A stretch of 62,792 nt of DNA, the filler included. It is 6 parts of 6 records of this genome, joined end to end, with 100 filler letters (N's around TTAATTAATTAA, not from the genome) between each part and the next. Parts side by side here need not be neighbours in the genome. Positions count along the whole stretch, not along the records: positions 25,831 to 35,983 come from SRR20825019_2890; 5 more parts are not named here. One strand, given 5' to 3'. The notes beneath the pieces are model-generated. The model saw only the letters and a list, made by a program, of their open reading frames with translations. It had not been told where the DNA came from and ran no database searches. The translations under genes and the position numbers were made by a program. This document shows positions 1 to 62,792 of this stretch, in pieces. The stretch's first letter is position 1; each line of letters starts with the position of its first letter.

Positions 1-393
1 AGATTTCCAAGGACCGTTACCCAAAGCAAATGCTTCAAAACGTCCCATAATAATACAGTTGGTAATGATTAATCCTATAAAAACGGATAATTCCTTACTT
101 AAAGAATAAGCAAATGCTTTTAGCACTTGATCTACTATAATAACCAAAGCAGCTACTACAACAAGTTGAACGATAATTCTAATTTTTGATGGAATTATAT
201 TTCGCATTAGCGAAATAACAACGTTTCCAATACCTAAAACCGCAACTACAGAAATAGCCATTACAATTGAAGCTTTCAATTGTGCAGTAATAGCTAGTGC
301 AGAACAGATACCTAATACCTGAATGGTAATAGGGTTGTTGTCTGCCAATGGGTCTAAAATTAACTTACTGTCTTTTTTTGATAGCAATCCCAT
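1..393 (-). CDS. nqrD: Na(+)-translocating NADH:quinone reductase subunit D (3'-truncated by window edge)
   Basis: Manual translation from ATG at 393: [38 protein letters not shown]...[15 protein letters not shown]; follows nqrC; not in ORF track because it runs off the edge. Confidence 0.95.
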
Positions 394-396
394 AAT

Positions 397-1146
397 TTAT
401 TTATTTAATGTTTTTAAGTATGGCAAATACATTCTAATATCTTTTTTAATCATTGCAGTTACACCATCACCTGTGATTGTTGCTCCAGCAATTGCGTCTA
501 CCTCATTGTCATCTTTTTCAATATTTGTAGGATCGTTATTACCCTTGGCAACTTTTATCCCTTCAAATACATCGCTGTTCATGATTGCTTCACCTTTGAA
601 ATCATCCATAAAGTAACGTTGCTTTATTTCAGCACCTAAACCTGGTGTTTCTCCTTTGTGATCAAAAAACACACCTTGAACAGTAAATGTTTTATCTACA
701 GCCACAAAGCCCCAAATTGCATCCCAAAGACCCTTTCCACGCATTGGAATAACATACACGGTTTCGCCGTCTTTTTCTCCAACAAATAATGGCAGTCTTC
801 TTTTATAATTAGGATCTTTAGCTTTAGTCTCTTCTTTTTTAAGATCTATAAGGTAAGCTTCTTCATTTTCAGTAACAGCATCTCCTTGAATTACCAATTG
901 TTTTTTGATGAATGTATGAAATGCATCTTCAACCTTATCAGTAGGTACAAAAACGATATCACCTTCCCCTTCATTATTATTTACTCCCATAGCATACAGA
1001 ATATTCTGCATCTTTTCGTAACGTTCGTTTAGGGTTATCTTGCTTTTTAAACCTTGCGCTACACCGGCTAACAAAGAGCCGACAACCACAACCATAATAA
1101 TTGCAAAGATAATTGTGTATGAATTTTTATCTGTGTTCTTTGCCAT
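397..1146 (-). CDS. nqrC: Na(+)-NQR subunit C
   Basis: GKGLW, ETPGLG and FMN-attachment motif GAT(I)T; operon order A-B-C-D. Confidence 0.95.
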   Translation of the reverse strand: MAKNTDKNSYTIIFAIIMVVVVGSLLAGVAQGLKSKITLNERYEKMQNILYAMGVNNNEGEGDIVFVPTDKVEDAFHTFIKKQLVIQGDAVTENEEAYLIDLKKEETKAKDPNYKRRLPLFVGEKDGETVYVIPMRGKGLWDAIWGFVAVDKTFTVQGVFFDHKGETPGLGAEIKQRYFMDDFKGEAIMNSDVFEGIKVAKGNNDPTNIEKDDNEVDAIAGATITGDGVTAMIKKDIRMYLPYLKTLNK

Positions 1147-1148
1147 GA

Positions 1149-2348
1149 TTACGCTGTTTTAACTTTTAAACGTTTCATTCTCTTTTTAATATTTCCTTGC
1201 ACTACGTAATAATCTATTGTTGGTGCAAATACGTTCATCAGCAATATTGCAAGCATTACACCTTCTGGGTATGCTGGGTTGAAAACTCTGATTAAGATAG
1301 AAATAAAACCTATTAAGAAACCATAGATCCATTTTCCTCTGTTGGTTTGTGAAGCCGTTACAGGGTCTGTTGCCATATATACTGCTCCAAAAGCAAAACC
1401 ACCAATAATAAGGTGATGCCACCATGATTCACTCATTAATCCGTAGAATTTACTTCCTTCTTGAATCCAACCAGCGTTTACCACACCGTTGAAAATAAGC
1501 CCCATTGTAATTGCACCTAGTACTGATGAAAGAATAATTCTCCAGCTTCCTATTTTTGTGAAAATTAAAAACAATGCACCTATAATAATTAGAAAGGTTG
1601 AGGTTTCGCCAACTGAACCTGGAATAAAGCCCCAGAACATATCCCAAGCGCTATAAACTGGTTCTGCGTTTGCTGCGAGACTTCCTAAAATTGTTTCACC
1701 AGAAATAGCGTCAGGTTGTGTTGCCATTTCTTTTGCGCCGTGCACCCATACTTTATCACCACTCATCCACGTTGGGTATGCGAAGAATAAAAATGCGCGG
1801 ATCGTTAGTGCAGGGTTCAAAATATTCATTCCTGTACCTCCAAAAACTTCTTTTCCGATTACAACTCCGAAAATTACTGCAACAGAAAGCATCCAAAGTG
1901 GAATGTCAATTGGCACAATAAGTGGCACAAGCATTCCTGTAACCAAATATCCTTCTTCTACTTCGTGACCTTTTATTACTGCAAAAATAAATTCTACTAA
2001 AAGCCCAACTCCATATGAAACGATTACTAAGGGTAATACAGTCCAAGCACCCATAATAAAGTTATCCCACGTAAGGAAGTTACCCAATGGGTCTAAGCGT
2101 AATGTGCTATCAATAGCTGCGTAATGTTGGTAACCAGCATTAAATATTCCGAAGATTAAACATGGAACAAGCGCCATAATAACGGTGTTCATAGTTCGTT
2201 TTAAATCATCTACCACACGAACATGGCTTCCGGAATGTGTCGTTTCATTAGGTGTATACAAAAAGGTATGCAACGCATTAAATGCAGGAGCCATTTTGGT
2301 GCCTTTGTATTTTTCCTTTAGCGTATGTAAATTCTGTTTCAATCCCAT
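1149..2348 (-). CDS. nqrB: Na(+)-NQR subunit B
   Basis: KEVFGGTGMNILNPAL, DAISGET FMN site, MATDPVT; multi-TM. Confidence 0.96.
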   Translation of the reverse strand: MGLKQNLHTLKEKYKGTKMAPAFNALHTFLYTPNETTHSGSHVRVVDDLKRTMNTVIMALVPCLIFGIFNAGYQHYAAIDSTLRLDPLGNFLTWDNFIMGAWTVLPLVIVSYGVGLLVEFIFAVIKGHEVEEGYLVTGMLVPLIVPIDIPLWMLSVAVIFGVVIGKEVFGGTGMNILNPALTIRAFLFFAYPTWMSGDKVWVHGAKEMATQPDAISGETILGSLAANAEPVYSAWDMFWGFIPGSVGETSTFLIIIGALFLIFTKIGSWRIILSSVLGAITMGLIFNGVVNAGWIQEGSKFYGLMSESWWHHLIIGGFAFGAVYMATDPVTASQTNRGKWIYGFLIGFISILIRVFNPAYPEGVMLAILLMNVFAPTIDYYVVQGNIKKRMKRLKVKTA

Positions 2349-2353
2349 AGCGA

Positions 2354-3706
2354 TTATCCTATTTCTTTATACATTAAATCAAGACCATTCCTGATGATTT
2401 GTTGATGTGGTTGTTTACTAACGCAAACAAATTCGGTAAGTGCAAAATCTTCCGGAGCCACTTCATACATTCCCAAAGCTTCCATTTCGTCAAGATCTTT
2501 AACCATACATGCTTTTAGCATTTGCATTGGGTACATATCTAGCGGGAAAACTTCTTCGTAAACACCAGTTACTACAAATGCACGGTGTTCACCATTGGTA
2601 TTTGTATTAAGGTCATACTTTTTATTTGGAGAAAGCCATGAAAAAGTTAATGCTCTTGAAGTAGACATTTTATTGAAAACTGGTTTATTCCAACCAAACA
2701 ACTCATAATCGTCACCTTCAGGAATTACGGTTACCACATTATTGTAAAAACCTAAATGTCCTTTTGGAGAAATTTTTCTACCTGTAAGCACATCGCCATT
2801 AATTACACGACTGTTTTCGTCATTCAGTCCAGAATCATACAAAAATGTAGCAACTTCTGAACCAATACGTGTTCTATAATATTTAGGTGTTTTAACCTCA
2901 GAACCAGAAAGCGCAATAACTCTTTCTGCATTAAATTTTCCAGTTAAAAGTAATTCACCTATAATAACAAGGTCTTGTGGCGCGATGGTCCAAACTATCT
3001 CCCCTTTATTTACTGGGCTTATTTTATTAATCTGCGTACCTACATTTCCCGCGGGATGTGGTCCTGAAACCTCATGAGTAGAAACATCATTTAACCCACT
3101 AAAAGGAGAGTTTCCGTTTTTATCAATGCCAACATGCACTTGCCCTTTCGTAAGTTTGCTAAGTGCAGTTACTGCAGCTTGCAATTCTGTTTCTTTTCCT
3201 CTTAAAGAAAAATCAACATCATTAGCTAATGGAGCAGAACTAAATGCAGAAATAAAAATAGCTTTTGGTTCTTGTTCAGTATCCGCAATAACCGCATAAG
3301 GGCGTTGCAGGATAAATGGCCAACAACCAGACTCCAATAAACGTGCTTTTATTGCCTCAGCAGTTGCAGATTTGGGATCTAAAGATCCGAAATCTTTAAA
3401 AGCATCTTGCGAATCTGCTTCGAAAGTTATTTCTGTAATTACACGTTTTGCGCCGCGTTCAATTTTAGTGAGTGTCCCACTTACAGGTGAAACAAACTTA
3501 ACTAATTCGTTATTCTTTGAGTAGAATACGGTATCACCAGCTTGAACTTTCCCACCTTCTCTAACTACCATTTTCGGGGTAATAAGATGAAAATCTGAAG
3601 GTCTTATTGCGAAGGTTCTAGATCTCGGGGCGCTGGAAAGTGTTTTTTCTGCTTCACCCTTTAACTTAATGGTAAGACCCTTTTTAATTTTAATGTCTTT
3701 GGACAT
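2354..3706 (-). CDS. nqrA: Na(+)-NQR subunit A
   Basis: IKIKKGL N-terminus, GPHPAGNVG, EDFALTEFVCVSK C-terminus. Confidence 0.96.
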   Translation of the reverse strand: MSKDIKIKKGLTIKLKGEAEKTLSSAPRSRTFAIRPSDFHLITPKMVVREGGKVQAGDTVFYSKNNELVKFVSPVSGTLTKIERGAKRVITEITFEADSQDAFKDFGSLDPKSATAEAIKARLLESGCWPFILQRPYAVIADTEQEPKAIFISAFSSAPLANDVDFSLRGKETELQAAVTALSKLTKGQVHVGIDKNGNSPFSGLNDVSTHEVSGPHPAGNVGTQINKISPVNKGEIVWTIAPQDLVIIGELLLTGKFNAERVIALSGSEVKTPKYYRTRIGSEVATFLYDSGLNDENSRVINGDVLTGRKISPKGHLGFYNNVVTVIPEGDDYELFGWNKPVFNKMSTSRALTFSWLSPNKKYDLNTNTNGEHRAFVVTGVYEEVFPLDMYPMQMLKACMVKDLDEMEALGMYEVAPEDFALTEFVCVSKQPHQQIIRNGLDLMYKEIG

Positions 3707-3779
3707 AATATGGATATTAATAATGCCTTTTTAGTACCCTTTTATCCCTGAAAACGAATGCTCGGAGAATAAGGGCGTG

Positions 3780-3787
3780 CAAATTTA
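3780..3787 (-). promoter_or_regulatory. Bacteroidota sigma-A -7 promoter element (TAAATTTG) for the nqr operon
   Basis: Matches TAnnTTTG 73 nt upstream of nqrA. The same element precedes pruA (7706-7713), 13894 (13938-13945, -), 14241 (14192-14199), rsmG (16625-16632, -), 28319 (28366-28373, -), dapF (30852-30859, -), htrA (30952-30959), gap (32583-32590) and 35860 (35822-35829). Confidence 0.65.
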
Positions 3788-4003
3788 TAAATTAAATACA
3801 CCATTGCACAATAAATGATTATAATTTTCTTTCTGAACAAGGTTTAGATCGCTTCTTTAAAATGATTATAAATTAGGGAATATATTTAGCATTAGTATTA
3901 CTTGGAAAATAATTCAAGTCTTTTATAGTTTTCAGAAGTTAGAAAACCATAACACTATCAATAGGCACAAAATTTGTTTATCTTAGCTTTTTAAACCAGA
4001 ATC

Positions 4004-5263
4004 ATGTTAAAAACTCTTGCCACTACCCTTTTTTTACTTCTAACTTTTTTTCCTACACTTGCTCAAATTGTTGAAAAAGTTGAACCTTCATATATAAGCA
4101 CCATTCAATTTCGAGGTGCAACAGATTTAAGCCAACTGCCAATTATTCAACTTGGAGACAAGCTACAGCTTTCATTTGATGCATTAAATGGCGAGGAAGA
4201 AGATTATTATTACACAATAACACACTATAATTTTGATTGGTCACCAAGCGATCTTTCTAAAAGTGAATACCTAAATGGTTTTGATGATGTTCGTATACAA
4301 ACCTACCAAAACTCATTAAATACACTTCAAATATTTTCGCATTACCAGCTTACAATCCCCAACCGAGATACCCGTGCTATTGAAAAAAGTGGAAACTATT
4401 TACTTAGTATTTCAAATGGTGACGGCGATCTTGTTTTTACTCGTAAATTTTTGGTTATGGAAAATATTGCAAGCGTTGGCGTAGAGATTAAACGTTCCCG
4501 AGATTTAAAAACCATAAATGAAAAGCAAGTGGTTCAGTTTTCAATAAATTCACCTAATTTATTGTTGATAAACCCAAAACAGACTGTAAAAACACTCGTA
4601 CTTCAAAATAGCAACCTAAAAACTGCCATTACAGATTTGGTGCCGCAATACACTATGGGCAATGAGCTAATCTATAAATATGACAAAGAAGCTTCTTTTG
4701 GTGGCGGAAATGAATTTCTTTCATTCGACAATAAAGATGAACGCTCAGCCAGTAATGGAGTACGTTCTGTAAACTTAACAGACGTCTATGAAAACCAACT
4801 CTACACAAACATTCCAAGATACGACCGTCCTTACACATACAATCCAGATATAAATGGAAACTTTTTGGTTCGTAATGTTGATGCACAAAACCAAGATTTG
4901 GAAGCAGAATATGTGCGTGTGCATTTCAACCTTCAGTATTATGATGATTTGGGTGATGGCGACAAGGAATTGCACCTTTATGGCAACTTCAATAATTGGA
5001 CTATTGATGGCAGCACTTACATGAAATACGACTCAAGTAGCGACACCTACAGAAATTCCCGCTTGTTTAAGCAAGGTTTTTACAACTATAAGTATGTAGT
5101 TGTAAATCGTGATGGCAGCATTGATGAGGGAGCTGTTAGCGGCGATTTTTGGCAAACAGAAAACAACTATACTGTTATTGTTTATTTTCGAGATTTAGGC
5201 GCTAGATATGATCGAATTATTGGCTCTGGTTACGCAAATTCAACAAATATTTCGAATAATTAA
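4004..5263 (+). CDS. DUF5103 family / type IX secretion system plug protein
   Basis: Signal peptide, LSFD..., SGNYLL, KQGFYNYKY, G.FWQTENNY motifs. Confidence 0.8.
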   Translation: MLKTLATTLFLLLTFFPTLAQIVEKVEPSYISTIQFRGATDLSQLPIIQLGDKLQLSFDALNGEEEDYYYTITHYNFDWSPSDLSKSEYLNGFDDVRIQTYQNSLNTLQIFSHYQLTIPNRDTRAIEKSGNYLLSISNGDGDLVFTRKFLVMENIASVGVEIKRSRDLKTINEKQVVQFSINSPNLLLINPKQTVKTLVLQNSNLKTAITDLVPQYTMGNELIYKYDKEASFGGGNEFLSFDNKDERSASNGVRSVNLTDVYENQLYTNIPRYDRPYTYNPDINGNFLVRNVDAQNQDLEAEYVRVHFNLQYYDDLGDGDKELHLYGNFNNWTIDGSTYMKYDSSSDTYRNSRLFKQGFYNYKYVVVNRDGSIDEGAVSGDFWQTENNYTVIVYFRDLGARYDRIIGSGYANSTNISNN

Positions 5264-5325
5264 CATCGTTTTTTTAAGAAATATAACACCTACTTTTTAA
5301 ATATTTAAACATTGTTTTAGTTAAA

Positions 5326-6414
5326 ATGAAACGCAAAAAAAAAGCGGTTTCCACCAAAAGAAAGTCACTGCAATACCGCGGAACAAAATGCCTAAACTGT
5401 GAACAGCCGCTAGATATTAGTGATATTTACTGCCCTTATTGTTCGCAATTAAACAGCAATAAGCAACTTTCTGCAAAAGATTTTTTCGGCGAATTTATTA
5501 ATAGCATTGTAGTTTATGATTCACGCTTAAGAAACACACTAAAAGACCTTCTGCTTCGCCCAGGAACCATCACAAGAAATTATGTAGAAGGCAAACGATT
5601 GTCCTACGCAAATCCGTTTCGTTTCTTTTTAAGTGTTTCTATAATTTATTTTTTACTGACTGGATTTATAGATATTTTTCAGGAGAATTCAGATGAAAAT
5701 TCATCTACAACACTAGAAGACGCTTCTTTTTTGAATTCTTTTACCGAAAATGTATCGACTACCACTTCCAATGCCATTAAAATTGTTGATTCCGTTAAGA
5801 AACACCTCCCTAAAACCCCTCTTAAATATACTTCTGATGAAGAATTAGACACCCTCCCTTTTTTAGAAAGTTATTCAGAAAGATTTACACTTTACACAAA
5901 GTTCTATAAAACACATAATATTAAAAACGCAACAATAGCACTGGATAGCCTTCACCACAGAAACTCTTCTTTTAACAGATGGATCTATTCAAAAAACACA
6001 ACTGTAGATAAAATAAAGGATAATCCCACTGCTTTTATAAATTACATAATCACCAAAATACCTTTCTTTCTATTTTTCTTCACCCCTTTTTTCGCCCTTT
6101 TTTTCTGGCTAATTTATTCTTGGAAAAAGTACACGTATGTGGAACATATGGTTTTTATATTTCACATATTCAGCTTTATTTTTTTGGCGATGCTTATTAC
6201 CATTATTCCAGATTTATTAATAGGAAGTGAATTTCTTTTAGGGTGTCTTTTTTTAATAATAGGCCCTTTTTACTTTTATAAAGCCCTTAGAAATTTTTAC
6301 AAGCAAAGTAGGTTGCTAACTTTAATAAAATTCGTATTTTTAAACACAGTGTTTATAATTGGCTTGTCCTTTGCAGCACTTATATTTATAGCAGCAAGCG
6401 CAGCAGTTTATTAA
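5326..6414 (+). CDS. DUF3667 domain membrane protein
   Basis: N-terminal CLNC...YCPYCSQ Zn ribbon, LLRPGTIT..YVEGKR.SYANPFRFF, several C-terminal TM helices. Confidence 0.85.
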   Translation: MKRKKKAVSTKRKSLQYRGTKCLNCEQPLDISDIYCPYCSQLNSNKQLSAKDFFGEFINSIVVYDSRLRNTLKDLLLRPGTITRNYVEGKRLSYANPFRFFLSVSIIYFLLTGFIDIFQENSDENSSTTLEDASFLNSFTENVSTTTSNAIKIVDSVKKHLPKTPLKYTSDEELDTLPFLESYSERFTLYTKFYKTHNIKNATIALDSLHHRNSSFNRWIYSKNTTVDKIKDNPTAFINYIITKIPFFLFFFTPFFALFFWLIYSWKKYTYVEHMVFIFHIFSFIFLAMLITIIPDLLIGSEFLLGCLFLIIGPFYFYKALRNFYKQSRLLTLIKFVFLNTVFIIGLSFAALIFIAASAAVY

Positions 6415-6418
6415 AAAA

Positions 6419-6805
6419 ATGGTTCAACAAGTAACACAAGGAATTAAAATTTCGGTAAAAACGGAATTTGACGGCACATTTTACAAAAATCGTAAAATGC
6501 AATATGCCTTTGCCTATACTATTACCATTGAAAACCAAAGCAAGGACACAGTTCAACTTATAGCGCGTAGCTGGAAAATAAAGGATTCTCTTAGTAACAC
6601 GCAAATTATTGAAGGCGAAGGTGTAATCGGTCAAAAACCAATATTACTTCCTGGCGACAAACATTCATACACCAGCGGCTGTCTTTTGCTTTCTCCTTTT
6701 GGCGCAATGAAAGGACATTACAACATGGTAAATTTCACCACAACTAGAAAATTTAGAGTTTCTATCCCACTCTTCAACTTGAGTGCACCTTTTTCTATGA
6801 ATTAA
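6419..6805 (+). CDS. apaG: ApaG (Co2+/Mg2+ efflux-associated) protein
   Basis: FAYTITIEN, GEGVIGQKP, YTSGC...GAMKGHY. Confidence 0.93.
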   Translation: MVQQVTQGIKISVKTEFDGTFYKNRKMQYAFAYTITIENQSKDTVQLIARSWKIKDSLSNTQIIEGEGVIGQKPILLPGDKHSYTSGCLLLSPFGAMKGHYNMVNFTTTRKFRVSIPLFNLSAPFSMN

Positions 6806-6858
6806 TCGATTATTACATTCTAAAAATTTCTATTCCGAAGAAAAATTAGATGTGATGT

Positions 6859-7566
6859 CTATGAGAAAATTGTATTGCTGATTGTTTCCATTTGTAAATC
6901 TTCGTACCGCATTTCAACAGTTTCATTAAGCATATTAATTTGGGTAATGCTTTTTGTTTTTATAAAACCACGATCCATTATAAGGTTGCTGCTTAAATCG
7001 CCTTCTCCTGCTGTTTTATGAAATTCAAGAATTTCTTCATTTGAAGGTTTAATCTTTTCAAATAGAAATTCAGAAAACCAGTGTTCGCGTTTCTTTTTTA
7101 AATTTTCAGGATATAAAGGTGATGACGACCATATTTGTGGCGCAAGTGGCTCTTCAGAAAAATGATACTTTAAACCATCCCAAACAAGTTGAAACAATTC
7201 TACTTCCATGCTCCATGTTACAATTACAGCCGTAAAAGGCTCAATTTCATTGAAATCATAATTGCTAATTTCGACTTTAAAATTTTCAGTTTTCAAAAGG
7301 TCTTTCACCACCAAACCTCTGCTTTTTTTGTAAAAGGAATTACGTTCATGCGCCACAAAACCACCATTCATCAAGCAAACCAACCGTTTGTGTTCGCTTA
7401 TACCAATCCAAGTTCCACCAGCAACTGCATCTTTAGGATACACTAATTTCAAGCCTTCTTCTTCATATATTTTTGGCGAAAATGTTTCACGTCCAGGCGC
7501 TTCATCACGGTTTGAGGTTAAAACAAAATTGCCATCAGATTTTGGAACAAAAGTAATTGTGCACAT
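6859..7566 (-). CDS. NRDE/TANGO2 family protein
   Basis: N-terminal MCT, SNRDE, PKDAVAGGTW, SRGLVV. Confidence 0.9.
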   Translation of the reverse strand: MCTITFVPKSDGNFVLTSNRDEAPGRETFSPKIYEEEGLKLVYPKDAVAGGTWIGISEHKRLVCLMNGGFVAHERNSFYKKSRGLVVKDLLKTENFKVEISNYDFNEIEPFTAVIVTWSMEVELFQLVWDGLKYHFSEEPLAPQIWSSSPLYPENLKKKREHWFSEFLFEKIKPSNEEILEFHKTAGEGDLSSNLIMDRGFIKTKSITQINMLNETVEMRYEDLQMETISNTIFS

Positions 7567-7576
7567 ATATTAAAAG

Positions 7577-7599
7577 GTGTTCAGTGTTCAGTGTTCAGT
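7577..7599. repeat. Heptamer tandem repeat (GTGTTCA)x3
   Basis: gtgttca gtgttca gtgttca gt directly upstream of the NRDE gene start. Confidence 0.85.
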
Positions 7600-7745
7600 A
7601 AAGCTACTAAATAATATAAATTTTAACCTTTATAAAATAATTGTTTTTCTACGTAGCGACCAAAAACTGCCCAAAGCTACAGCCTACTAAACACTAAAAA
7701 AATTGTACCTTTGCAATCTTCATAAATAGAAAACATAAAAAAATT

Positions 7746-9371
7746 ATGGGAAAAGGATTTTTTAAAGTGCCAATCGCGGTAAACGAGCCTGTAAAGAGCT
7801 ATGCTCCAGGATCCACAGAACGAGAAGAAGTGCTTGAAACTTACAAAAAAATGTATGGTGAAAAAGTGGAAGTACCGCTATTTATCAATGGAAAAGAGGT
7901 AAAAACAAACGACACTGCAACAATGTCTCCTCCGCATGATCACAAACATGTATTAGGAACCTACCATAAAGCCACAAAAAGCAATGTAGAAGAAGCTATT
8001 TCAACTGCTTTGGAAGCAAGAAAAAAATGGGCAGCAATGCCTTGGGAGCAACGTGCAGGGATTTTTCTTCGCGCGGCAGAACTTATTGCGGGTCCTTACA
8101 GAGCAAAAATTAATGCTGCTACCATGTTGGCGCAATCAAAAAATATTTATCAAGCAGAAATTGATGCTGCTTGTGAACTTATAGATTTCTTAAGGTTTAA
8201 CGTTCAGTTTATGACTGAAATTTATGCAGAACAACCAGAATCTACCTCTGGAGCATGGAACCGAATTGAATACCGTCCTTTAGAAGGGTTTGTATATGCA
8301 ATTACACCTTTTAACTTTACAGCTATTGCAGGAAACCTTCCAGCAAGTGCAGCATTGATGGGGAATGTGGTGTTATGGAAACCAAGTGATAGCCAAGTAT
8401 ATTCTGCGAAAGTTATTCAGGATGTTTTCCGTGAAGCAGGTGTACCAGCAGGTGTTATAAATATGGTAATGGGTGACCCTGTTATGATTACAGAAACCGT
8501 TCTTGCAAGCCCAGATTTTAGTGGCATTCACTTTACAGGATCAACACATGTTTTCAAGAGTATTTGGCAACAAATTGGTGTAAACATTCACAACTACAAA
8601 ACATACCCACGAATTGTAGGAGAAACTGGAGGAAAAGATTTCATCGTTGCTCATAAAACTTCAAATCCAAAACAAGTTGCCACAGCAATGAGCCGTGGAG
8701 CTTTTGAGTTTCAAGGTCAAAAATGTAGCGCTGCAAGTAGATGTTATATTTCTGAAAGCATTTGGGAAGATGTAAAAAAATATCTGATTGAAGACATCAA
8801 TTCATTCAAAATGGGTTCTCCTGAAGATATGAGCAACTTTATTACTGCTGTAATTCACGAAGGATCTTTTGATAAGCTTGCACAATATATTGACGCTGCA
8901 AAAGCCGACAAAAATGTTGAAGTAATTGCGGGAGGAAACCACGACAAGAGTAAAGGCTACTTTATTGAGCCTACAGTTATAGTAACCAAAGACCCAAATT
9001 ATACAACAATGTGCACAGAGCTTTTTGGCCCTGTTTTAACTGTATACGTTTTTGAAGACGCTAAGTGGGATGAAACACTAGAAGTTGTTGACAATTCAGG
9101 TGAATACGCTTTAACTGGTGCTGTTTTTAGTGAAGACAGATATGCGCTTGAAGTTGCAATGAAAGCCTTAGAGAATGCAGCAGGAAATTTCTACATCAAC
9201 GACAAGCCTACGGGAGCTGTTGTAGGCCAACAACCTTTTGGTGGCGCGCGTGCTAGTGGAACAAATGATAAAGCAGGAAGCAAACTAAATTTATACCGTT
9301 GGATTTCGCCTAGAATGGTGAAAGAAACCTTTGTTTCTCCAGTAGACTATAGATATCCATTTTTAGGTTAA
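7746..9371 (+). CDS. pruA: L-glutamate gamma-semialdehyde (1-pyrroline-5-carboxylate) dehydrogenase
   Basis: EIDAACELIDF, PFNFTAI, GETGGKDF, FQGQKCSA, NDKPTGAVVGQQPFGG. Confidence 0.96.
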   Translation: MGKGFFKVPIAVNEPVKSYAPGSTEREEVLETYKKMYGEKVEVPLFINGKEVKTNDTATMSPPHDHKHVLGTYHKATKSNVEEAISTALEARKKWAAMPWEQRAGIFLRAAELIAGPYRAKINAATMLAQSKNIYQAEIDAACELIDFLRFNVQFMTEIYAEQPESTSGAWNRIEYRPLEGFVYAITPFNFTAIAGNLPASAALMGNVVLWKPSDSQVYSAKVIQDVFREAGVPAGVINMVMGDPVMITETVLASPDFSGIHFTGSTHVFKSIWQQIGVNIHNYKTYPRIVGETGGKDFIVAHKTSNPKQVATAMSRGAFEFQGQKCSAASRCYISESIWEDVKKYLIEDINSFKMGSPEDMSNFITAVIHEGSFDKLAQYIDAAKADKNVEVIAGGNHDKSKGYFIEPTVIVTKDPNYTTMCTELFGPVLTVYVFEDAKWDETLEVVDNSGEYALTGAVFSEDRYALEVAMKALENAAGNFYINDKPTGAVVGQQPFGGARASGTNDKAGSKLNLYRWISPRMVKETFVSPVDYRYPFLG

Positions 9372-9394
9372 CACATAAACTACCTCATAAAAAT

Positions 9395-9427
9395 ACCCAT
9401 CTTGAAAATTTCAAGATGGGTTTTTTA
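9395..9427. terminator. Intrinsic terminator between convergent genes
   Basis: acccatcttgaaa / tttcaagatgggt inverted repeat followed by T-run. Confidence 0.85.
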
Positions 9428-9446
9428 GTTTTGAAGAAATCTAATT

Positions 9447-10754
9447 CTATTGGTAATCTTTACTTTGACCTATTTCAGCATGCTGAGAGTTTTTTGCAGC
9501 GTTATCTGCTTTAACAACCATAACTGCAAAACTTAAATTAGCTGCGTTATAATTTGAAGGCACATTAAATGAGTATGACTTTTTAAATTCTTGGTATGCA
9601 GGAGTATCAGGAATAGGATCTCCAAATAAACCAGAAAGTGTATTTCTTAAGCCTTCATTGTGCTCGAAGTCTTTAATAGGGTTTCCAGCTCCTTGATATG
9701 GGTGTCCTGCAACATTGTTAAAGTAATTTACTTGATCTGCAATTACCCCATTTTCCAATAAATAAACCACCAGTTTATCTCCAGGCTCTGAACCATTTTC
9801 ATAAACAACTTTAACATCAACAGTGAGGTTTGAGCCGGTAATTTGTGAATTGATTGCAATAGACATATCAGTTTCTACCCCAGCCAATGCCATTACAGCG
9901 TCATAATCATATGAAGGAACTTTTTTCCAGTTTGTAGCTCTATCTAATTGTGTCTGAGGAAATCCATCTGGCACCCCAAATTCGGCTTGAAGCTCATCAA
10001 TTCTATCAAAATGTAATGGTTCAAACACACCACCTGATTCTTTATGAATAGCAACAACAGTTACATGATCTGTTAATGACTTTACTGTTTCAACCGCAAC
10101 GATTGCATCTAAACAAAAGCCACACCATGTACCAGTATAATCTTCTAGAACTACATTCTTTTTTGGAATAAAAACAGAAAAGTTTTTAGTTGCAGAAGTG
10201 TATTCTTCACCATTTACCATGTATTTTGCGTAAACTTCAAATCCTCCTTCACTAGCTGAAGAAAATGTAAAACCTGAAATAGCAGCGTTATTTACATAAA
10301 ATGTAGCATCAGCAGCACTATTTCCTCCATTTGAATCTAACAAGCCAAAAGTTATAGTTTGATTTCTAAATGCTCTATTTACATCTACCGTTAAGGCACG
10401 TTGTGTTTCAGAAAGCACTTCAAAATTTAGAATATTACTTGTAACATCACCGAGAACTGCTTTTACAGCAAAGGTTCCTGTAGTAGTAAATGGGTGTGAA
10501 GCACTTGAAATTTCAACATCGTTTACATAAAGTTTTGCTGTTGAAGTATAATCTACTTCATCGCTACCAGTAACCGTAAAGTTAACCATTTGACCTTCGG
10601 TAACAACTTCTAATTCTCCAGTTCCAACATCGCTTGTTAAAACAATAGACAAATCTTCTACAGCTACGCCAATTGGGTCTTCTTTTTTACTACAACCAAC
10701 AATTGCAATAAAGGCAAAAAATAAAAAGAGTTTAAAATAGTGGGGGTTTTTCAT
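9447..10754 (-). CDS. Omp28-related thioredoxin-like outer-membrane lipoprotein
   Basis: Lipobox IVG-C then SKKED; VVLEDYTGTWCGFC, GFP, LVVYLLENG, HN..LR Omp28 motifs. Confidence 0.85.
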   Translation of the reverse strand: MKNPHYFKLFLFFAFIAIVGCSKKEDPIGVAVEDLSIVLTSDVGTGELEVVTEGQMVNFTVTGSDEVDYTSTAKLYVNDVEISSASHPFTTTGTFAVKAVLGDVTSNILNFEVLSETQRALTVDVNRAFRNQTITFGLLDSNGGNSAADATFYVNNAAISGFTFSSASEGGFEVYAKYMVNGEEYTSATKNFSVFIPKKNVVLEDYTGTWCGFCLDAIVAVETVKSLTDHVTVVAIHKESGGVFEPLHFDRIDELQAEFGVPDGFPQTQLDRATNWKKVPSYDYDAVMALAGVETDMSIAINSQITGSNLTVDVKVVYENGSEPGDKLVVYLLENGVIADQVNYFNNVAGHPYQGAGNPIKDFEHNEGLRNTLSGLFGDPIPDTPAYQEFKKSYSFNVPSNYNAANLSFAVMVVKADNAAKNSQHAEIGQSKDYQ

Positions 10755-10915
10755 GACTTTGATTATTAAAATGTAGGGGGCTAATATAATCTATATTATA
10801 AAAAGAGGCACGGTTTTAGAATGTTAAATTCATAATTTCAGTTAAACAAAAACAATTTTTTATTAAAAAAAACTTAATATTGCTACTCTTTAACTACTTA
10901 TTTAAATTCTATTCG

Positions 10916-11401
10916 ATGAAAAAAATTTTCTCCTTCCTCCTTGTAATGGCTAGTTTTACTGCTATTGCACAAAATGATTTACCAAATGTTGATATGACTA
11001 CCTTAGATGGTGAACCTATCAATTCGCAAACATTATCTACTGATGACAATGTTGTAATTGTTTCTTTATGGGCTACTTGGTGCGTACCTTGTATTAAAGA
11101 ATTGGATGCTATTAGTGAAGTATACACAGATTGGCAAGAAGAAACCAATGTTAAACTATACGCAGTCTCAATAGACGATAGCCGTGGTGTAAAACGTGTT
11201 AAACCTATGGTTAACGGAAAAGGCTGGGATTACACAGTATTGTTAGATACCAATAACGATTTTAAAAGAGCTGTTGGTGCAGCAACAGTACCCTTAACAC
11301 TATTAGTAAAAAACAATCAGATTGTTTATAGACATTCTGGTTACAGCCCAGGCGCTGAGATGGAACTTTATGAAAAAGTAAAGGAGTTCTCTAATAAATA
11401 A
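10916..11401 (+). CDS. TlpA family thiol-disulfide oxidoreductase
   Basis: Signal peptide from ATG 10916 (MKKIFSFLL...), WATWCVPCIKEL, VP cis-Pro loop. Confidence 0.92.
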   Translation: MKKIFSFLLVMASFTAIAQNDLPNVDMTTLDGEPINSQTLSTDDNVVIVSLWATWCVPCIKELDAISEVYTDWQEETNVKLYAVSIDDSRGVKRVKPMVNGKGWDYTVLLDTNNDFKRAVGAATVPLTLLVKNNQIVYRHSGYSPGAEMELYEKVKEFSNK

Positions 11402-11426
11402 ATTTCTTACCAACCAAATTTACAAA

Positions 11427-13085
11427 ATGAAAAAACTAATACTTGGAGCATTTATGCTTATAGGTGCAATCTCCTTTTCACAGAACAACGGTTACTTTTT
11501 TGGTGGCCTTGAATCTAACATGCAATGGCTTCAACCTGACGAAGGTCTTTCTTTTCCTGAAGGAAATGAATTTGAAGTTGGCCAATTTAGAGCTAATAAT
11601 TACTTCCAACTTAACTATTCTTACGGGAAATTTACAGCTGGAGTACAATATGAATCATATCTTCCAGCAGCTTTGCTAGGATATTCTCCAATCTGGGATG
11701 GTCAAAATGGTGTAGGGACATACTACATTAATTATAAAGACGACAAGCTTGATGTTACCGGAGGTTACTTCTACGAACAATTTGGTAGTGGTTTAATACT
11801 AAGAACATGGGAAGACCGCCAATTAGGCATAAACAATGGCTTAAAAGGTCTTCGCGTTAAATTCAATCCTACTGCAGATGTAGATATTACAGGGGTTTAC
11901 GGCCAAATAAGAAACGGATTTGATGTTTCTGAAGGTGTAATTCAAGGTTTAGATGCTAACTTAGATTTAAGTAGTGTTTTAAATATTGATGCTGTAGACT
12001 TAAAACTTGGTGGAAGTTATGTAGGTCGTTATCAATCTAATGATTCTAACGACTCTATACCTAAAGTAGTAAATGCTTATGGAGGAAGATTGGATTTTGT
12101 TGCAAACAACTTTTATGGTGGTGTTGAAGCAATTACAAAAGATTCAGATGTTATTGTAAACGAAGGTGTAATTACTTCTCCACAACTTTTTGATGGTACT
12201 GCACTTCAAGTAAACTTAGGGTATGCCCAAAAAGGTCTTGGAATCAATTCTACATTTAGAAGATTAGAAAATTTTAGTTTCTACTCAGACCGTTATGCAG
12301 AAGGAAATCAATTTAACGAACAAATAGTAAATTACATACCTGCAGTTACAAAACAGCACGATTATTTACTTTCAAACATATATGTGTATAATGCACAACC
12401 ACGTTTATTATTTAGCGATTCTGAAAAAAGAGCTGGGGAAATTGGCACTCAAGTAGATGTATATTATTCTTTCCCTAAGGAATCTACACTAGGAAAACTT
12501 GGCACTAAAGTAGCTGGAAACTTTTCATACTGGGCAGGTTTAGAAGCTACTTTCAATGTAGCTGACCAAACGTATGACGCTAAGTTTATTGGTGATGGCG
12601 AACGTTATTTCCGTGATTTAAATATTGAAATTAAAAACCGTTGGTCTTCAAAATGGAGCACTATAGCTACATTCCAAGATGTAATAATTGACAAAGCGGT
12701 TTCTAAAGGAGGTATTTTAGGTACTGAAGGCGACATTAGAGCTCAAATTGCAGTGGTTGAAGCAACACGTCGCTTTGAAGGCGGAAAAGCTTTACGTGCT
12801 GAATTGCAGCACCTATGGACATCAGATGATGATAAAAACTGGGCTGCAGGAGTATTAGAATATAATTTTAACTCTGCATTTACGATTTACGCAGCAGATT
12901 CTTGGAATTATGGAGGCGAAAAAGAACTTCATTATTACACTTTTGGTGGAAGCTTCTCAAAAGGTTCTACACGTTTTGCTTTAAATTATGGCCGTCAGCG
13001 TGGTGGTTTAATTTGTGTAGGTGGAGTATGTAGACTTGTTCCTTCAAGTACAGGATTAACTGCAAGCTTAGCTGTTACTTTTTAA
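11427..13085 (+). CDS. DUF6029 family predicted outer-membrane beta-barrel protein
   Basis: Signal peptide, G.FYEQFGSGLILR, C-terminal YGRQRGGLICVGGVCR, terminal Phe. Confidence 0.85.
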   Translation: MKKLILGAFMLIGAISFSQNNGYFFGGLESNMQWLQPDEGLSFPEGNEFEVGQFRANNYFQLNYSYGKFTAGVQYESYLPAALLGYSPIWDGQNGVGTYYINYKDDKLDVTGGYFYEQFGSGLILRTWEDRQLGINNGLKGLRVKFNPTADVDITGVYGQIRNGFDVSEGVIQGLDANLDLSSVLNIDAVDLKLGGSYVGRYQSNDSNDSIPKVVNAYGGRLDFVANNFYGGVEAITKDSDVIVNEGVITSPQLFDGTALQVNLGYAQKGLGINSTFRRLENFSFYSDRYAEGNQFNEQIVNYIPAVTKQHDYLLSNIYVYNAQPRLLFSDSEKRAGEIGTQVDVYYSFPKESTLGKLGTKVAGNFSYWAGLEATFNVADQTYDAKFIGDGERYFRDLNIEIKNRWSSKWSTIATFQDVIIDKAVSKGGILGTEGDIRAQIAVVEATRRFEGGKALRAELQHLWTSDDDKNWAAGVLEYNFNSAFTIYAADSWNYGGEKELHYYTFGGSFSKGSTRFALNYGRQRGGLICVGGVCRLVPSSTGLTASLAVTF

Positions 13086-13103
13086 GAAACAACTTTTAAC
13101 TAT

Positions 13104-13139
13104 AAAAAAATGCCCCGAAGAAAACTTCGGGGCATTTTT
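13104..13139. terminator. Bidirectional intrinsic terminator
   Basis: aaaaaaatgccccgaag-aaaa-cttcggggcattttt between convergent genes. Confidence 0.9.
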
Positions 13140-13159
13140 AGTATAAGCAATTTTTAAAA

Positions 13160-13894
13160 TTACTTAACAACAATCTTTGTAGTTTGTGTAGCGCCTCTTT
13201 CGTTATTAAATCTAACAATATATGCTTGTGAACTTAAATCAGACATATTAACTGCTTGACGACCAATTTCGAAACGAGCTTGTTTTACAACTCTTCCTTG
13301 AAGATCGTAAACCACCATACTTACTGGTTCATTAACATTCAATACCAATTCATTAGAAACAACCGTTGACTGAATTGTTAAATTAAGTTTACTATTTTCC
13401 TCAACACCTAATGTTGGGTTATAACGGTATGTAAAAGTTAAAGGAGTACCTATTTCAGTAACTCCATCCGCTTCATACTGGTGAAAAGCAAAAGTAAAGT
13501 CCAAAATATCAGTTCCATTTCCAGGTCCAAAATTTAAAAAGTGGTTTCCTTCTCCAGTAGTTTCACCAACACCTATTGGAAATACCTGTGGGGCTGTAGG
13601 TAATGTTTGACCTACCGTCAAACCTGTGTAACATTGTAAAGCATAACAAAGTTCGAAAAATTCACCTGTAGCATTTACGGCGCTTACAAATTCAATTCTT
13701 GTATAAATCTCATCCGTAGGATTGTCGTTAGTAACAAAAAAATCATAATTAGCACCTGAGTTGTACCCAAATGTTCCATATTCTTTAACGTCACCTTCTT
13801 GAAGTTCTACTCCATTGTGATCAGTTACTGTGTACTGTGCATTTGCAATAGCAACTGAACCAAGTACAGTTAAAAAAAGTAATTTAAGTTTCAT
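13160..13894 (-). CDS. T9SS type A sorting domain protein
   Basis: Signal peptide; C-terminal YDLQGR...LSSQAYIVR...KIVVK; internal ELCYALQC. Confidence 0.85.
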   Translation of the reverse strand: MKLKLLFLTVLGSVAIANAQYTVTDHNGVELQEGDVKEYGTFGYNSGANYDFFVTNDNPTDEIYTRIEFVSAVNATGEFFELCYALQCYTGLTVGQTLPTAPQVFPIGVGETTGEGNHFLNFGPGNGTDILDFTFAFHQYEADGVTEIGTPLTFTYRYNPTLGVEENSKLNLTIQSTVVSNELVLNVNEPVSMVVYDLQGRVVKQARFEIGRQAVNMSDLSSQAYIVRFNNERGATQTTKIVVK

Positions 13895-14240
13895 TTTTTT
13901 AGTTTTTAGGGTTAATCTTAAGTTATACTAAGTAAAGCAAAAGTAAAGATAATATTTAAAAAACATCATCTCTTTAAATATTCTATTCCAGATATTTAAC
14001 ATTTAACTACATTATTGGCAAATAAAAATACAGCTAAGCATCATTTATATGCTTTTTTTTAAAAAAAATTATTACTTTTAAAAATTCGTTAAAGTTTAGA
14101 AAATTTAAAACCTTACAAAAACATAATAAGAATTTAACGAATTTAAGCTAAAAAATTGTATTTCAATTGATTAAACTTAAAATAAAAAAAGTATATTTGT
14201 TACAAACTTTAATATTCACCAACTATTTAAATCTAAAATC

Positions 14241-15926
14241 ATGTTAAAAAAACTACCCCTTAGCTTAGTTCTTGCATTTTTTGCTTTTGCTACTTATGGA
14301 CAAACAATTGTCTCGACCTCCCCTCAGAACAAAAATGTTGTTCTTGAAGAATTCACAGGTATTCACTGTACTTATTGCCCAGACGGGCATCGAATTGCTA
14401 ATGAAATACTAGCCGCTAATCCGGGTCGCGTTGTATTAATTAATATCCACGTTGGTGGTTATGCTGTTCCAGGTGCTGGCGAACCAGACTTTAGAACACC
14501 TTATGGAACCGCTATTGTTGGGCAAACAGGCTTAACAGGTTACCCAGCAGGAACAATAAACAGACATGTTTTTCCTGGAAGAGAAAATACTTCAGGCGGA
14601 ACTAGCATGTATCGAAACTTTTGGAACATTTCTTCAACTGAAACATTAGCGCAAGGCTCTCCTGTTAATGTTGGAATTAAAGCTTCTATTGACGTAAACA
14701 CAAATGTTCTTACAATTGATGTTGAAGGATACTATACCGCAAACAGCCCAGAAGCTACTAACTTTTTAAATGTAGCTTTATTACAAAACAACACCAAAGG
14801 TCCTCAAACTGGTGGTGGAGCAGGAAACAACTACAACCATAATCACCGTTTAGTTGAAATGATTACTGGCCAATGGGGTGAAATAATCAACACAACTACT
14901 ACAGGTACATTTGTTGATCGTTCATATACTTACACCATTCCAGCAAACTACAATGGTGTAGCAACCGAACTTGCAGATATGCAAGTAGCTGCTTTTATAA
15001 CAAACACTCGTCAAGAAGTTCCTAGCGGACATACTGCATACCCAACATACACAGGTCTTACTCATAACAATGATGCAAACCTTAGATCAATTTCTGAAAT
15101 ACCTGCTACTTGTGATACGAACGTAGCTCCTGTGGTAAATGTTCAAAACTTAGGAACAAATGCCATTACATCTATGGCAATTGAATACACTATTAATGGC
15201 GTTGCAAATACCTATAACTGGACTGGAAACATCATGTCTCTTCACAGTGAAACAATTGAACTTCCTGAAGTACCTTATACAATGCAAGGAACTAATAACG
15301 TAACAATAAGCTTACCTGGAGATGACAATAACGCTAACAACAGCGCAACTACAACCTTCGATCAAGCTCCTGCAGGAACTGGTAATGTAACAATGGTAAT
15401 GGAAGTTGATAGCCGTGGAAGTGATGTAAGATGGTATGTTTACGACTCTAACGGTACATCTGTTTATCGTGGTGGACCATATCCAAACGGTAGCCCTCAA
15501 ACAATTACTGAATCATTTCAATTAGCAGCAGACTGCTACGAATTCAGAATTCTTGACACTGCAAGTAATGGTGGTGGTGAAATAACAATAACTGACAACC
15601 AAGGAACTCCGTTATACCACACAACTGGTAACTATGGCAATGGTGAAAGCTCTCCTTTCTCTAGTAATGGTGTATTAGGAGTAAACCAAAATCAACTTGA
15701 TAATGTTCGTTTATATCCAAACCCTGCAACTTCAACAATCAATTTGAAAAATGCAGAAAATGCTAATATTGAAGTATATGATATTCTTGGAAAATTAATC
15801 CTTTCTGAAAATAATATTTCAATGGATGCTCAAATAAACGTTGCTCAGTTACAAGCTGGAACTTACTTTATGAAGATTGCTAAAGACAATCAGTTAACTA
15901 CCAAAAAGTTCTTGGTTGTTAAATAA
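14241..15926 (+). CDS. Omp28-related protein with T9SS type A C-terminal domain
   Basis: VVLEEFTGIHCTYCPDGH, GYPAG, HNHRL; C-terminal YPNPA...YDILGK...GTYF...KFLVVK. Confidence 0.88.
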   Translation: MLKKLPLSLVLAFFAFATYGQTIVSTSPQNKNVVLEEFTGIHCTYCPDGHRIANEILAANPGRVVLINIHVGGYAVPGAGEPDFRTPYGTAIVGQTGLTGYPAGTINRHVFPGRENTSGGTSMYRNFWNISSTETLAQGSPVNVGIKASIDVNTNVLTIDVEGYYTANSPEATNFLNVALLQNNTKGPQTGGGAGNNYNHNHRLVEMITGQWGEIINTTTTGTFVDRSYTYTIPANYNGVATELADMQVAAFITNTRQEVPSGHTAYPTYTGLTHNNDANLRSISEIPATCDTNVAPVVNVQNLGTNAITSMAIEYTINGVANTYNWTGNIMSLHSETIELPEVPYTMQGTNNVTISLPGDDNNANNSATTTFDQAPAGTGNVTMVMEVDSRGSDVRWYVYDSNGTSVYRGGPYPNGSPQTITESFQLAADCYEFRILDTASNGGGEITITDNQGTPLYHTTGNYGNGESSPFSSNGVLGVNQNQLDNVRLYPNPATSTINLKNAENANIEVYDILGKLILSENNISMDAQINVAQLQAGTYFMKIAKDNQLTTKKFLVVK

Positions 15927-15948
15927 TAAAGCCTTTACATATTTAAAG

Positions 15949-15973
15949 AACCCCGACTCGTTCGGGGTTTTTT
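15949..15973. terminator. Intrinsic terminator
   Basis: aaccccga-ctcgt-tcggggtt followed by T-run. Confidence 0.8.
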
Positions 15974-15978
15974 ATTAA

Positions 15979-16608
15979 TTATCCTTTGTATTTTAATGGA
16001 AGATGCACTACACTTTTAGTCTCATAAAAGTTTTCTGTAAAAATTTCGCTTAGAGGATATATGGTTGCCTTTGGGTAAAGCTTCAATTCTTCAGTCAAAT
16101 CGCCCCCCTTTAAATACAGAATACCATTTTTTAGCTCATGATTACTTTTTTTCGCCACTTTCCCATTAATCCAATGCACAAATGTATCCATCTGCGCAAC
16201 GGCACGGCTTACTATAAAATCATATTTTCCAGAAACCTCCTCTACTCGAGCATTCGTAGCTTTTACATTTTTAATTTCTAAACCAGCAACAACCTCCTCT
16301 ACTACTTTTATTTTTTTCCCAATGCTATCTACAAGATGAAACTGGACATCAGGATATAAAATAGCTAGTGGAATTCCTGGAAATCCACCGCCAGTACCAA
16401 CATCTAATATGTTAGATCCAGGAAGAAATGATTGAATTTTTGCAATTCCAAGTGAATGCAAAACATGACGAAGGTAAAGCTCATCAATATCCTTACGAGA
16501 AACTACATTTATCTTCAAATTCCAATCTTCATATAGGCTCTGAAGAAGTTCAAATTGATGCTTTTGAATATCAGTAAGTTGAGGAAAATATTTTTGTATC
16601 AGTTCCAT
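15979..16608 (-). CDS. rsmG: 16S rRNA m7G527 methyltransferase RsmG
   Basis: WNLKINVVSR, HVLHSL, DVGTGGGFPGIPLA, VSRAVA, LKGG. Confidence 0.95.
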   Translation of the reverse strand: MELIQKYFPQLTDIQKHQFELLQSLYEDWNLKINVVSRKDIDELYLRHVLHSLGIAKIQSFLPGSNILDVGTGGGFPGIPLAILYPDVQFHLVDSIGKKIKVVEEVVAGLEIKNVKATNARVEEVSGKYDFIVSRAVAQMDTFVHWINGKVAKKSNHELKNGILYLKGGDLTEELKLYPKATIYPLSEIFTENFYETKSVVHLPLKYKG

Positions 16609-16735
16609 AAAATTTTTTCAGCTACAAAAGTAGGACATCTTCTATAAATTTATGGTTTTCAACCGCTACTTTTACGCAAAAGATGACTATTTTTGTAGTT
16701 TTCATGGTGAAAAACCACCGTTAAACTTTTTCAAA

Positions 16736-17836
16736 TTGAATTATACAAATCTAACCTTTTCACGAATTGACAGCGCTAAGTTCTTTAGAACATTGAACAA
16801 ACGCGTAAACGATTATTTTAAGGATAATAATCTATCCCGCACAGGAAACTGGAGGTTACACGTGAAAACTATTATCATGTTTTCAATTTACCTAACCCCG
16901 TATTTTTTATTGCTTGCACTAGATGTTCCTGGTTGGGTACAATTAATACTAACAGTTATTATGGGTATTGGCATGGCTGGCGTAGGAATGAACGTTATGC
17001 ACGATGCAAACCATGGAGCTTATTCATCTAAAAAATGGGTAAATAAAGTTATGGGGGGTAGCATGTACATACTTGCTGGCAATGTGTATAATTGGCAAGT
17101 ACAACACAATGTTTTACACCATACCTACACAAATATTCATGGACATGATGAAGATTTAGAGGCTGGACGTATTCTTCGTTTTTCCAAACATTCAAAGTGG
17201 CATAAACTTCATAAGTTTCAACATATTTATAGCATTTTCTTTTATGGTTTATTGACTTTTAATTGGGTGCTAACCACAGATTATTTTCAAACTAAAAGGT
17301 ATTTAGCACGTAAACTTTCCTACGGAAAACTACCAAAGCCAGCAACCCAGTGGAGTATTTTAGTTATTACTAAAATGATTTATTTATCACTTTGGATTGT
17401 AATTCCAATTTTATTTTTTAACATAGTTTGGTGGAAAATTTTAATCGGGTTCTTTATCATGCATTATGTGGCTGGAATTATTCTGAGTGTAGTTTTTCAA
17501 CTTGCACATGTAGTTGAAGGTTCAGAAATATTACTTCCAGACACCAGCGGAACCATGAAAAATACGTGGGCAATTCACCAATTATTTACAACCGTAAATT
17601 TTTCAACAAATAATAGAATCGTAAATTGGTATACAGGTGGCTTGAACCATCAGGTGGAGCATCATATTTTCCCAAATATTAGCCACATCCACTATACTAA
17701 TATTTCAAAAATTGTAAAAAACACCACAAAAGAGTTTAACCTACCTTACAAAGAATATAAAACTACACGCAAGGCAATTATGGCACATTTTCGTCATTTA
17801 AAAGAAATGGGGCTTAAACCAACCGTACCTGCATAA
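16736..17836 (+). CDS. Fatty acid (acyl-CoA) desaturase
   Basis: His boxes HDANH, HNVLHH, HQVEHH. Start placed at TTG 16736 because a TAnnTTTG promoter element (16688-16695) lies inside the longer ORF extension. Confidence 0.9.
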   Translation: MNYTNLTFSRIDSAKFFRTLNKRVNDYFKDNNLSRTGNWRLHVKTIIMFSIYLTPYFLLLALDVPGWVQLILTVIMGIGMAGVGMNVMHDANHGAYSSKKWVNKVMGGSMYILAGNVYNWQVQHNVLHHTYTNIHGHDEDLEAGRILRFSKHSKWHKLHKFQHIYSIFFYGLLTFNWVLTTDYFQTKRYLARKLSYGKLPKPATQWSILVITKMIYLSLWIVIPILFFNIVWWKILIGFFIMHYVAGIILSVVFQLAHVVEGSEILLPDTSGTMKNTWAIHQLFTTVNFSTNNRIVNWYTGGLNHQVEHHIFPNISHIHYTNISKIVKNTTKEFNLPYKEYKTTRKAIMAHFRHLKEMGLKPTVPA

Positions 17837-17841
17837 TTAAT

Positions 17842-19035
17842 ATGGATAAAAGACTTTCAACACGAGTGAACGAAATGGCAACTTCGGCCACTTTGGCAAT
17901 GGCAGCCAAAACAAGAGAACTAAAAGAACAAGGTATTGACGTCATAGGCTTAAGCCTGGGAGAGCCAGATTTTCCAGTTCCAGATTATGTAAAGCAAGCA
18001 GCCATCCAAGCAATTGAAGACAACTATCACTCCTACACTCCTGTAGATGGATATGGCGACTTAAAGAAAGCTATAATTACAAAATTTAAACGAGACAATA
18101 ATCTTACCTATACGCCATCCCAAATAGTAGTTTCTACTGGTGCAAAACAATCCTTGGCAAATTTAACAATGGTGCTTTTAAATGAAGGTGACGAAGTATT
18201 GTTGCCAGCTCCATATTGGGTTAGCTACGCAGACCAATGTAAAGTTGCTGGCGGCATACCGAAAGAAATTGCTACCTCAATAGAAACGGATTTTAAAGTT
18301 ACAGCCGAAGCCCTTGAAGCTGCGATAACGCCAAAAACCAAGCTTATAATTTATAGTTCTCCTTGCAATCCTAGCGGATCTGTTTATAGCAAAAAAGAAC
18401 TGCGAAAATTGGCTGATGTTTTAGTTAAATATCCAAACATCATTGTTATTAGTGATGAAATCTACGAGCACATAAACTTTGGGTCAGGCCATGCTTCTAT
18501 GGCTGAATTTGATGACATGTATGACCGTACCGTAGTTGTAAATGGTGTTTCAAAAGCATTTTCAATGACAGGTTGGAGAATTGGATACATTGGCGGCCCA
18601 GAGTGGATTGCCCGAGCCTGCAATAAAATGCAAGGACAAGTAACCAGTGGAACAAACTGTATAGCACAACGCGCTACAATTACTGCTTTAGAAAACCCTC
18701 CAAGTAAAATAAAATTTATGGTGGACGCTTTTAAAGAAAGACGCACCCTAATATTAAAATTACTTTCTGAAATTAATGGTTTTAAAACCAATGTACCTGA
18801 AGGTGCTTTTTATGTTTTTCCTGATGTATCCTATTTCTTCGGAAAAACATTACGTGGAAAAAATATAAACACAGCTTCTGATTTTTCATTATACCTTTTG
18901 GAAGAAGCCAAAGTTGCTACCGTTACTGGTGAAGCGTTTGGCGACCCAAATTGCATACGAATATCATATGCCACCTCCGAATCAGAAATTAAAGAAGCTA
19001 TGAAACGTGTTAAAGCTTCTTTAGACCAAGTATAA
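17842..19035 (+). CDS. PLP-dependent class I (aspartate-type) aminotransferase
   Basis: GEPDF, PYWVSY, PCNPSG, SDEIY, SKAFSMTGWRIGY. Confidence 0.93.
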   Translation: MDKRLSTRVNEMATSATLAMAAKTRELKEQGIDVIGLSLGEPDFPVPDYVKQAAIQAIEDNYHSYTPVDGYGDLKKAIITKFKRDNNLTYTPSQIVVSTGAKQSLANLTMVLLNEGDEVLLPAPYWVSYADQCKVAGGIPKEIATSIETDFKVTAEALEAAITPKTKLIIYSSPCNPSGSVYSKKELRKLADVLVKYPNIIVISDEIYEHINFGSGHASMAEFDDMYDRTVVVNGVSKAFSMTGWRIGYIGGPEWIARACNKMQGQVTSGTNCIAQRATITALENPPSKIKFMVDAFKERRTLILKLLSEINGFKTNVPEGAFYVFPDVSYFFGKTLRGKNINTASDFSLYLLEEAKVATVTGEAFGDPNCIRISYATSESEIKEAMKRVKASLDQV

Positions 19036-19096
19036 TCTATTTTTTATCAGTATTTTAGACACTTATCTATTTTTAATTCTAAAACCAACCTATTCA

Positions 19097-22009
19097 ATGA
19101 AAACTAAGTTTACTTTAATTCTAATTTTCTTCGCTTTTATTTTTCAGATACAAGCGCAAGAAAAAACAAAAGCCACTCTTGTGGGCACAGTAGGCTCGAT
19201 GGTTCACGTTCCATCTATTGCCTCTCAGACCGACCTAGCTCCAGCTAGAGTAAAAGAACGTGTAATGCAAGACGGAAGAGCTTCCAAAAATTTAATTATC
19301 CCCGGAAAAGATCCTCAAATTGAAGACGATTATTTTGTGAGAAATCCTGACAAAATGGAGCAAGTACTTAGCGGAAAAGCACCTTCTTTAGTTTTTGATG
19401 CAGCTGCATCAAACTCACAACCTACCGACCCTTCCATAGGCGTTGGTCCAAATCATGTAATTGTAGTGTTTAACACAGGGTTCCGAATTTTTGATAAAAG
19501 CGGAAACCCTTTAACTGGACAGGTAAGCCCTAATCCAACTATTTTTCCAAATGGAGGATGTTGCGACCTTACAGTTTCATATGATAATGCAGCAGATAGA
19601 TTTGTATTAACATTCTTAGGAAGTGGAGCGCAAGTAGCTGTTTCCGATGGTCCTGATCCAATAAATGATGGCTGGTATGTTTATAATATTCCACAAATTA
19701 ATGACTATCAAAAACTTTCAGTTTGGAGTGATGGTTATTACATGACAGACAATACCACTGCTTCAAATAGAATTTACGCAATGGAGAGAACTAAAATGCT
19801 TGCTGGTGATGCTTCAGCACAAATAGTTGGTTTCCCTTTACCAGGCATTGTAACAAGTGGTTTTTATAGCCCTCAAGCTTTAAATGTAACAAATGATGAT
19901 TTACCAGCTGCTGGTGGATTACCAATCATATACTTACAAGATGATGCATGGAGTGGAGTAACTCAAGATCACGTAAAAATATGGACAGTAGATGTAGACT
20001 GGGCTACACCTGGAAACTCAACTATTTCAGCTCCAGTAGAATTAACAACCACTCCATTTATCTCAGTATTCGACAACGGTAGCTTTGTAAATTTAGCACA
20101 ACCAGGTGGCGGTGCTTCAATCGATGCCCTTCAAGCTACTATAATGAACCAAGCGCAATTTAGAAAATTTGGAAGTCACAACTCAGCAGTATTCAACTTT
20201 GTGGTTGATACGGATGCAACAGGTGGCGAACTTGCTGGAATAAGATGGTTTGAACTAAGACAAGCAGGCGATGGACAACCTTGGTCAATATACCAAGAAG
20301 GAACCTATACTTCCCCTGATGGAAAACACGCTTGGCATGCAAGTATGATGATGGATGTACAAGGAAATATTGGTATGGGTTATACTTCAATGGCTGGACC
20401 AACTACCCCAAATCCAACAACTAAAAGAGTAAGTTCATATTACACAGGTCGTTTTGCAAATGACCCCTTAAACACAATGACAATTAGCGAAGAATTAATT
20501 GCTGAAGGAAATCAAAATATTCCAGGAACACGTTATGGAGATTATAGTAAAATAGACCTTGATCCAGTAAATGGAAAGGAATTCTGGTTTATAAACGAAT
20601 ACATGAACAGCGGGAGAAAAGATGTTGTTGGTGTTTTCCAAATTGCTCCTAATTTTAACGATGATGTTGGTGTGGTAAGTATAGATTCTCCAGTAACAGG
20701 AACACTTTCAAATAGTGAAACCGTTACCGTTACTATTTTTAATTACGGTCAAAATAGCGCCTCAAACATTCCTGTTACATTTCAAGTGGATGGTGGCCCA
20801 GTTATTTCTGAAACATATACAGGAACAATTGCTTCCGCTACAACAGCTCAATATACTTTTACCGCAACTGCAAATCTTGGTACTGTTGGTCAAACGTATT
20901 CAATAATGGCTGAAACAAATATGGTTGGTGATGAAGACACAACAAATGACGGCCGTACAAAATCAGTTACTTATTTACAACCAAATGATATTGGCGTAAC
21001 AGCTATTTCATCTCCAGTTTCTGGAACTGATTTAACAGCTACTGAAGCCATTGTAATTACAATAAACAACTTCGGGGGTGCTTCACAATCTAATTTTGAC
21101 GTTTCTTATGATTTAGACGGAACAGTAGTTACTGAAGTAGTTGCAGGACCATTAGCTGGAAACTCATCAACAACATACACTTTCACTCAAACTGGAGATT
21201 TCTCTGCCCTTGGAAGTTACAATTTAAGCGCTACCACTTCTTTACCTGGTGATAGCGACACTACCAACGATTCAACTTCAGTAGTAATTACAAAACAAAA
21301 CTGCCAGCCAGTTGGTGACTGTTCGTTTGGGGATGGCTTTAGACTCTTTCAATTAACAGACATAAACAACCCTTCTGCTTGTGAAGGGTATGGTGATTTC
21401 ACACACCTTATTGCTGGAATGGAGCAAGACTCAACTAACGACTTAACTATTACAACAGGTTATGGCGATCAGTTTATCCGTGTTTGGATTGACTTTAATG
21501 ACGATTTTATTTTCACAACAGATGAAATCGTAGTCGATAATATTGAAATTGCTTCCGGGCAAGGTAGCGGCACATTTACAATAACAACAGATTTAGTAAT
21601 TCCAGCAGGTGCAGCACTTGGTCAACATTTAATGCGTGCAAAATCTAACTGGGACGGACCTGTACCAAATGATGCATGTGAAGAAACAAATTTTGGCGAA
21701 ACTGAAGATTATACCGCGCAGATTGGAACACTAGGCGTTAATGACAGCATTTTTGACGAAAACGGCCTGACAGTTTTAACATTAGAAAATAATAACTTCG
21801 ACATTAGCTTAAAAACAAAAAACTATTCAGAGTCTATGACCTTAACAGTTCACAATACACTTGGACAAAGATTATTGTTCACCAAATTGGAGAATAATGG
21901 CGATGGTTATAACTACAAGTTAAACATGGGCTATGTTGCCAAAGGAGTTTATTTGGTTCGCATAGGAAACAAAGAAAACGGAAGAGTAAAACGAATTATC
22001 GTGAAATAA
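19097..22009 (+). CDS. Large secreted T9SS cargo protein with CARDB-like Ig repeats and GEVED domain
   Basis: PTDP..GVGPNH, RYGDY, two DVGV/DIGV Ig-like repeats, VWIDFNDD...GETEDY, T9SS tail. Confidence 0.8.
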
Positions 22010-22031
22010 TCTCGATTAATTTTCTTTTTAG

Positions 22032-22068
22032 AAAAACCCAAAGCACTTTATACTGCTTTGGGTTTTTT
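22032..22068 (+). terminator. Intrinsic terminator
   Basis: aaaaacccaaagca...tgctttgggtttttt. Confidence 0.85.
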
Positions 22069-22107
22069 CATGAAATCAATTGCTGTATTTTTACAAAAAA
22101 ATATAAA

Positions 22108-23277
22108 ATGGCAAAATTTTTAATACTAGGAAGCGGAGAATTAGGCAAAGAATTCATCATTGCAGCTAAGCGAATTGGACAAACAGTTATTGCTGTAGAC
22201 AGCTATGAAAATGCCCCCGCAGCTCAACTTGCAGATTTTTCGGAAGTAATAAACATGCTCGACGGAAAAGCACTTGACGCCATTGTTGAAAAATACAAAC
22301 CAGATTATATAGTTCCTGAAATTGAAGCAATTCGTACAGAGCGGTTTTATGAATACGAAAAACAAGGTTATAAAATAATTCCTTCAGCTAAAGCAGCAAA
22401 TTTTACAATGAACCGAAAAGCAATTCGCGATTTAGCTTCAAAAGAACTAGGACTTAAAACTGCTTCATATCGATACGCAACCTCAGCCGAAAGTTTAAAA
22501 AAGGCTGTAGCAGAAATAGGAACTCCCTGCGTTGTAAAACCCCTAATGTCTTCCAGCGGAAAAGGGCAAAGCACCATAAAAACTGATGCTGACATTGAAA
22601 AAGCTTGGAAGTATTCACAAGAAGGTTCTAGAGGTGATGTTGCAGAAGTGATCGTTGAAGCATTTATAAATTTTAATTATGAAATAACACTGCTCACTGT
22701 AACCCAACGCAATGGAAATACACTTTTTTGCCCACCAATTGGCCATAGACAAGAACGGGGTGATTATATGGAAAGCTGGCAACCAGCACCCATGAAAAAA
22801 GACGTTTTAAAAGAAGCTGAACAAATGGCTGAAAAAGTAACCACCGCACTTACTGGCTATGGAATCTGGGGCGTAGAATTTTTTGTAGCAGATGACGGTG
22901 TTTATTTCTCTGAACTTTCACCGCGTCCTCACGATACTGGCATGGTGACATTAGCTAACACACAAAATTTTAATGAATTCGAGCTACATCTTAGAGCCAT
23001 ACTCGGTCTTCCTATTCCAGAAATAACGCAGGAACGCATCGGGACTAGCGCAGTAATTTTAGCTTCGGATCATTCTGAAAACCCAACTTATGAGGGACTT
23101 GAAATAGTAGCTGCTTCCCCTAAAACAGATTTTCGGATTTTTGGAAAACATACCGCTAGACCTTACCGACGAATGGGTATTGTTTTAACTTATGATACTT
23201 TGGATGGAAATATTTCAGAAGTAACAGAAAAGGCTAAAAATTTGGCTTCAAAAGTAAAAGTAGTTTCTGGCAAGTGA
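22108..23277 (+). CDS. purT: Formate-dependent phosphoribosylglycinamide formyltransferase
   Basis: [41 protein letters not shown]. Confidence 0.96.
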
Positions 23278-23296
23278 ACGAACTTTTAAAAATAGA

Positions 23297-23330
23297 AAGA
23301 ATCAAGAGCCAAGAATCAAGAGCCAAGATT
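23297..23330. repeat. Compound heptamer repeat (AAGAATC AAGAGCC)x2 + AAGATT
   Basis: Read directly in the purT-trkH intergenic region. Confidence 0.8.
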
Positions 23331-23484
23331 AGAGAACAATAATTTCAGAAACCAACAACTCGCCTCTCATTGTTCATCACTAGATTCCAAACACATCTGC
23401 TGGAAGAATAATCAAAACCCCTAACTTCAGGATAAACATAATTCCAATTTATTTAATTTTTTTTTGGAATTTGGAATTTCCCCT

Positions 23485-24990
23485 TTATCTATTTCTCCAG
23501 AAAAAAGGTGTGAGTAAGATAAGAACTGTAAACAATTCTAATCTACCAATGAGCATTAAGAAACTAGACCACCATTTTGCCGCATCTGGAAGGCTTGCGT
23601 AATTATTAACTGGCCCAAGATCGCCTAAAGCTGGACCAACATTTCCTAGGGTTGAAGCAGCTCCGCCAAGAGCTGTTTTAAAATCCAATCCTAACCATGA
23701 AAAAACCAAGGTTCCAACAATAAAGGAAAGCATATAAAGAATAAAGAAGCCCAGAATATTAAAAACAATGGGCTGTGGTACCGCTCTACTATTATAACGA
23801 ACAGGCAAAATAGCATGTGGATGAAGGGTTCTTTTAAACTCCAACACCCCGTTTTTAATCATAATTAAATGTCGCATTACCTTAACGCCTCCAGCTGTTG
23901 AGCCAGCACAACCACCCAAAAACATCATCCCGAAAAAGAAAATAGTTAAAAAAGGTGTCCATAAAGTATAGTCTGCACTTACAAAACCAGTTGTGGTGAT
24001 AATACTAAGCACCTGAAATAAAGAATGGCGCATAGCACTTTCAAAAGGTCCCCAAACCATTGGGTGATTTATGGAAGAAACTGAAACATTAGCTTCAAAA
24101 TAAACTAAAAGTGCCGCAATAAGTGTAAGACCAATTATAAAAAAACTATAAAGTTTAAACTCTTCATCTTGAAATATTTTCTGAAATTTTCTTTTGAAAG
24201 CAAAATAACTTAACACAAAATTGCTCCCCGCCAAAAACATAAAAAATATTATTATGTATTGAATCATTGGGCTATCATTCCAATATGCTACACTAGCATT
24301 TTTAGTTGAAAACCCACCTGTGCTTAAAGTTGCAAGTGAATGGTTTATAGCATCAAAAAAACTCATCCCAGCTAACTTCAACAATAGGGTTTCAGCTAAC
24401 GTATAACCAACATAGATTAGCCATAATCTTTTTGCAGTATCTGTAATTCGCGGATGCAATTTATCACCGCCAGGACCTGGCGCTTCTGCTGCAAAAAGCT
24501 GCATACCTCCAATACCTAATAATGGCAAAATTGCTATCGCCAATACAATTATACCCATTCCACCAATCCAGTGTGTTATACTTCGCCAGAAAAGAACGCC
24601 TCTTGGCAATACTTCTATATCGGTTAAAATAGATGCGCCGGTGGTGGTGTACCCACTCATGGTTTCAAAAAAAGCATTTGTAAAATTTGGAATCGCGCCT
24701 GTAAAAATATAAGGTAGTGTACCGATTAAGGCCATAAAAATCCATCCAAAAGCAACAATAATATAACCTTCTCTTTTTTGAATTTCTTTGCGATGGTTTT
24801 TTGTTAAAAGCATAACAACTCCTCCAACACCAAGAGAAACGGCACCAGCCATAAGCATTTCATTGAGGACTCCATCTTTATAATACCAACTTACTATGGC
24901 AGATAATAGCATAAAACCACCATTAACCATTAAAAGCAAGCCCATTAAATGGCTAATGATTTTAAAGTTTAGTTTGGAAAGAGATTTCAT
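23485..24990 (-). CDS. trkH: TrkH family potassium uptake permease
   Basis: SGYTTTGAS, STGGFS, TTTGF, GSTAGGVK, LGNVGP, GRLE. Confidence 0.95.
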   Translation of the reverse strand: MKSLSKLNFKIISHLMGLLLMVNGGFMLLSAIVSWYYKDGVLNEMLMAGAVSLGVGGVVMLLTKNHRKEIQKREGYIIVAFGWIFMALIGTLPYIFTGAIPNFTNAFFETMSGYTTTGASILTDIEVLPRGVLFWRSITHWIGGMGIIVLAIAILPLLGIGGMQLFAAEAPGPGGDKLHPRITDTAKRLWLIYVGYTLAETLLLKLAGMSFFDAINHSLATLSTGGFSTKNASVAYWNDSPMIQYIIIFFMFLAGSNFVLSYFAFKRKFQKIFQDEEFKLYSFFIIGLTLIAALLVYFEANVSVSSINHPMVWGPFESAMRHSLFQVLSIITTTGFVSADYTLWTPFLTIFFFGMMFLGGCAGSTAGGVKVMRHLIMIKNGVLEFKRTLHPHAILPVRYNSRAVPQPIVFNILGFFILYMLSFIVGTLVFSWLGLDFKTALGGAASTLGNVGPALGDLGPVNNYASLPDAAKWWSSFLMLIGRLELFTVLILLTPFFWRNR

Positions 24991-25730
24991 TATATAAAGA
25001 GTTTTTCAACTTTCCCAATAGATTGCGGAAGGCAACAAACCACTACTCTATCTCCGTTTCTAATTTCAAAATCGCCTAAAGCTATGATACCTTCACCGTT
25101 TCTAACTATACCCCCAATAATAGCTGATACAGGAAACCCAAGGTCTTTAATTTTTTTATTACAAACCTTGGAATGTGAGGAAACCATAAACTCTAACAAT
25201 TCGGCATTCATATTGTTTAACTTCGTCATGGCTACAACTTCGCCTCGACGCACATACCTAAAAATATTATTCGCAGCTAGTAGTTTTTTATTAATAAGTG
25301 TATCAATGCCAATAGAATGTGACAGTTGAAAATAATCCATATTCTCTACCAAAGCAATCGCTTTTTTTACACCTTTAGATTTTGCAACAAGACAAGACAT
25401 AATGTTTGTTTCACTATTACCAGTTACTGCAATAAACGCATCCATATCTTCTATAGATTCTTCCGATAATAAATCCACGTTTCTACCATCCCCATTAATC
25501 ACCAAACATCCTGGAATATCGTCTGCAATTTCAAAAGCTTTATCTTTTATACTTTCAATAAGTTTAACATTAAAACGACTTTTACATAAATCTTTGGCGG
25601 TTTTATAACCAATTTTACTTCCGCCAAGAATCATAACATTTTTTATTTCCTGTTTACTTTTTCCAGAAAGTTTAAAAATTTGTTCGTCTCCTTTTTCTAC
25701 GGTTGTAAAATATACTTGATCTCCTTCTTT
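24990..25730 (-). CDS. trkA: Trk system NAD-binding subunit TrkA (5'-truncated by gap)
   Basis: Frame open to the contig edge (KEGDQVYF...KNVMILGGSKIG); RCK-N and RCK-C domains. Confidence 0.93.
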   Translation of the reverse strand, partial: KEGDQVYFTTVEKGDEQIFKLSGKSKQEIKNVMILGGSKIGYKTAKDLCKSRFNVKLIESIKDKAFEIADDIPGCLVINGDGRNVDLLSEESIEDMDAFIAVTGNSETNIMSCLVAKSKGVKKAIALVENMDYFQLSHSIGIDTLINKKLLAANNIFRYVRRGEVVAMTKLNNMNAELLEFMVSSHSKVCNKKIKDLGFPVSAIIGGIVRNGEGIIALGDFEIRNGDRVVVCCLPQSIGKVEKLFI

Positions 25731-25830
25731 NNNNNNNNNNNNNNNNNNNNNNNNNNNNNNNNNNNNNNNNNNNNTTAATTAATTAANNNNNNNNNNNNNN
25801 NNNNNNNNNNNNNNNNNNNNNNNNNNNNNN
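25731..25830. other. Artificial contig linker N44-TTAATTAATTAA-N44
   Basis: Six-frame stop spacer; identical linkers at 35984-36083, 42173-42272, 50653-50752 and 57628-57727. Confidence 0.99.
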
Positions 25831-25831
25831 C

Positions 25832-26257
25832 AATAATATCAAGACAAACATTCGCGAACTGGAAGGTGCTATTATATCATTGATTGCTCATTCTTCTTTC
25901 AATAGAAAAGAAATTACCATTGATCTTGCACGCAAGATTGTGGATAATTATGTGAAACACACCAAACGTGAAGTTTCTATAGATTACATTCAAAAAGTGG
26001 TGAGTGATTACTTCCAAATGGATGTAGACACCTTACAATCAAAAACTAGAAAAAGACACATTGTTCAGGCGCGCCAGCTAGCTATGTTTTTTGCGAAAAA
26101 ATTCACAAAAGCTTCACTTGCATCTATTGGCTCACAAATTGGGCAACGTGATCATGCAACGGTGCTTCACGCATGCAAAACTGTTGATAACCTGTCAACT
26201 ACCGACAAACAGTTTCGCAAATATGTAGAAGATCTTAATAAAAAACTGACGCTTTAA
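25832..26257 (+). CDS. dnaA: Chromosomal replication initiator DnaA, C-terminal part
   Basis: NIRELEGA, RQLAMF, SLASIG, RDHATVLHAC domain IV. Confidence 0.97.
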   Translation, partial: NNIKTNIRELEGAIISLIAHSSFNRKEITIDLARKIVDNYVKHTKREVSIDYIQKVVSDYFQMDVDTLQSKTRKRHIVQARQLAMFFAKKFTKASLASIGSQIGQRDHATVLHACKTVDNLSTTDKQFRKYVEDLNKKLTL

Positions 26258-26338
26258 TATAGTATTCTGCAGCAAGGGTTTACAGTTAATATATCTTCTT
26301 GGTTTTGCTAAACTTTTAAACTTCTTAAACTCGTTGTT

Positions 26339-26794
26339 TTGAAAAAACACAAAATTTTAATGGTCTGCCTTGGCAATATTTGTCGCTCTCCTTTAGCCGA
26401 AGGAATACTAAAATCTAAAATAAACACTTCAGAAGTATATGTAGATTCTGCAGGAACAGGACATTGGCATATAGGAAACCAACCCGATAAACGAAGTATT
26501 GCAGTCGCAAAAAAACACGGAATTAATATTACAAACCAACGTGGAAGACAGTTTAGCAAAAAAGATTTTGAGGAATTTGATTTAATTTACGTTATGGACA
26601 CTAGCAACAAAGAAGATGTTCTTACACTTGCAGAAAATGATGCTCAAAAAGGAAAAGTGAAACTGATTCTTGATGAAATTTTTCCTGGTGAAAATGTGGA
26701 TGTTCCAGATCCATATTTTGGAGGTGATTTAGGTTTCGACCATGTTTTTAAAATGCTAGATGAAGCCTGTGACGAAATTATAAAATCACTTTAA
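26339..26794 (+). CDS. Low molecular weight protein-tyrosine phosphatase
   Basis: CLGNICRSP, DSAGT, VPDPYF. Confidence 0.95.
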   Translation: MKKHKILMVCLGNICRSPLAEGILKSKINTSEVYVDSAGTGHWHIGNQPDKRSIAVAKKHGINITNQRGRQFSKKDFEEFDLIYVMDTSNKEDVLTLAENDAQKGKVKLILDEIFPGENVDVPDPYFGGDLGFDHVFKMLDEACDEIIKSL

Positions 26795-26951
26795 GATTGA
26801 TATTCAGGCATTTTGACTAACTTAGTTGTTCATCTAAAAAAGTTGTAATTAAAAATAATTTCAAGCTTAAATTCAGGAATATATTTTGTGAAGATTACTT
26901 CAGCAAAAGGACTTTCTGCAGTAAAAAAATTAATGATCCAATAATTATTTG

Positions 26952-27665
26952 ATGAATACTAAAAAAGGCAATTTATACCTAATTCCCTGTACATTGGGAG
27001 ATACAAACCCAATGGCAGTACTTCCGCAAAATGTAAAAAATGCAGTAGAAACCATTGATCATTATATTGTGGAGCATGAAAAAAATGCAAGACGTTTTAT
27101 AAAAAGTATTGTTCCTGAAAAGCAACAATCTATCTTACAGATTCAAGAAATAAATAAATTCACAAATCCTGAAGAAATTGCGCCAATGCTAAACCCATGT
27201 TTGGACGGTTTTGATGTTGGGGTTCTAAGCGATGCCGGTTGCCCTGGTATTGCAGATCCTGGTGCTAGAGCAGTTCATTATGCTCATGAAAAAGGGATAA
27301 AAGTAGTTCCTTTGGTTGGGCCATCGTCTATTTTACTTGCAATGATGGCGAGTGGATTTAATGGGCAGAATTTTGCTTTTAATGGCTATTTACCAATCGA
27401 TAAAGGGCAACGCAAAGCAGAGCTTAAACGGCTAGAGAAAATTTCAAAAGATATTGATCAATCACAACTTTTTATTGAAACACCATATCGTAACAATCAA
27501 ATGTTGCAAAGCCTTACAGAAAATCTAAGTGCAAACACCAGAATATGTGTTGCCTGCGATATAACATTGCCTTCTGAATATATAAAAACTGCTACGGTAG
27601 AATTATGGAAAAAAATAAAGGTGGACCTTCATAAAAGACCCACCTTATTTATTATTCAAGGATAA
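26952..27665 (+). CDS. RsmI-like tetrapyrrole-methylase family SAM-dependent methyltransferase
   Basis: LYLIP, SDAGCPGIADPG, VGPSS, FIETPYRN. Confidence 0.88.
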   Translation: MNTKKGNLYLIPCTLGDTNPMAVLPQNVKNAVETIDHYIVEHEKNARRFIKSIVPEKQQSILQIQEINKFTNPEEIAPMLNPCLDGFDVGVLSDAGCPGIADPGARAVHYAHEKGIKVVPLVGPSSILLAMMASGFNGQNFAFNGYLPIDKGQRKAELKRLEKISKDIDQSQLFIETPYRNNQMLQSLTENLSANTRICVACDITLPSEYIKTATVELWKKIKVDLHKRPTLFIIQG

Positions 27666-27668
27666 TAA

Positions 27669-28319
27669 TTACATTAACCTTGGTTTTCTATTAGGTACAA
27701 TATGGGAAGTATCATAACCTGAAAATTTTCTTAAGTAGTAACGAATGGAAGTACCATTTGCATCTTCAAATCTATTTTCACCAGCACTTCTAAGAAATTT
27801 TTTTACATTTCCTGGTCCAGCCAAATGTGCAGCTGCTAAAATTCCAGATTCAGTAACTTTAATACCTGCAATTGTTTTACCAGAATAACGCTTAATATCT
27901 TTTCTAAGAACCCACTTGTTAAGCGAAGTATATGCTAAAAAAGCTGCTTCCTGTTGCAGTGTATTGTCTAGAAACTCATCTGTATTTTTAAGCCCCATCA
28001 TTCTAAGGGTTGCTCTTGAAAACTGATATTTTCCCATATATCCGTAATCATTCACAATATTATAATCCCCTCTTGATTCTTTAAAACCTAATGCTTCTTT
28101 AAAACCTACATATGATTTTCCTAAAAACAAATAAAACTTTGGCGTAATAGGAGCCGTAAATGTAGCAATGTGTTCAGCTTCTGTTGGCACATTATAATCC
28201 AACTCTAACCCTTCTGTGCTATACGCAGAAAAGTCGTAACCTTCTTTTGTATTAAAACCCGTCCCTACCACTATGGTAACAACAAGTAAAACTGCAATTA
28301 AAGATATTCTTTTTTTCAT
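27669..28319 (-). CDS. Secreted/anchored lysozyme-like (transglycosylase-fold) protein
   Basis: N-terminal TM/signal; KES.G.Y..VN..GY.GKYQF and LAAAHLAGPG motifs. Confidence 0.65.
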   Translation of the reverse strand: MKKRISLIAVLLVVTIVVGTGFNTKEGYDFSAYSTEGLELDYNVPTEAEHIATFTAPITPKFYLFLGKSYVGFKEALGFKESRGDYNIVNDYGYMGKYQFSRATLRMMGLKNTDEFLDNTLQQEAAFLAYTSLNKWVLRKDIKRYSGKTIAGIKVTESGILAAAHLAGPGNVKKFLRSAGENRFEDANGTSIRYYLRKFSGYDTSHIVPNRKPRLM

Positions 28320-28476
28320 TTATTATTAAAATTTAGTTGTATTCCTACAACTTCTTTTCAGCGCGCAAAGATACATATTTTTTTAATAAATTGATTTACA
28401 GGGTGTTAAATTATTGTGAAAGAAAAAGCAACCCTTATATTTAGGGTGTTTACAGCTGTTTTAAAAAAATAAAATA

Positions 28477-29520
28477 TTACCTATTTAAGCCTTGACTATT
28501 TACCCAACGCACATATTCCACTTTATTAGCATTATGCTGAGAAAGTGATTTGGCGAATTTATGATACCCAAAATTGGTAACATCAGCGACAAAATAGTAG
28601 TAATCGTGTTGCTCAGGATTTAATACCGCATCAATTGATGAAATATCTGGCATAGCTATCGGCCCAGGAGGGACACCCGCATATTTATAGGTATTATAAG
28701 GTGAGTCCAATTCCAAATCTTTATATAGAACTCTTTTAATAACTTGATCGAAATCGCCACTTTCACGTTTTAGCGCATAAATAACTGTTGGATCTGCTTG
28801 TAATAACATCCCTACTTTTAACCTATTTAAATAAACACCAGCCACTCGAGGACGTTCATCAACTTTAGCAGTTTCTTTTTGAACAATTGCAGCCAACGCC
28901 ATTACTTGCTCTTTAGTAAGTTTTAGCTTTTTTGCTTTTTGAATTCTAGATTCGTTCCAAAATCGTTCGTATTCGTTTTTCATACGGTCACGGAATGTTT
29001 CGGCAGAACTATTCCAATAAAACTCATAGGTATTTGGAATATAAAGCGAAAGTGCCGTATCCTCATTTAACCCTACTTCCTGCAAAAAATGAGGGTCGCG
29101 CATTGCATCTAAAAGCGTTAAACTATCAGCTTCTATCTGCTGCGCTATATGTCCCGCTAAATTCTCTAAACGCTCTTGGTTATTGAATTTTATATTTATT
29201 GGAATGTTTTTACTTCGTAACGCATTTACAATATCGTTATTCGTCATTCCTTTGGTAATAATAAAATGACCAGGTTTTACATTTGAAGTATACTTTTTTT
29301 GAGTTGCAATTGCATAAAATGACTCTGTATCTTTTAAAAGCGGCTCTAATTCAGCAACAACATCATTTATTGTGGCATTTGTTGGAATAAAAACATGGGC
29401 TTCCTTATTATTAAAAGCGGTGTTATCTGAAAATGCAGTGTTATACACATACCACGCAAAACCACCCATACCAACTGCGCCAAGCAAAACAACGATTAAA
29501 AATATCTTTTTTATATACAT
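28477..29520 (-). CDS. mltG: Endolytic transglycosylase MltG
   Basis: PNTYEF, AAIVQKET, LQADPTVIY, SPYNTY, PPGPI. Confidence 0.95.
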   Translation of the reverse strand: MYIKKIFLIVVLLGAVGMGGFAWYVYNTAFSDNTAFNNKEAHVFIPTNATINDVVAELEPLLKDTESFYAIATQKKYTSNVKPGHFIITKGMTNNDIVNALRSKNIPINIKFNNQERLENLAGHIAQQIEADSLTLLDAMRDPHFLQEVGLNEDTALSLYIPNTYEFYWNSSAETFRDRMKNEYERFWNESRIQKAKKLKLTKEQVMALAAIVQKETAKVDERPRVAGVYLNRLKVGMLLQADPTVIYALKRESGDFDQVIKRVLYKDLELDSPYNTYKYAGVPPGPIAMPDISSIDAVLNPEQHDYYYFVADVTNFGYHKFAKSLSQHNANKVEYVRWVNSQGLNR

Positions 29521-29549
29521 TCTTTAAATACTAAATTCTGAATTAAAAA

Positions 29550-30074
29550 CTAACGTATCAACTGATACAAATATTCACTTTTATACTTTCCTTCGGAAAA
29601 AATCCAATCTTTTTTTAAACCACTTCTCTCAAAGCCTGCTTTTTCAAAAAGCATTAAACTGGGGTTATTTTCTTCCGAAATACCTGCATAAACACTATGC
29701 ACATTCAAATGTGAAAAAGCATAATTACAAGTAATTTCTAATGCTTCCGAAGCAAAACCTTTTCGTTTATCTTCTTCAGAAAAAACCACAATACCAACAC
29801 CTACTCTATTGTGTTTGGGGTCAAAATCAAAAAGATCTATCAACCCAACAACAGTTTCACTCCCATTTATGCAAATTACCAAACGTAGCTGTTTAACATC
29901 ATAAATATCGCGGTGGCTATTTTCTAAATACTGCGATAGAATAAATTTAGAATATGGAGTTGTGGTATTACTAACTTCCCAAAGGGATTCGTCGTTTTCC
30001 AATTGGTATAAAAACTCCAAATCTGTAGGTTCCAAAGCACGCAGAAATATGTTTTCTCCTTTTAAAGTTCTCAT
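29550..30074 (-). CDS. GNAT (RimJ/RimL/SpeG-like) N-acetyltransferase
   Basis: LRALEP.D, RKGFASEAL, N..S..LFEKAGF; ATGA overlap with the dapF stop. Confidence 0.88.
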   Translation of the reverse strand: MRTLKGENIFLRALEPTDLEFLYQLENDESLWEVSNTTTPYSKFILSQYLENSHRDIYDVKQLRLVICINGSETVVGLIDLFDFDPKHNRVGVGIVVFSEEDKRKGFASEALEITCNYAFSHLNVHSVYAGISEENNPSLMLFEKAGFERSGLKKDWIFSEGKYKSEYLYQLIR

Positions 30075-30844
30075 TTCCAAATTCCTTTAAAAACTTGTGT
30101 TGCAGGCCCTTCTAAATAGACATTTTTATAGCAATCAGCTTCTTTTTCAAAACGTACTTGCAATGTTCCTCCTGGCGTTTTAAGGGTTACTTTATTTTGT
30201 GAAGTTTTACCAGTTTCAAACATGGCAATGGCAACCGCAGTTACGCCTGTGCCACAAGAAAAAGTTTCGTCTTCCACACCGCGCTCATAGGTTCTTACAG
30301 CAAACACGGCATCACCTTCCCGCTCCACAAAATTAATATTAGAACCTTCTTTTCCGTAGGTTGTATTGCGAATTGTTTTTCCAGTATCAAAAACATTAAA
30401 TTCTTGAAGGTTGGAAACTAGCGCAACATGATGTGGTGAACCTGTGTTCAAAAAAGTATGACTTTCAAAAACATTTACTTTCGCTACATCGTTCATTTTT
30501 AAAGAAACCCAATCCTCTTTTACTGTGGTTTCATGCATCCCATCAACAGCTTCAAAAGTTGCCTTTTCTGAAATAATATTTAGAAATTTCGCAAAATGTG
30601 AAATACACCTCCCACCATTTCCACACATCGTGCTTAGGTTACCATCACTATTATAATAAACCATTTTGAAGTCTGCCGAAGGATGATTTTCCAATAAAAT
30701 CAACCCATCTGCTCCTACGCCAAAACGTCGGTCGCAAATTTTAGCAACAAGTGCTGTGTCTTTCTTCGGAAAAAAATCTTCCCGATTATCTATTAGCACA
30801 AAATCGTTGCCTGTACCTTGGTATTTATAAAAAGTGAAATCCAT
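30071..30844 (-). CDS. dapF: Diaminopimelate epimerase
   Basis: GTGNDF, MCGNGGRC, TGSPH, ERGVEDETFSCGTG. Confidence 0.96.
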   Translation of the reverse strand: MDFTFYKYQGTGNDFVLIDNREDFFPKKDTALVAKICDRRFGVGADGLILLENHPSADFKMVYYNSDGNLSTMCGNGGRCISHFAKFLNIISEKATFEAVDGMHETTVKEDWVSLKMNDVAKVNVFESHTFLNTGSPHHVALVSNLQEFNVFDTGKTIRNTTYGKEGSNINFVEREGDAVFAVRTYERGVEDETFSCGTGVTAVAIAMFETGKTSQNKVTLKTPGGTLQVRFEKEADCYKNVYLEGPATQVFKGIWK

Positions 30845-31096
30845 AAGTGCGCAAAGATATAAAAAAACCCAGCAGGAGTTTGCTGAAAGTTTTCACGTTA
30901 AATACAAGTTAAATACAGGTTTTTGGCATACTTTTTTCGGGCTATCCTTGTTAAATTTGTAGGAGTATTAAATGAATATTTCTACAAAAAGAATTTTTTT
31001 CTCCGTCTTTCTCAGGAATAAAAATTCTTAAATCAGTTTAAGGATGAAAAATTTTTTGAACTATTTTAAATTAATATTAATTAAAAATTTCACACA

Positions 31097-32485
31097 ATGA
31101 AACAAACAATCCGTTTATTTCTGGTAGCCCTGTTTGCAGGAGCAATAACACTTGGTGGCTACAAATTTTTCGAAAACAAGGAACAAATTTCCTTTGCTCC
31201 AGAAAAAGCTTCAAGCTTTATTCCTACAAATTTTTCTTCGAATGCAGCCGAAATGAATACCGATTTTATTGATGCAGCAGATAAAAGCGTTCATGCGGTG
31301 GTTCACGTAAAAAACACAACGGTTAGTAGACAGCCCACAAATATTATGGAATTTTTTCACGGTGGCGGTCAACCACGGGCAACGGTTGGTAGCGGAAGTG
31401 GCGTGATTATTTCTCCAGACGGTTACATTGTTACCAACAATCACGTTATTGCGAATGCAGCAAACCTGAGTGTTACCTTAAATAACAACAAAACATATAC
31501 AGCAAAATTAATTGGTACAGACCCAGCTACTGATATTGCGCTTATTAAAATTGAAGGCGAAGAAGAGTTTCCTTTTATCCCTTTTGGCGATTCAAACAAT
31601 GTGAAAATTGGCGAATGGGTTTTGGCTGTTGGAAATCCCTTCAACCTAACCTCAACAGTTACTGCTGGAATTATTAGTGCGAAAGCACGCGATTTGAATC
31701 AATTTGACGGCAATCCACAATCATTTATTCAAACAGATGCTGCTGTAAACCGCGGAAACAGTGGCGGGGCATTAGTAAACACGCGTGGAGAACTTATTGG
31801 TATTAATACTGCCATTACTTCTGAAACTGGAAGCTATGTTGGGTATTCGTTTGCGGTACCTTCAAATAACGCCCGAAAAGTAATTGAAGATATTCTAGAA
31901 TATGGAAACGTACAACGTGGTATTTTAGGAATTCAAGTAGGAAATTTAAATTCAGATTTAGCCGAAAAACTAGGTGTTAATGAAACCCAAGGAGTATATG
32001 TAGGTGGCATTGAAAAAGGAAGCGGAGCAGATAAAGGCGGAATAAAGCAAGGTGATATTATAAAACAGCTTGATGGTGTTCCAGTAAATAAATTTGCTGA
32101 TTTAGCGGGGTATTTAGGTTCAAAAAGACCGAATGATGTGGTTGAAGTAACCTTAATTCGAGACGGCAATGAAAAAACAATTCCTGTAACACTTGTAAAA
32201 TTGGAAACATTTTCAATCGATGATTTAGGGCTGGAAGTAAAAAATATTACTTCCGCAGAGCTAAAAGAACGTGGATTAAACAATGGAGTTACCGTAACAC
32301 GTGCGTTAACACCCGATATGGCACAATACAAACTGGAAGGAATTATCATTACAAAAATAAATGATGAAACTATTAATGACATCAGTGATGTAAAGCGAAT
32401 TATGGCGCAACGGAATTCTCGAAGTCCAATAAAAATGACTTTTATGGACACTGCTGGCACCATAAATTCATTCATTTTTAGGTAA
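31097..32485 (+). CDS. DegP/DegQ (HtrA) serine protease with PDZ domains
   Basis: GSGSGVI, TNNHVI, DIAL, QTDAAVNRGNSGG, two PDZ-like regions. Confidence 0.94.
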   Translation: MKQTIRLFLVALFAGAITLGGYKFFENKEQISFAPEKASSFIPTNFSSNAAEMNTDFIDAADKSVHAVVHVKNTTVSRQPTNIMEFFHGGGQPRATVGSGSGVIISPDGYIVTNNHVIANAANLSVTLNNNKTYTAKLIGTDPATDIALIKIEGEEEFPFIPFGDSNNVKIGEWVLAVGNPFNLTSTVTAGIISAKARDLNQFDGNPQSFIQTDAAVNRGNSGGALVNTRGELIGINTAITSETGSYVGYSFAVPSNNARKVIEDILEYGNVQRGILGIQVGNLNSDLAEKLGVNETQGVYVGGIEKGSGADKGGIKQGDIIKQLDGVPVNKFADLAGYLGSKRPNDVVEVTLIRDGNEKTIPVTLVKLETFSIDDLGLEVKNITSAELKERGLNNGVTVTRALTPDMAQYKLEGIIITKINDETINDISDVKRIMAQRNSRSPIKMTFMDTAGTINSFIFR

Positions 32486-32508
32486 AATAAACAATCGTAT
32501 TGTTTAAG

Positions 32509-32544
32509 GCACCGCTGAAAATCAAAACTTTCAGCGGTGTTTTT
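32509..32544 (+). terminator. Intrinsic terminator
   Basis: caccgctgaaa...tttcagcggtg + T-run. Confidence 0.85.
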
Positions 32545-32622
32545 ATTTTCAATAATTATTTCCCCACACCGATAGAAATAAGTATTTTTGCACGAAATTT
32601 AAACCCTTAAAAATCCATCCTT

Positions 32623-34071
32623 ATGAGTTTTGATGACGTTTATGAAAAAGAACTGTCCTTTCAAACTGACCGCAGGAAAGCCTCAGTAGAATTTATTAAA
32701 ATCATTAGCGACCTTTGGTACGACAAGTCCATTGAATTGGTACTTTTCCGTAACCAACTTATCGACCGCAATGTGAGTGAAATTTTAAACCTTCACGAAT
32801 ATGCTGGCGAATTCGTACAAAAGCCTATCTCAATCTTCGATTCTGTTGAAATTGCACAGGCTATCAAAACTCTGGATCTTCCTCCAGCAAAACTAGACAT
32901 TGGTAAACTTACCTATGAGTTTCACTTGGAAGACGATAAATATTCAAACGCATTAGCATTTGTTTCAGATAAATTAAAAGAAGCTAAAGAAACCAAAAGC
33001 CTAGTACCAAAAGATGTAGTTCTTTATGGTTTTGGACGTATTGGCCGTTTGTTGGCTCGTGAACTTATGACTAGAACTGGCCAAGGAAACCAACTTCGCC
33101 TTCGTGCAATTGTAGTACGTGGAAAGATGGATCAAACCGTTTTAGACAAAAGAGCTTCCTTGCTTCAAAATGATTCTGTACACGGAGATTTTCCTGGAAC
33201 TGTTCGCACAGACCTTGAAAACAGTGCTTTAATTATTAATGGAACTACGGTTCATATTATTTCAGCAAACAATCCGGAAGAAATTGATTATACTAAATAC
33301 GGTATCGAAGATGCTTTGGTAATTGATAATACGGGTGCTTTCCGTGATGATAAAGAGTTAAGCAGACACTTAAAAGCCAAAGGTGCTTCAAAAGTATTGC
33401 TTACTGCTCCTGGAAAAGGAGTGCCAAACATCGTGCACGGTGTAAACCAAAACGAATACGACCCAAATACGGTCGATATTTTTTCTGCAGCTTCGTGTAC
33501 TACAAACGCCATCACTCCTATTCTGAAAGCTGTTGAAGATTCATTCGGTGTGGTTCGTGGACATTTGGAAACAATTCACGCATATACAAACGACCAGAAT
33601 TTGGTAGATAATATGCACAGCAAATACCGTCGTGGTCGTGCTGCAGCATTAAATATGGTAATTACAGAAACTGGCGCTGGAAGTGCTGTTGCAAAAGCAT
33701 TGCCTGTTTTGGCTGGCAAACTTACTAGCAACGCGATTCGTGTTCCGGTTCCAAACGGGTCTTTGGTAGTTTTAAATCTTGAATTTGCAACCCCAACTAC
33801 GGTAGATGGAATTAACGCTACAATGAAAAAATATGCATTGGAAGGCGATTTAGTAGAACAAATTAAATACTCTATGAGCAACGAGCTTGTTTCTAGCGAT
33901 ATTGTTGGTTCTTCTGCCCCTTCTATTTACGACAGTAATGCAACTATTGTAACTGAAGACGGTAAAAACGTAGTGCTTTATGTATGGTATGATAACGAAT
34001 ATGGCTATAGCCACCAAGTAATTCGTTTGGCAAAATACATTGCACAGGTTAGAAGGTTTACTTATTATTAG
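32623..34071 (+). CDS. gap: Glyceraldehyde-3-phosphate dehydrogenase, long form with ~130-aa N-terminal extension
   Basis: GFGRIGR, ASCTTN, HAYTNDQ, WYDNEYGYS. Confidence 0.93.
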   Translation: MSFDDVYEKELSFQTDRRKASVEFIKIISDLWYDKSIELVLFRNQLIDRNVSEILNLHEYAGEFVQKPISIFDSVEIAQAIKTLDLPPAKLDIGKLTYEFHLEDDKYSNALAFVSDKLKEAKETKSLVPKDVVLYGFGRIGRLLARELMTRTGQGNQLRLRAIVVRGKMDQTVLDKRASLLQNDSVHGDFPGTVRTDLENSALIINGTTVHIISANNPEEIDYTKYGIEDALVIDNTGAFRDDKELSRHLKAKGASKVLLTAPGKGVPNIVHGVNQNEYDPNTVDIFSAASCTTNAITPILKAVEDSFGVVRGHLETIHAYTNDQNLVDNMHSKYRRGRAAALNMVITETGAGSAVAKALPVLAGKLTSNAIRVPVPNGSLVVLNLEFATPTTVDGINATMKKYALEGDLVEQIKYSMSNELVSSDIVGSSAPSIYDSNATIVTEDGKNVVLYVWYDNEYGYSHQVIRLAKYIAQVRRFTYY

Positions 34072-34074
34072 TAG
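34045..34074 (+). repeat. Left copy of 30-bp exact direct repeat (gap 3' end)
   Basis: CAGGTTAGAAGGTTTACTTATTATTAGTAG, identical at 35736-35765. Confidence 0.97.
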
Positions 34075-34091
34075 TAACCACCTATACATAC

Positions 34092-34125
34092 AAAATCCCG
34101 CTCTGAAAATAGCGGGATTTTTTTT
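34092..34125 (+). terminator. gap intrinsic terminator
   Basis: aaaatcccgct...agcgggatttttttt. Confidence 0.88.
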
Positions 34126-34422
34126 ATTCTGTTTTGTGTATTGGTAGTGGATTTGTGTTTGAACACGGTACTTTCATTAATGCTTTTTCCGAGTTTGTTT
34201 AGAAATTTTAATCCACGAATGTTTCTCGAATAATATCTTTACATTTTTGGATTTCCGATTTAGATAGTCGGGGATATTCCTTTATTATTCTTGATTTGTC
34301 TATTGTTCGAATTTGGTCGATAGTTTTTAAACCGTGATCTCCACTTTCATCAAGAAACAAAAAATATTTCAAATTATTGTTTTTCAGTTACTTAATCATC
34401 CAAATATAACATAAAAACCCAA

Positions 34423-34782
34423 CTATTTCCGCACCACTGCCCTAAGCTCTTCTAGCTTGGCATTCGTTAACTTTGCTTCCTGCTCCAGCGCAGCAATACG
34501 CTCCTGAAACGGCAGGGTAGTGTCTGGGGCATTGGTGGTAAAATCTGCTGGCAGCTGGGCGGCGAGGTCTTTAAAAAAGTTGTGTTTTAGGGCGGTGCTT
34601 AGTTCCCAGAGTAAGGCTGTTTGCAGTGTGGGCTGTTTTAGGTAATACTCAATGGTGGAAGGTTGGCGCTCCATATAACGGGACAGCGAACTTCTATAAA
34701 CGCTATGCTTTATAATATGGTCTTTAAGCAATTTTCCCAAATGGGGCGAGGTGTTCTTTTGGAGGTATTTTGTTTTCATCAT
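34423..34782 (-). CDS. XRE-like helix-turn-helix protein with C-terminal coiled coil
   Basis: HLGKLL...SSLSRYMERQPSTIEYYL...LLWELSTALKHNFF pattern typical of Bacteroidota XRE-like proteins; ERIAALEQEAKLTNAKLEEL heptads. Confidence 0.65.
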   Translation of the reverse strand: MMKTKYLQKNTSPHLGKLLKDHIIKHSVYRSSLSRYMERQPSTIEYYLKQPTLQTALLWELSTALKHNFFKDLAAQLPADFTTNAPDTTLPFQERIAALEQEAKLTNAKLEELRAVVRK

Positions 34783-34789
34783 TATAGAA

Positions 34790-35020
34790 TTTAATTAGAC
34801 TGTTATGATATTTAATTAGACTATTATCCTGTTTTATTAGATTGGTATACTATTAAATTTAATTACGATGCTATTTTATGAGACTACGCTCCTATTTTAT
34901 TAGATTAATTTAGTATTAAATTAGAGCTATACACTATAGTATGAGACAACTATTAAATTTTAGTAGACAACTAGTTAGTTTAATTTGACTGTTATATTAT
35001 TTTATTAGACAGCTGCCTAA
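34790..35020. repeat. Array of 11 degenerate 21-bp tandem repeats, core TTTWATTAGAC
   Basis: Units start at 34790, 34811, 34832, 34853, 34874, 34895, 34916, 34937, 34958, 34979 and 35000 with no indels; stops in all six frames. Confidence 0.9.
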
Positions 35021-35024
35021 TATT

Positions 35025-35055
35025 CTAAAAAATACAGGTATTGCTACCTGTATTT
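35025..35055 (-). terminator. Intrinsic terminator of the 162-aa gene
   Basis: Minus strand AAATACAGGTA-GCAA-TACCTGTATTT followed by further T's, 8 nt after the stop. Confidence 0.85.
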
Positions 35056-35063
35056 CCTAAACC

Positions 35064-35552
35064 CTATCCCTCCATTGGTGGCGCGGGGTTTCTGCCTCCT
35101 TGCCCCGCAAAACGCACCTTAAGCCTATCAAAACTTGCCTGTGCGCCGGGTACGCCTGTGCGCGCCATAACTTCAAGCAGGCCGTAGGCTCCCGTGGCCA
35201 TGCCATAGGCTTCGTGACCCGCAAGGCGCTTTACGTCTTCAAGCCGCTGTAGCATATCCATCATACGGCTTATAATGGTTTCTACCTGTTCAAAAAGCTG
35301 AAGGTCGTTTGCCAAAAACTCCAAATTGTAGGTGGCGTTAACGGCTAGATTGGGGTTGGTGTTCATCTCGTCTAGCATCTCTTCTGCAAATACCTTGTTA
35401 TCTACACTTATAGCGTTTAGGTTACGGCGTTGCTCATCGTTAAGCGTAGCGTCTGGAAAAGCAGCGGCCGCAGTGTTTAAGGCATTCATAATTTCGGTAA
35501 CTTCCAGATCTGCAAGGGTCTGGTTTAGTAAGTTTTGGTTTGTGTTGCTCAT
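35064..35552 (-). CDS. Hypothetical all-helical protein (Bacteroidota uncharacterised family)
   Basis: Clean 162-aa ORF with own terminator; L..EQRRNL...DL..FEQ...LED...LAG.EAY..A...Y...GVPGAQ..FD.LK.RF pattern. Confidence 0.8.
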   Translation of the reverse strand: MSNTNQNLLNQTLADLEVTEIMNALNTAAAAFPDATLNDEQRRNLNAISVDNKVFAEEMLDEMNTNPNLAVNATYNLEFLANDLQLFEQVETIISRMMDMLQRLEDVKRLAGHEAYGMATGAYGLLEVMARTGVPGAQASFDRLKVRFAGQGGRNPAPPMEG

Positions 35553-35662
35553 TGGTTAAAATTTTAAGGGTTACTTTCTAACAAGGTTTATAAAAAAAAC
35601 AATAGCAAACAAGAGGGAAATCCCCCATTTTCACTGTGGTTGTTTTCCTACTTTTTTAAAAA

Positions 35663-35765
35663 GGATCTTTGGTAGTTTCAAACCTTGAATTTGCAACAAC
35701 TACATCGTGTAACTCGTTTGGCGACATATAGTGCCCAGGTTAGAAGGTTTACTTATTATTAGTAG
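35663..35765 (+). pseudogene. gap: Internally deleted relic of the gap 3' end
   Basis: 35663-35697 matches 33757-33791 (32/35); 35703-35735 matches 34012-34044 (24/33); 35736-35765 = 34045-34074 (30/30). Confidence 0.9.
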
Positions 35766-35859
35766 AAATAGCCCTTCTTATTTTATCAAAAAAATCCTGT
35801 TGCTTTAGTAACCAGATTTTTTATATTTGAACAATTAAAACTTTAACATTTCTTTAATA

Positions 35860-35983
35860 ATGTGCACCTCACAAAAATATCGGTTTTCAATTTTACTTTT
35901 TGTTTCATTTTTTATACTCACTTCTTGTTCAAAAGACGGCGATGATCCAACTACGCCAGAAGTAACGGTTACAGTTTCCACAG
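35860..35983 (+). CDS. Lipoprotein N-terminus (truncated by gap)
   Basis: MCTSQKYRFSILLFVSFFILTS-CSKDGDD lipobox with acidic export-like signal; TATATTTG promoter element upstream. Confidence 0.7.
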
Positions 35984-36084
35984 NNNNNNNNNNNNNNNNN
36001 NNNNNNNNNNNNNNNNNNNNNNNNNNNTTAATTAATTAANNNNNNNNNNNNNNNNNNNNNNNNNNNNNNNNNNNNNNNNNNNNC

Positions 36085-36963
36085 AGCTATTTCGGCAATC
36101 GCAACGAAGCGCATATGATCTATAACTTCTCGGCGCCGCCATTGATCCTGCATGCGCTTTTGAACGGCACCTCGCAGTTTCTGAATGCCTGGCAGATGGC
36201 GATGCCGCCGGCTCAGATGGGCTGCGCCTATTTCAATTTCACCGCCTCCCATGACGGCATCGGGCTGCGACCGGCCGAAAGCCTGCTGTCCGAAGAGGCG
36301 ATCACCGGCATGGTCGAGGCGATCCAGAGTTTCGGCGGCCGCGTGTCGATGCGCCAGCTCTCCGACGGCACGATGCGACCCTACGAGATGAACGTGTCGC
36401 TGTTCGACGCGCTGAAGGGCACGGTCAGGGGCGAGGACGAGCACAATATTTCCCGGTTCCTGTGCAGCCAGACAATCGCGATGGCGCTGGAAGGCATCCC
36501 GGCTTTCTACATCCACTCGTTGCTGGCCACCGGAAACGATGCCGAGGGCGTCGAGAAATCCGGCCATAACCGCGCCATCAATCGCCACCGCTGGAATTAC
36601 GAAAAGTTGCAGGAGGCGCTGGCCGACGAGACCACGCAGCATGCCAGGGTCTTCAACGCGATGTGCCGGCTGATCGGCATCCGCACCCAGCAGCCGGCCT
36701 TCCATCCGAACGCGACGCAGTTCACCCTGCATCTCGGCGAGAAACTGTTCGGCTTCTGGCGCCAGAGCGTCGATCGTTCGCAAAGCGTGTTCGCGATCAA
36801 CAACGTCACCGACGAGGTGCTGGAAATCCCGCCAATGTCGCTCAATCTCATCGGCGGCGAGAACTGGGTCGATCTGATCACCGGCGATGAGATCACGGCC
36901 GGCGGCAACAAGATCTCTTTCGCGCCCTATCAGTGCCGGTGGATTTCGAACAGGTTTCAGTAA
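36085..36963 (+). CDS. GH13_18 sucrose-phosphorylase-family sugar phosphorylase, C-terminal part
   Basis: SYFGNRNEAHMIYNF, FNFTASHDGIGLRP, PYEMN, GIPAFYIHSL, NRAINR. Confidence 0.9.
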   Translation, partial: SYFGNRNEAHMIYNFSAPPLILHALLNGTSQFLNAWQMAMPPAQMGCAYFNFTASHDGIGLRPAESLLSEEAITGMVEAIQSFGGRVSMRQLSDGTMRPYEMNVSLFDALKGTVRGEDEHNISRFLCSQTIAMALEGIPAFYIHSLLATGNDAEGVEKSGHNRAINRHRWNYEKLQEALADETTQHARVFNAMCRLIGIRTQQPAFHPNATQFTLHLGEKLFGFWRQSVDRSQSVFAINNVTDEVLEIPPMSLNLIGGENWVDLITGDEITAGGNKISFAPYQCRWISNRFQ

Positions 36964-37109
36964 GGTTGCGCGTGTTCAAGACGGCCCGCCGTCGCCGGGG
37001 TACGCAACCGGGCGCTCATGTCGCAGCCTGCGATGAATTAGCCTCTTGCGCCTTTGCCCATCAATCATCAACTTGAAATCACACGTCGTTTTTTCGAGGA
37101 GACACGTTC

Positions 37110-38003
37110 ATGATACCGCCCTTGCCCTTCGAACCCGAACCCGGTCTGAAACCGGAGGTTCACGGCTTTTTCGACAAGGCCACCAACACGATTTCCTATA
37201 TCGTGAAAGACCCGGTTTCCGATGCCTGCGCGGTCATCGACAGCGTCATGGATTTCGACCACGCGGCCGGCCGTATCACCTATGAAAGCGCGGACCGGCT
37301 GATCGAGACGATCCGCGACAATGGCTGGCGTCTGGAATGGATCATCGAGACCCATGTTCACGCCGATCATCTGTCCGGCGCGCCCTATATCGAGCAGCAA
37401 CTCGGCGGCAAGCTCGGCATCGGCGAGAACATCACCATCGTTCAGGACACGTTCGGCAAGGTTTTCAACGAGGGAACCGAATTCCAGCGTGACGGCTCCC
37501 AGTTCGACAGGCTGTTTGGCGATGGCGACAGCTATCGGATCGGGACGATGACGGCCCATGTCATGCATACGCCCGGCCATACGCCGGCCTGCATGACCCA
37601 TGTGATCGGCGATGCCGCTTTCGTCGGCGACACGCTGTTCATGCCGGACGGCGGTTCGGCGCGGGCCGATTTCCCCGGCGGCGACGCGCGCACGCTCTAC
37701 CGCTCCAGCAAGCGTGTTCTGCAATTGCCGCCTGAGACGCGGCTGTTCATCTGCCATGATTATGGGCCGAACGGTCGCGACATCGCCTGGGAAACCACGG
37801 TCGGTTCGGAGCGCCAGCACAACATCCATCTCAAGGATGGCGTCAGCGAGGATGAATTCGTGAAAATGCGCGAGGAGCGCGATGCCACGCTTTCCATGCC
37901 GCGGCTGATCCTGCCGTCGCTGCAGGTCAACATGCGCGCGGGCGAAATACCGAAGGACCATGACGGCCGGCCGATGCTGAAACTGCCGATCAACGCTCTT
38001 TGA
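37110..38003 (+). CDS. MBL-fold metallo-hydrolase (Blh / persulfide dioxygenase-like)
   Basis: ETHVHADHLS, TPGHTPAC, GDTLF, ARADFPGG, CHDY, LPSLQVNMRAG. Confidence 0.9.
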   Translation: MIPPLPFEPEPGLKPEVHGFFDKATNTISYIVKDPVSDACAVIDSVMDFDHAAGRITYESADRLIETIRDNGWRLEWIIETHVHADHLSGAPYIEQQLGGKLGIGENITIVQDTFGKVFNEGTEFQRDGSQFDRLFGDGDSYRIGTMTAHVMHTPGHTPACMTHVIGDAAFVGDTLFMPDGGSARADFPGGDARTLYRSSKRVLQLPPETRLFICHDYGPNGRDIAWETTVGSERQHNIHLKDGVSEDEFVKMREERDATLSMPRLILPSLQVNMRAGEIPKDHDGRPMLKLPINAL

Positions 38004-38033
38004 GGTTTCGCGGAGCGGGCTGCGGCGCGGCGT

Positions 38034-38801
38034 TCACCGCGCCGGTTTGCGCGCGTAGAAAATCGTCTCGAAGCGCGCGCCGAGCCCGTCATAGAGCAGC
38101 AGCCGGCCGATCAGCGGTTCGCCGGCTCCGGTAATCAGCTTGATCGCCTCCATCGCCATCAGCGTGCCGATGACGCCGGTAACGGGCCCGATTACCCCGG
38201 CCTCGGCGCAGGAGGGCACCAGGCCCGCCGGCGGGGGCTTCGGATAGAGATCGCTATAGCGCGGGTTGGCCGCGCCGTCCTTGCCGGCTTCATGGGGTTT
38301 CAGCACCGTCAGCGAACCATCGAAGCGGCCGACCGCGCCGGTGACCAGCGGAATTTTCGCCCGCTCCGCCGCATCGGCCGCGCGGTAGCGAGTGTCGAAA
38401 TTGTCGGAGCCGTCGATCAGAAGGTCGAATCCCTTCAGCACATCATCGACATTGCCGTCGTCGAGACGTTCGTCATAACGACGGCTGATCACATGCGGAT
38501 TGATGCGGGCGATCGCGCGGGCAGCGCTTTCCGTTTTCTTCTCGCCGATCGTGCCGCTGTCATGAATGACCTGGCGCTGCAGGTTGGAGAGGCTGACACC
38601 GTCATCATCGGCGATGCCGAGCGTACCGACGCCGGCCGCCGCCAGATAGGCCAGCACCGGGGAGCCGAGCCCGCCCGCGCCGATCACCAGCACCCGGGCG
38701 CGCTTCAGCGCCTGCTGGCCCGCCCCGCCGATCTCCGGCAGCACGATATGGCGGGCATAACGTTCGATCTCGTCGGAAGAAAAGGGTTCACTGTCGCTCA
38801 T
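38034..38801 (-). CDS. moeB: Molybdopterin-synthase adenylyltransferase MoeB / ThiF family
   Basis: RYARHIVL, GAGGLGSP, SNLQRQ, DGSDNF, SCAEAGV; start MSDSEPF at 38801. Confidence 0.9.
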   Translation of the reverse strand: MSDSEPFSSDEIERYARHIVLPEIGGAGQQALKRARVLVIGAGGLGSPVLAYLAAAGVGTLGIADDDGVSLSNLQRQVIHDSGTIGEKKTESAARAIARINPHVISRRYDERLDDGNVDDVLKGFDLLIDGSDNFDTRYRAADAAERAKIPLVTGAVGRFDGSLTVLKPHEAGKDGAANPRYSDLYPKPPPAGLVPSCAEAGVIGPVTGVIGTLMAMEAIKLITGAGEPLIGRLLLYDGLGARFETIFYARKPAR

Positions 38802-38867
38802 CGCCGCACTATAGCAGGGGCGGCAAGAACGGATAGCGCCGATCCCGCAAACGTGGTGGAAAATCCC

Positions 38868-39071
38868 ATGAGTGACGACCGTATCATGCAGTTGGAAGAG
38901 ACTGTCGCCTATCAGGCGAAAACCATCGACGAGTTGTCGGAACAGCTTGCCGCGCAATGGACAGAAATCGACCGGCTGAAAAAGCGGTTCGAGGTTCTGA
39001 CCGAGCGGTTCCTGACGCTGGAGGAGACCGCCGGCGAGCGCCCGGCGATCACAAAACCACCGCACTACTGA
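38868..39071 (+). CDS. slyX: SlyX family protein
   Basis: MSDDRIMQLEETVAYQAKTIDELS...KPPHY. Confidence 0.9.
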   Translation: MSDDRIMQLEETVAYQAKTIDELSEQLAAQWTEIDRLKKRFEVLTERFLTLEETAGERPAITKPPHY

Positions 39072-40198
39072 GGCTTTTCCTCGGTAACGCTGCCGCCGGC
39101 AACGTCGAAGAACTGGCCGCGTTCGCCCAGCGCATCAAACAGCGCCCGGTCCGTGCCGGTCATGAAGGCCTGACCGCCGATATCGTCGATCCGTTCGAAC
39201 AGCGCCGCGCGCCGGCCGGCATCGAGATGGGCGGCGACCTCATCGAACAGCATGATCGGCGGATGGCCGCTGATACGGCGGGTGAGTTGCGCATGGGCAA
39301 GCACCAGCCCGATCAGGAGCGCCTTCTGTTCCCCGGTCGAACAGAGCGCCGCCTCCATCGCCTTTGCCGCATGGCGCACCTCCAGATCGCTGCGGTGCGG
39401 CCCGTCGAGCGTGCGCCCTGCGCCGGCATCGCGAAACCGCTCCTCCTCCAGAGCCGCGCGGTAACGGTCCTCGAGGTCGATCGCCGGCGCTTCGGCGTGA
39501 TCGGCGAAGAAACCGGTGAGCGTGATATCCGGTGCGGGAAACGGCGATCCGCCGGCGGTCCCGGCGATCAGCGCAGAGAGCAGCGTCACCAGTTCGCGCC
39601 GCGCCAGCGCCATCGCCACGCCGAGGCTCGCCATCTGCTGTTCCAGCCCGGAAAGCCAGGCAGGCTCCAGCCGGCGTTCGGAAAGCAGGCGGTTGCGGGA
39701 ACGCATGGCGCGCTCGAAATCGGCGACGCGGCGACCATGGGCGGGGTCGATGGACAGCACCATACGGTCAACGAACCGGCGGCGGTCGGAGGCCGATCCG
39801 GTGAACAGCCCGTCCATTGCCGGGGTCAGCCAGATCACGCGGGCATGGTCGAGAAGCTCGTCGCCAGATGCCGCCGGCGTGCCGTTGATGCGCACCTTCC
39901 GGCCCGCGCCCTCCGCGCCGTCGGTGCCCGTACCGATGGCGACGGACCCTTCCATGCCCTCAAGCTCGGCGAAAACGGAAAACCCGGCCGTGGCCTCCTT
40001 GCGCACCACCTGCCCATAGGCCGCGCGCCGCAACCCCCTGCCGGGCGAGAGAAACGAAACCGCTTCCATCAGATTGGTCTTGCCCGACCCGTTGTCCCCG
40101 GTCAGCACAACATGCCGCCCATCAAAGACAAGCGCTGCCTTTTCGTAATTGCGAAAATCCGTGAGTTTCAGCGCTGTGAGGAAGATCGAGGGCAGCAT
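39065..40198 (-). CDS. recF: DNA replication/repair protein RecF
   Basis: DFRNY, GDNGSGKTN, DRRRFVD, GPHRSDL, STGEQK, FDEVAAHLD. Confidence 0.96.
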   Translation of the reverse strand: MLPSIFLTALKLTDFRNYEKAALVFDGRHVVLTGDNGSGKTNLMEAVSFLSPGRGLRRAAYGQVVRKEATAGFSVFAELEGMEGSVAIGTGTDGAEGAGRKVRINGTPAASGDELLDHARVIWLTPAMDGLFTGSASDRRRFVDRMVLSIDPAHGRRVADFERAMRSRNRLLSERRLEPAWLSGLEQQMASLGVAMALARRELVTLLSALIAGTAGGSPFPAPDITLTGFFADHAEAPAIDLEDRYRAALEEERFRDAGAGRTLDGPHRSDLEVRHAAKAMEAALCSTGEQKALLIGLVLAHAQLTRRISGHPPIMLFDEVAAHLDAGRRAALFERIDDIGGQAFMTGTDRALFDALGERGQFFDVAGGSVTEEKPQ

Positions 40199-40355
40199 GG
40201 CACCGGGCGTTCGGTTCAAATCAGTCCGCTTCTTATGCGGCAAAACCGGGCGGGGTGAAAGGCTGTTGAGACACTTGCGCCGCTGGCAGCTTGCCGGCAT
40301 CCTCGAAGTTCGGCCACGCGACGCCGGCCTTTCGTCTCGCGCCGCCGTCTCAGTT

Positions 40356-40478
40356 TTCCGTCATCCCGGCCCTGAGCCGGGATCCAGGGCCATGCGACTT
40401 GCGCCTCGGTTGTCGATATCAGCCGGAAACGCCTTGCCAGACTGCCCTGGACGCCAGGTCAAGCCCGGCGTGACGGAA
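40356..40478. repeat. Alphaproteobacterial REP/RIME-like palindromic element
   Basis: 35-bp imperfect terminal inverted repeats TTCCGTCATCCCGGCCCTGAGCCGGGATCCAGGGC / GCCCTGGACGCCAGGTCAAGCCCGGCGTGACGGAA, each arm itself a hairpin. Confidence 0.8.
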
Positions 40479-40551
40479 GGGAGCGCTGCACAAGCAAAAA
40501 GGCGCCGGGAAAACCCGACGCCCTGAAATGCACCTGCCGCTTTGGCACGCC

Positions 40552-41688
40552 TCACTCTGTTCCGAAGAAATCCTTCATCTTCGAGAAGAACCCGTTCGAT
40601 TCCGGGTTGTTCTCGTTGGAGGACAATTCCTCGAATTCCTGCAGCAGCTCACGCTGGCGTTTGGTGAGCTTTTGCGGGGTTTCAACGCGGACCTGGATGT
40701 AAAGATCGCCGCGGTGGGACGAGCGCAGCACCGGCATGCCCTTGCCCTTCAGGCGGAACTGCTTGCCGGCCTGGGTGCCTTCGGGAACCGCGACCCGCGA
40801 CTTTGCGCCGTCGAGCGTGGTCACCTCGAACTTGCCGCCAAGAGAGGCCTGCGTCATCGAGATCGGCACGGAACAATGCAGGTCCGCCCCATCGCGCTGG
40901 AAGAACGGATGCGGCTTGACCGAAAGGAAGATGTAGAGATCGCCGGACGGTCCGCCGCGCAACCCGGCCTCGCCCTCGCCCTGAAGGCGGATGCGGGTGC
41001 CGTCCTCGATGCCGGAGGGAATGTTGACCGAGAGCGAACGCTCCTCGATCTTGCGGCCCTCGCCCCGGCATTTGGGGCAGGGGTCGGAGATCGTCTCGCC
41101 GCGGCCGTGGCAGGTCGGGCAGGTGCGTTCGACGGAAAAGAAACCCTGTGCGGCGCGCACGCGCCCGGCGCCGTGGCAGGTGGCGCAGGTCGTCGGCGTC
41201 GAGCCGGGCTTTGCGCCGGAGCCGGAGCATTCGTCGCACACGACCGAGCTTGGCACCCGGATCTGGGCCGTCTTGCCGTGGAACGCCTCGTCGAGGCTGA
41301 TTTCCATATTGTAGCGCAGATCCGCGCCGCGCTCGCGCCCGTTCGGCTGACGGCGGCCACGCGCGCCGCCCATCATTTCGCCAAAAATGTCCTCGAAGAT
41401 ATCCGAGAAACCGCCCGCGCCGCCGAAACCCTGCGCGCCGCCGGCAGCACCCGGTCCGCCGTTCTCGAACGCGGCATGGCCGAAGCGGTCATAGGCGGCC
41501 CGCTTCTGCGGGTCCTTCAGGGTTTCATAGGCTTCGTTGATTTCCTTGAATTTCTTCTCGGCGTCAGCGTTGTCCGGGTTGCGGTCGGGGTGATACTTCA
41601 TCGCAAGTTTGCGGAAGGCGCTCTTCATCTCCTTCTCGTCAGCCGAACGGCCGACGCCGAGTGTCTCGTAATAATCCGCTTTTGCCAT
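40552..41688 (-). CDS. dnaJ: Chaperone DnaJ
   Basis: HPD J-domain, G/F region, four CxxCxGxG repeats. Confidence 0.98.
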
Positions 41689-41718
41689 GGAGATGCCATA
41701 CCTCTTGAAAAAGAGTGA

Positions 41719-41740
41719 CCGGCCGTCCGAGGACGGCCGG
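41719..41740. other. Perfect hairpin in the dnaK-dnaJ spacer
   Basis: CCGGCCGTCC-GA-GGACGGCCGG; possible attenuator/mRNA stabiliser. Confidence 0.55.
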
Positions 41741-41769
41741 AATCATATCAGTCCTACCCGATCGTCGGA

Positions 41770-42172
41770 TCAGGCCGATTTCTTCTTGTCGTCATCGTCG
41801 CTGACGTCTTCGAAATCGGCGTCGACCACATCCGACTGGGCATCACGGGCCGCATCCGCGGAAGCCTGGGCTTCCTCATCGGTCTGCTGGGCCTCATAGA
41901 TCGCCTGGCCGAGCTTCATCGAGATTTCCATCAGCGTCTGGGTCTTGGCCTGAATGTCGTCGGCATCCGGCTCTTCGGCCGCAACCGCGGTCTTCAGCTC
42001 GTCGATCGCGGTCTGGATCGCGTTGCGATCGTCCTCGGAGACCTTGTCGCCATGCTCCTTGAGCGACTGCTCCGAGGAGTGGATCAGGCTTTCGGCCTGG
42101 TTCCGGGCTTCCACGCCGGCACGGCGCTTCTTGTCCGACTCTGCATTGGCCTCGGCATCCTTGACCATCTGC
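41770..42172 (-). CDS. dnaK: Chaperone DnaK, C-terminal part
   Basis: [36 protein letters not shown]; upstream of dnaJ. Confidence 0.96.
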
Positions 42173-42907
42173 NNNNNNNNNNNNNNNNNNNNNNNNNNNN
42201 NNNNNNNNNNNNNNNNTTAATTAATTAANNNNNNNNNNNNNNNNNNNNNNNNNNNNNNNNNNNNNNNNNNNNGATAGCCCTTTTGAGGTTTGGTTGAAAA
42301 CGGAAGTCGTATAACAACGAAAGTCTTGAAAGCATATATTGTTGTAAAAAATTCATATTTCTTCGGATTTACCGGTTTATTGTTATTTAATGTTCAAATA
42401 ACTGTCATAAAACTGTCATGTTCGGATGGTGCCGCAGTTCTTTTTCTACGCGATAAGGTGCTTTTTGGTCTGTGGCCATCATTGAAGCGTTCGTTGCGTA
42501 TTCGCAACCTGCGGCGGCATGAGGCCGGCTGGTCGGGCGGCTCATGCATTGGATGGGTTTCGGTCCAACCGTCTCCCATGCATGTCCCGAGCCGTGTGCG
42601 ATTGATGGGGGCGTGGCTCTGCATATGCGGTCGAATTCTGCCGTATCGCAACCGGATTGTCTAAAAATATCTTTTGAATTCAATGATATAATGAAGATCA
42701 GCACAATTTTGGAAGCGTGTTTCAATTGTAGATAGAATATTGGGCGTTAGCCTCTGGCTCTGGGTTGCATACCGTTGCAGGTTCGCAACTTTCTCCGTTC
42801 AAGCGTCTTTAAATGTTAGTAGTCACTGTCAAACTTGCTTGTATTTCCACTCGCTTAATGTCATTTCCCTTATTAAGGAATCAGACTTTTAGCTTTTGGG
42901 GGATTAA

Positions 42908-45900
42908 ATGACTTTGACTGAAGCGAAACCGCGCGGTGGGCGCATGACCAAACTCGCCGGGACCGCGGCCAGCTATGCGCCGCGCGGAACGGCGTCGGTA
43001 CTCGCGGTCAGCATGCTCGCGCTTTCCTCCGGCGCGGCCTATTTCGGCACGGGCGTTTCTTCGGTTTTTGCGGCGAATGAGTGCGGAGCGGCAGGCGGCC
43101 CCAATGCGGTGATCGAGTGTACCGGTGGCAACAAGCAAAACGGTATCACCTATAATAGCCTGCAGGGCGCAACCGTTACGCTCAATTCCTCCAGCATGAA
43201 AATCGGCAATGGCATCTTGAATGCGTTGGGCAATCAAAGGGGGGTGATGCTCACCTCGAGCGGGGGCAATGCACTGACCCTCAACGCCAACAGCTACGAC
43301 AGGATTTACTGGCCGGTCGTGCTGCAGGGCGATGGCGCGGTAGCCGCAAACTTTTCCGGCGGCGAGGTGCGGGGCGGGTTCCTTGCGACAGCCAATATTG
43401 TCGTCACGCTTGCCGCAGGCGGCACGGCCGATCATATCGGTACGGTCAGTCTTGACGGCACGACGTAGACATTGCCTCAGCGCTGACCCCCGGAACCAGT
43501 GCTGTGATCGTGAACGGTAATGCCGACGGTTCGGAGATGGCGGCCACCATTACCGGCGGCTCATCCATCAGCATCGGCGGCAATAATGCCTTCGGCGTTC
43601 GCCTGACGGGCAGCGGTATCGGCAACACCGGTTCGGTCACGGTCGATGGTGCAAGCCAGATCACTGCCTCCAACAGCGTCAACCAGGATCTCGGAAATCC
43701 GGGGGTTCACAAGGCAACCGCGATCAGCGTCGAAACATCCGGCGCCTCCAGCAGAGGGTTCGTGTCCTTGTCCGGTGATGCCGACGTAAGTGCCTCGGCC
43801 TCCAATTCGGTTGTCAGTTCTCTTTCGACCGGCGTTTCCAACAAAGCCGGCGACGGCGGCGTCGCCACCTATGTCGACAACGCAACCCTGACGTCGTCCG
43901 CGACTTCGCTCTTCACCTCGACGGCTTTCGGGATCGACAACCAGAGCACCGGCGGTACGGCTGAAGCCATCGTCGAGGGCGGCGGATCGGTTTCGGCCAC
44001 GGCTGACATCGTAGAAACGTTCGGCATTGGGCTGCAGACTTCCGCAACGGCGATCCGCAACGTTTCCGATGTCGATGATGCGACCGTCGTAGTTTTGGGT
44101 GATGGCGCGATCACCGCGACGGCAAGTTCGACTCCTCTAGGTACCGCTTTCGCTTCCGGCGTCATCAACAACGCAGGCCTTGAGGCGATTGTAATTCTGG
44201 ATGAAGGCGCGATCACAGCAACGGGAAGCGCGACCGGCCTCACTGAAGCCATTGCCGTCTCCAACACGGCTGCCGATGGAATTGCCGGTGTCGGCAGCAC
44301 CGCCGGCACGCTTTCGGCTTCTGCCACCAGTTCGGACGGCCAGGCTTCGGCCACTGCCGTCGACAACGTCGCCGTTCTCGGCGACACCGAGGCCTATTTC
44401 GAAGAGAACAGCCAGATCAGCGCCACCGCCAATGGCGCGAGCAATGCCCAGGCAGTGGCGATCAACAGCGATTCGCAGCAGGGCGATGCCGCCGTGCGCG
44501 TGGTCGGAACCAGCACTGTGAACGCCGAGGCAACCAGTGCCAACAGCTATGCAGTTGCATCGGCGATCGAAAACCGGGCGGAGAACGAGGCGCGTATTCG
44601 CGTCCGCGACGGCAGCACGATCACCAGCACGGCCACGGGTGCGGCGAGCGCCGGCCTTGGCGGTTTTGCCGCCAAGGCGACGGGCTTGCTCAACGCCTCG
44701 ACCGCAGGGGATGCGTCTACGGTAATCGACGACATGTCGGGTGTTTCGGCGCAAGCCTTCAGCACCGCAGCCAACACAAGCGCCACGGGCGTGAATAACT
44801 TCACATCGCTTGGAACCGCCCGCACTGCTGTCGACAATGGATCGACGGTCGATGCCCTGGCCGCCAGCCAGCTTGATGCCACCGCCGTGGCTGTTCGCAA
44901 CAGCTCCGACAATGGCGACAGCCGTGTCGAACTCGACAACCAGAGCAGCGTCATCGCCAGCGCGGACAGCGAGGCCGGCAGCGCCTCGGCCACGGGTATC
45001 GCCGCCAGTGCGGTCGATGGCGATGCCATTGTTCGCGTGCTCGGCGGCAGCGACGTCTCCGTCGGCGTCAGCGGCAGCGACGTTTATGCCTATGGTGTGA
45101 CCAACGTGTTGAGCGGGGCCGGCACGGCCGGTTTTGAACTCGATGCGGGCAGCATGATCAGCGCAGGCACACTGGACCCTGACAGTGCAACCGCGACCGT
45201 CATCGGCGTCAACAATGTCGCCCAGGGGCCGCTCGGCTCGGTATTCGCTTCGATCAAGGGCATGATTTTCGGTTCGGCAGATGCTGCTGGCGTTACTGAG
45301 GTCTATGGCGTCACGAATGCCGCGCAGGACGGCGACGTCGCGATCGAGCTTTTGGAAATGGCAGAGGTTGCCGTGCAGGGCATAAGCGACACGGATGCCG
45401 CCACGGCCGTCTCCGTCGACAACACCACGGCTTCCGGCGATGCCATGGGCGTTGTCGCGGGAGCCACCAGGTTGACGGCTTATGCCAATGGTGAACTCGC
45501 GACCAATGCGACCGGGTTTAACAATGCCTCCGCTTCGGGCAACGCCTGGCTTGCTCTCGCTGACTCAGGCAGCGTGAGCGCGAGTGCGATCAGCGACTCT
45601 GCTTCGGCTGAAGCCATTGCACTGAACAATCTCGCCAATGACGGCGATGCTTATGTCGAACTGCTTGATGCCAGCATGGCTTCAGCCGGCGCCAGCGGCG
45701 TATACGCGATGGCGCGCGCAGTGGCCAATGAAGTGAACGGCGCCGGAGAGGCAGTTCTGAACCTCGGGGCCGGGAGCACGCTGCTTGCCGACGTATGGGC
45801 AAGCGATGAGGCAATGGCGGCGGCGGCCACCAATTTTGCCGATGACGCCGGAGGCTCCGCTACCGCTATGCTGGGCGGCCTGATTTCCGTTGGCGCCAGC

Positions 45901-48576
45901 GGCGATGATGAAGTCACGGCGGGCGGCGTTTGGAACAGTTCCCGCTTCGGCGACGCCAACATGGGCGTTCTCGGAACAGGTGTCGTCAAGGTCGATATCC
46001 TCAGCGCTGTCGATGCCTCTGCAACCGGATTGCGCAACATAACCGGTTCGGGCACGGCCCGGCTGGTCGTCGATGCGGGAGCTTCGATCGACGCGTCCGC
46101 TATTGGATCGGATTATGCAGAAGCGATCGGCGCCGAAAATGTCGGCGTGGAAGGGGGATCGGCGCTGTCCAGCCTGGGCGGCAAGGTCACGGCATCGGCC
46201 AGCAGCGCCAGCGGCGATGCCGAAGCAACCGGCTTTAGCACTGAAACCGAAGACGTGGGCAACGCAGTTACGGAAGTGAAGTCGTCGGCTTCGGTCACCG
46301 CGACGGCGACAGCGGCCAATGGATTTGCCGGCGCGATTGGTGTGGCCAGCATGGCCCATGGCGCGGGCGACGCCTATACCTCTTCCGAGGCTGGCTCCTA
46401 TATCAAGGCCAGCGCGAGCGGTGGCCCTGTTGCCACGGTCGTCGGCATCGGCGCGCTTGCGGAAAATGGCAACGCGACCGTCGTAACCGCAGGCGATATC
46501 GTGCTCGATGCAAGCTCTGCCGGTGATATCTTCGCTGCCGGGGCCATCGCTCAGGTGAACAATGGCGGCATAGCCAGCCTCACCATGACGGGCGGTTCGA
46601 TTGTCGCGACTGCTTCCGCTCCCGGCGCGGCGATCGGTCTTGGCACATTCACGCTCGGAACCGGCGCGACTTACGCGGTCAATGCTGCTGGCGGTTCCGT
46701 GACAGCCGATATCGGCATCAAGACCGAGTCCGAGGCCGGGCAGACCGGCACGGTGATGATCGGCTCGGATGCCGCGATCACGTCTTCGGGCGGTCATGAC
46801 GGCGCGGCCCTTGTCGATCTGGACGGGTCGGTCACCGTAACGTCAGCCGGCACTGTGGTCGGTTCGGCCATGCTCGGCGCGGGCGACGACACCTTCAACC
46901 TTGTTGGCGGCTCCTGGACCGGCGATATCCTCGGCGAAGACGGCGATGATGCCTTCAACTGGACCGGCGGCGCGCTCAACAGCGGCTTCTACGGTGCAGC
47001 CGGAAACGACACCGCTTATCTCAGCGGCGGCGCAATCTATGATGGCACCGAGGTGTTCGACGGCGGTGATGGCATCGATACGCTGACCTTCGACGGCGTC
47101 TCGGCGACCACCGCGGGTTCGCTTGTCACCGACTGGGAAACCTTCAACCTCGACAATACCATGCTGACGCTGACCGGCGGCGCGATCACCGTGGGCTCGA
47201 CCTCGGTCGCATCCCAGGGGATCTACCTCAACGGCTCGACGCTTCAGGTCAACGAGAGCACCGTCTTCAACGGCAACATGTTCCTGAATTCCGGTTCGAC
47301 GCTTTCGGCGGTCAACGGCGCGACGGGCGATGCCATGACGGTGACGGGCAACCTCACCGGCGGCGGCACGCTTGCAATCGATGTCGACCTGGCGAATGCG
47401 AAGGGCGACATGCTCACGGTCAACGGCGCCTATCTCGGCGGCGTCACCACGCTCTCGCTCAACGAGCTTTCGACGGGCTATGCATCGGGCGCGCCGATCG
47501 AGATCATCACGCTTGACGGCGGCGAGACCGGCGCCTTCGTCCTGCCGGGCTACAACGTCTCCGGTGCCTATGCCTACGATCTGACAGAGGTCGGAAACCA
47601 GTATTTCCTGACCGGCGACTTCTCCAACGCGACGCCTGTCTATGAGGTTCTGCCCGAGTTGATGCTCACGCTGAACCGCCCTGACTCGCTGCAGGATCGT
47701 GTCGGCGAGCGCTACTGGAACCTTGGTGACGTTTCCGATCCGGGTTATGTCTGGGCCGATTTCACCGGTGGCCGCGAGCATTATGACGGCAGCGAAGGCA
47801 CCCTGAATGCCTCTTACGACGCTGATATCTACCGGCTTCGTATGGGTGTGGACGGGCAGTTCGGTGAGAATGAAAGCGGCTTCGCGGTCGGAGGCTTGGT
47901 CTTCCAGTATGCCAATGCAACGGCCGACGTCAGCTCCCGCGTCGGCGGCGGCGATCTCGTCACCCAGCTGTTCGGCTTCGGCGCAACGATGACATGGTAC
48001 GGCAATAACGGCTTCTATGTCGACGGTCAGGCCTTCGGCAATGTCATCAGCAACGACATCACGATCGCCGGTGCGCCGTCGCTCAGCATGAAACAGTCCT
48101 ACGGCTATTCGCTGTCGGCCGAGACCGGTTACCGCTTCGACGTGGCGCCGGGTTGGGCTTTGACCCCGCAGGCGCAGCTCACCTGGGGCTCTGTCAACTT
48201 CGATGATTTCACCGGCGTCTATAATGAAGACGTATCGCTGGTGGATGGCGACAACCTTGCGGTTCGCATGGGCCTGCAAACCGATCGTCGCGCCAATTGG
48301 AACACGGCTTCGGGAGAGGCCCGCAGCGCTTCGTTCCGCGGCATTGCGAACGTCTATTACGACCTGACGGACGATCCGAGCGAAGTCAGGGTGTCGGGCG
48401 TCGACATGTCGACCGACGATGGCGACTGGACCGGCGAGATCGGTATCGGCGGGACCTACACCTGGCTCAACGGCAAGCTCGGCATCAATGGCGACCTGAC
48501 GGCGTCGACCGGTCTGGAGAACTTCGGAGATAGCTACGGCCTGACCGGCAAGGTGCGCTTCCAGATGCAGTGGTAG
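42908..48576 (+). pseudogene. Large autotransporter/adhesin split by a single frameshift near 43461
   Basis: ORF1 (42908-43468) has the signal peptide; ORF2 (43504-48576) has an Ala/Ser/Gly beta-helix-like passenger, RTX-like GxGxD repeats and a barrel ending VRFQMQW; frames overlap at 43456-43468. Confidence 0.85.
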
Positions 48577-48596
48577 GCAACTGAAGCTTCAATGCG

Positions 48597-48630
48597 AAAC
48601 CCCCGCGATCTTGCGATCGCGGGGGTTTTT
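48597..48630. terminator. Intrinsic terminator
   Basis: aaacccccgcgatc-ttgc-gatcgcgggggttttt. Confidence 0.92.
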
Positions 48631-48664
48631 CAGTTAGGTTGGTGCTCAGCTTTTGGTCAGCGTC

Positions 48665-49024
48665 TCAATCGTTGCCGATGCAACCGAACATGTCGAAGCC
48701 GAGAACGCCATCGTCACACTCGGGCGGTCCGGGCTTGCAGGACAGCGTCGGGCAGGCATTGGTGTCCTTTGTCGGGATCTCTCGACGGATCGCATGGCCG
48801 CCCTGGCCAAAGCAGATACCGGCGTTGTCGACATAACGGTCATAAAGGATGCGGCCATCGCCTCTGGGGGAGGGGTAGCGCAGGATCGCAGCGCCCTGCT
48901 GCCGCAAAATCGAAAGAACCTGATTGCAGGTCATGTCCTGTATGTCGTAACGATTGATGGGTTCCTGCGCGCTTGCCGTCCCGAATGAGGCCAGAAGCAA
49001 ACCGGCCGCGATGAAAGTTTTCAT
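48665..49024 (-). CDS. Small secreted Cys-rich hypothetical protein (Rhizobiales-type)
   Basis: Signal MKTFIAAGLLLASFGTASA; RY...MTC...GAAILRY...LYDRYV...C...IPTKD...C. Confidence 0.75.
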   Translation of the reverse strand: MKTFIAAGLLLASFGTASAQEPINRYDIQDMTCNQVLSILRQQGAAILRYPSPRGDGRILYDRYVDNAGICFGQGGHAIRREIPTKDTNACPTLSCKPGPPECDDGVLGFDMFGCIGND

Positions 49025-49090
49025 GATGTATAACCCGTGAAGGCCTCCCTGATTGTCTGAATAACCCGCTTCAAGAGGAATTGTTTCACC

Positions 49091-49522
49091 ATGGTACAAC
49101 TTAAAATGGACGATTCAATTATTATCGATGTCCTGAAGTCGGTCCGTCGGATCGCGCTTGTCGGCGCCTCTCCCAAACCCGAGCGTCCCAGCAATCGCGT
49201 GATGGCGTTCCTGATGTCGAAGGGTTACGAGGTCGTGCCGGTCAATCCGGGGCTTGCGGGCAAGACGATCCACGGCGAGAGCGTCTATGGCAGCCTTGCG
49301 GATATTCCGGGCGCGATCGACATGGTCGATATCTTCCGCGCGTCCGCATTCGTCGGCGGCGTCGTCGACGAGGCGCTGGCGCTGACCCCGCTGCCGCGGG
49401 TCATCTGGATGCAGCTCGATATCCGCGACGATGCCGCAGCCGAGCGGGCCAGAAAACTTGGCCTGACGGTGATCATGGATCGGTGTCCGGCCATCGAATA
49501 TCCCCGGCTGATCGGCGCCTGA
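49091..49522 (+). CDS. CoA-binding protein (YccU-like)
   Basis: IALVGASPKPERPS, PVNP, DMVDIFR, WMQL, DRCP. Confidence 0.92.
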   Translation: MVQLKMDDSIIIDVLKSVRRIALVGASPKPERPSNRVMAFLMSKGYEVVPVNPGLAGKTIHGESVYGSLADIPGAIDMVDIFRASAFVGGVVDEALALTPLPRVIWMQLDIRDDAAAERARKLGLTVIMDRCPAIEYPRLIGA

Positions 49523-49529
49523 AAGCGCG

Positions 49530-49907
49530 TCAGCCTTCCTCGCGCAGCATGTCGGGTTCGGCGCGCATTTCATTCAGCAGCGCCTCGTTCTCGCAATAAT
49601 CGCGGAAGGTCTCGGCGGCGGTATTTCGGGCGAGGTCGGCGCGGCAGCGTTCCTTGTCGCGGCAGCCGGCGCAATTGGCTTCCATGACGTAATAGAGCCT
49701 GCGATACTGGAATTCCGCTTCGACCGGGTCGATGTTGAGCGCCTTCATCATCTCGGTCATCTCCGCGGCGTCGCGCGGCTCGGCGAGGTCGAATTGCGTC
49801 GTCGAGATCGCCGGGAAGACCTCATTCGAGCGGGATCTTGCTTGCGCACGATGTCGGCGGGCCGGGCCGCGATCGGCTCGGGCAGTGTCTTCGGGCAAAA
49901 TATCCAT
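49530..49907 (-). CDS. DUF6455-like small Cys protein
   Basis: MM.AL.ID...CAGC....RC...YCEN pattern; GAGGA RBS before ATG 49907. Confidence 0.7.
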   Translation of the reverse strand: MDILPEDTARADRGPARRHRAQARSRSNEVFPAISTTQFDLAEPRDAAEMTEMMKALNIDPVEAEFQYRRLYYVMEANCAGCRDKERCRADLARNTAAETFRDYCENEALLNEMRAEPDMLREEG

Positions 49908-50025
49908 TGCTGCTGTCCTCGTTGTCGACAGCAATGCTGACACTTGTATAAAAGACAGCATTGATCCCGATCAAAAAGCCGGAGGGTGCTTTCGACCGGG
50001 GCACAACAAAGGGAAGGAACTGACC

Positions 50026-50652
50026 ATGGAAAACCGGGAACCGGGATTTTCGACGCTTTCGATCCATGCGGGCGCCGCGCCGGACAGCGCCACAAATGCG
50101 AGGGCCACGCCGATCTACCAGACGACCTCGTTCGTCTTCAACGATTCCGATCACGCCGCGGCTCTTTTCGGGCTCCGGGAGTTCGGCAATATCTATACGC
50201 GCATGATGAACCCGACCACGGCCGTGCTCGAGGAGCGCGTCGCAGCGCTTGAGGGCGGGTCTGCAGCCCTTGCGGTGGCATCCGGTCATGCCGCCCAGCT
50301 TCTGACCTTTCATATGCTGATGCAGCCCGGAGACAATTTCGTCGCGGCCCGTCGTCTCTATGGCGGATCAATCAACCAGTTCGGTCATTCGTTCGAGAAC
50401 TTCGGCTGGCAGGTGCGTTGGGCCGATCCTGCCGATCCCGAGAGCTTCGCCGCAGAAATCGACGATCGCACCAGGGCGGTCTTCATCGAAAGCCTCGCCA
50501 ACCCGGGCGGCACGTTCGTCGATATCGAGGCGATCGCCAAGGTCGCGCATGATCACGGCCTGCCGCTGATCGTGGACAATACGATGGCCACGCCCTATCT
50601 GGTGCGCCCGATTGCCCATGGCGCCGATATCGTGGTGCATTCGCTGACCAAA
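50026..50652 (+). CDS. metY: O-acetylhomoserine aminocarboxypropyltransferase (3'-truncated)
   Basis: TPIYQTTSF, GNIYTR..NPT, LYGGS, ESLANP, VDNT.ATP, HSLTK (PLP Lys). Confidence 0.9.
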
Positions 50653-50753
50653 NNNNNNNNNNNNNNNNNNNNNNNNNNNNNNNNNNNNNNNNNNNNTTAA
50701 TTAATTAANNNNNNNNNNNNNNNNNNNNNNNNNNNNNNNNNNNNNNNNNNNNG

Positions 50754-51023
50754 GTCGAGCAGACCCACAAGGTCATGCAGAATATCAGGCAATTGATGGA
50801 AGAAGCGGGCGGCGCGATGGAGCATGTCTGCCGCGTGCAGGTTTTCCTCACCGATGTGCGTCACCGCGAAGCCGTCTACAGGACCATGGGTGAATACATC
50901 AAGGGCGTGCATCCGGTCTCCACCGGGCTGGTGGTCAGCGCGCTCGCCCGGCCCGACTGGCTGGTGGAGATCGAAGCCACCGCCGTCATCCCCGGCGGCT
51001 CCATGACCAAGACCGGAGCCTGA
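50754..51023 (+). CDS. RidA family protein (5'-truncated)
   Basis: VFLTDVRHREAVY, PVSTGLVVSALARPDWLVEIEATAV. Confidence 0.9.
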   Translation, partial: VEQTHKVMQNIRQLMEEAGGAMEHVCRVQVFLTDVRHREAVYRTMGEYIKGVHPVSTGLVVSALARPDWLVEIEATAVIPGGSMTKTGA

Positions 51024-51026
51024 TGC

Positions 51027-51701
51027 ATGACCTTCTCCATTGTTGCCCGCTGCGAGACGACCGGCATGTTCGGCGTCGCCATCTCCTCTTCCTCCCCGGC
51101 GGTCTCGGCGCGCTGCGCCTATGCGCGCGCCGGCGTCGGCGCAGTCAGTTCGCAGAATGTCACCGACCCGACGCTCGGTCCGATGACGCTCGACCTGATG
51201 CAGGGCGGCATGTCGGCGGCGGCGGCCATCGCCGAGGTGCAGGCAAGGGGCAGGTTCATCGAGTACCGTCAGGTGCTGGCCGTCGATAGGCAAGGCCGCA
51301 CCGCAATCCACTCGGGCCCCAATTCGCTGGGCATCTGGACGCAGGCTGCGGGACCGAATGTCGTGTCCGCCGGCAATCTTCTGGCCAATGAAGGCGTACC
51401 GCAGGCGATCGTCGACGGCTTCCTCGCCACCACGGGGCATCTTGGCGACCGGTTGATCGCGGCCCTGCGCGCAGGTCTGGCCGCAGGCGGCGAAGCGGGC
51501 CCGGTGCATTCGGCGGGCATGATGCTGGTCGACAAGGTCGCATGGCCGGTCGCCGACCTGCGGTGTGACTGGACCGAGGATTGCCCGGTCGAGACCGTCG
51601 CCACCGCATGGGAAGTCTACAAGCCCCAGCTTGAGGCCTATGTCACCCGGGCGCTGGATCCGCGTGAGGCACCCTCCTACGGTGTGCCGGGCGACGAATA
51701 G
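51027..51701 (+). CDS. DUF1028 (Ntn-hydrolase-like) protein
   Basis: MTFSIVARC, GVGAVSSQ, YRQ, AGNLL, AGGE, DLRCD. Confidence 0.9.
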   Translation: MTFSIVARCETTGMFGVAISSSSPAVSARCAYARAGVGAVSSQNVTDPTLGPMTLDLMQGGMSAAAAIAEVQARGRFIEYRQVLAVDRQGRTAIHSGPNSLGIWTQAAGPNVVSAGNLLANEGVPQAIVDGFLATTGHLGDRLIAALRAGLAAGGEAGPVHSAGMMLVDKVAWPVADLRCDWTEDCPVETVATAWEVYKPQLEAYVTRALDPREAPSYGVPGDE

Positions 51702-51766
51702 CCGCCCCTGCAAAAGCGCTGGAGATCGGCCGAAGGCCCGGTTGTTCGATGCCTCGCGACACTGCC

Positions 51767-52620
51767 CTACAGGCGTGCGGCCAGACGCTGCATCGATGAC
51801 AGAAACAGCGTCTCGAACTTCGGCCGGTCGAGGCCCGTCAGGACCGTCGCATTGGCGGCGCGACCCGCAAGGTGACGCTCGCTTGCGGCAGCAACGGACT
51901 GGCCTGCGGTATCGCCCCGAATGCAGGCATGGATCGCGGTAACCCGCCAGCAGCTTGCCGCAGGCGCCACCGAGCGGCGCGTCGTCGCCACTGAGCTGCG
52001 CAAGGGTCTCGGGCGAAAGCACAGCCTGTCGGGTCACGTCGAGGCCGGCCATGGTGATGGCAATGCCGCTTTCGAAGACGATGCGGGCAGCCTCCGGATC
52101 GACATGGAAGTTGAATTCGGCCGCTGGCGTGGTGTTGCCCGGCATGAACGCCGCACCGCCCATCAGCGTGAGACCGTCGATCAGCATCGGCAGTTCGGGG
52201 TCGAGCAACAAGGCCAGCGCAACATTCGTCAGCGGTCCGGTGGCGACGAGATGCAGGCGACCGCCGGCAAGGCGGGCGGCATCGATGATCGCCTGTGCGC
52301 CGTGAGGACCATCGGGCGGACGCGAGGCAGGCGGCAAGCCAATATCGCCGAGCCCGTCCCCGCCATGCATCGTCGAGGTCCTGCCCCCGCGGCTTGCCGA
52401 TCGGACGGAAGGCCCCGGCGTGAACCGCCACATCGGCCATTCCCGCCAGATCCAGCACCCGCCGCGCATTGGGCGCGGTATGCTCCAGCCCGACATTGCC
52501 TGCCGCCACCGTGACGGCCCGCAGATCGAAGCGTTCGGGATGAGCCGCCAACCAGAGGATCGCCAGAGCATCGTCGACGCCTGGATCACAGTCCAGCAAA
52601 ATCGGGCGCGGATCAACCAT
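51767..52620 (-). pseudogene. Inosine-uridine nucleoside hydrolase pseudogene
   Basis: DCDPGVDDA start; frameshift near 52375 into HGGDGLG...GPLTNVA...AEFNFHVDPEAA...CLH; deletion/frameshift near 51920 into the C-terminal NATVL...F..LF segment. Confidence 0.88.
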
Positions 52621-53545
52621 CGGCGCTGTCGTCCGGCACATAGCGCTGAGCCGCCTCGGCCCAGCCGAAGCGGACCGTATCGCCGATCACCGGATCGAAG
52701 CTGGCCGACGCCCGGGTCGTGACCTCGCAGCCTTGGGCGTCGAGGATCACCCGCAGGTCGGAACCGGCAAACACGGTCTCGACCACGCGCCCCTCGAAGG
52801 CACCCTCGTGCAGGCGGATGTCCTCCGGACGGATGACCAGCGCTCCGGCGGTATTGTCGGCCAGCCCCGCTTGTCCGTGCGGGACCGGCCCGAGCGCCGT
52901 CTGCAGGCACTCGCCCGCGACCCTGCCCTTGAGGATCGTCGCGCCGATCTCGCGGTGGATGCGCTTGATCTCGATCTGCGTGATCTCGGCGGCGCTCTGC
53001 CCACGCATTTTCAGCGGGAACGAGACGTTCTCGGCCACGCTCATATGCGCGAACAGCGCGTAGTTCTGGAACACCACGCCAAGCCCGCGCTTGTTCACTG
53101 GGGCGAAGATCTGGTCGGTGCCGTCGATGTTGTAGAGACCGCCGTTCCAGACCAGCTCGACCGGCGCGCCGGCGGAGATCGCAGTCTGGGCACGGGTCGA
53201 CCAGGCCGAGGTCAGGTCGACCTCTCCGTTCTGCATCACCTGGGTGTTCTGCGCGCCCGAGGTTCACCACAGATCGATTTGCTCCTTGAGCTTCTCCAGG
53301 CTGGCGAAGGCGCGATCGACATCCAGCGGATACAGATCCTTCAGTGCGACGCCATCGGCCAGCAGCGCCATTTCCATGGTCGTCACCGGGCTGCGCCATA
53401 GGCCGCGTCGACCCTTGAAGGTCTCGACATCCCAGAAATCCGACCAGCTTTTGGGACCGTTCTCATCGAAGGTGTCGGCACGATAGGCCATTGCCAGCGC
53501 ATAGATCGCAACACCGATGAAGTCATCGGGTTCCCCTAATCGAGC
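52613..53545 (-). pseudogene. Fused remnant of PotD-like substrate-binding protein and PotA-like ABC ATPase
   Basis: SBP fragment (PKSWSDFWD...LLADGV..LYPLDVDRAF...W*TSGAQ...NGEVD) joined in frame to ATPase pieces (VFQNYALF.HMSV.ENV; QIEIKRIHRE; TOBE IRPED); no Walker A/B, signature or H-loop. Confidence 0.85.
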
Positions 53546-54725
53546 CGGACGTTTTCGAAGGAGGTTCCGAAGCTGGCCCGCAGAAAACCTGCACGGCCCG
53601 ATGAAGCATCGCATTGCAGGCTTCGAGCTGTACCGCTTCGATGTATTCGTCGGGCTGGTGGCCCTGCGCCATATCTCCCGGGCCGCAGACGACAACCGGC
53701 ACGCCAAGCGCCTGCGAGAACAGCCCTCCTTCGGTTCCGAAGCTCAGCCAGCAGGGCGCGGTGCCCTCCGGAAGGCAGCCTGCGAGGCGGCGCAGCGCCG
53801 GCGTGTCGGGGTCGACGGCAAGGCCCGGATAGGCGAGCGTTTCGTCGAGGGTGATCCCGGCGCCGTCGAAGCGCGCGGCGGCGGCCTGCGAGATATCGGC
53901 GACGGTCTGGCGGATGCGGGCGTCCAGCCCGACGCTGTCCTCGCTGGCGGGAAAACGGGCCTCGAAGCTCAGCCGCGCCGTGGAGGGCACGATATTGACG
54001 GCGGTACCGCCGCTCAGCACGCCCGAATGGACGGTGGCGTAGGGCACGGAATAGCCGTCTTCACGCGCGCCGGTTTCGGCCAGTTCGTCCTGCAGAGCCC
54101 GCAGCGCCATGACGATATCGGTTGCAAGATGCAGCGCGTTCAGCGCCAGCGGGGCCTCGGCCGAATGGCGGGCCACGCCGTGACAATCAGCGCGATAACC
54201 GATCTTGCCCTTGTGACCAAGGCCGATCCGAAGGCTGGTCGGCTCTCCCACCAGCACGAGATCGGGTCGGATGCCTCGCGCCTCGATCGCAGCGAGCATA
54301 TCGCCGACACCGGCACAGCCGACCTCTTCGTCATACGACAACGCGATCCAAAGCGGTTTCGCCAGCGTCGCCGGATCCAGAACCTCGGCCAGCGCCAGCA
54401 CACAGGCGACGAATCCCTTCATGTCGGTGGCGCCGCGGCCGTACAGACGGTCGCCTTCACGGGTCAGTTCGAAGGGAGGATGTGTCCACGACTGCCCCGC
54501 CACGGGCACGACATCGACATGGGCGGAGAGCATCAGCCCATCCTTGCCTTCAGGGCCCAGCCGCGCGAGCAATGCGGCCTTCCGACCAGTGGGGTCGGGG
54601 AAGGTTTCACAAACCGCCCCCTGTGCCTCAAGGGCCGAGCCAACCTCGTCCATCAGTCCCAGATTGCTGTCGGAACTGACGGTGGGATGCGCAATCAGGC
54701 GCGCCAGCCATTCGAGATGGCTCAC
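53523..54725 (-). CDS. argE: Acetylornithine deacetylase-like M20 amidohydrolase
   Basis: LSAHVDVVP, GRGATDMKGF, YDEEVGC, GEPT, GHKG, GTEGG, GHQPDE; GTG start overlaps the upstream TGA. Confidence 0.85.
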   Translation of the reverse strand: MSHLEWLARLIAHPTVSSDSNLGLMDEVGSALEAQGAVCETFPDPTGRKAALLARLGPEGKDGLMLSAHVDVVPVAGQSWTHPPFELTREGDRLYGRGATDMKGFVACVLALAEVLDPATLAKPLWIALSYDEEVGCAGVGDMLAAIEARGIRPDLVLVGEPTSLRIGLGHKGKIGYRADCHGVARHSAEAPLALNALHLATDIVMALRALQDELAETGAREDGYSVPYATVHSGVLSGGTAVNIVPSTARLSFEARFPASEDSVGLDARIRQTVADISQAAAARFDGAGITLDETLAYPGLAVDPDTPALRRLAGCLPEGTAPCWLSFGTEGGLFSQALGVPVVVCGPGDMAQGHQPDEYIEAVQLEACNAMLHRAVQVFCGPASEPPSKTSGSIRGTR

Positions 54726-56161
54726 AGCGCCGCCTCGGCCCGGTCCACCGCCGCGTTGATCCGGGCGATCAACTCTACGGTCTGTTCTTCGGGGATCGAT
54801 ATCCGCAGGCGGCGCTTCAGCGTCGTGAATATCCCGAAAAACGAGTTGGTGCAGTGATCCAGAGCCCGGATGGCATCCTCGGCGCTGATCCGGCATCGCT
54901 GCGCGAGGTAATCGCCTATGACGCCGCGCGCGTGCGGGTTGGGCAGCACATAGGCGGGCTGGGTGTCGTAGGCCACCCGACGCCATGGCAAAACCGAGGG
55001 CTTCAGCGTCAGCGCGGCTTCCAGCCGGATATCATCCGAAGCCGCGCCCACCAGCACCCTTGCCTCTTCGCCTTCCAGAACCCAGCGTCCCCGCTCCGGA
55101 TGCCAGACAGCGAGATCGCGCCCGTTGACGGTCAGGGTTACGCGACGGCATTCGCCCGGCTCCAGCGGGTCATCAACCATGGTGGGGATTGTGGTCGCGC
55201 AGCCCGATCCCTGAATGACCGGCGTTATGGCATCGCAACCGACAACCACCACGCGCCGGGCCTCCCTGGAGACCGGCAGGGCGCCTTCGTTTGTCACCAG
55301 CACCATCGACTGCGCTGCCATGTCGCGGGCGCGGGCATGCTGGGCAGCCGGACCGACAGTCTCGGACGGCAGGCTGCCGCTCTCGATTGCTGTCAGCAGT
55401 TGCGCCTTGCGGCGGGGGCTTTCGGGCATATCGAGATCGCCGCCGGCCATCAACGAGGCGGGGCGATCCTTGATGCCGTGCCAGCAGGAGACGACGAGGC
55501 TGTCCATGGTGGTGCGTTCGATCTCCGCGTTGTTGCAGGCGAAGTGCTTCAGCGACGTGCCGACGCCCTGGCTCTGGACGCCCGCGATCACGGCGGCGGA
55601 AAGCTTGCCGGTCAGCAGGGGATCTTCCGAATAATATTCGTAGCTGCGCCCGGCCAGCGGCGTGCGGCGGATGTTGATACCCGGTCCAAGCAGGATGTGC
55701 ACGCCCATGGCGCGGCACTCACGGCCCAGCAATTCGCCCAGTTCCCGCATCAGACCGGTGTCCCAGCTGTTGCCGAGGGCGGACCCGTTTGGAAAACAGG
55801 TCGCCGGCTTCATCTCGCCCCAGGCCACGGCGATGTCAGAGGCGCGCTGCGCAACCACGTTGAGGAAGGCGTCGAGATCCTCGCCGCCCTTCTCGTCACC
55901 GTCGATCTGCGGGATCGAGTATCGCACCCCATATGTGCCGTCGGTCATGGTGATGCTGGGGATACCGAAGCGGTCGAGCGCGGCCGTCTTCCACATGCCG
56001 AAACCGGACAGAAGGTCCGTCTTCTCCCGCGGCGTCATCTGCATGACGATGGTTTCGCGCGCAAGCCGATCCGGATCAGCATTGGTTATGGTGGTCGTCT
56101 TGGTCAAATCGGGCTCCGAGGGAAATCCGGCCTCAAGGGGCTGGCGGAAAAGAACATTCAC
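54722..56161 (-). pseudogene. GH3 beta-glucosidase remnant with in-frame internal deletions
   Basis: TDGTYGVR, GPGINIRRTPLAGRSYEYYSEDP, KHFACN present; YNR and REW segments absent; SDW nucleophile reads SCW; most of domain 2 absent; start uncertain. Confidence 0.82.
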
Positions 56162-56245
56162 GGCATGTTTTTTTCAGATGCCCGCGGAAAGCGGAAATAC
56201 AATGTTGCGATCCGCTGATTAGGTTAAGACGAAGCCAGAACGACC

Positions 56246-57199
56246 TTAACTTCGGCTAACCCGTTTCGTTGCCATGAACGGCGGCTCCATCCCGGGGATG
56301 TAGCTGTTTGAGATCATCCCGGAGCAATGGTCCATGAAGGCGCTGACAAGGCGCGTCGGCTCGTGACTGGCGATCCTCAGCAGGCCAAGGCGCATGGGCA
56401 TTTGTTCACCGGCAATGCGCAGCTTGTGCACGGGGCTGCCATCCAGCGCATTAGAGGATCGGGGCCGGATATTGGCGATGGTATAGCCCATGCGGTTGGC
56501 CACCATGGAGCGGATGACGTCCTGCTGATGCAGCCGGCCGGCGATTCTGGGCGCCAGCCCGGCCTGGGCGAACAGACCCATGAAGTAGTCGCGCGACAGT
56601 GGCAGATCGAGCAGTATAAGCCCCCGTTCGGCCAGTTCTTCCAGCATCACCGCGCTTTGCCCGGCCAGAGGATCGGTCAGGGCCACCATGGCATAGGGCG
56701 GCAGCTCCGCCAGCGGCGTGAATTCGAACGCATCGGGCACCTGCAGGTCATAGGTGAGAGCGACATCGAGCTCGGCCCGTTCGATCTTGCGCAGCAGCAC
56801 CTCGTGATCGGCAACCTCGGGCAGAACACGGGTGTTGGGGTATTCCGCCGTAAAGCTGTGGCTCACCTGGGGCAGCACCATGGGCGCGAAGGTTACAAGG
56901 CAACCCAGCGACAAATTGCCCTGCACCGTGCCCATGGCCTCCGACACCGTCAGGTAGAGGCGCTGGGCATTGTCCAGAAGCTTCTTCGCCTCGACCAGCA
57001 TCTCGCGCCCGACAGGGGTCAGCGACAATCCTTGTGCATGCCGCCTCAGGAAAAGCTGTGCGCCCAGTTCCGCCTCGAGCTGTGAAATGGCCGTGGAAAT
57101 CGATGGCTGGGAAATATTGATGCGCTCGGAGGCAAGCGTGATCGATCCGCATTCCGCGGTTGCGATGAAATATTCGATCTGTCGAAGGCTGAAGCGCAT
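56246..57199 (-). CDS. LysR family transcriptional regulator
   Basis: MRFSLRQIEYF...SITLASERINISQPSISTAISQLE...LF.R HTH. Confidence 0.95.
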   Translation of the reverse strand: MRFSLRQIEYFIATAECGSITLASERINISQPSISTAISQLEAELGAQLFLRRHAQGLSLTPVGREMLVEAKKLLDNAQRLYLTVSEAMGTVQGNLSLGCLVTFAPMVLPQVSHSFTAEYPNTRVLPEVADHEVLLRKIERAELDVALTYDLQVPDAFEFTPLAELPPYAMVALTDPLAGQSAVMLEELAERGLILLDLPLSRDYFMGLFAQAGLAPRIAGRLHQQDVIRSMVANRMGYTIANIRPRSSNALDGSPVHKLRIAGEQMPMRLGLLRIASHEPTRLVSAFMDHCSGMISNSYIPGMEPPFMATKRVSRS

Positions 57200-57504
57200 C
57201 GTTTTTCCAGGGGAACGGGCCAAAGCCGTCACATCAATTTCGCATCGAGAGGACGCGGCATTGTAATGTGCGATTCAGCAATATGTAAATCCTCGACCAT
57301 CCGGCGCTGCAGGGCCACTTCATGCGCAACGCCCTGCCCGGCCCCACAGGATCGTGACCCAGCCGCCGGCGCAACGCAAGAGTGCGCCCGACGACAGAGC
57401 CTATAATTTAGGCATAAAAAATAATGCATAAAAATTGACAGAATCATAAGAATTCTCTACTTGGAAAAAAGTTTTCCGTTTCGAGATAATGAAGGACCTC
57501 CCGC

Positions 57505-57627
57505 ATGCCGCTTTCCAAGTCTCTCTTCCGGGCAAGCGCGGTTGCCGCGCTGATCGCCCTTCCCGCCCTTTCGGCCCATGCCGAGGAAACCTTCGTCGTT
57601 TCCAACTGGGGCTATTCCAACGATTTC
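57505..57627 (+). CDS. ABC substrate-binding protein N-terminus (truncated)
   Basis: MPLSKSLFRASAVAALIALPALSAHA-EETFVVSNWGY; GAAGGA RBS; divergent from lysR. Confidence 0.75.
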
Positions 57628-57964
57628 NNNNNNNNNNNNNNNNNNNNNNNNNNNNNNNNNNNNNNNNNNNNTTAATTAATTAANNNNNNNNNNNNNNNNN
57701 NNNNNNNNNNNNNNNNNNNNNNNNNNNCCCCCCCCCCCCCCCCCCCTCCCCCGCGGCGGCCAACCCATGATGCGGTCCGCCACGGGCGCCGAACCGTGGC
57801 GAGATCCGCGGCACAGCCAGCCGCCGGCGGCAGGCTCGGTTTGGCGTCGTTCAACAGCCATTACTCAATCTGCCGCGGTACCCGGATGGCTGTTGTTAAA
57901 GGCAAGAATAGACACTGTCTAACAACACACAAAGTGCCCTATTTTGGCACGCACATAGCTCGCT

Positions 57965-59619
57965 ATGGAGGAAAGAGACAGCTCAGAAAGAGGTATGATC
58001 CACAGCATGTGTCGTCAAGGGTGTGAAGGGCTGACGCTGTCCTCCTAACTTAGGAGCAGCTTCTATTGAGGTGTCGGAAGGGTCAAGTGGTGAGCCCGAG
58101 CACGAGGAGAGGGCTTTGGAATTACTAGTTAGGAAGGTGGCTGTTTTAAAGAAAGCTCTATTGCAGGAGCGCGCGGCCAAGCACTCAGCCGAGGATAAGA
58201 ACCTTCAACTTCAGAGGGAAAATGACGATAAAACACAGCAGTTACGACAAAAGGAAGAGGCATGTATATCTCTGTTCAAAGAGAACGAGGAGCTGCAGGA
58301 GAGACTTAGAGGTGTTAGCACTCCACTAGAGGTGGTGAGTGGCTCTTTGCTTCCTCGTGTAGAGCGATATTGACGCGCGTCTTGGTCAGGGTGGTAGCCG
58401 GCATTCTGCTGATGGTAGGCTTGGTAGGCCGGGGACTATGCCGGGATTTCTTGGAACAGTGGGTCTTGCAGCTCAACAGTCTGGAAACAACCGAGCGGCA
58501 ACAGAGATTCGCCGTTTAGCAAACTCCCTGCGATTGGCTGAGAACGAATTGAAGCAGCTTGGAGAGGAGCTTTCCTCAAAGGATAAGGAGCTTACTGAGT
58601 TGCGGCACAGTTACAAGGAGTCGTTGTCCGCTGTACAGGGGAGGATGTACGGATTCGAAGAGGATATTGACTACCGGGATGATAAGATCCACCAGCTGAC
58701 TGAAGAGAGACGGAAGATAAGTGAAATGAACATGACCCTTATGAATGAACAGCAGTATGTTGATGTTTACTGGAGCGAATTCTTTTTGACCCACTAACAC
58801 GTTACCTTATAGAAACCTGCAAAAAGAAATAGCCTACTGGAAGAAGAGGTATCGCCAAAGGGACGAGGTGTACAATGAGCTGAAGGAGTCAACGGGTCAA
58901 AAGGAAGAGGAGTACCTTCTGCTGCGCAAGCAGCTTGCCGAGCAAAAGGAAGTTACTGAGAAGGTATACTCCCAAAATTTATTCCTATTCGTGTTCTACA
59001 GGCTGACTCAATAGCATAGATGGCGGCAAAGTTGCTGGAGTACAAGGACAAACTTTCTGCCTTCCACCTCGAGTTGTCTAAGTGGAGTGTCCGAAAGATC
59101 CGTAGCCTATTGCCAGCCGAAAATGGTCAAGTAAGTAGTGGAGATCGTAGTGGTCAAGTGATAGTTTATGCTCACACGTATTATTACTCTCAGATTCATG
59201 TATACAAGAACCCGCAAACAGGAGTTCTCAATGTAGATGTCATCATTGGTGACACACGCGCGACGCACAACATCACGGAGGTTGCTAATGTATGGGGAGC
59301 GCCATGGACGAGTTGCTACCGTGCTTGCTAATGTCGCAACTAGGTTCAGATGGTAGATGTGGAAGACTATCATAATCGTTTTGCCATTGTGTATGCTAGT
59401 CAGGTGAGAAAACCCGCAATGACAACACTTTGGTGTCACGCTAACACTGTTTCTCAGGATGAGCATAGAGAAGTGTTTGAGTGTGATAGGGCTGAGGATT
59501 GTGTGGCCACGCTTCGTGAGTATATGAAGGCATACAGTGACCATATCGTTGCCCCGTCACAAAAAGATCGTGTCATGCACGAGCTGTCGATATTCTTTGG
59601 AAGGAGCGGAGCAAAGTAG
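57965..59619 (+). CDS. Eukaryotic 8-exon gene, ~417-aa coiled-coil protein
   Basis: Exons 57965-57992, 58054-58334, 58390-58754, 58813-58963, 59020-59130, 59194-59289, 59344-59403, 59458-59619; seven GT-AG introns of 54-63 nt restore one reading frame. Confidence 0.8.
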
Positions 59620-60059
59620 AGGTATTGAAGTTGTTGCATCGATGCGAACTTGTTAGTCGCGGCAAGGCCCGAACGTGTAGTCGCTCTGGGGTAGCTACAA
59701 AGTGTTGTGAGAAAGATCAAAACGGCATCGATCTGGCATATGTTCAGAAGATCTTGTGGCAGTCACCACCGTAAGTAGGTTTCCAAACAAGACAACGTCA
59801 TGAGCATATATGGGATGACAAAGGGCATCTTCATAAATGGTTTTTCGATTGTCATCGTTGTCAGATGCATATGTTATGAACACAAGCATGGTAGTATTGG
59901 AGTGACGTAGGCATATTGTAGCACTCTCAGCTTGCTCCCCAGTTATGGCGGACTGTGGCCGGCTCTGATGTCGGTGGCTGCGTTGGTGTCTTTGCTCTCA
60001 CATCAGGCCCATGATTGCTGGGGGAAAGTGCGACGCACTCTGCTCACGCGGCTAGGACG

Positions 60060-60640
60060 ATGCCACCGGACTGCTGGTGAGTCATCAGTTATCGTGACAT
60101 CGGCTCATCACCTCGGACCTGACTCACGGCGGCGCAGCGACCCCGGCAACGCGACGCCGCCCACCGCACCCCGGCCGGTCCGGGTCCGAATCACCATTCA
60201 CCCGGCACTCAGCGCCCTTGGTTCAGCCGAGGTGTCCCGGCAGGCCGCGCCGGGTGACGATGCGGAACAGTCGGATGGGATTTCTTTTTCCCGAGTTCCG
60301 AGGCCCCGGCCCGGGCCTCCTCGCTCGGGCTGTGGCCCGCGCGCCCTGCTGATGATTCACCCGGCAGCTGAGCCGGGGCACCGCCGGTCGCGGTCGTGAG
60401 TCTGCCGGCGGGGCTGGGCGAGTGCCGGGCGGTCCGGTCACCGGCACTGTGACTCACCCGTCACGGTGCCCGCCGTTCACGTTCCCGGTTCCCACGGCGA
60501 AATGATTATCGCTCCGGTCGGCTCCTGGCCGCCAGCCGGGCAGCCGCGGCCCGGGTCAGCCGAGCGACCGGGCCCAGTCAGCTTGGCTACGTTTTTCTTT
60601 TTCCCGAGTTCCGAGGGTTCCGGCGCCAGACCCCCAGAAA
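60060..60640. repeat. GC-rich intergenic low-complexity/repeat region
   Basis: Exact 23-bp repeat TTTCTTTTTCCCGAGTTCCGAGG (60281-60303, 60594-60616); ATTCACCCGGCA twice; many CCGG and TGASTCA motifs. Confidence 0.65.
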
Positions 60641-60840
60641 GGCACTGCTGGCCGTATCTGTTGCAACGGTTGCTGAAAGGCAAAGACCGAACGGTGGTTA
60701 AGGCCAGTTTTGTTGCGCCGGACAACACTGTGCATTGAGTCGGGTGACTGTACTTGGCTTCACCCTCTCGGTGTCGTCGTCTATGCACCTACAATATTAA
60801 TACTCCTCGTTCACTTGCCTGATAGTTCCCAAAACCATCC

Positions 60841-62702
60841 ATGGCGTCGTTTGATGAGAGGGTTCGTGCTGTAATTTCGAAGAAAGAGGAGTGGGCCAAT
60901 ACTCCTGCTTCCAAGAGAGTGAAGATTTTGCGGCGCATGCGTGACTTATTGGATGTATGAAATAGCGCGAGCAGAGCGTTTATTATCCTTTTGTGACCGT
61001 GGTATTGGCAGATTCATAGAGAAGAATGGGCAACAGTAGCAAAGAACCAGCGTGGATACGGAGGTGATGACGAGAGGCATGTGATGGGTCATATGCAAAG
61101 CGAGACCTACAACGGACCGTAAGTTTCATATCCATTCATGAACAAACACTTCATTGTACTCAGTATTGACTTCACGCAGAGCTATGACTGGCACCTTCTT
61201 AAATCTCCTCATTGAGTCGTATGAAGCTCTCGATAAGGGCATGGAAGGTGTTCCGCCCATTAGTGTCCGCTCTATAGGGGACCAGAAAGCTGCCAAGGTC
61301 TTCCCTCGCGGCGTCCTTTGGACAGCCTTTGCCAGTGGCATGGAGATGGAAGTATGGAGCACCCCCGGGAATGGAATTAGTCAGCACAATCCTTGCAAGA
61401 AACCGGCGGGAGTAAGCACGGTTCTCGGGGCTGGGAACTATGACGCTCCAAACGATATTCTGACCTCCATCTTTTGCGACAATCATGTTGTGTTGTTCAA
61501 GACGAATCCTGTAAACGAAAAGACAGGAGCCGTGGTGGAGAAGATATTCTCACCTTTGATTGATGAGAGTGAGTGTTGTTTATGATCCCTCCTTGTACAT
61601 GTCATGACGGTATTGTTTTGATCCAGACTTCCTTGCCTGCTTCCATGGTGACCATACCGTGGGGGCATCCTTGTTGTCCCTTGAAGAGATGGATCAGTGG
61701 ACCATTACTGGATCTCATCATACAGTTAATAGGATCCTGTGGGGCTCCCCTGAGGAGCAAGAGAAGAACATCAAGGCTGGAGACAAGAAGCTCAAGAAGG
61801 ACATGGTTGCGGAACTTGGAAGTGTGAATCCTTTCATCGTCGTCCCTGGCAACGCTCCCTGGACCAGGAAGCAGATTGACCATCATGCCCAGATGCTTGT
61901 CCAGGCGAAGTTGTCCAATGCCGGTCACATCTGCGCATCGCCCCAGGTTATCATTACGGATGGCAGGTGGAAGCAGCGGGAGGAGTTTGTTAAGCGCGTA
62001 CGGCATTACCTGGAGGAGCATCCCGGGGTGAAGTCATACTACCCAAACTGCAAGAGGATGTGGGAAGAGCACCGAAAGCAAGTCAGTGATGATGATGTTG
62101 TAATCGCACCTGAATTGGAACCGGGTCAGCCTGATAAGCTTGACCGCATCTTTAAGTCCGGCTTGAAACTGGAGGATGGCAATGCTTATGCTCTGAAGAA
62201 CGAGGCCTTCTGTTCTGTGCTCACTGAGTGGCCCATGACGATGGCAGAGGACGCCAGTGTAATTGACTTCTTTAATACCGCTGTTGATTTTGCCAATAAT
62301 CAGTGCTGGGGATCGCTTACCGCGACTATTTCTTTACCGGATGAATTCAAGCTCTCTCACTACGATGAAGTCAATGAGTGCATAAGGAAGCTCAAGGTTG
62401 GGGCAGTCGGCGTCAACATATGGGCAGCCACTGCTGCAGCTTTTGGCCAGTTGCCCTGGGGTGCATACCCCGGCCACACCCCGGAGGATGTCCAATCTGG
62501 CATTGGAAAAGTGAACAACTTCTATTTCTATGAAAACTTAGAACGTGGTGTCATCTGGGCGCCATTCGAGTATATGGCGGCGGGCAAAGTGCCAAACCCA
62601 TCGGTGGCTGCCAAGTTTGGTCCCCGATTCGCTGCATTCACTACGAAGCCTTCTGTTTTCCGCTTGTTGAAACTGGTGTCTGGCCTCATCATCGGATTGT
62701 AG
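60841..62702 (+). CDS. Eukaryotic 4-exon aldehyde dehydrogenase family gene (~561 aa)
   Basis: Exons 60841-60954, 61012-61118, 61180-61568, 61627-62702 with 57-61-nt GT-AG introns; VLGAGN, KTNPVN, ITGS, AELGSVNP (Glu), NAGHICASPQ (Cys), EAFC. Confidence 0.88.
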
Positions 62703-62792
62703 AAAATATGAAATTGGGAAAAATATTGTTTAATAAACTAAATGAAGTTCAGAGTCTCCGTAGAGGAAGGAATGTCGCCCTTGGACAGACCA

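Follow-up and report, generated by a model that had tools for sequence, protein, structure and literature searches.

What is the block of DNA that separates gap from a second copy of its own 3' end, and what does it do? The window, i.e. the whole stretch of DNA analysed (62,792 nt, filler included), consists of six contigs with linkers of the form N44-TTAATTAATTAA-N44 between them, and the contig studied here occupies positions 25831–35983. The glyceraldehyde-3-phosphate dehydrogenase gene gap (482 aa; 32623–34071, plus strand) was assigned by NCBIfam NF006139 (1.7e-208) and by Pfam Gp_dh_N and Gp_dh_C. The island is inserted at the 3' end of this gene, where a gap terminator was located at 34092–34128 (plus strand; AAAATCCCGC...GCGGGATTTT, an 11-pair hairpin with a T-run). 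The displaced native 3' end of gap was found in two pieces at 35659–35768 (plus strand): 35709–35768 was 88% identical to 34018–34077, and 35659–35697 was 90% identical to 33753–33791. As the copy matches two separated segments of gap, part of its interior has been deleted; the insert has its right edge here. A native-type gap terminator (AATCCTGTTGC...; 35785–35824, plus strand) was displaced along with the old gap end, and the contig ends 215 bp past the displaced copy. Upstream of the stop codon, a sliding-identity comparison along gap gave no sign of a haplotype derived from the island.

Between gap and the displaced copy, the insert holds a mazF-like remnant, a helix-turn-helix (HTH) gene, a repeat array and a terminator, with the gene of a 162-aa protein further upstream. 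The initial annotation had placed two co-oriented minus-strand genes here, and both ORFs (34423–34782 and 35064–35552) were recovered; its gene list had left out a 54-aa ORF at 34208–34372 (minus strand). This ORF comprises only the C-terminal part of a truncated PemK/MazF-like toxin gene (Pfam PF02452, 8.5e-5); the match, which covered profile positions 74–108 of 109, just passed the cut-off of 23.1 bits with a score of 23.2. The stump is common to the window and L001 and is a remnant of cargo. No integrase, transposase or relaxase ORF was detected by ORF calls with Pfam and NCBIfam in 34075–35765 or the rest of this contig side, as had been noted at the outset. An Rfam scan of 33900–35984 gave no match at the gathering score.

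Comparing the gap locus between sister genomes, as the initial annotation had proposed, revealed empty sites. A DUF748 gene comes directly after gap in L025 and L026, and lipoprotein genes come after it in L022 and L023. The hairpin type at 34092–34128 was seen at occupied sites only (also in L001, L002 and L004), and empty sites carry a different one: the type at 35785–35824, which lies directly 3' of gap in L022, L023 and L025. A second locus with empty sites was found as well (L110–L112 and L115). The block is hence an insertion with respect to sister genomes. It is flanked by a direct repeat of the target in the window (88–90%) and in L004, where the counterpart of the displaced gap end is 47 bp long (96% identity); no flanking direct repeats were found at the other loci. 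The window copy has no integrase of its own. Entry of the island at the gap 3' end would have brought in the replacement terminator and displaced the old gap end.

The 162-aa protein (35064–35552, minus strand) is acidic (pI 4.5) and belongs to an unannotated family. The initial description as an all-helical unknown was borne out: the AF2 model (pLDDT 87) had no fold match and the sequence no family match. No family was found in Pfam, NCBIfam, PHROGs or PADLOC; PDB sequence profiles returned nothing useful, and Pfam searches with 60 other members of the family gave sub-threshold chance matches only. The best Foldseek E-value of the model was 0.47 against both PDB and BFVD, and a VIA wide search returned generic helical hairpins (best Z 5.6). 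Fused or longer forms of the protein did not appear to occur. Three identities were tried and rejected: HEPN, as the conserved R-x3-H does not agree with the HEPN motif; TerB, the name of one homologue in its source, for which fold support is absent; and a metalloprotease, as HExxH is absent.

The gene ends in an intrinsic terminator at about 35025–35055 (minus strand; a hairpin of -12.9 kcal/mol with a T-run), which had been correctly placed between this gene and the array. It was found by our own hairpin scan, after a simple terminator scanner had missed it. Upstream of the gene, operator-like sites lie at 35613–35651 (minus strand): GGGGGATTTCCCTC at 35613–35626, abutting a TTG, and GTAGGAAAAC at 35642–35651. 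Relatives have conserved operator-like sites at positions -74, -97/-99, -121 and -143 relative to the ATG, which read CAGGAAAAAyCCTGT or GGGGGATTTCCCCC.

The second gene (34423–34782, minus strand) encodes a basic 119-aa protein (pI 9.6). Its AF2 model (pLDDT 80) comprises a five-helix HTH of the lambda-repressor-like fold and a C-terminal coiled coil (helix 89–118), and Foldseek linked it to ClgR, C.Esp1396I, C.AhdI and HipB with a probability of 0.99–1.0. The C proteins were among its best matches (probability about 1.0, rmsd about 2 Å, 57–67 residues). The XRE-like, coiled-coil character proposed from the letters alone was therefore supported by fold and Foldseek. In sequence searches, the protein matched 0 Pfam or NCBIfam families at E≤1, models of the HTH_3 and HTH_31 type included; PDB profiles gave only E-values of about 0.4–1.2 to P22 C2 and MBF1, and neither this nor the 162-aa protein had a PHROGs match. 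Complex prediction of the helical and HTH proteins, run without use of alignments, gave a score of 0.00.

The array (34781–35011, minus strand) consists of direct 21-bp units with a consensus of about AGTCTAATTAAATAnCATAnn. The 11 units that had been reported at first sight were present in perfect register from 35011 down to 34781. The period-21 self-match of the window array was 0.57, compared with 0.35 in dinucleotide shuffles (z 11.6), a value reached by 0/200 shuffles. TRF recovered the array in parts only, and a repeat search returned 10 copies at 21-bp spacing. An end of the array 7 nt before the HTH start holds true for the conserved core of the unit only; the last full unit reaches into the ATG. 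With a phasing of 21 bp, all sites are on the same face of the helix. The array is AT-rich and curvature-prone, with 27% GC compared with 37% in the flanks, and lies about 600–700 bp from either edge of the island. No promoter was located (21/35 loci scanned), and the Bacteroidota -7 motif was absent from the window array.

Of the 70 related loci that could be assessed, 65 showed the same order of helical protein, terminator, array and HTH gene. The order recurs, with arrays of about 11 x 21/22 bp, in Flavobacteriaceae, in Chitinophagales and elsewhere in the Bacteroidota. A periodicity of 20–23 bp unmatched by any shuffle was present in 55 of 62 distinct spacers, at the homologous position and period. 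Of 62 distinct loci, 58 have a terminator after the helical gene; after the HTH gene, only 11 of 52 have one. Together with the empty gap sites, the co-occurrence of the ORFs and the periodicity uphold the initial claim of a compact, horizontally acquired module of protein, array and DNA-binding protein; the findings that had been named as speaking against it (rare co-occurrence, a general lack of arrays, or syntenic presence in all relatives) were not made. The distribution is patchy (21/57 Aequorivita genomes) and multi-copy, with up to 8 copies of HTH gene and array in one genome, their repeats differing. HTH gene and array also occur without the helical protein (L103–L108), and intact copies without cargo stand among housekeeping genes (L064, L106 and L108). 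Short contigs with the unit end inside the array, as would be expected of assembly breaks. In the part of the literature that was available to us, no description of the unit was found, and it appears to be so far undescribed.

Among the relatives compared, array similarity followed the identity of the N-terminal half of the HTH protein and not the identity of the helical protein. L029 and L004 share 99% of the helical protein and 25% of the HTH N-terminal half, and their arrays are unlike. Conversely, L005 and L015 share 37% of the helical protein and 76% of the N-terminal half, with an array similarity of 0.86. All pairs with an N-terminal half identity of at least 0.76 had an array similarity of at least 0.86. 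Each unit is probably a copy of the binding site of the HTH protein.

Beyond the HTH gene, the first ORF is co-directional in 36/48 loci. The gene content there is variable, often with a role in defence: 10/34 loci scanned have known or candidate defence genes downstream of the HTH gene, among them R-M, Dazbog, dGTPase, PD-T4-6, PD-T4-4 and ABC-3C, and no known defence gene was seen in 24/34. R-M genes are downstream in four relatives (L009, L010, L096 and L017, the last with a distant helical homologue). Moreover, one family of Xer-like tyrosine recombinases (35–82% identity among members) follows the HTH gene in 6 loci. In L050 and L062, the recombinase gene begins within the end of the HTH gene (start and stop overlap), and in L014 and L015 the two genes are adjacent. 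These recombinases are without an arm-binding domain and match the integron-integrase model below its cut-off, in two pieces. In about 90% of the loci, HTH gene and array are intact with no recombinase within the sequence examined.

We tentatively favour, at slightly less than even confidence, the reading that the window holds one of a family of small chromosomal islands of Bacteroidota, in a copy that lacks an integrase and has been depleted of cargo, and that what is conserved of the island is its control region: the HTH protein would coat the array and gate its own gene and those downstream. Of the options in the initial annotation, a remnant of a larger island comes closest, with variable cargo and an Xer-like recombinase in relatives and only the mazF-like stump in the window. 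The 119-aa protein would dimerise via its C-terminal coiled coil and show cooperative binding at the 11 phased sites of 21 bp, which reach its own start codon. Occupancy of the array would then set transcription of the HTH gene and, by presumed co-transcription, of the terminator-less genes beyond. In relatives, the genes gated in this way would be the Xer-like recombinase, a variable and often anti-phage cargo, or both; in the window, only the mazF-like stump would be left. Array and DNA-binding half would be exchanged as one, like an immunity region, so that several copies could share a genome and not interfere with each other. As to the 162-aa protein, it would be an accessory that is transcribed on its own, has a conserved operator cluster for itself and may modulate the switch. 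As HTH gene and array persist without the helical protein, a part of the latter in any switch is unsupported.

Several known systems resemble the unit. In ICEBs1 (ImmR; immR-immA-int operon) and in phage immunity regions of the CI/RstR type, the gene of an XRE-fold repressor precedes that of the integrase on a shared transcript, and the repressor autoregulates from sites before its own gene; in heteroimmunity, the DNA-binding part of the repressor and its operators are swapped together between related elements. Position, joint swap and, as far as it can be predicted here, autoregulation are shared. The differences are 11 phased direct 21-bp sites instead of 2–6 operators, no ImmA-type protease, an unrelated acidic helical partner, a coiled-coil tail and no Pfam HTH_3 match. 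The Foldseek matches C.Esp1396I and C.AhdI gate downstream toxic genes, which recalls the R-M genes in the four relatives, but C proteins have about 80 aa, no coiled coil and two palindromic C-boxes instead of an 11-unit array. Omega of pSM19035 (heptad arrays) and ParR-parC (R1, pSK41) are small dimers that bind 7–10 or more contiguous direct repeats cooperatively, overlapping their own promoter. The present repeats likewise keep the helical phase next to their own operon, and cooperative binding may be common to both; those proteins, however, are of the ribbon-helix-helix type and act on plasmids together with a motor (ParA or ParM), whereas this is a chromosomal XRE HTH with no NTPase. Several points count against the control-region reading. 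Besides the missing promoter and the 24 of 34 scanned loci that have no known defence gene, there are the following. To our knowledge, XRE repressors use far fewer sites than eleven. The co-inheritance of array and N-terminal half could stem from physical linkage alone. And because the cargo-less copies are intact, a mere cargo switch does not account for them.

These cargo-less copies among housekeeping genes, together with an AT-rich, phased and curvature-prone array, would be expected of a domesticated architectural element, its bound array acting as a roadblock to transcription or replication or as an insulator at island borders. We consider this improbable; it leaves both the linkage to one recombinase family and the co-directional, terminator-less cargo unexplained. 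That linkage is the starting point of an unlikely, though less remote, alternative, in which array and HTH protein form an accessory nucleoprotein that gives direction or selectivity to the Xer-like recombinase, with transcription control being secondary. P2 Cox and lambda Xis are small DNA binders that oligomerise on tandem direct repeats and have a part in transcription as well as in site-specific recombination. Like these, or in the way that the accessory sequences of Xer sites work, the HTH protein would form a polymer along the phased repeats. The recombinases are simple, Xer/integron-integrase-like enzymes, they are directly coupled or adjacent to the HTH gene in the four loci given above, the sites share one helix face, and the duplicated gap end flanks the island in the window and L004. 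Yet the array is not at a junction, about 90% of the loci do without a recombinase in the sequence examined, and no crossover site was found beside the array. Cox boxes, moreover, are 9 bp long, spaced at about 10.5 bp and located in the attP arm, while the array lies close to a gene, at a distance of about 600 bp from the edges of the island.

An array of about 11 direct repeats of 21/22 bp, contiguous and next to the gene of their likely binder, also resembles iteron origins (R6K gamma with 7 x 22 bp, pSC101, P1), where the specificity of binder and repeats swaps as well. Array and HTH protein could then be the replication origin or centromere-like site of an excised circle, with the units as iterons and the protein as initiator or centromere-binding protein. 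Specificity swaps as in plasmid incompatibility groups and several orthogonal copies per genome fit this. However, the unit had 0 matches in the plasmid collection PLSDB (72,556 records), none in 50,697 phage records and none of substance in IMG/VR. It includes no Rep-type winged-helix initiator or other Rep family match, helicase or primase, and the NTPases of type I–III partition loci (ParA, ParM and TubZ) were absent from both proteins and their conserved neighbours. Circular or empty-site joints did not appear to be present in the contigs examined, and the contig ends inside the array are what assembly breaks predict. We give this explanation little credence, and the absence of phage or plasmid copies and of an accompanying NTPase gene disfavours the satellite and partition readings of the initial annotation. 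It is just as doubtful that the three parts are a defence or addiction system of their own that is located in defence islands. Their patchy, multi-copy distribution and the defence genes immediately downstream in 10 of the 34 loci would agree with it; against it, PADLOC models matched 0 families in the two proteins, the 162-aa protein matched no toxin family (Pfam, PADLOC), and no effector or enzyme domain was recognisable. A terminator and about 230 bp separate the genes, unlike in type II toxin-antitoxin operons, and in all cases the unit borders the cargo on its upstream side instead of being scattered within it. Islands of the oriT-only 'hitcher' type, as far as the accessible part of their description goes, were rejected too, as nothing was found to link the array to a relaxase.

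A wider reading than the control region is somewhat unlikely: HTH gene and private 21-bp array, usually with the helical protein, may be the core of an undescribed class of mobile or semi-mobile Bacteroidota elements. Every copy would form a platform of protein and DNA that marks itself, with many orthogonal specificities per genome. The platform would recruit or license an Xer-type recombinase, in cis or in trans, and would serve as a landing and expression pad that collects defence genes. Its function would parallel that of the integron platform, by analogy and with unrelated parts.

If the control-region reading is true, a simple sequence signature (acidic protein of 160 aa, then a terminator, then about 11 x 21-bp repeats, then a small HTH gene) would mark the heads of defence islands in Bacteroidota, and the many downstream genes of unassigned function could be searched for candidate defence systems. 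The reading would also show how integrase-poor islands in Bacteroidota are controlled and perhaps moved, and DNA-binding proteins with their site arrays would be gained as a natural collection of orthogonal pairs. The helical family, without annotation or fold relative, is large, with 1594 clusters at 50% identity (E≤1e-3).

The window consists of six contigs joined through N44-TTAATTAATTAA-N44 linkers (25731-25830, 35984-36083, 42173-42272, 50653-50752 and 57628-57727). The GC content is ~36% in contigs 1 and 2 and 52-64% in contigs 3 to 6, so more than one organism is represented. The locus under study is close to the right-hand end of contig 2 (25831-35983). Here, gap (32623-34071, plus strand) is followed by a strong terminator (34092-34128). 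On the minus strand come a 54-aa ORF (34208-34372), which corresponds to no more than the C-terminus of a PemK/MazF-like toxin (Pfam 8.5e-5, right at the cut-off), and a 119-aa ORF with a helix-turn-helix (HTH) domain (34423-34782). Upstream of the latter is an array that runs from 35011 down to 34781 and is made of eleven perfectly phased 21-bp units; the final unit enters the ATG of the HTH gene. A hairpin with a T-run (about 35025-35055, minus strand) separates the array from a 162-aa ORF for a helical protein (35064-35552, minus strand). This ORF is preceded by ~100 bp with two operator-like sites (35613-35651, minus strand). Further to the right are a fragmented copy of the gap 3' end (35659-35697 and 35709-35768; 88-90% identity to the real gap end), a second terminator (35785-35824) and the first part of a lipoprotein gene, which the contig end truncates. 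The self-match of the array at 21 bp was 0.57 versus 0.35 in shuffles (z 11.6), and none of 200 shuffles reached it. ORF calls, Pfam and NCBIfam gave no recombinase gene at the locus. The initial annotation had described this arrangement, and only small corrections were needed. Another contig of these runs, with higher depth, holds a 35-nt near-copy of the gap terminator (34092-34126, 3 mismatches).

Scanning one genome per species gave 12 real loci, from five Aequorivita, other Flavobacteriaceae, Halomarinibacterium, Flavobacterium jejuense, a Chitinophagales MAG and a Bacteroidota MAG. Every one of the 12 has, on the same strand and 285-400 bp after the helical gene, a homologue of the 119-aa ORF, and the spacer has a period of 21 or 22 bp in 11. 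Extra copies from two of those genomes showed the same arrangement. Metagenomes added 75 further loci. The pool of oriented loci with a helical gene was 92, near-duplicates included, and 22 of these were too short to judge. In many of the 22 the break falls within the array, and this accounts for the large number of short contigs. The initial annotation had proposed a module of protein, array and DNA-binding protein, to be doubted if the two ORFs rarely paired or lacked arrays. This refutation did not come about, since the HTH gene lay downstream in 65 of the 70 judgeable loci and 20-23-bp periodicity was found in 55 of 62 distinct spacers (0 of 200 dinucleotide shuffles reached it). The periodicity test was negative in the other seven, with two clearly aperiodic (L010 and L057; L numbers denote loci in other genomes or metagenomes). 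Three of the five loci with no HTH gene downstream still carry a repeat array there. In L050 (1424-1648, minus strand), one frame of the array stays open, producing a spurious ORF of 74 aa with a periodic LIKFDACLILFD pattern; arrays of this type may be mistaken for proteins by gene callers.

All 38 loci compared (window 34423-35552 among them) have a helical gene with a higher GC content than its flanks. Mean values were 50% (helical gene), 46% (HTH gene), 27% (array) and 37% (flanks). In every locus, both genes stand ~9-12 points above the flanks; the array is ~10 points below. Shared mobile ancestry or amino-acid constraints are the only explanations we can offer for this composition.

Neither protein matched a family in Pfam, NCBIfam, PHROG or PADLOC. 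The 119-aa protein is basic (pI 9.6), and its predicted fold (pLDDT 80) joins a five-helix HTH domain through a short linker to a C-terminal helix of 30 residues. Foldseek aligned the HTH domain to XRE regulators and restriction-modification (R-M) controller proteins (probability ~1.0, rmsd ~2 Å, ~60 residues), with E-values of only 0.04-0.15. Across 36 homologues, the N-terminal half, where the recognition helices are located, is variable; an LWELSxALKHNFFxDLAxQLP block and the heptad-patterned tail are conserved.

The repeat sequence also varies between loci. We compared 36 distinct 21-bp arrays with their proteins. In the pair L029/L004, the helical proteins are 99% identical, the HTH N-halves 25%, and the arrays are unlike. 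The same holds for L007/L008 from one genome (96% and 36%, arrays unlike). L005/L015 share 37% in the helical protein and 76% in the N-half, with an array similarity of 0.86; for L029/L033 the values are 71%, 94% and 0.98. In a simple regression on array similarity, only the N-half carried weight (0.63; C-half -0.04, helical protein 0.11). Such lock-and-key co-variation is what a cognate protein-site pair gives and suggests, from sequence comparison, that the HTH protein binds the array. The array is also physically linked to the 5' half of the HTH gene, which would contribute to the pattern. The array unit itself is a dyad in several loci (AAACCA-N7-TGGTTT in L008, CCTAT-C-ATAGG in L009), which would fit one protein dimer per unit.

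The 162-aa protein is acidic (pI 4.5, net charge -10) and confidently predicted to be all-helical (pLDDT 87). Its model had no meaningful structural neighbour in PDB or BFVD. The family is large (1594 clusters at E<=1e-3 and 500 at E<=1e-10, clustered at 50% identity) and entirely uncharacterised. Members are always stand-alone and ~160 aa long; no fused forms were found, and a Pfam scan of 60 members gave no family in any. In relatives with at least about 60% identity, two to four palindromes (CAGGAAAAAyCCTGT or GGGGGATTTCCCCC) lie upstream of the gene at -74, -97/-99, -121 and -143 from the ATG, spaced by 22-24 bp (window 35613-35651, minus strand; L007 9858-9919; L015 9410-9446). The one at -143 abuts TTGAC. 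The palindromes are kept across loci of differing HTH/array specificity, and distant subfamilies have other repeated motifs at this position. In the window, L004 and L109, the sites are at most about 30 nt from the insertion junction, at the very edge of the inserted DNA. A distant homologue in L017 (9656-10468, minus strand; hhalign probability 96%) lacks the conserved GHE motif; neither an array nor an HTH gene accompanies it, and the next genes are an unrelated 94-aa ORF and an R-M pair of the HpaII type.

In Aequorivita free of the unit, the gene directly after gap is a DUF748 gene in L025 and L026, whereas L022 and L023 have three lipoprotein genes there. At these empty sites, gap ends with a AATCCTGTTGC...GCAACAGGATT hairpin. 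In the occupied sites of the window, L001, L002 and L004, it ends with a different one, AAAATCCCGC...GCGGGATTTT. The native hairpin and a stump of the old gap end lie on the far side of the insert in the window and L004, meaning that the insert gave gap a new end region and displaced the old one. The crossover position could not be read from sliding identity along gap. In the distant metagenomic relative L064, the unit is also convergent with gap. A second locus is just after a PPIase gene (L014), where the unit is absent in four relatives (L110, L111, L112 and L115). Of 57 Aequorivita species genomes, 21 had the helical gene, as had 5 of 201 sampled genomes of the family; there are up to five copies per genome. 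HTH-plus-array copies are more numerous (eight in genome G004, five in G002), and some are without the helical gene. In one of these (L104, about 2650-3000), the helical ORF is precisely lost, and the upstream palindromes are followed by the terminator, the array and the HTH gene.

When the window is compared with L002, homology stops exactly at the HTH stop codon and restarts after the gap terminator, which delimits a cargo slot. The first ORF of at least 70 aa after the HTH gene was co-directional in 36 of 48 distinct loci; the other 12 include flanking housekeeping genes and one recombinase. A terminator-like hairpin followed the helical gene in 58 of 62 loci and the HTH gene in only 11 of 52. 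The cargo differs almost everywhere, with similar proteins shared by only two locus pairs (47 cargo ORFs). PADLOC was run on 64 cargo ORFs from 34 loci, leaving out known housekeeping genes, recombinases and transposases, and gave matches in 10 loci: dGTPase (L007), EcoRV-type R-M (L009), type IIG R-M (L010), ABC-3C candidates (L018), an AriA/AbiL-like ATPase (L032), PD-T4-6 kinase (L033), Dazbog DzbA and DzbB (L076), PDC-M34A and PDC-M60C (L089), PD-T4-4 (L091) and EcoRI R-M (L096). Pfam added DUF4062 in L002, a HEPN protein in L019 and the HpaII R-M beside the distant homologue in L017. The remaining loci had housekeeping neighbours or no cargo. A tyrosine recombinase lies downstream of the HTH gene in six loci (L005, L010, L014, L015, L050 and L062); in L050 and L062, the HTH stop and the recombinase start overlap. 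The six form one Xer/integron-integrase-like family (35-82% mutual identity), of which only L010 reached a curated cut-off. A 2026 paper that notes defence genes around Bacteroidota tyrosine recombinases fits this context, but it does not describe the present unit.

The best-supported reading, tentative and a little short of probable, is that the unit controls a family of small integrative islands in the manner of an immunity region. HTH dimers, joined via the coiled coil, would coat the phased array entering their own gene. The coated array would set, presumably by repression, the expression of the HTH gene and of the co-transcribed, terminator-less genes downstream (recombinase, cargo). Swapping of the array together with the DNA-binding half would let several copies coexist without cross-talk, and the window copy would have lost its recombinase and cargo. 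The data above show the layout of the unit and its conservation, the co-variation, the insertion, the uneven placing of terminators, the kind of cargo and the tie to a recombinase; binding, repression and co-transcription are inferred. The logic is similar to that of the ICEBs1 immR-int operon and of phage or CTX-phi heteroimmune regions. However, no promoter could be placed, intact cargo-less copies exist, and arrays with their HTH genes are retained without the helical protein. Eleven sites are also unusual for such repressors.

The unit also resembles Cox-type directionality factors, and a Cox/Xis-like or Xer-accessory recombination complex is an alternative that we consider unlikely, but less so than the others. 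There is also a likeness to iteron origins and omega/ParR repeat operators. We give little credence to an origin or centromere for an excised form; no copy was present in 72,556 plasmid or 50,697 phage records, and IMG/VR gave only one match, at 26% identity. A defence or addiction system in its own right and an architectural roadblock are equally doubtful. The C proteins of R-M systems are a further likeness. Each of these known systems, ICEBs1 and the heteroimmune regions included, has a defining feature that the unit lacks. A literature search at the level of listings returned nothing describing a unit of helical protein, array and HTH. We place the finding with the known kind of mobile-island control region that combines a repressor with a site array.

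The 3' flank of gap is a general variable spot. In some Aequorivita, the interval from gap to the DUF748 gene holds three paralogous lipoprotein genes in tandem (L022 1612-6243; L023 1615-6154); in others it holds none. These lipoproteins are 34-45% identical to a 452-aa protein of L004 with a Receptor-L-like domain, and the window contig breaks inside one such gene (35860-35983). No helical-protein gene was found in the genome of L024, a close relative of the L004 genome. Its gap is 92-100% identical over the first 1350 bp and 83% in the last segment compared. The occupied-type gap terminator follows (L024 1620-3000), and then come a 155-aa and a 256-aa ORF, which we take, from sequence rather than from a family scan, to be a DinB-like protein and a membrane protein.
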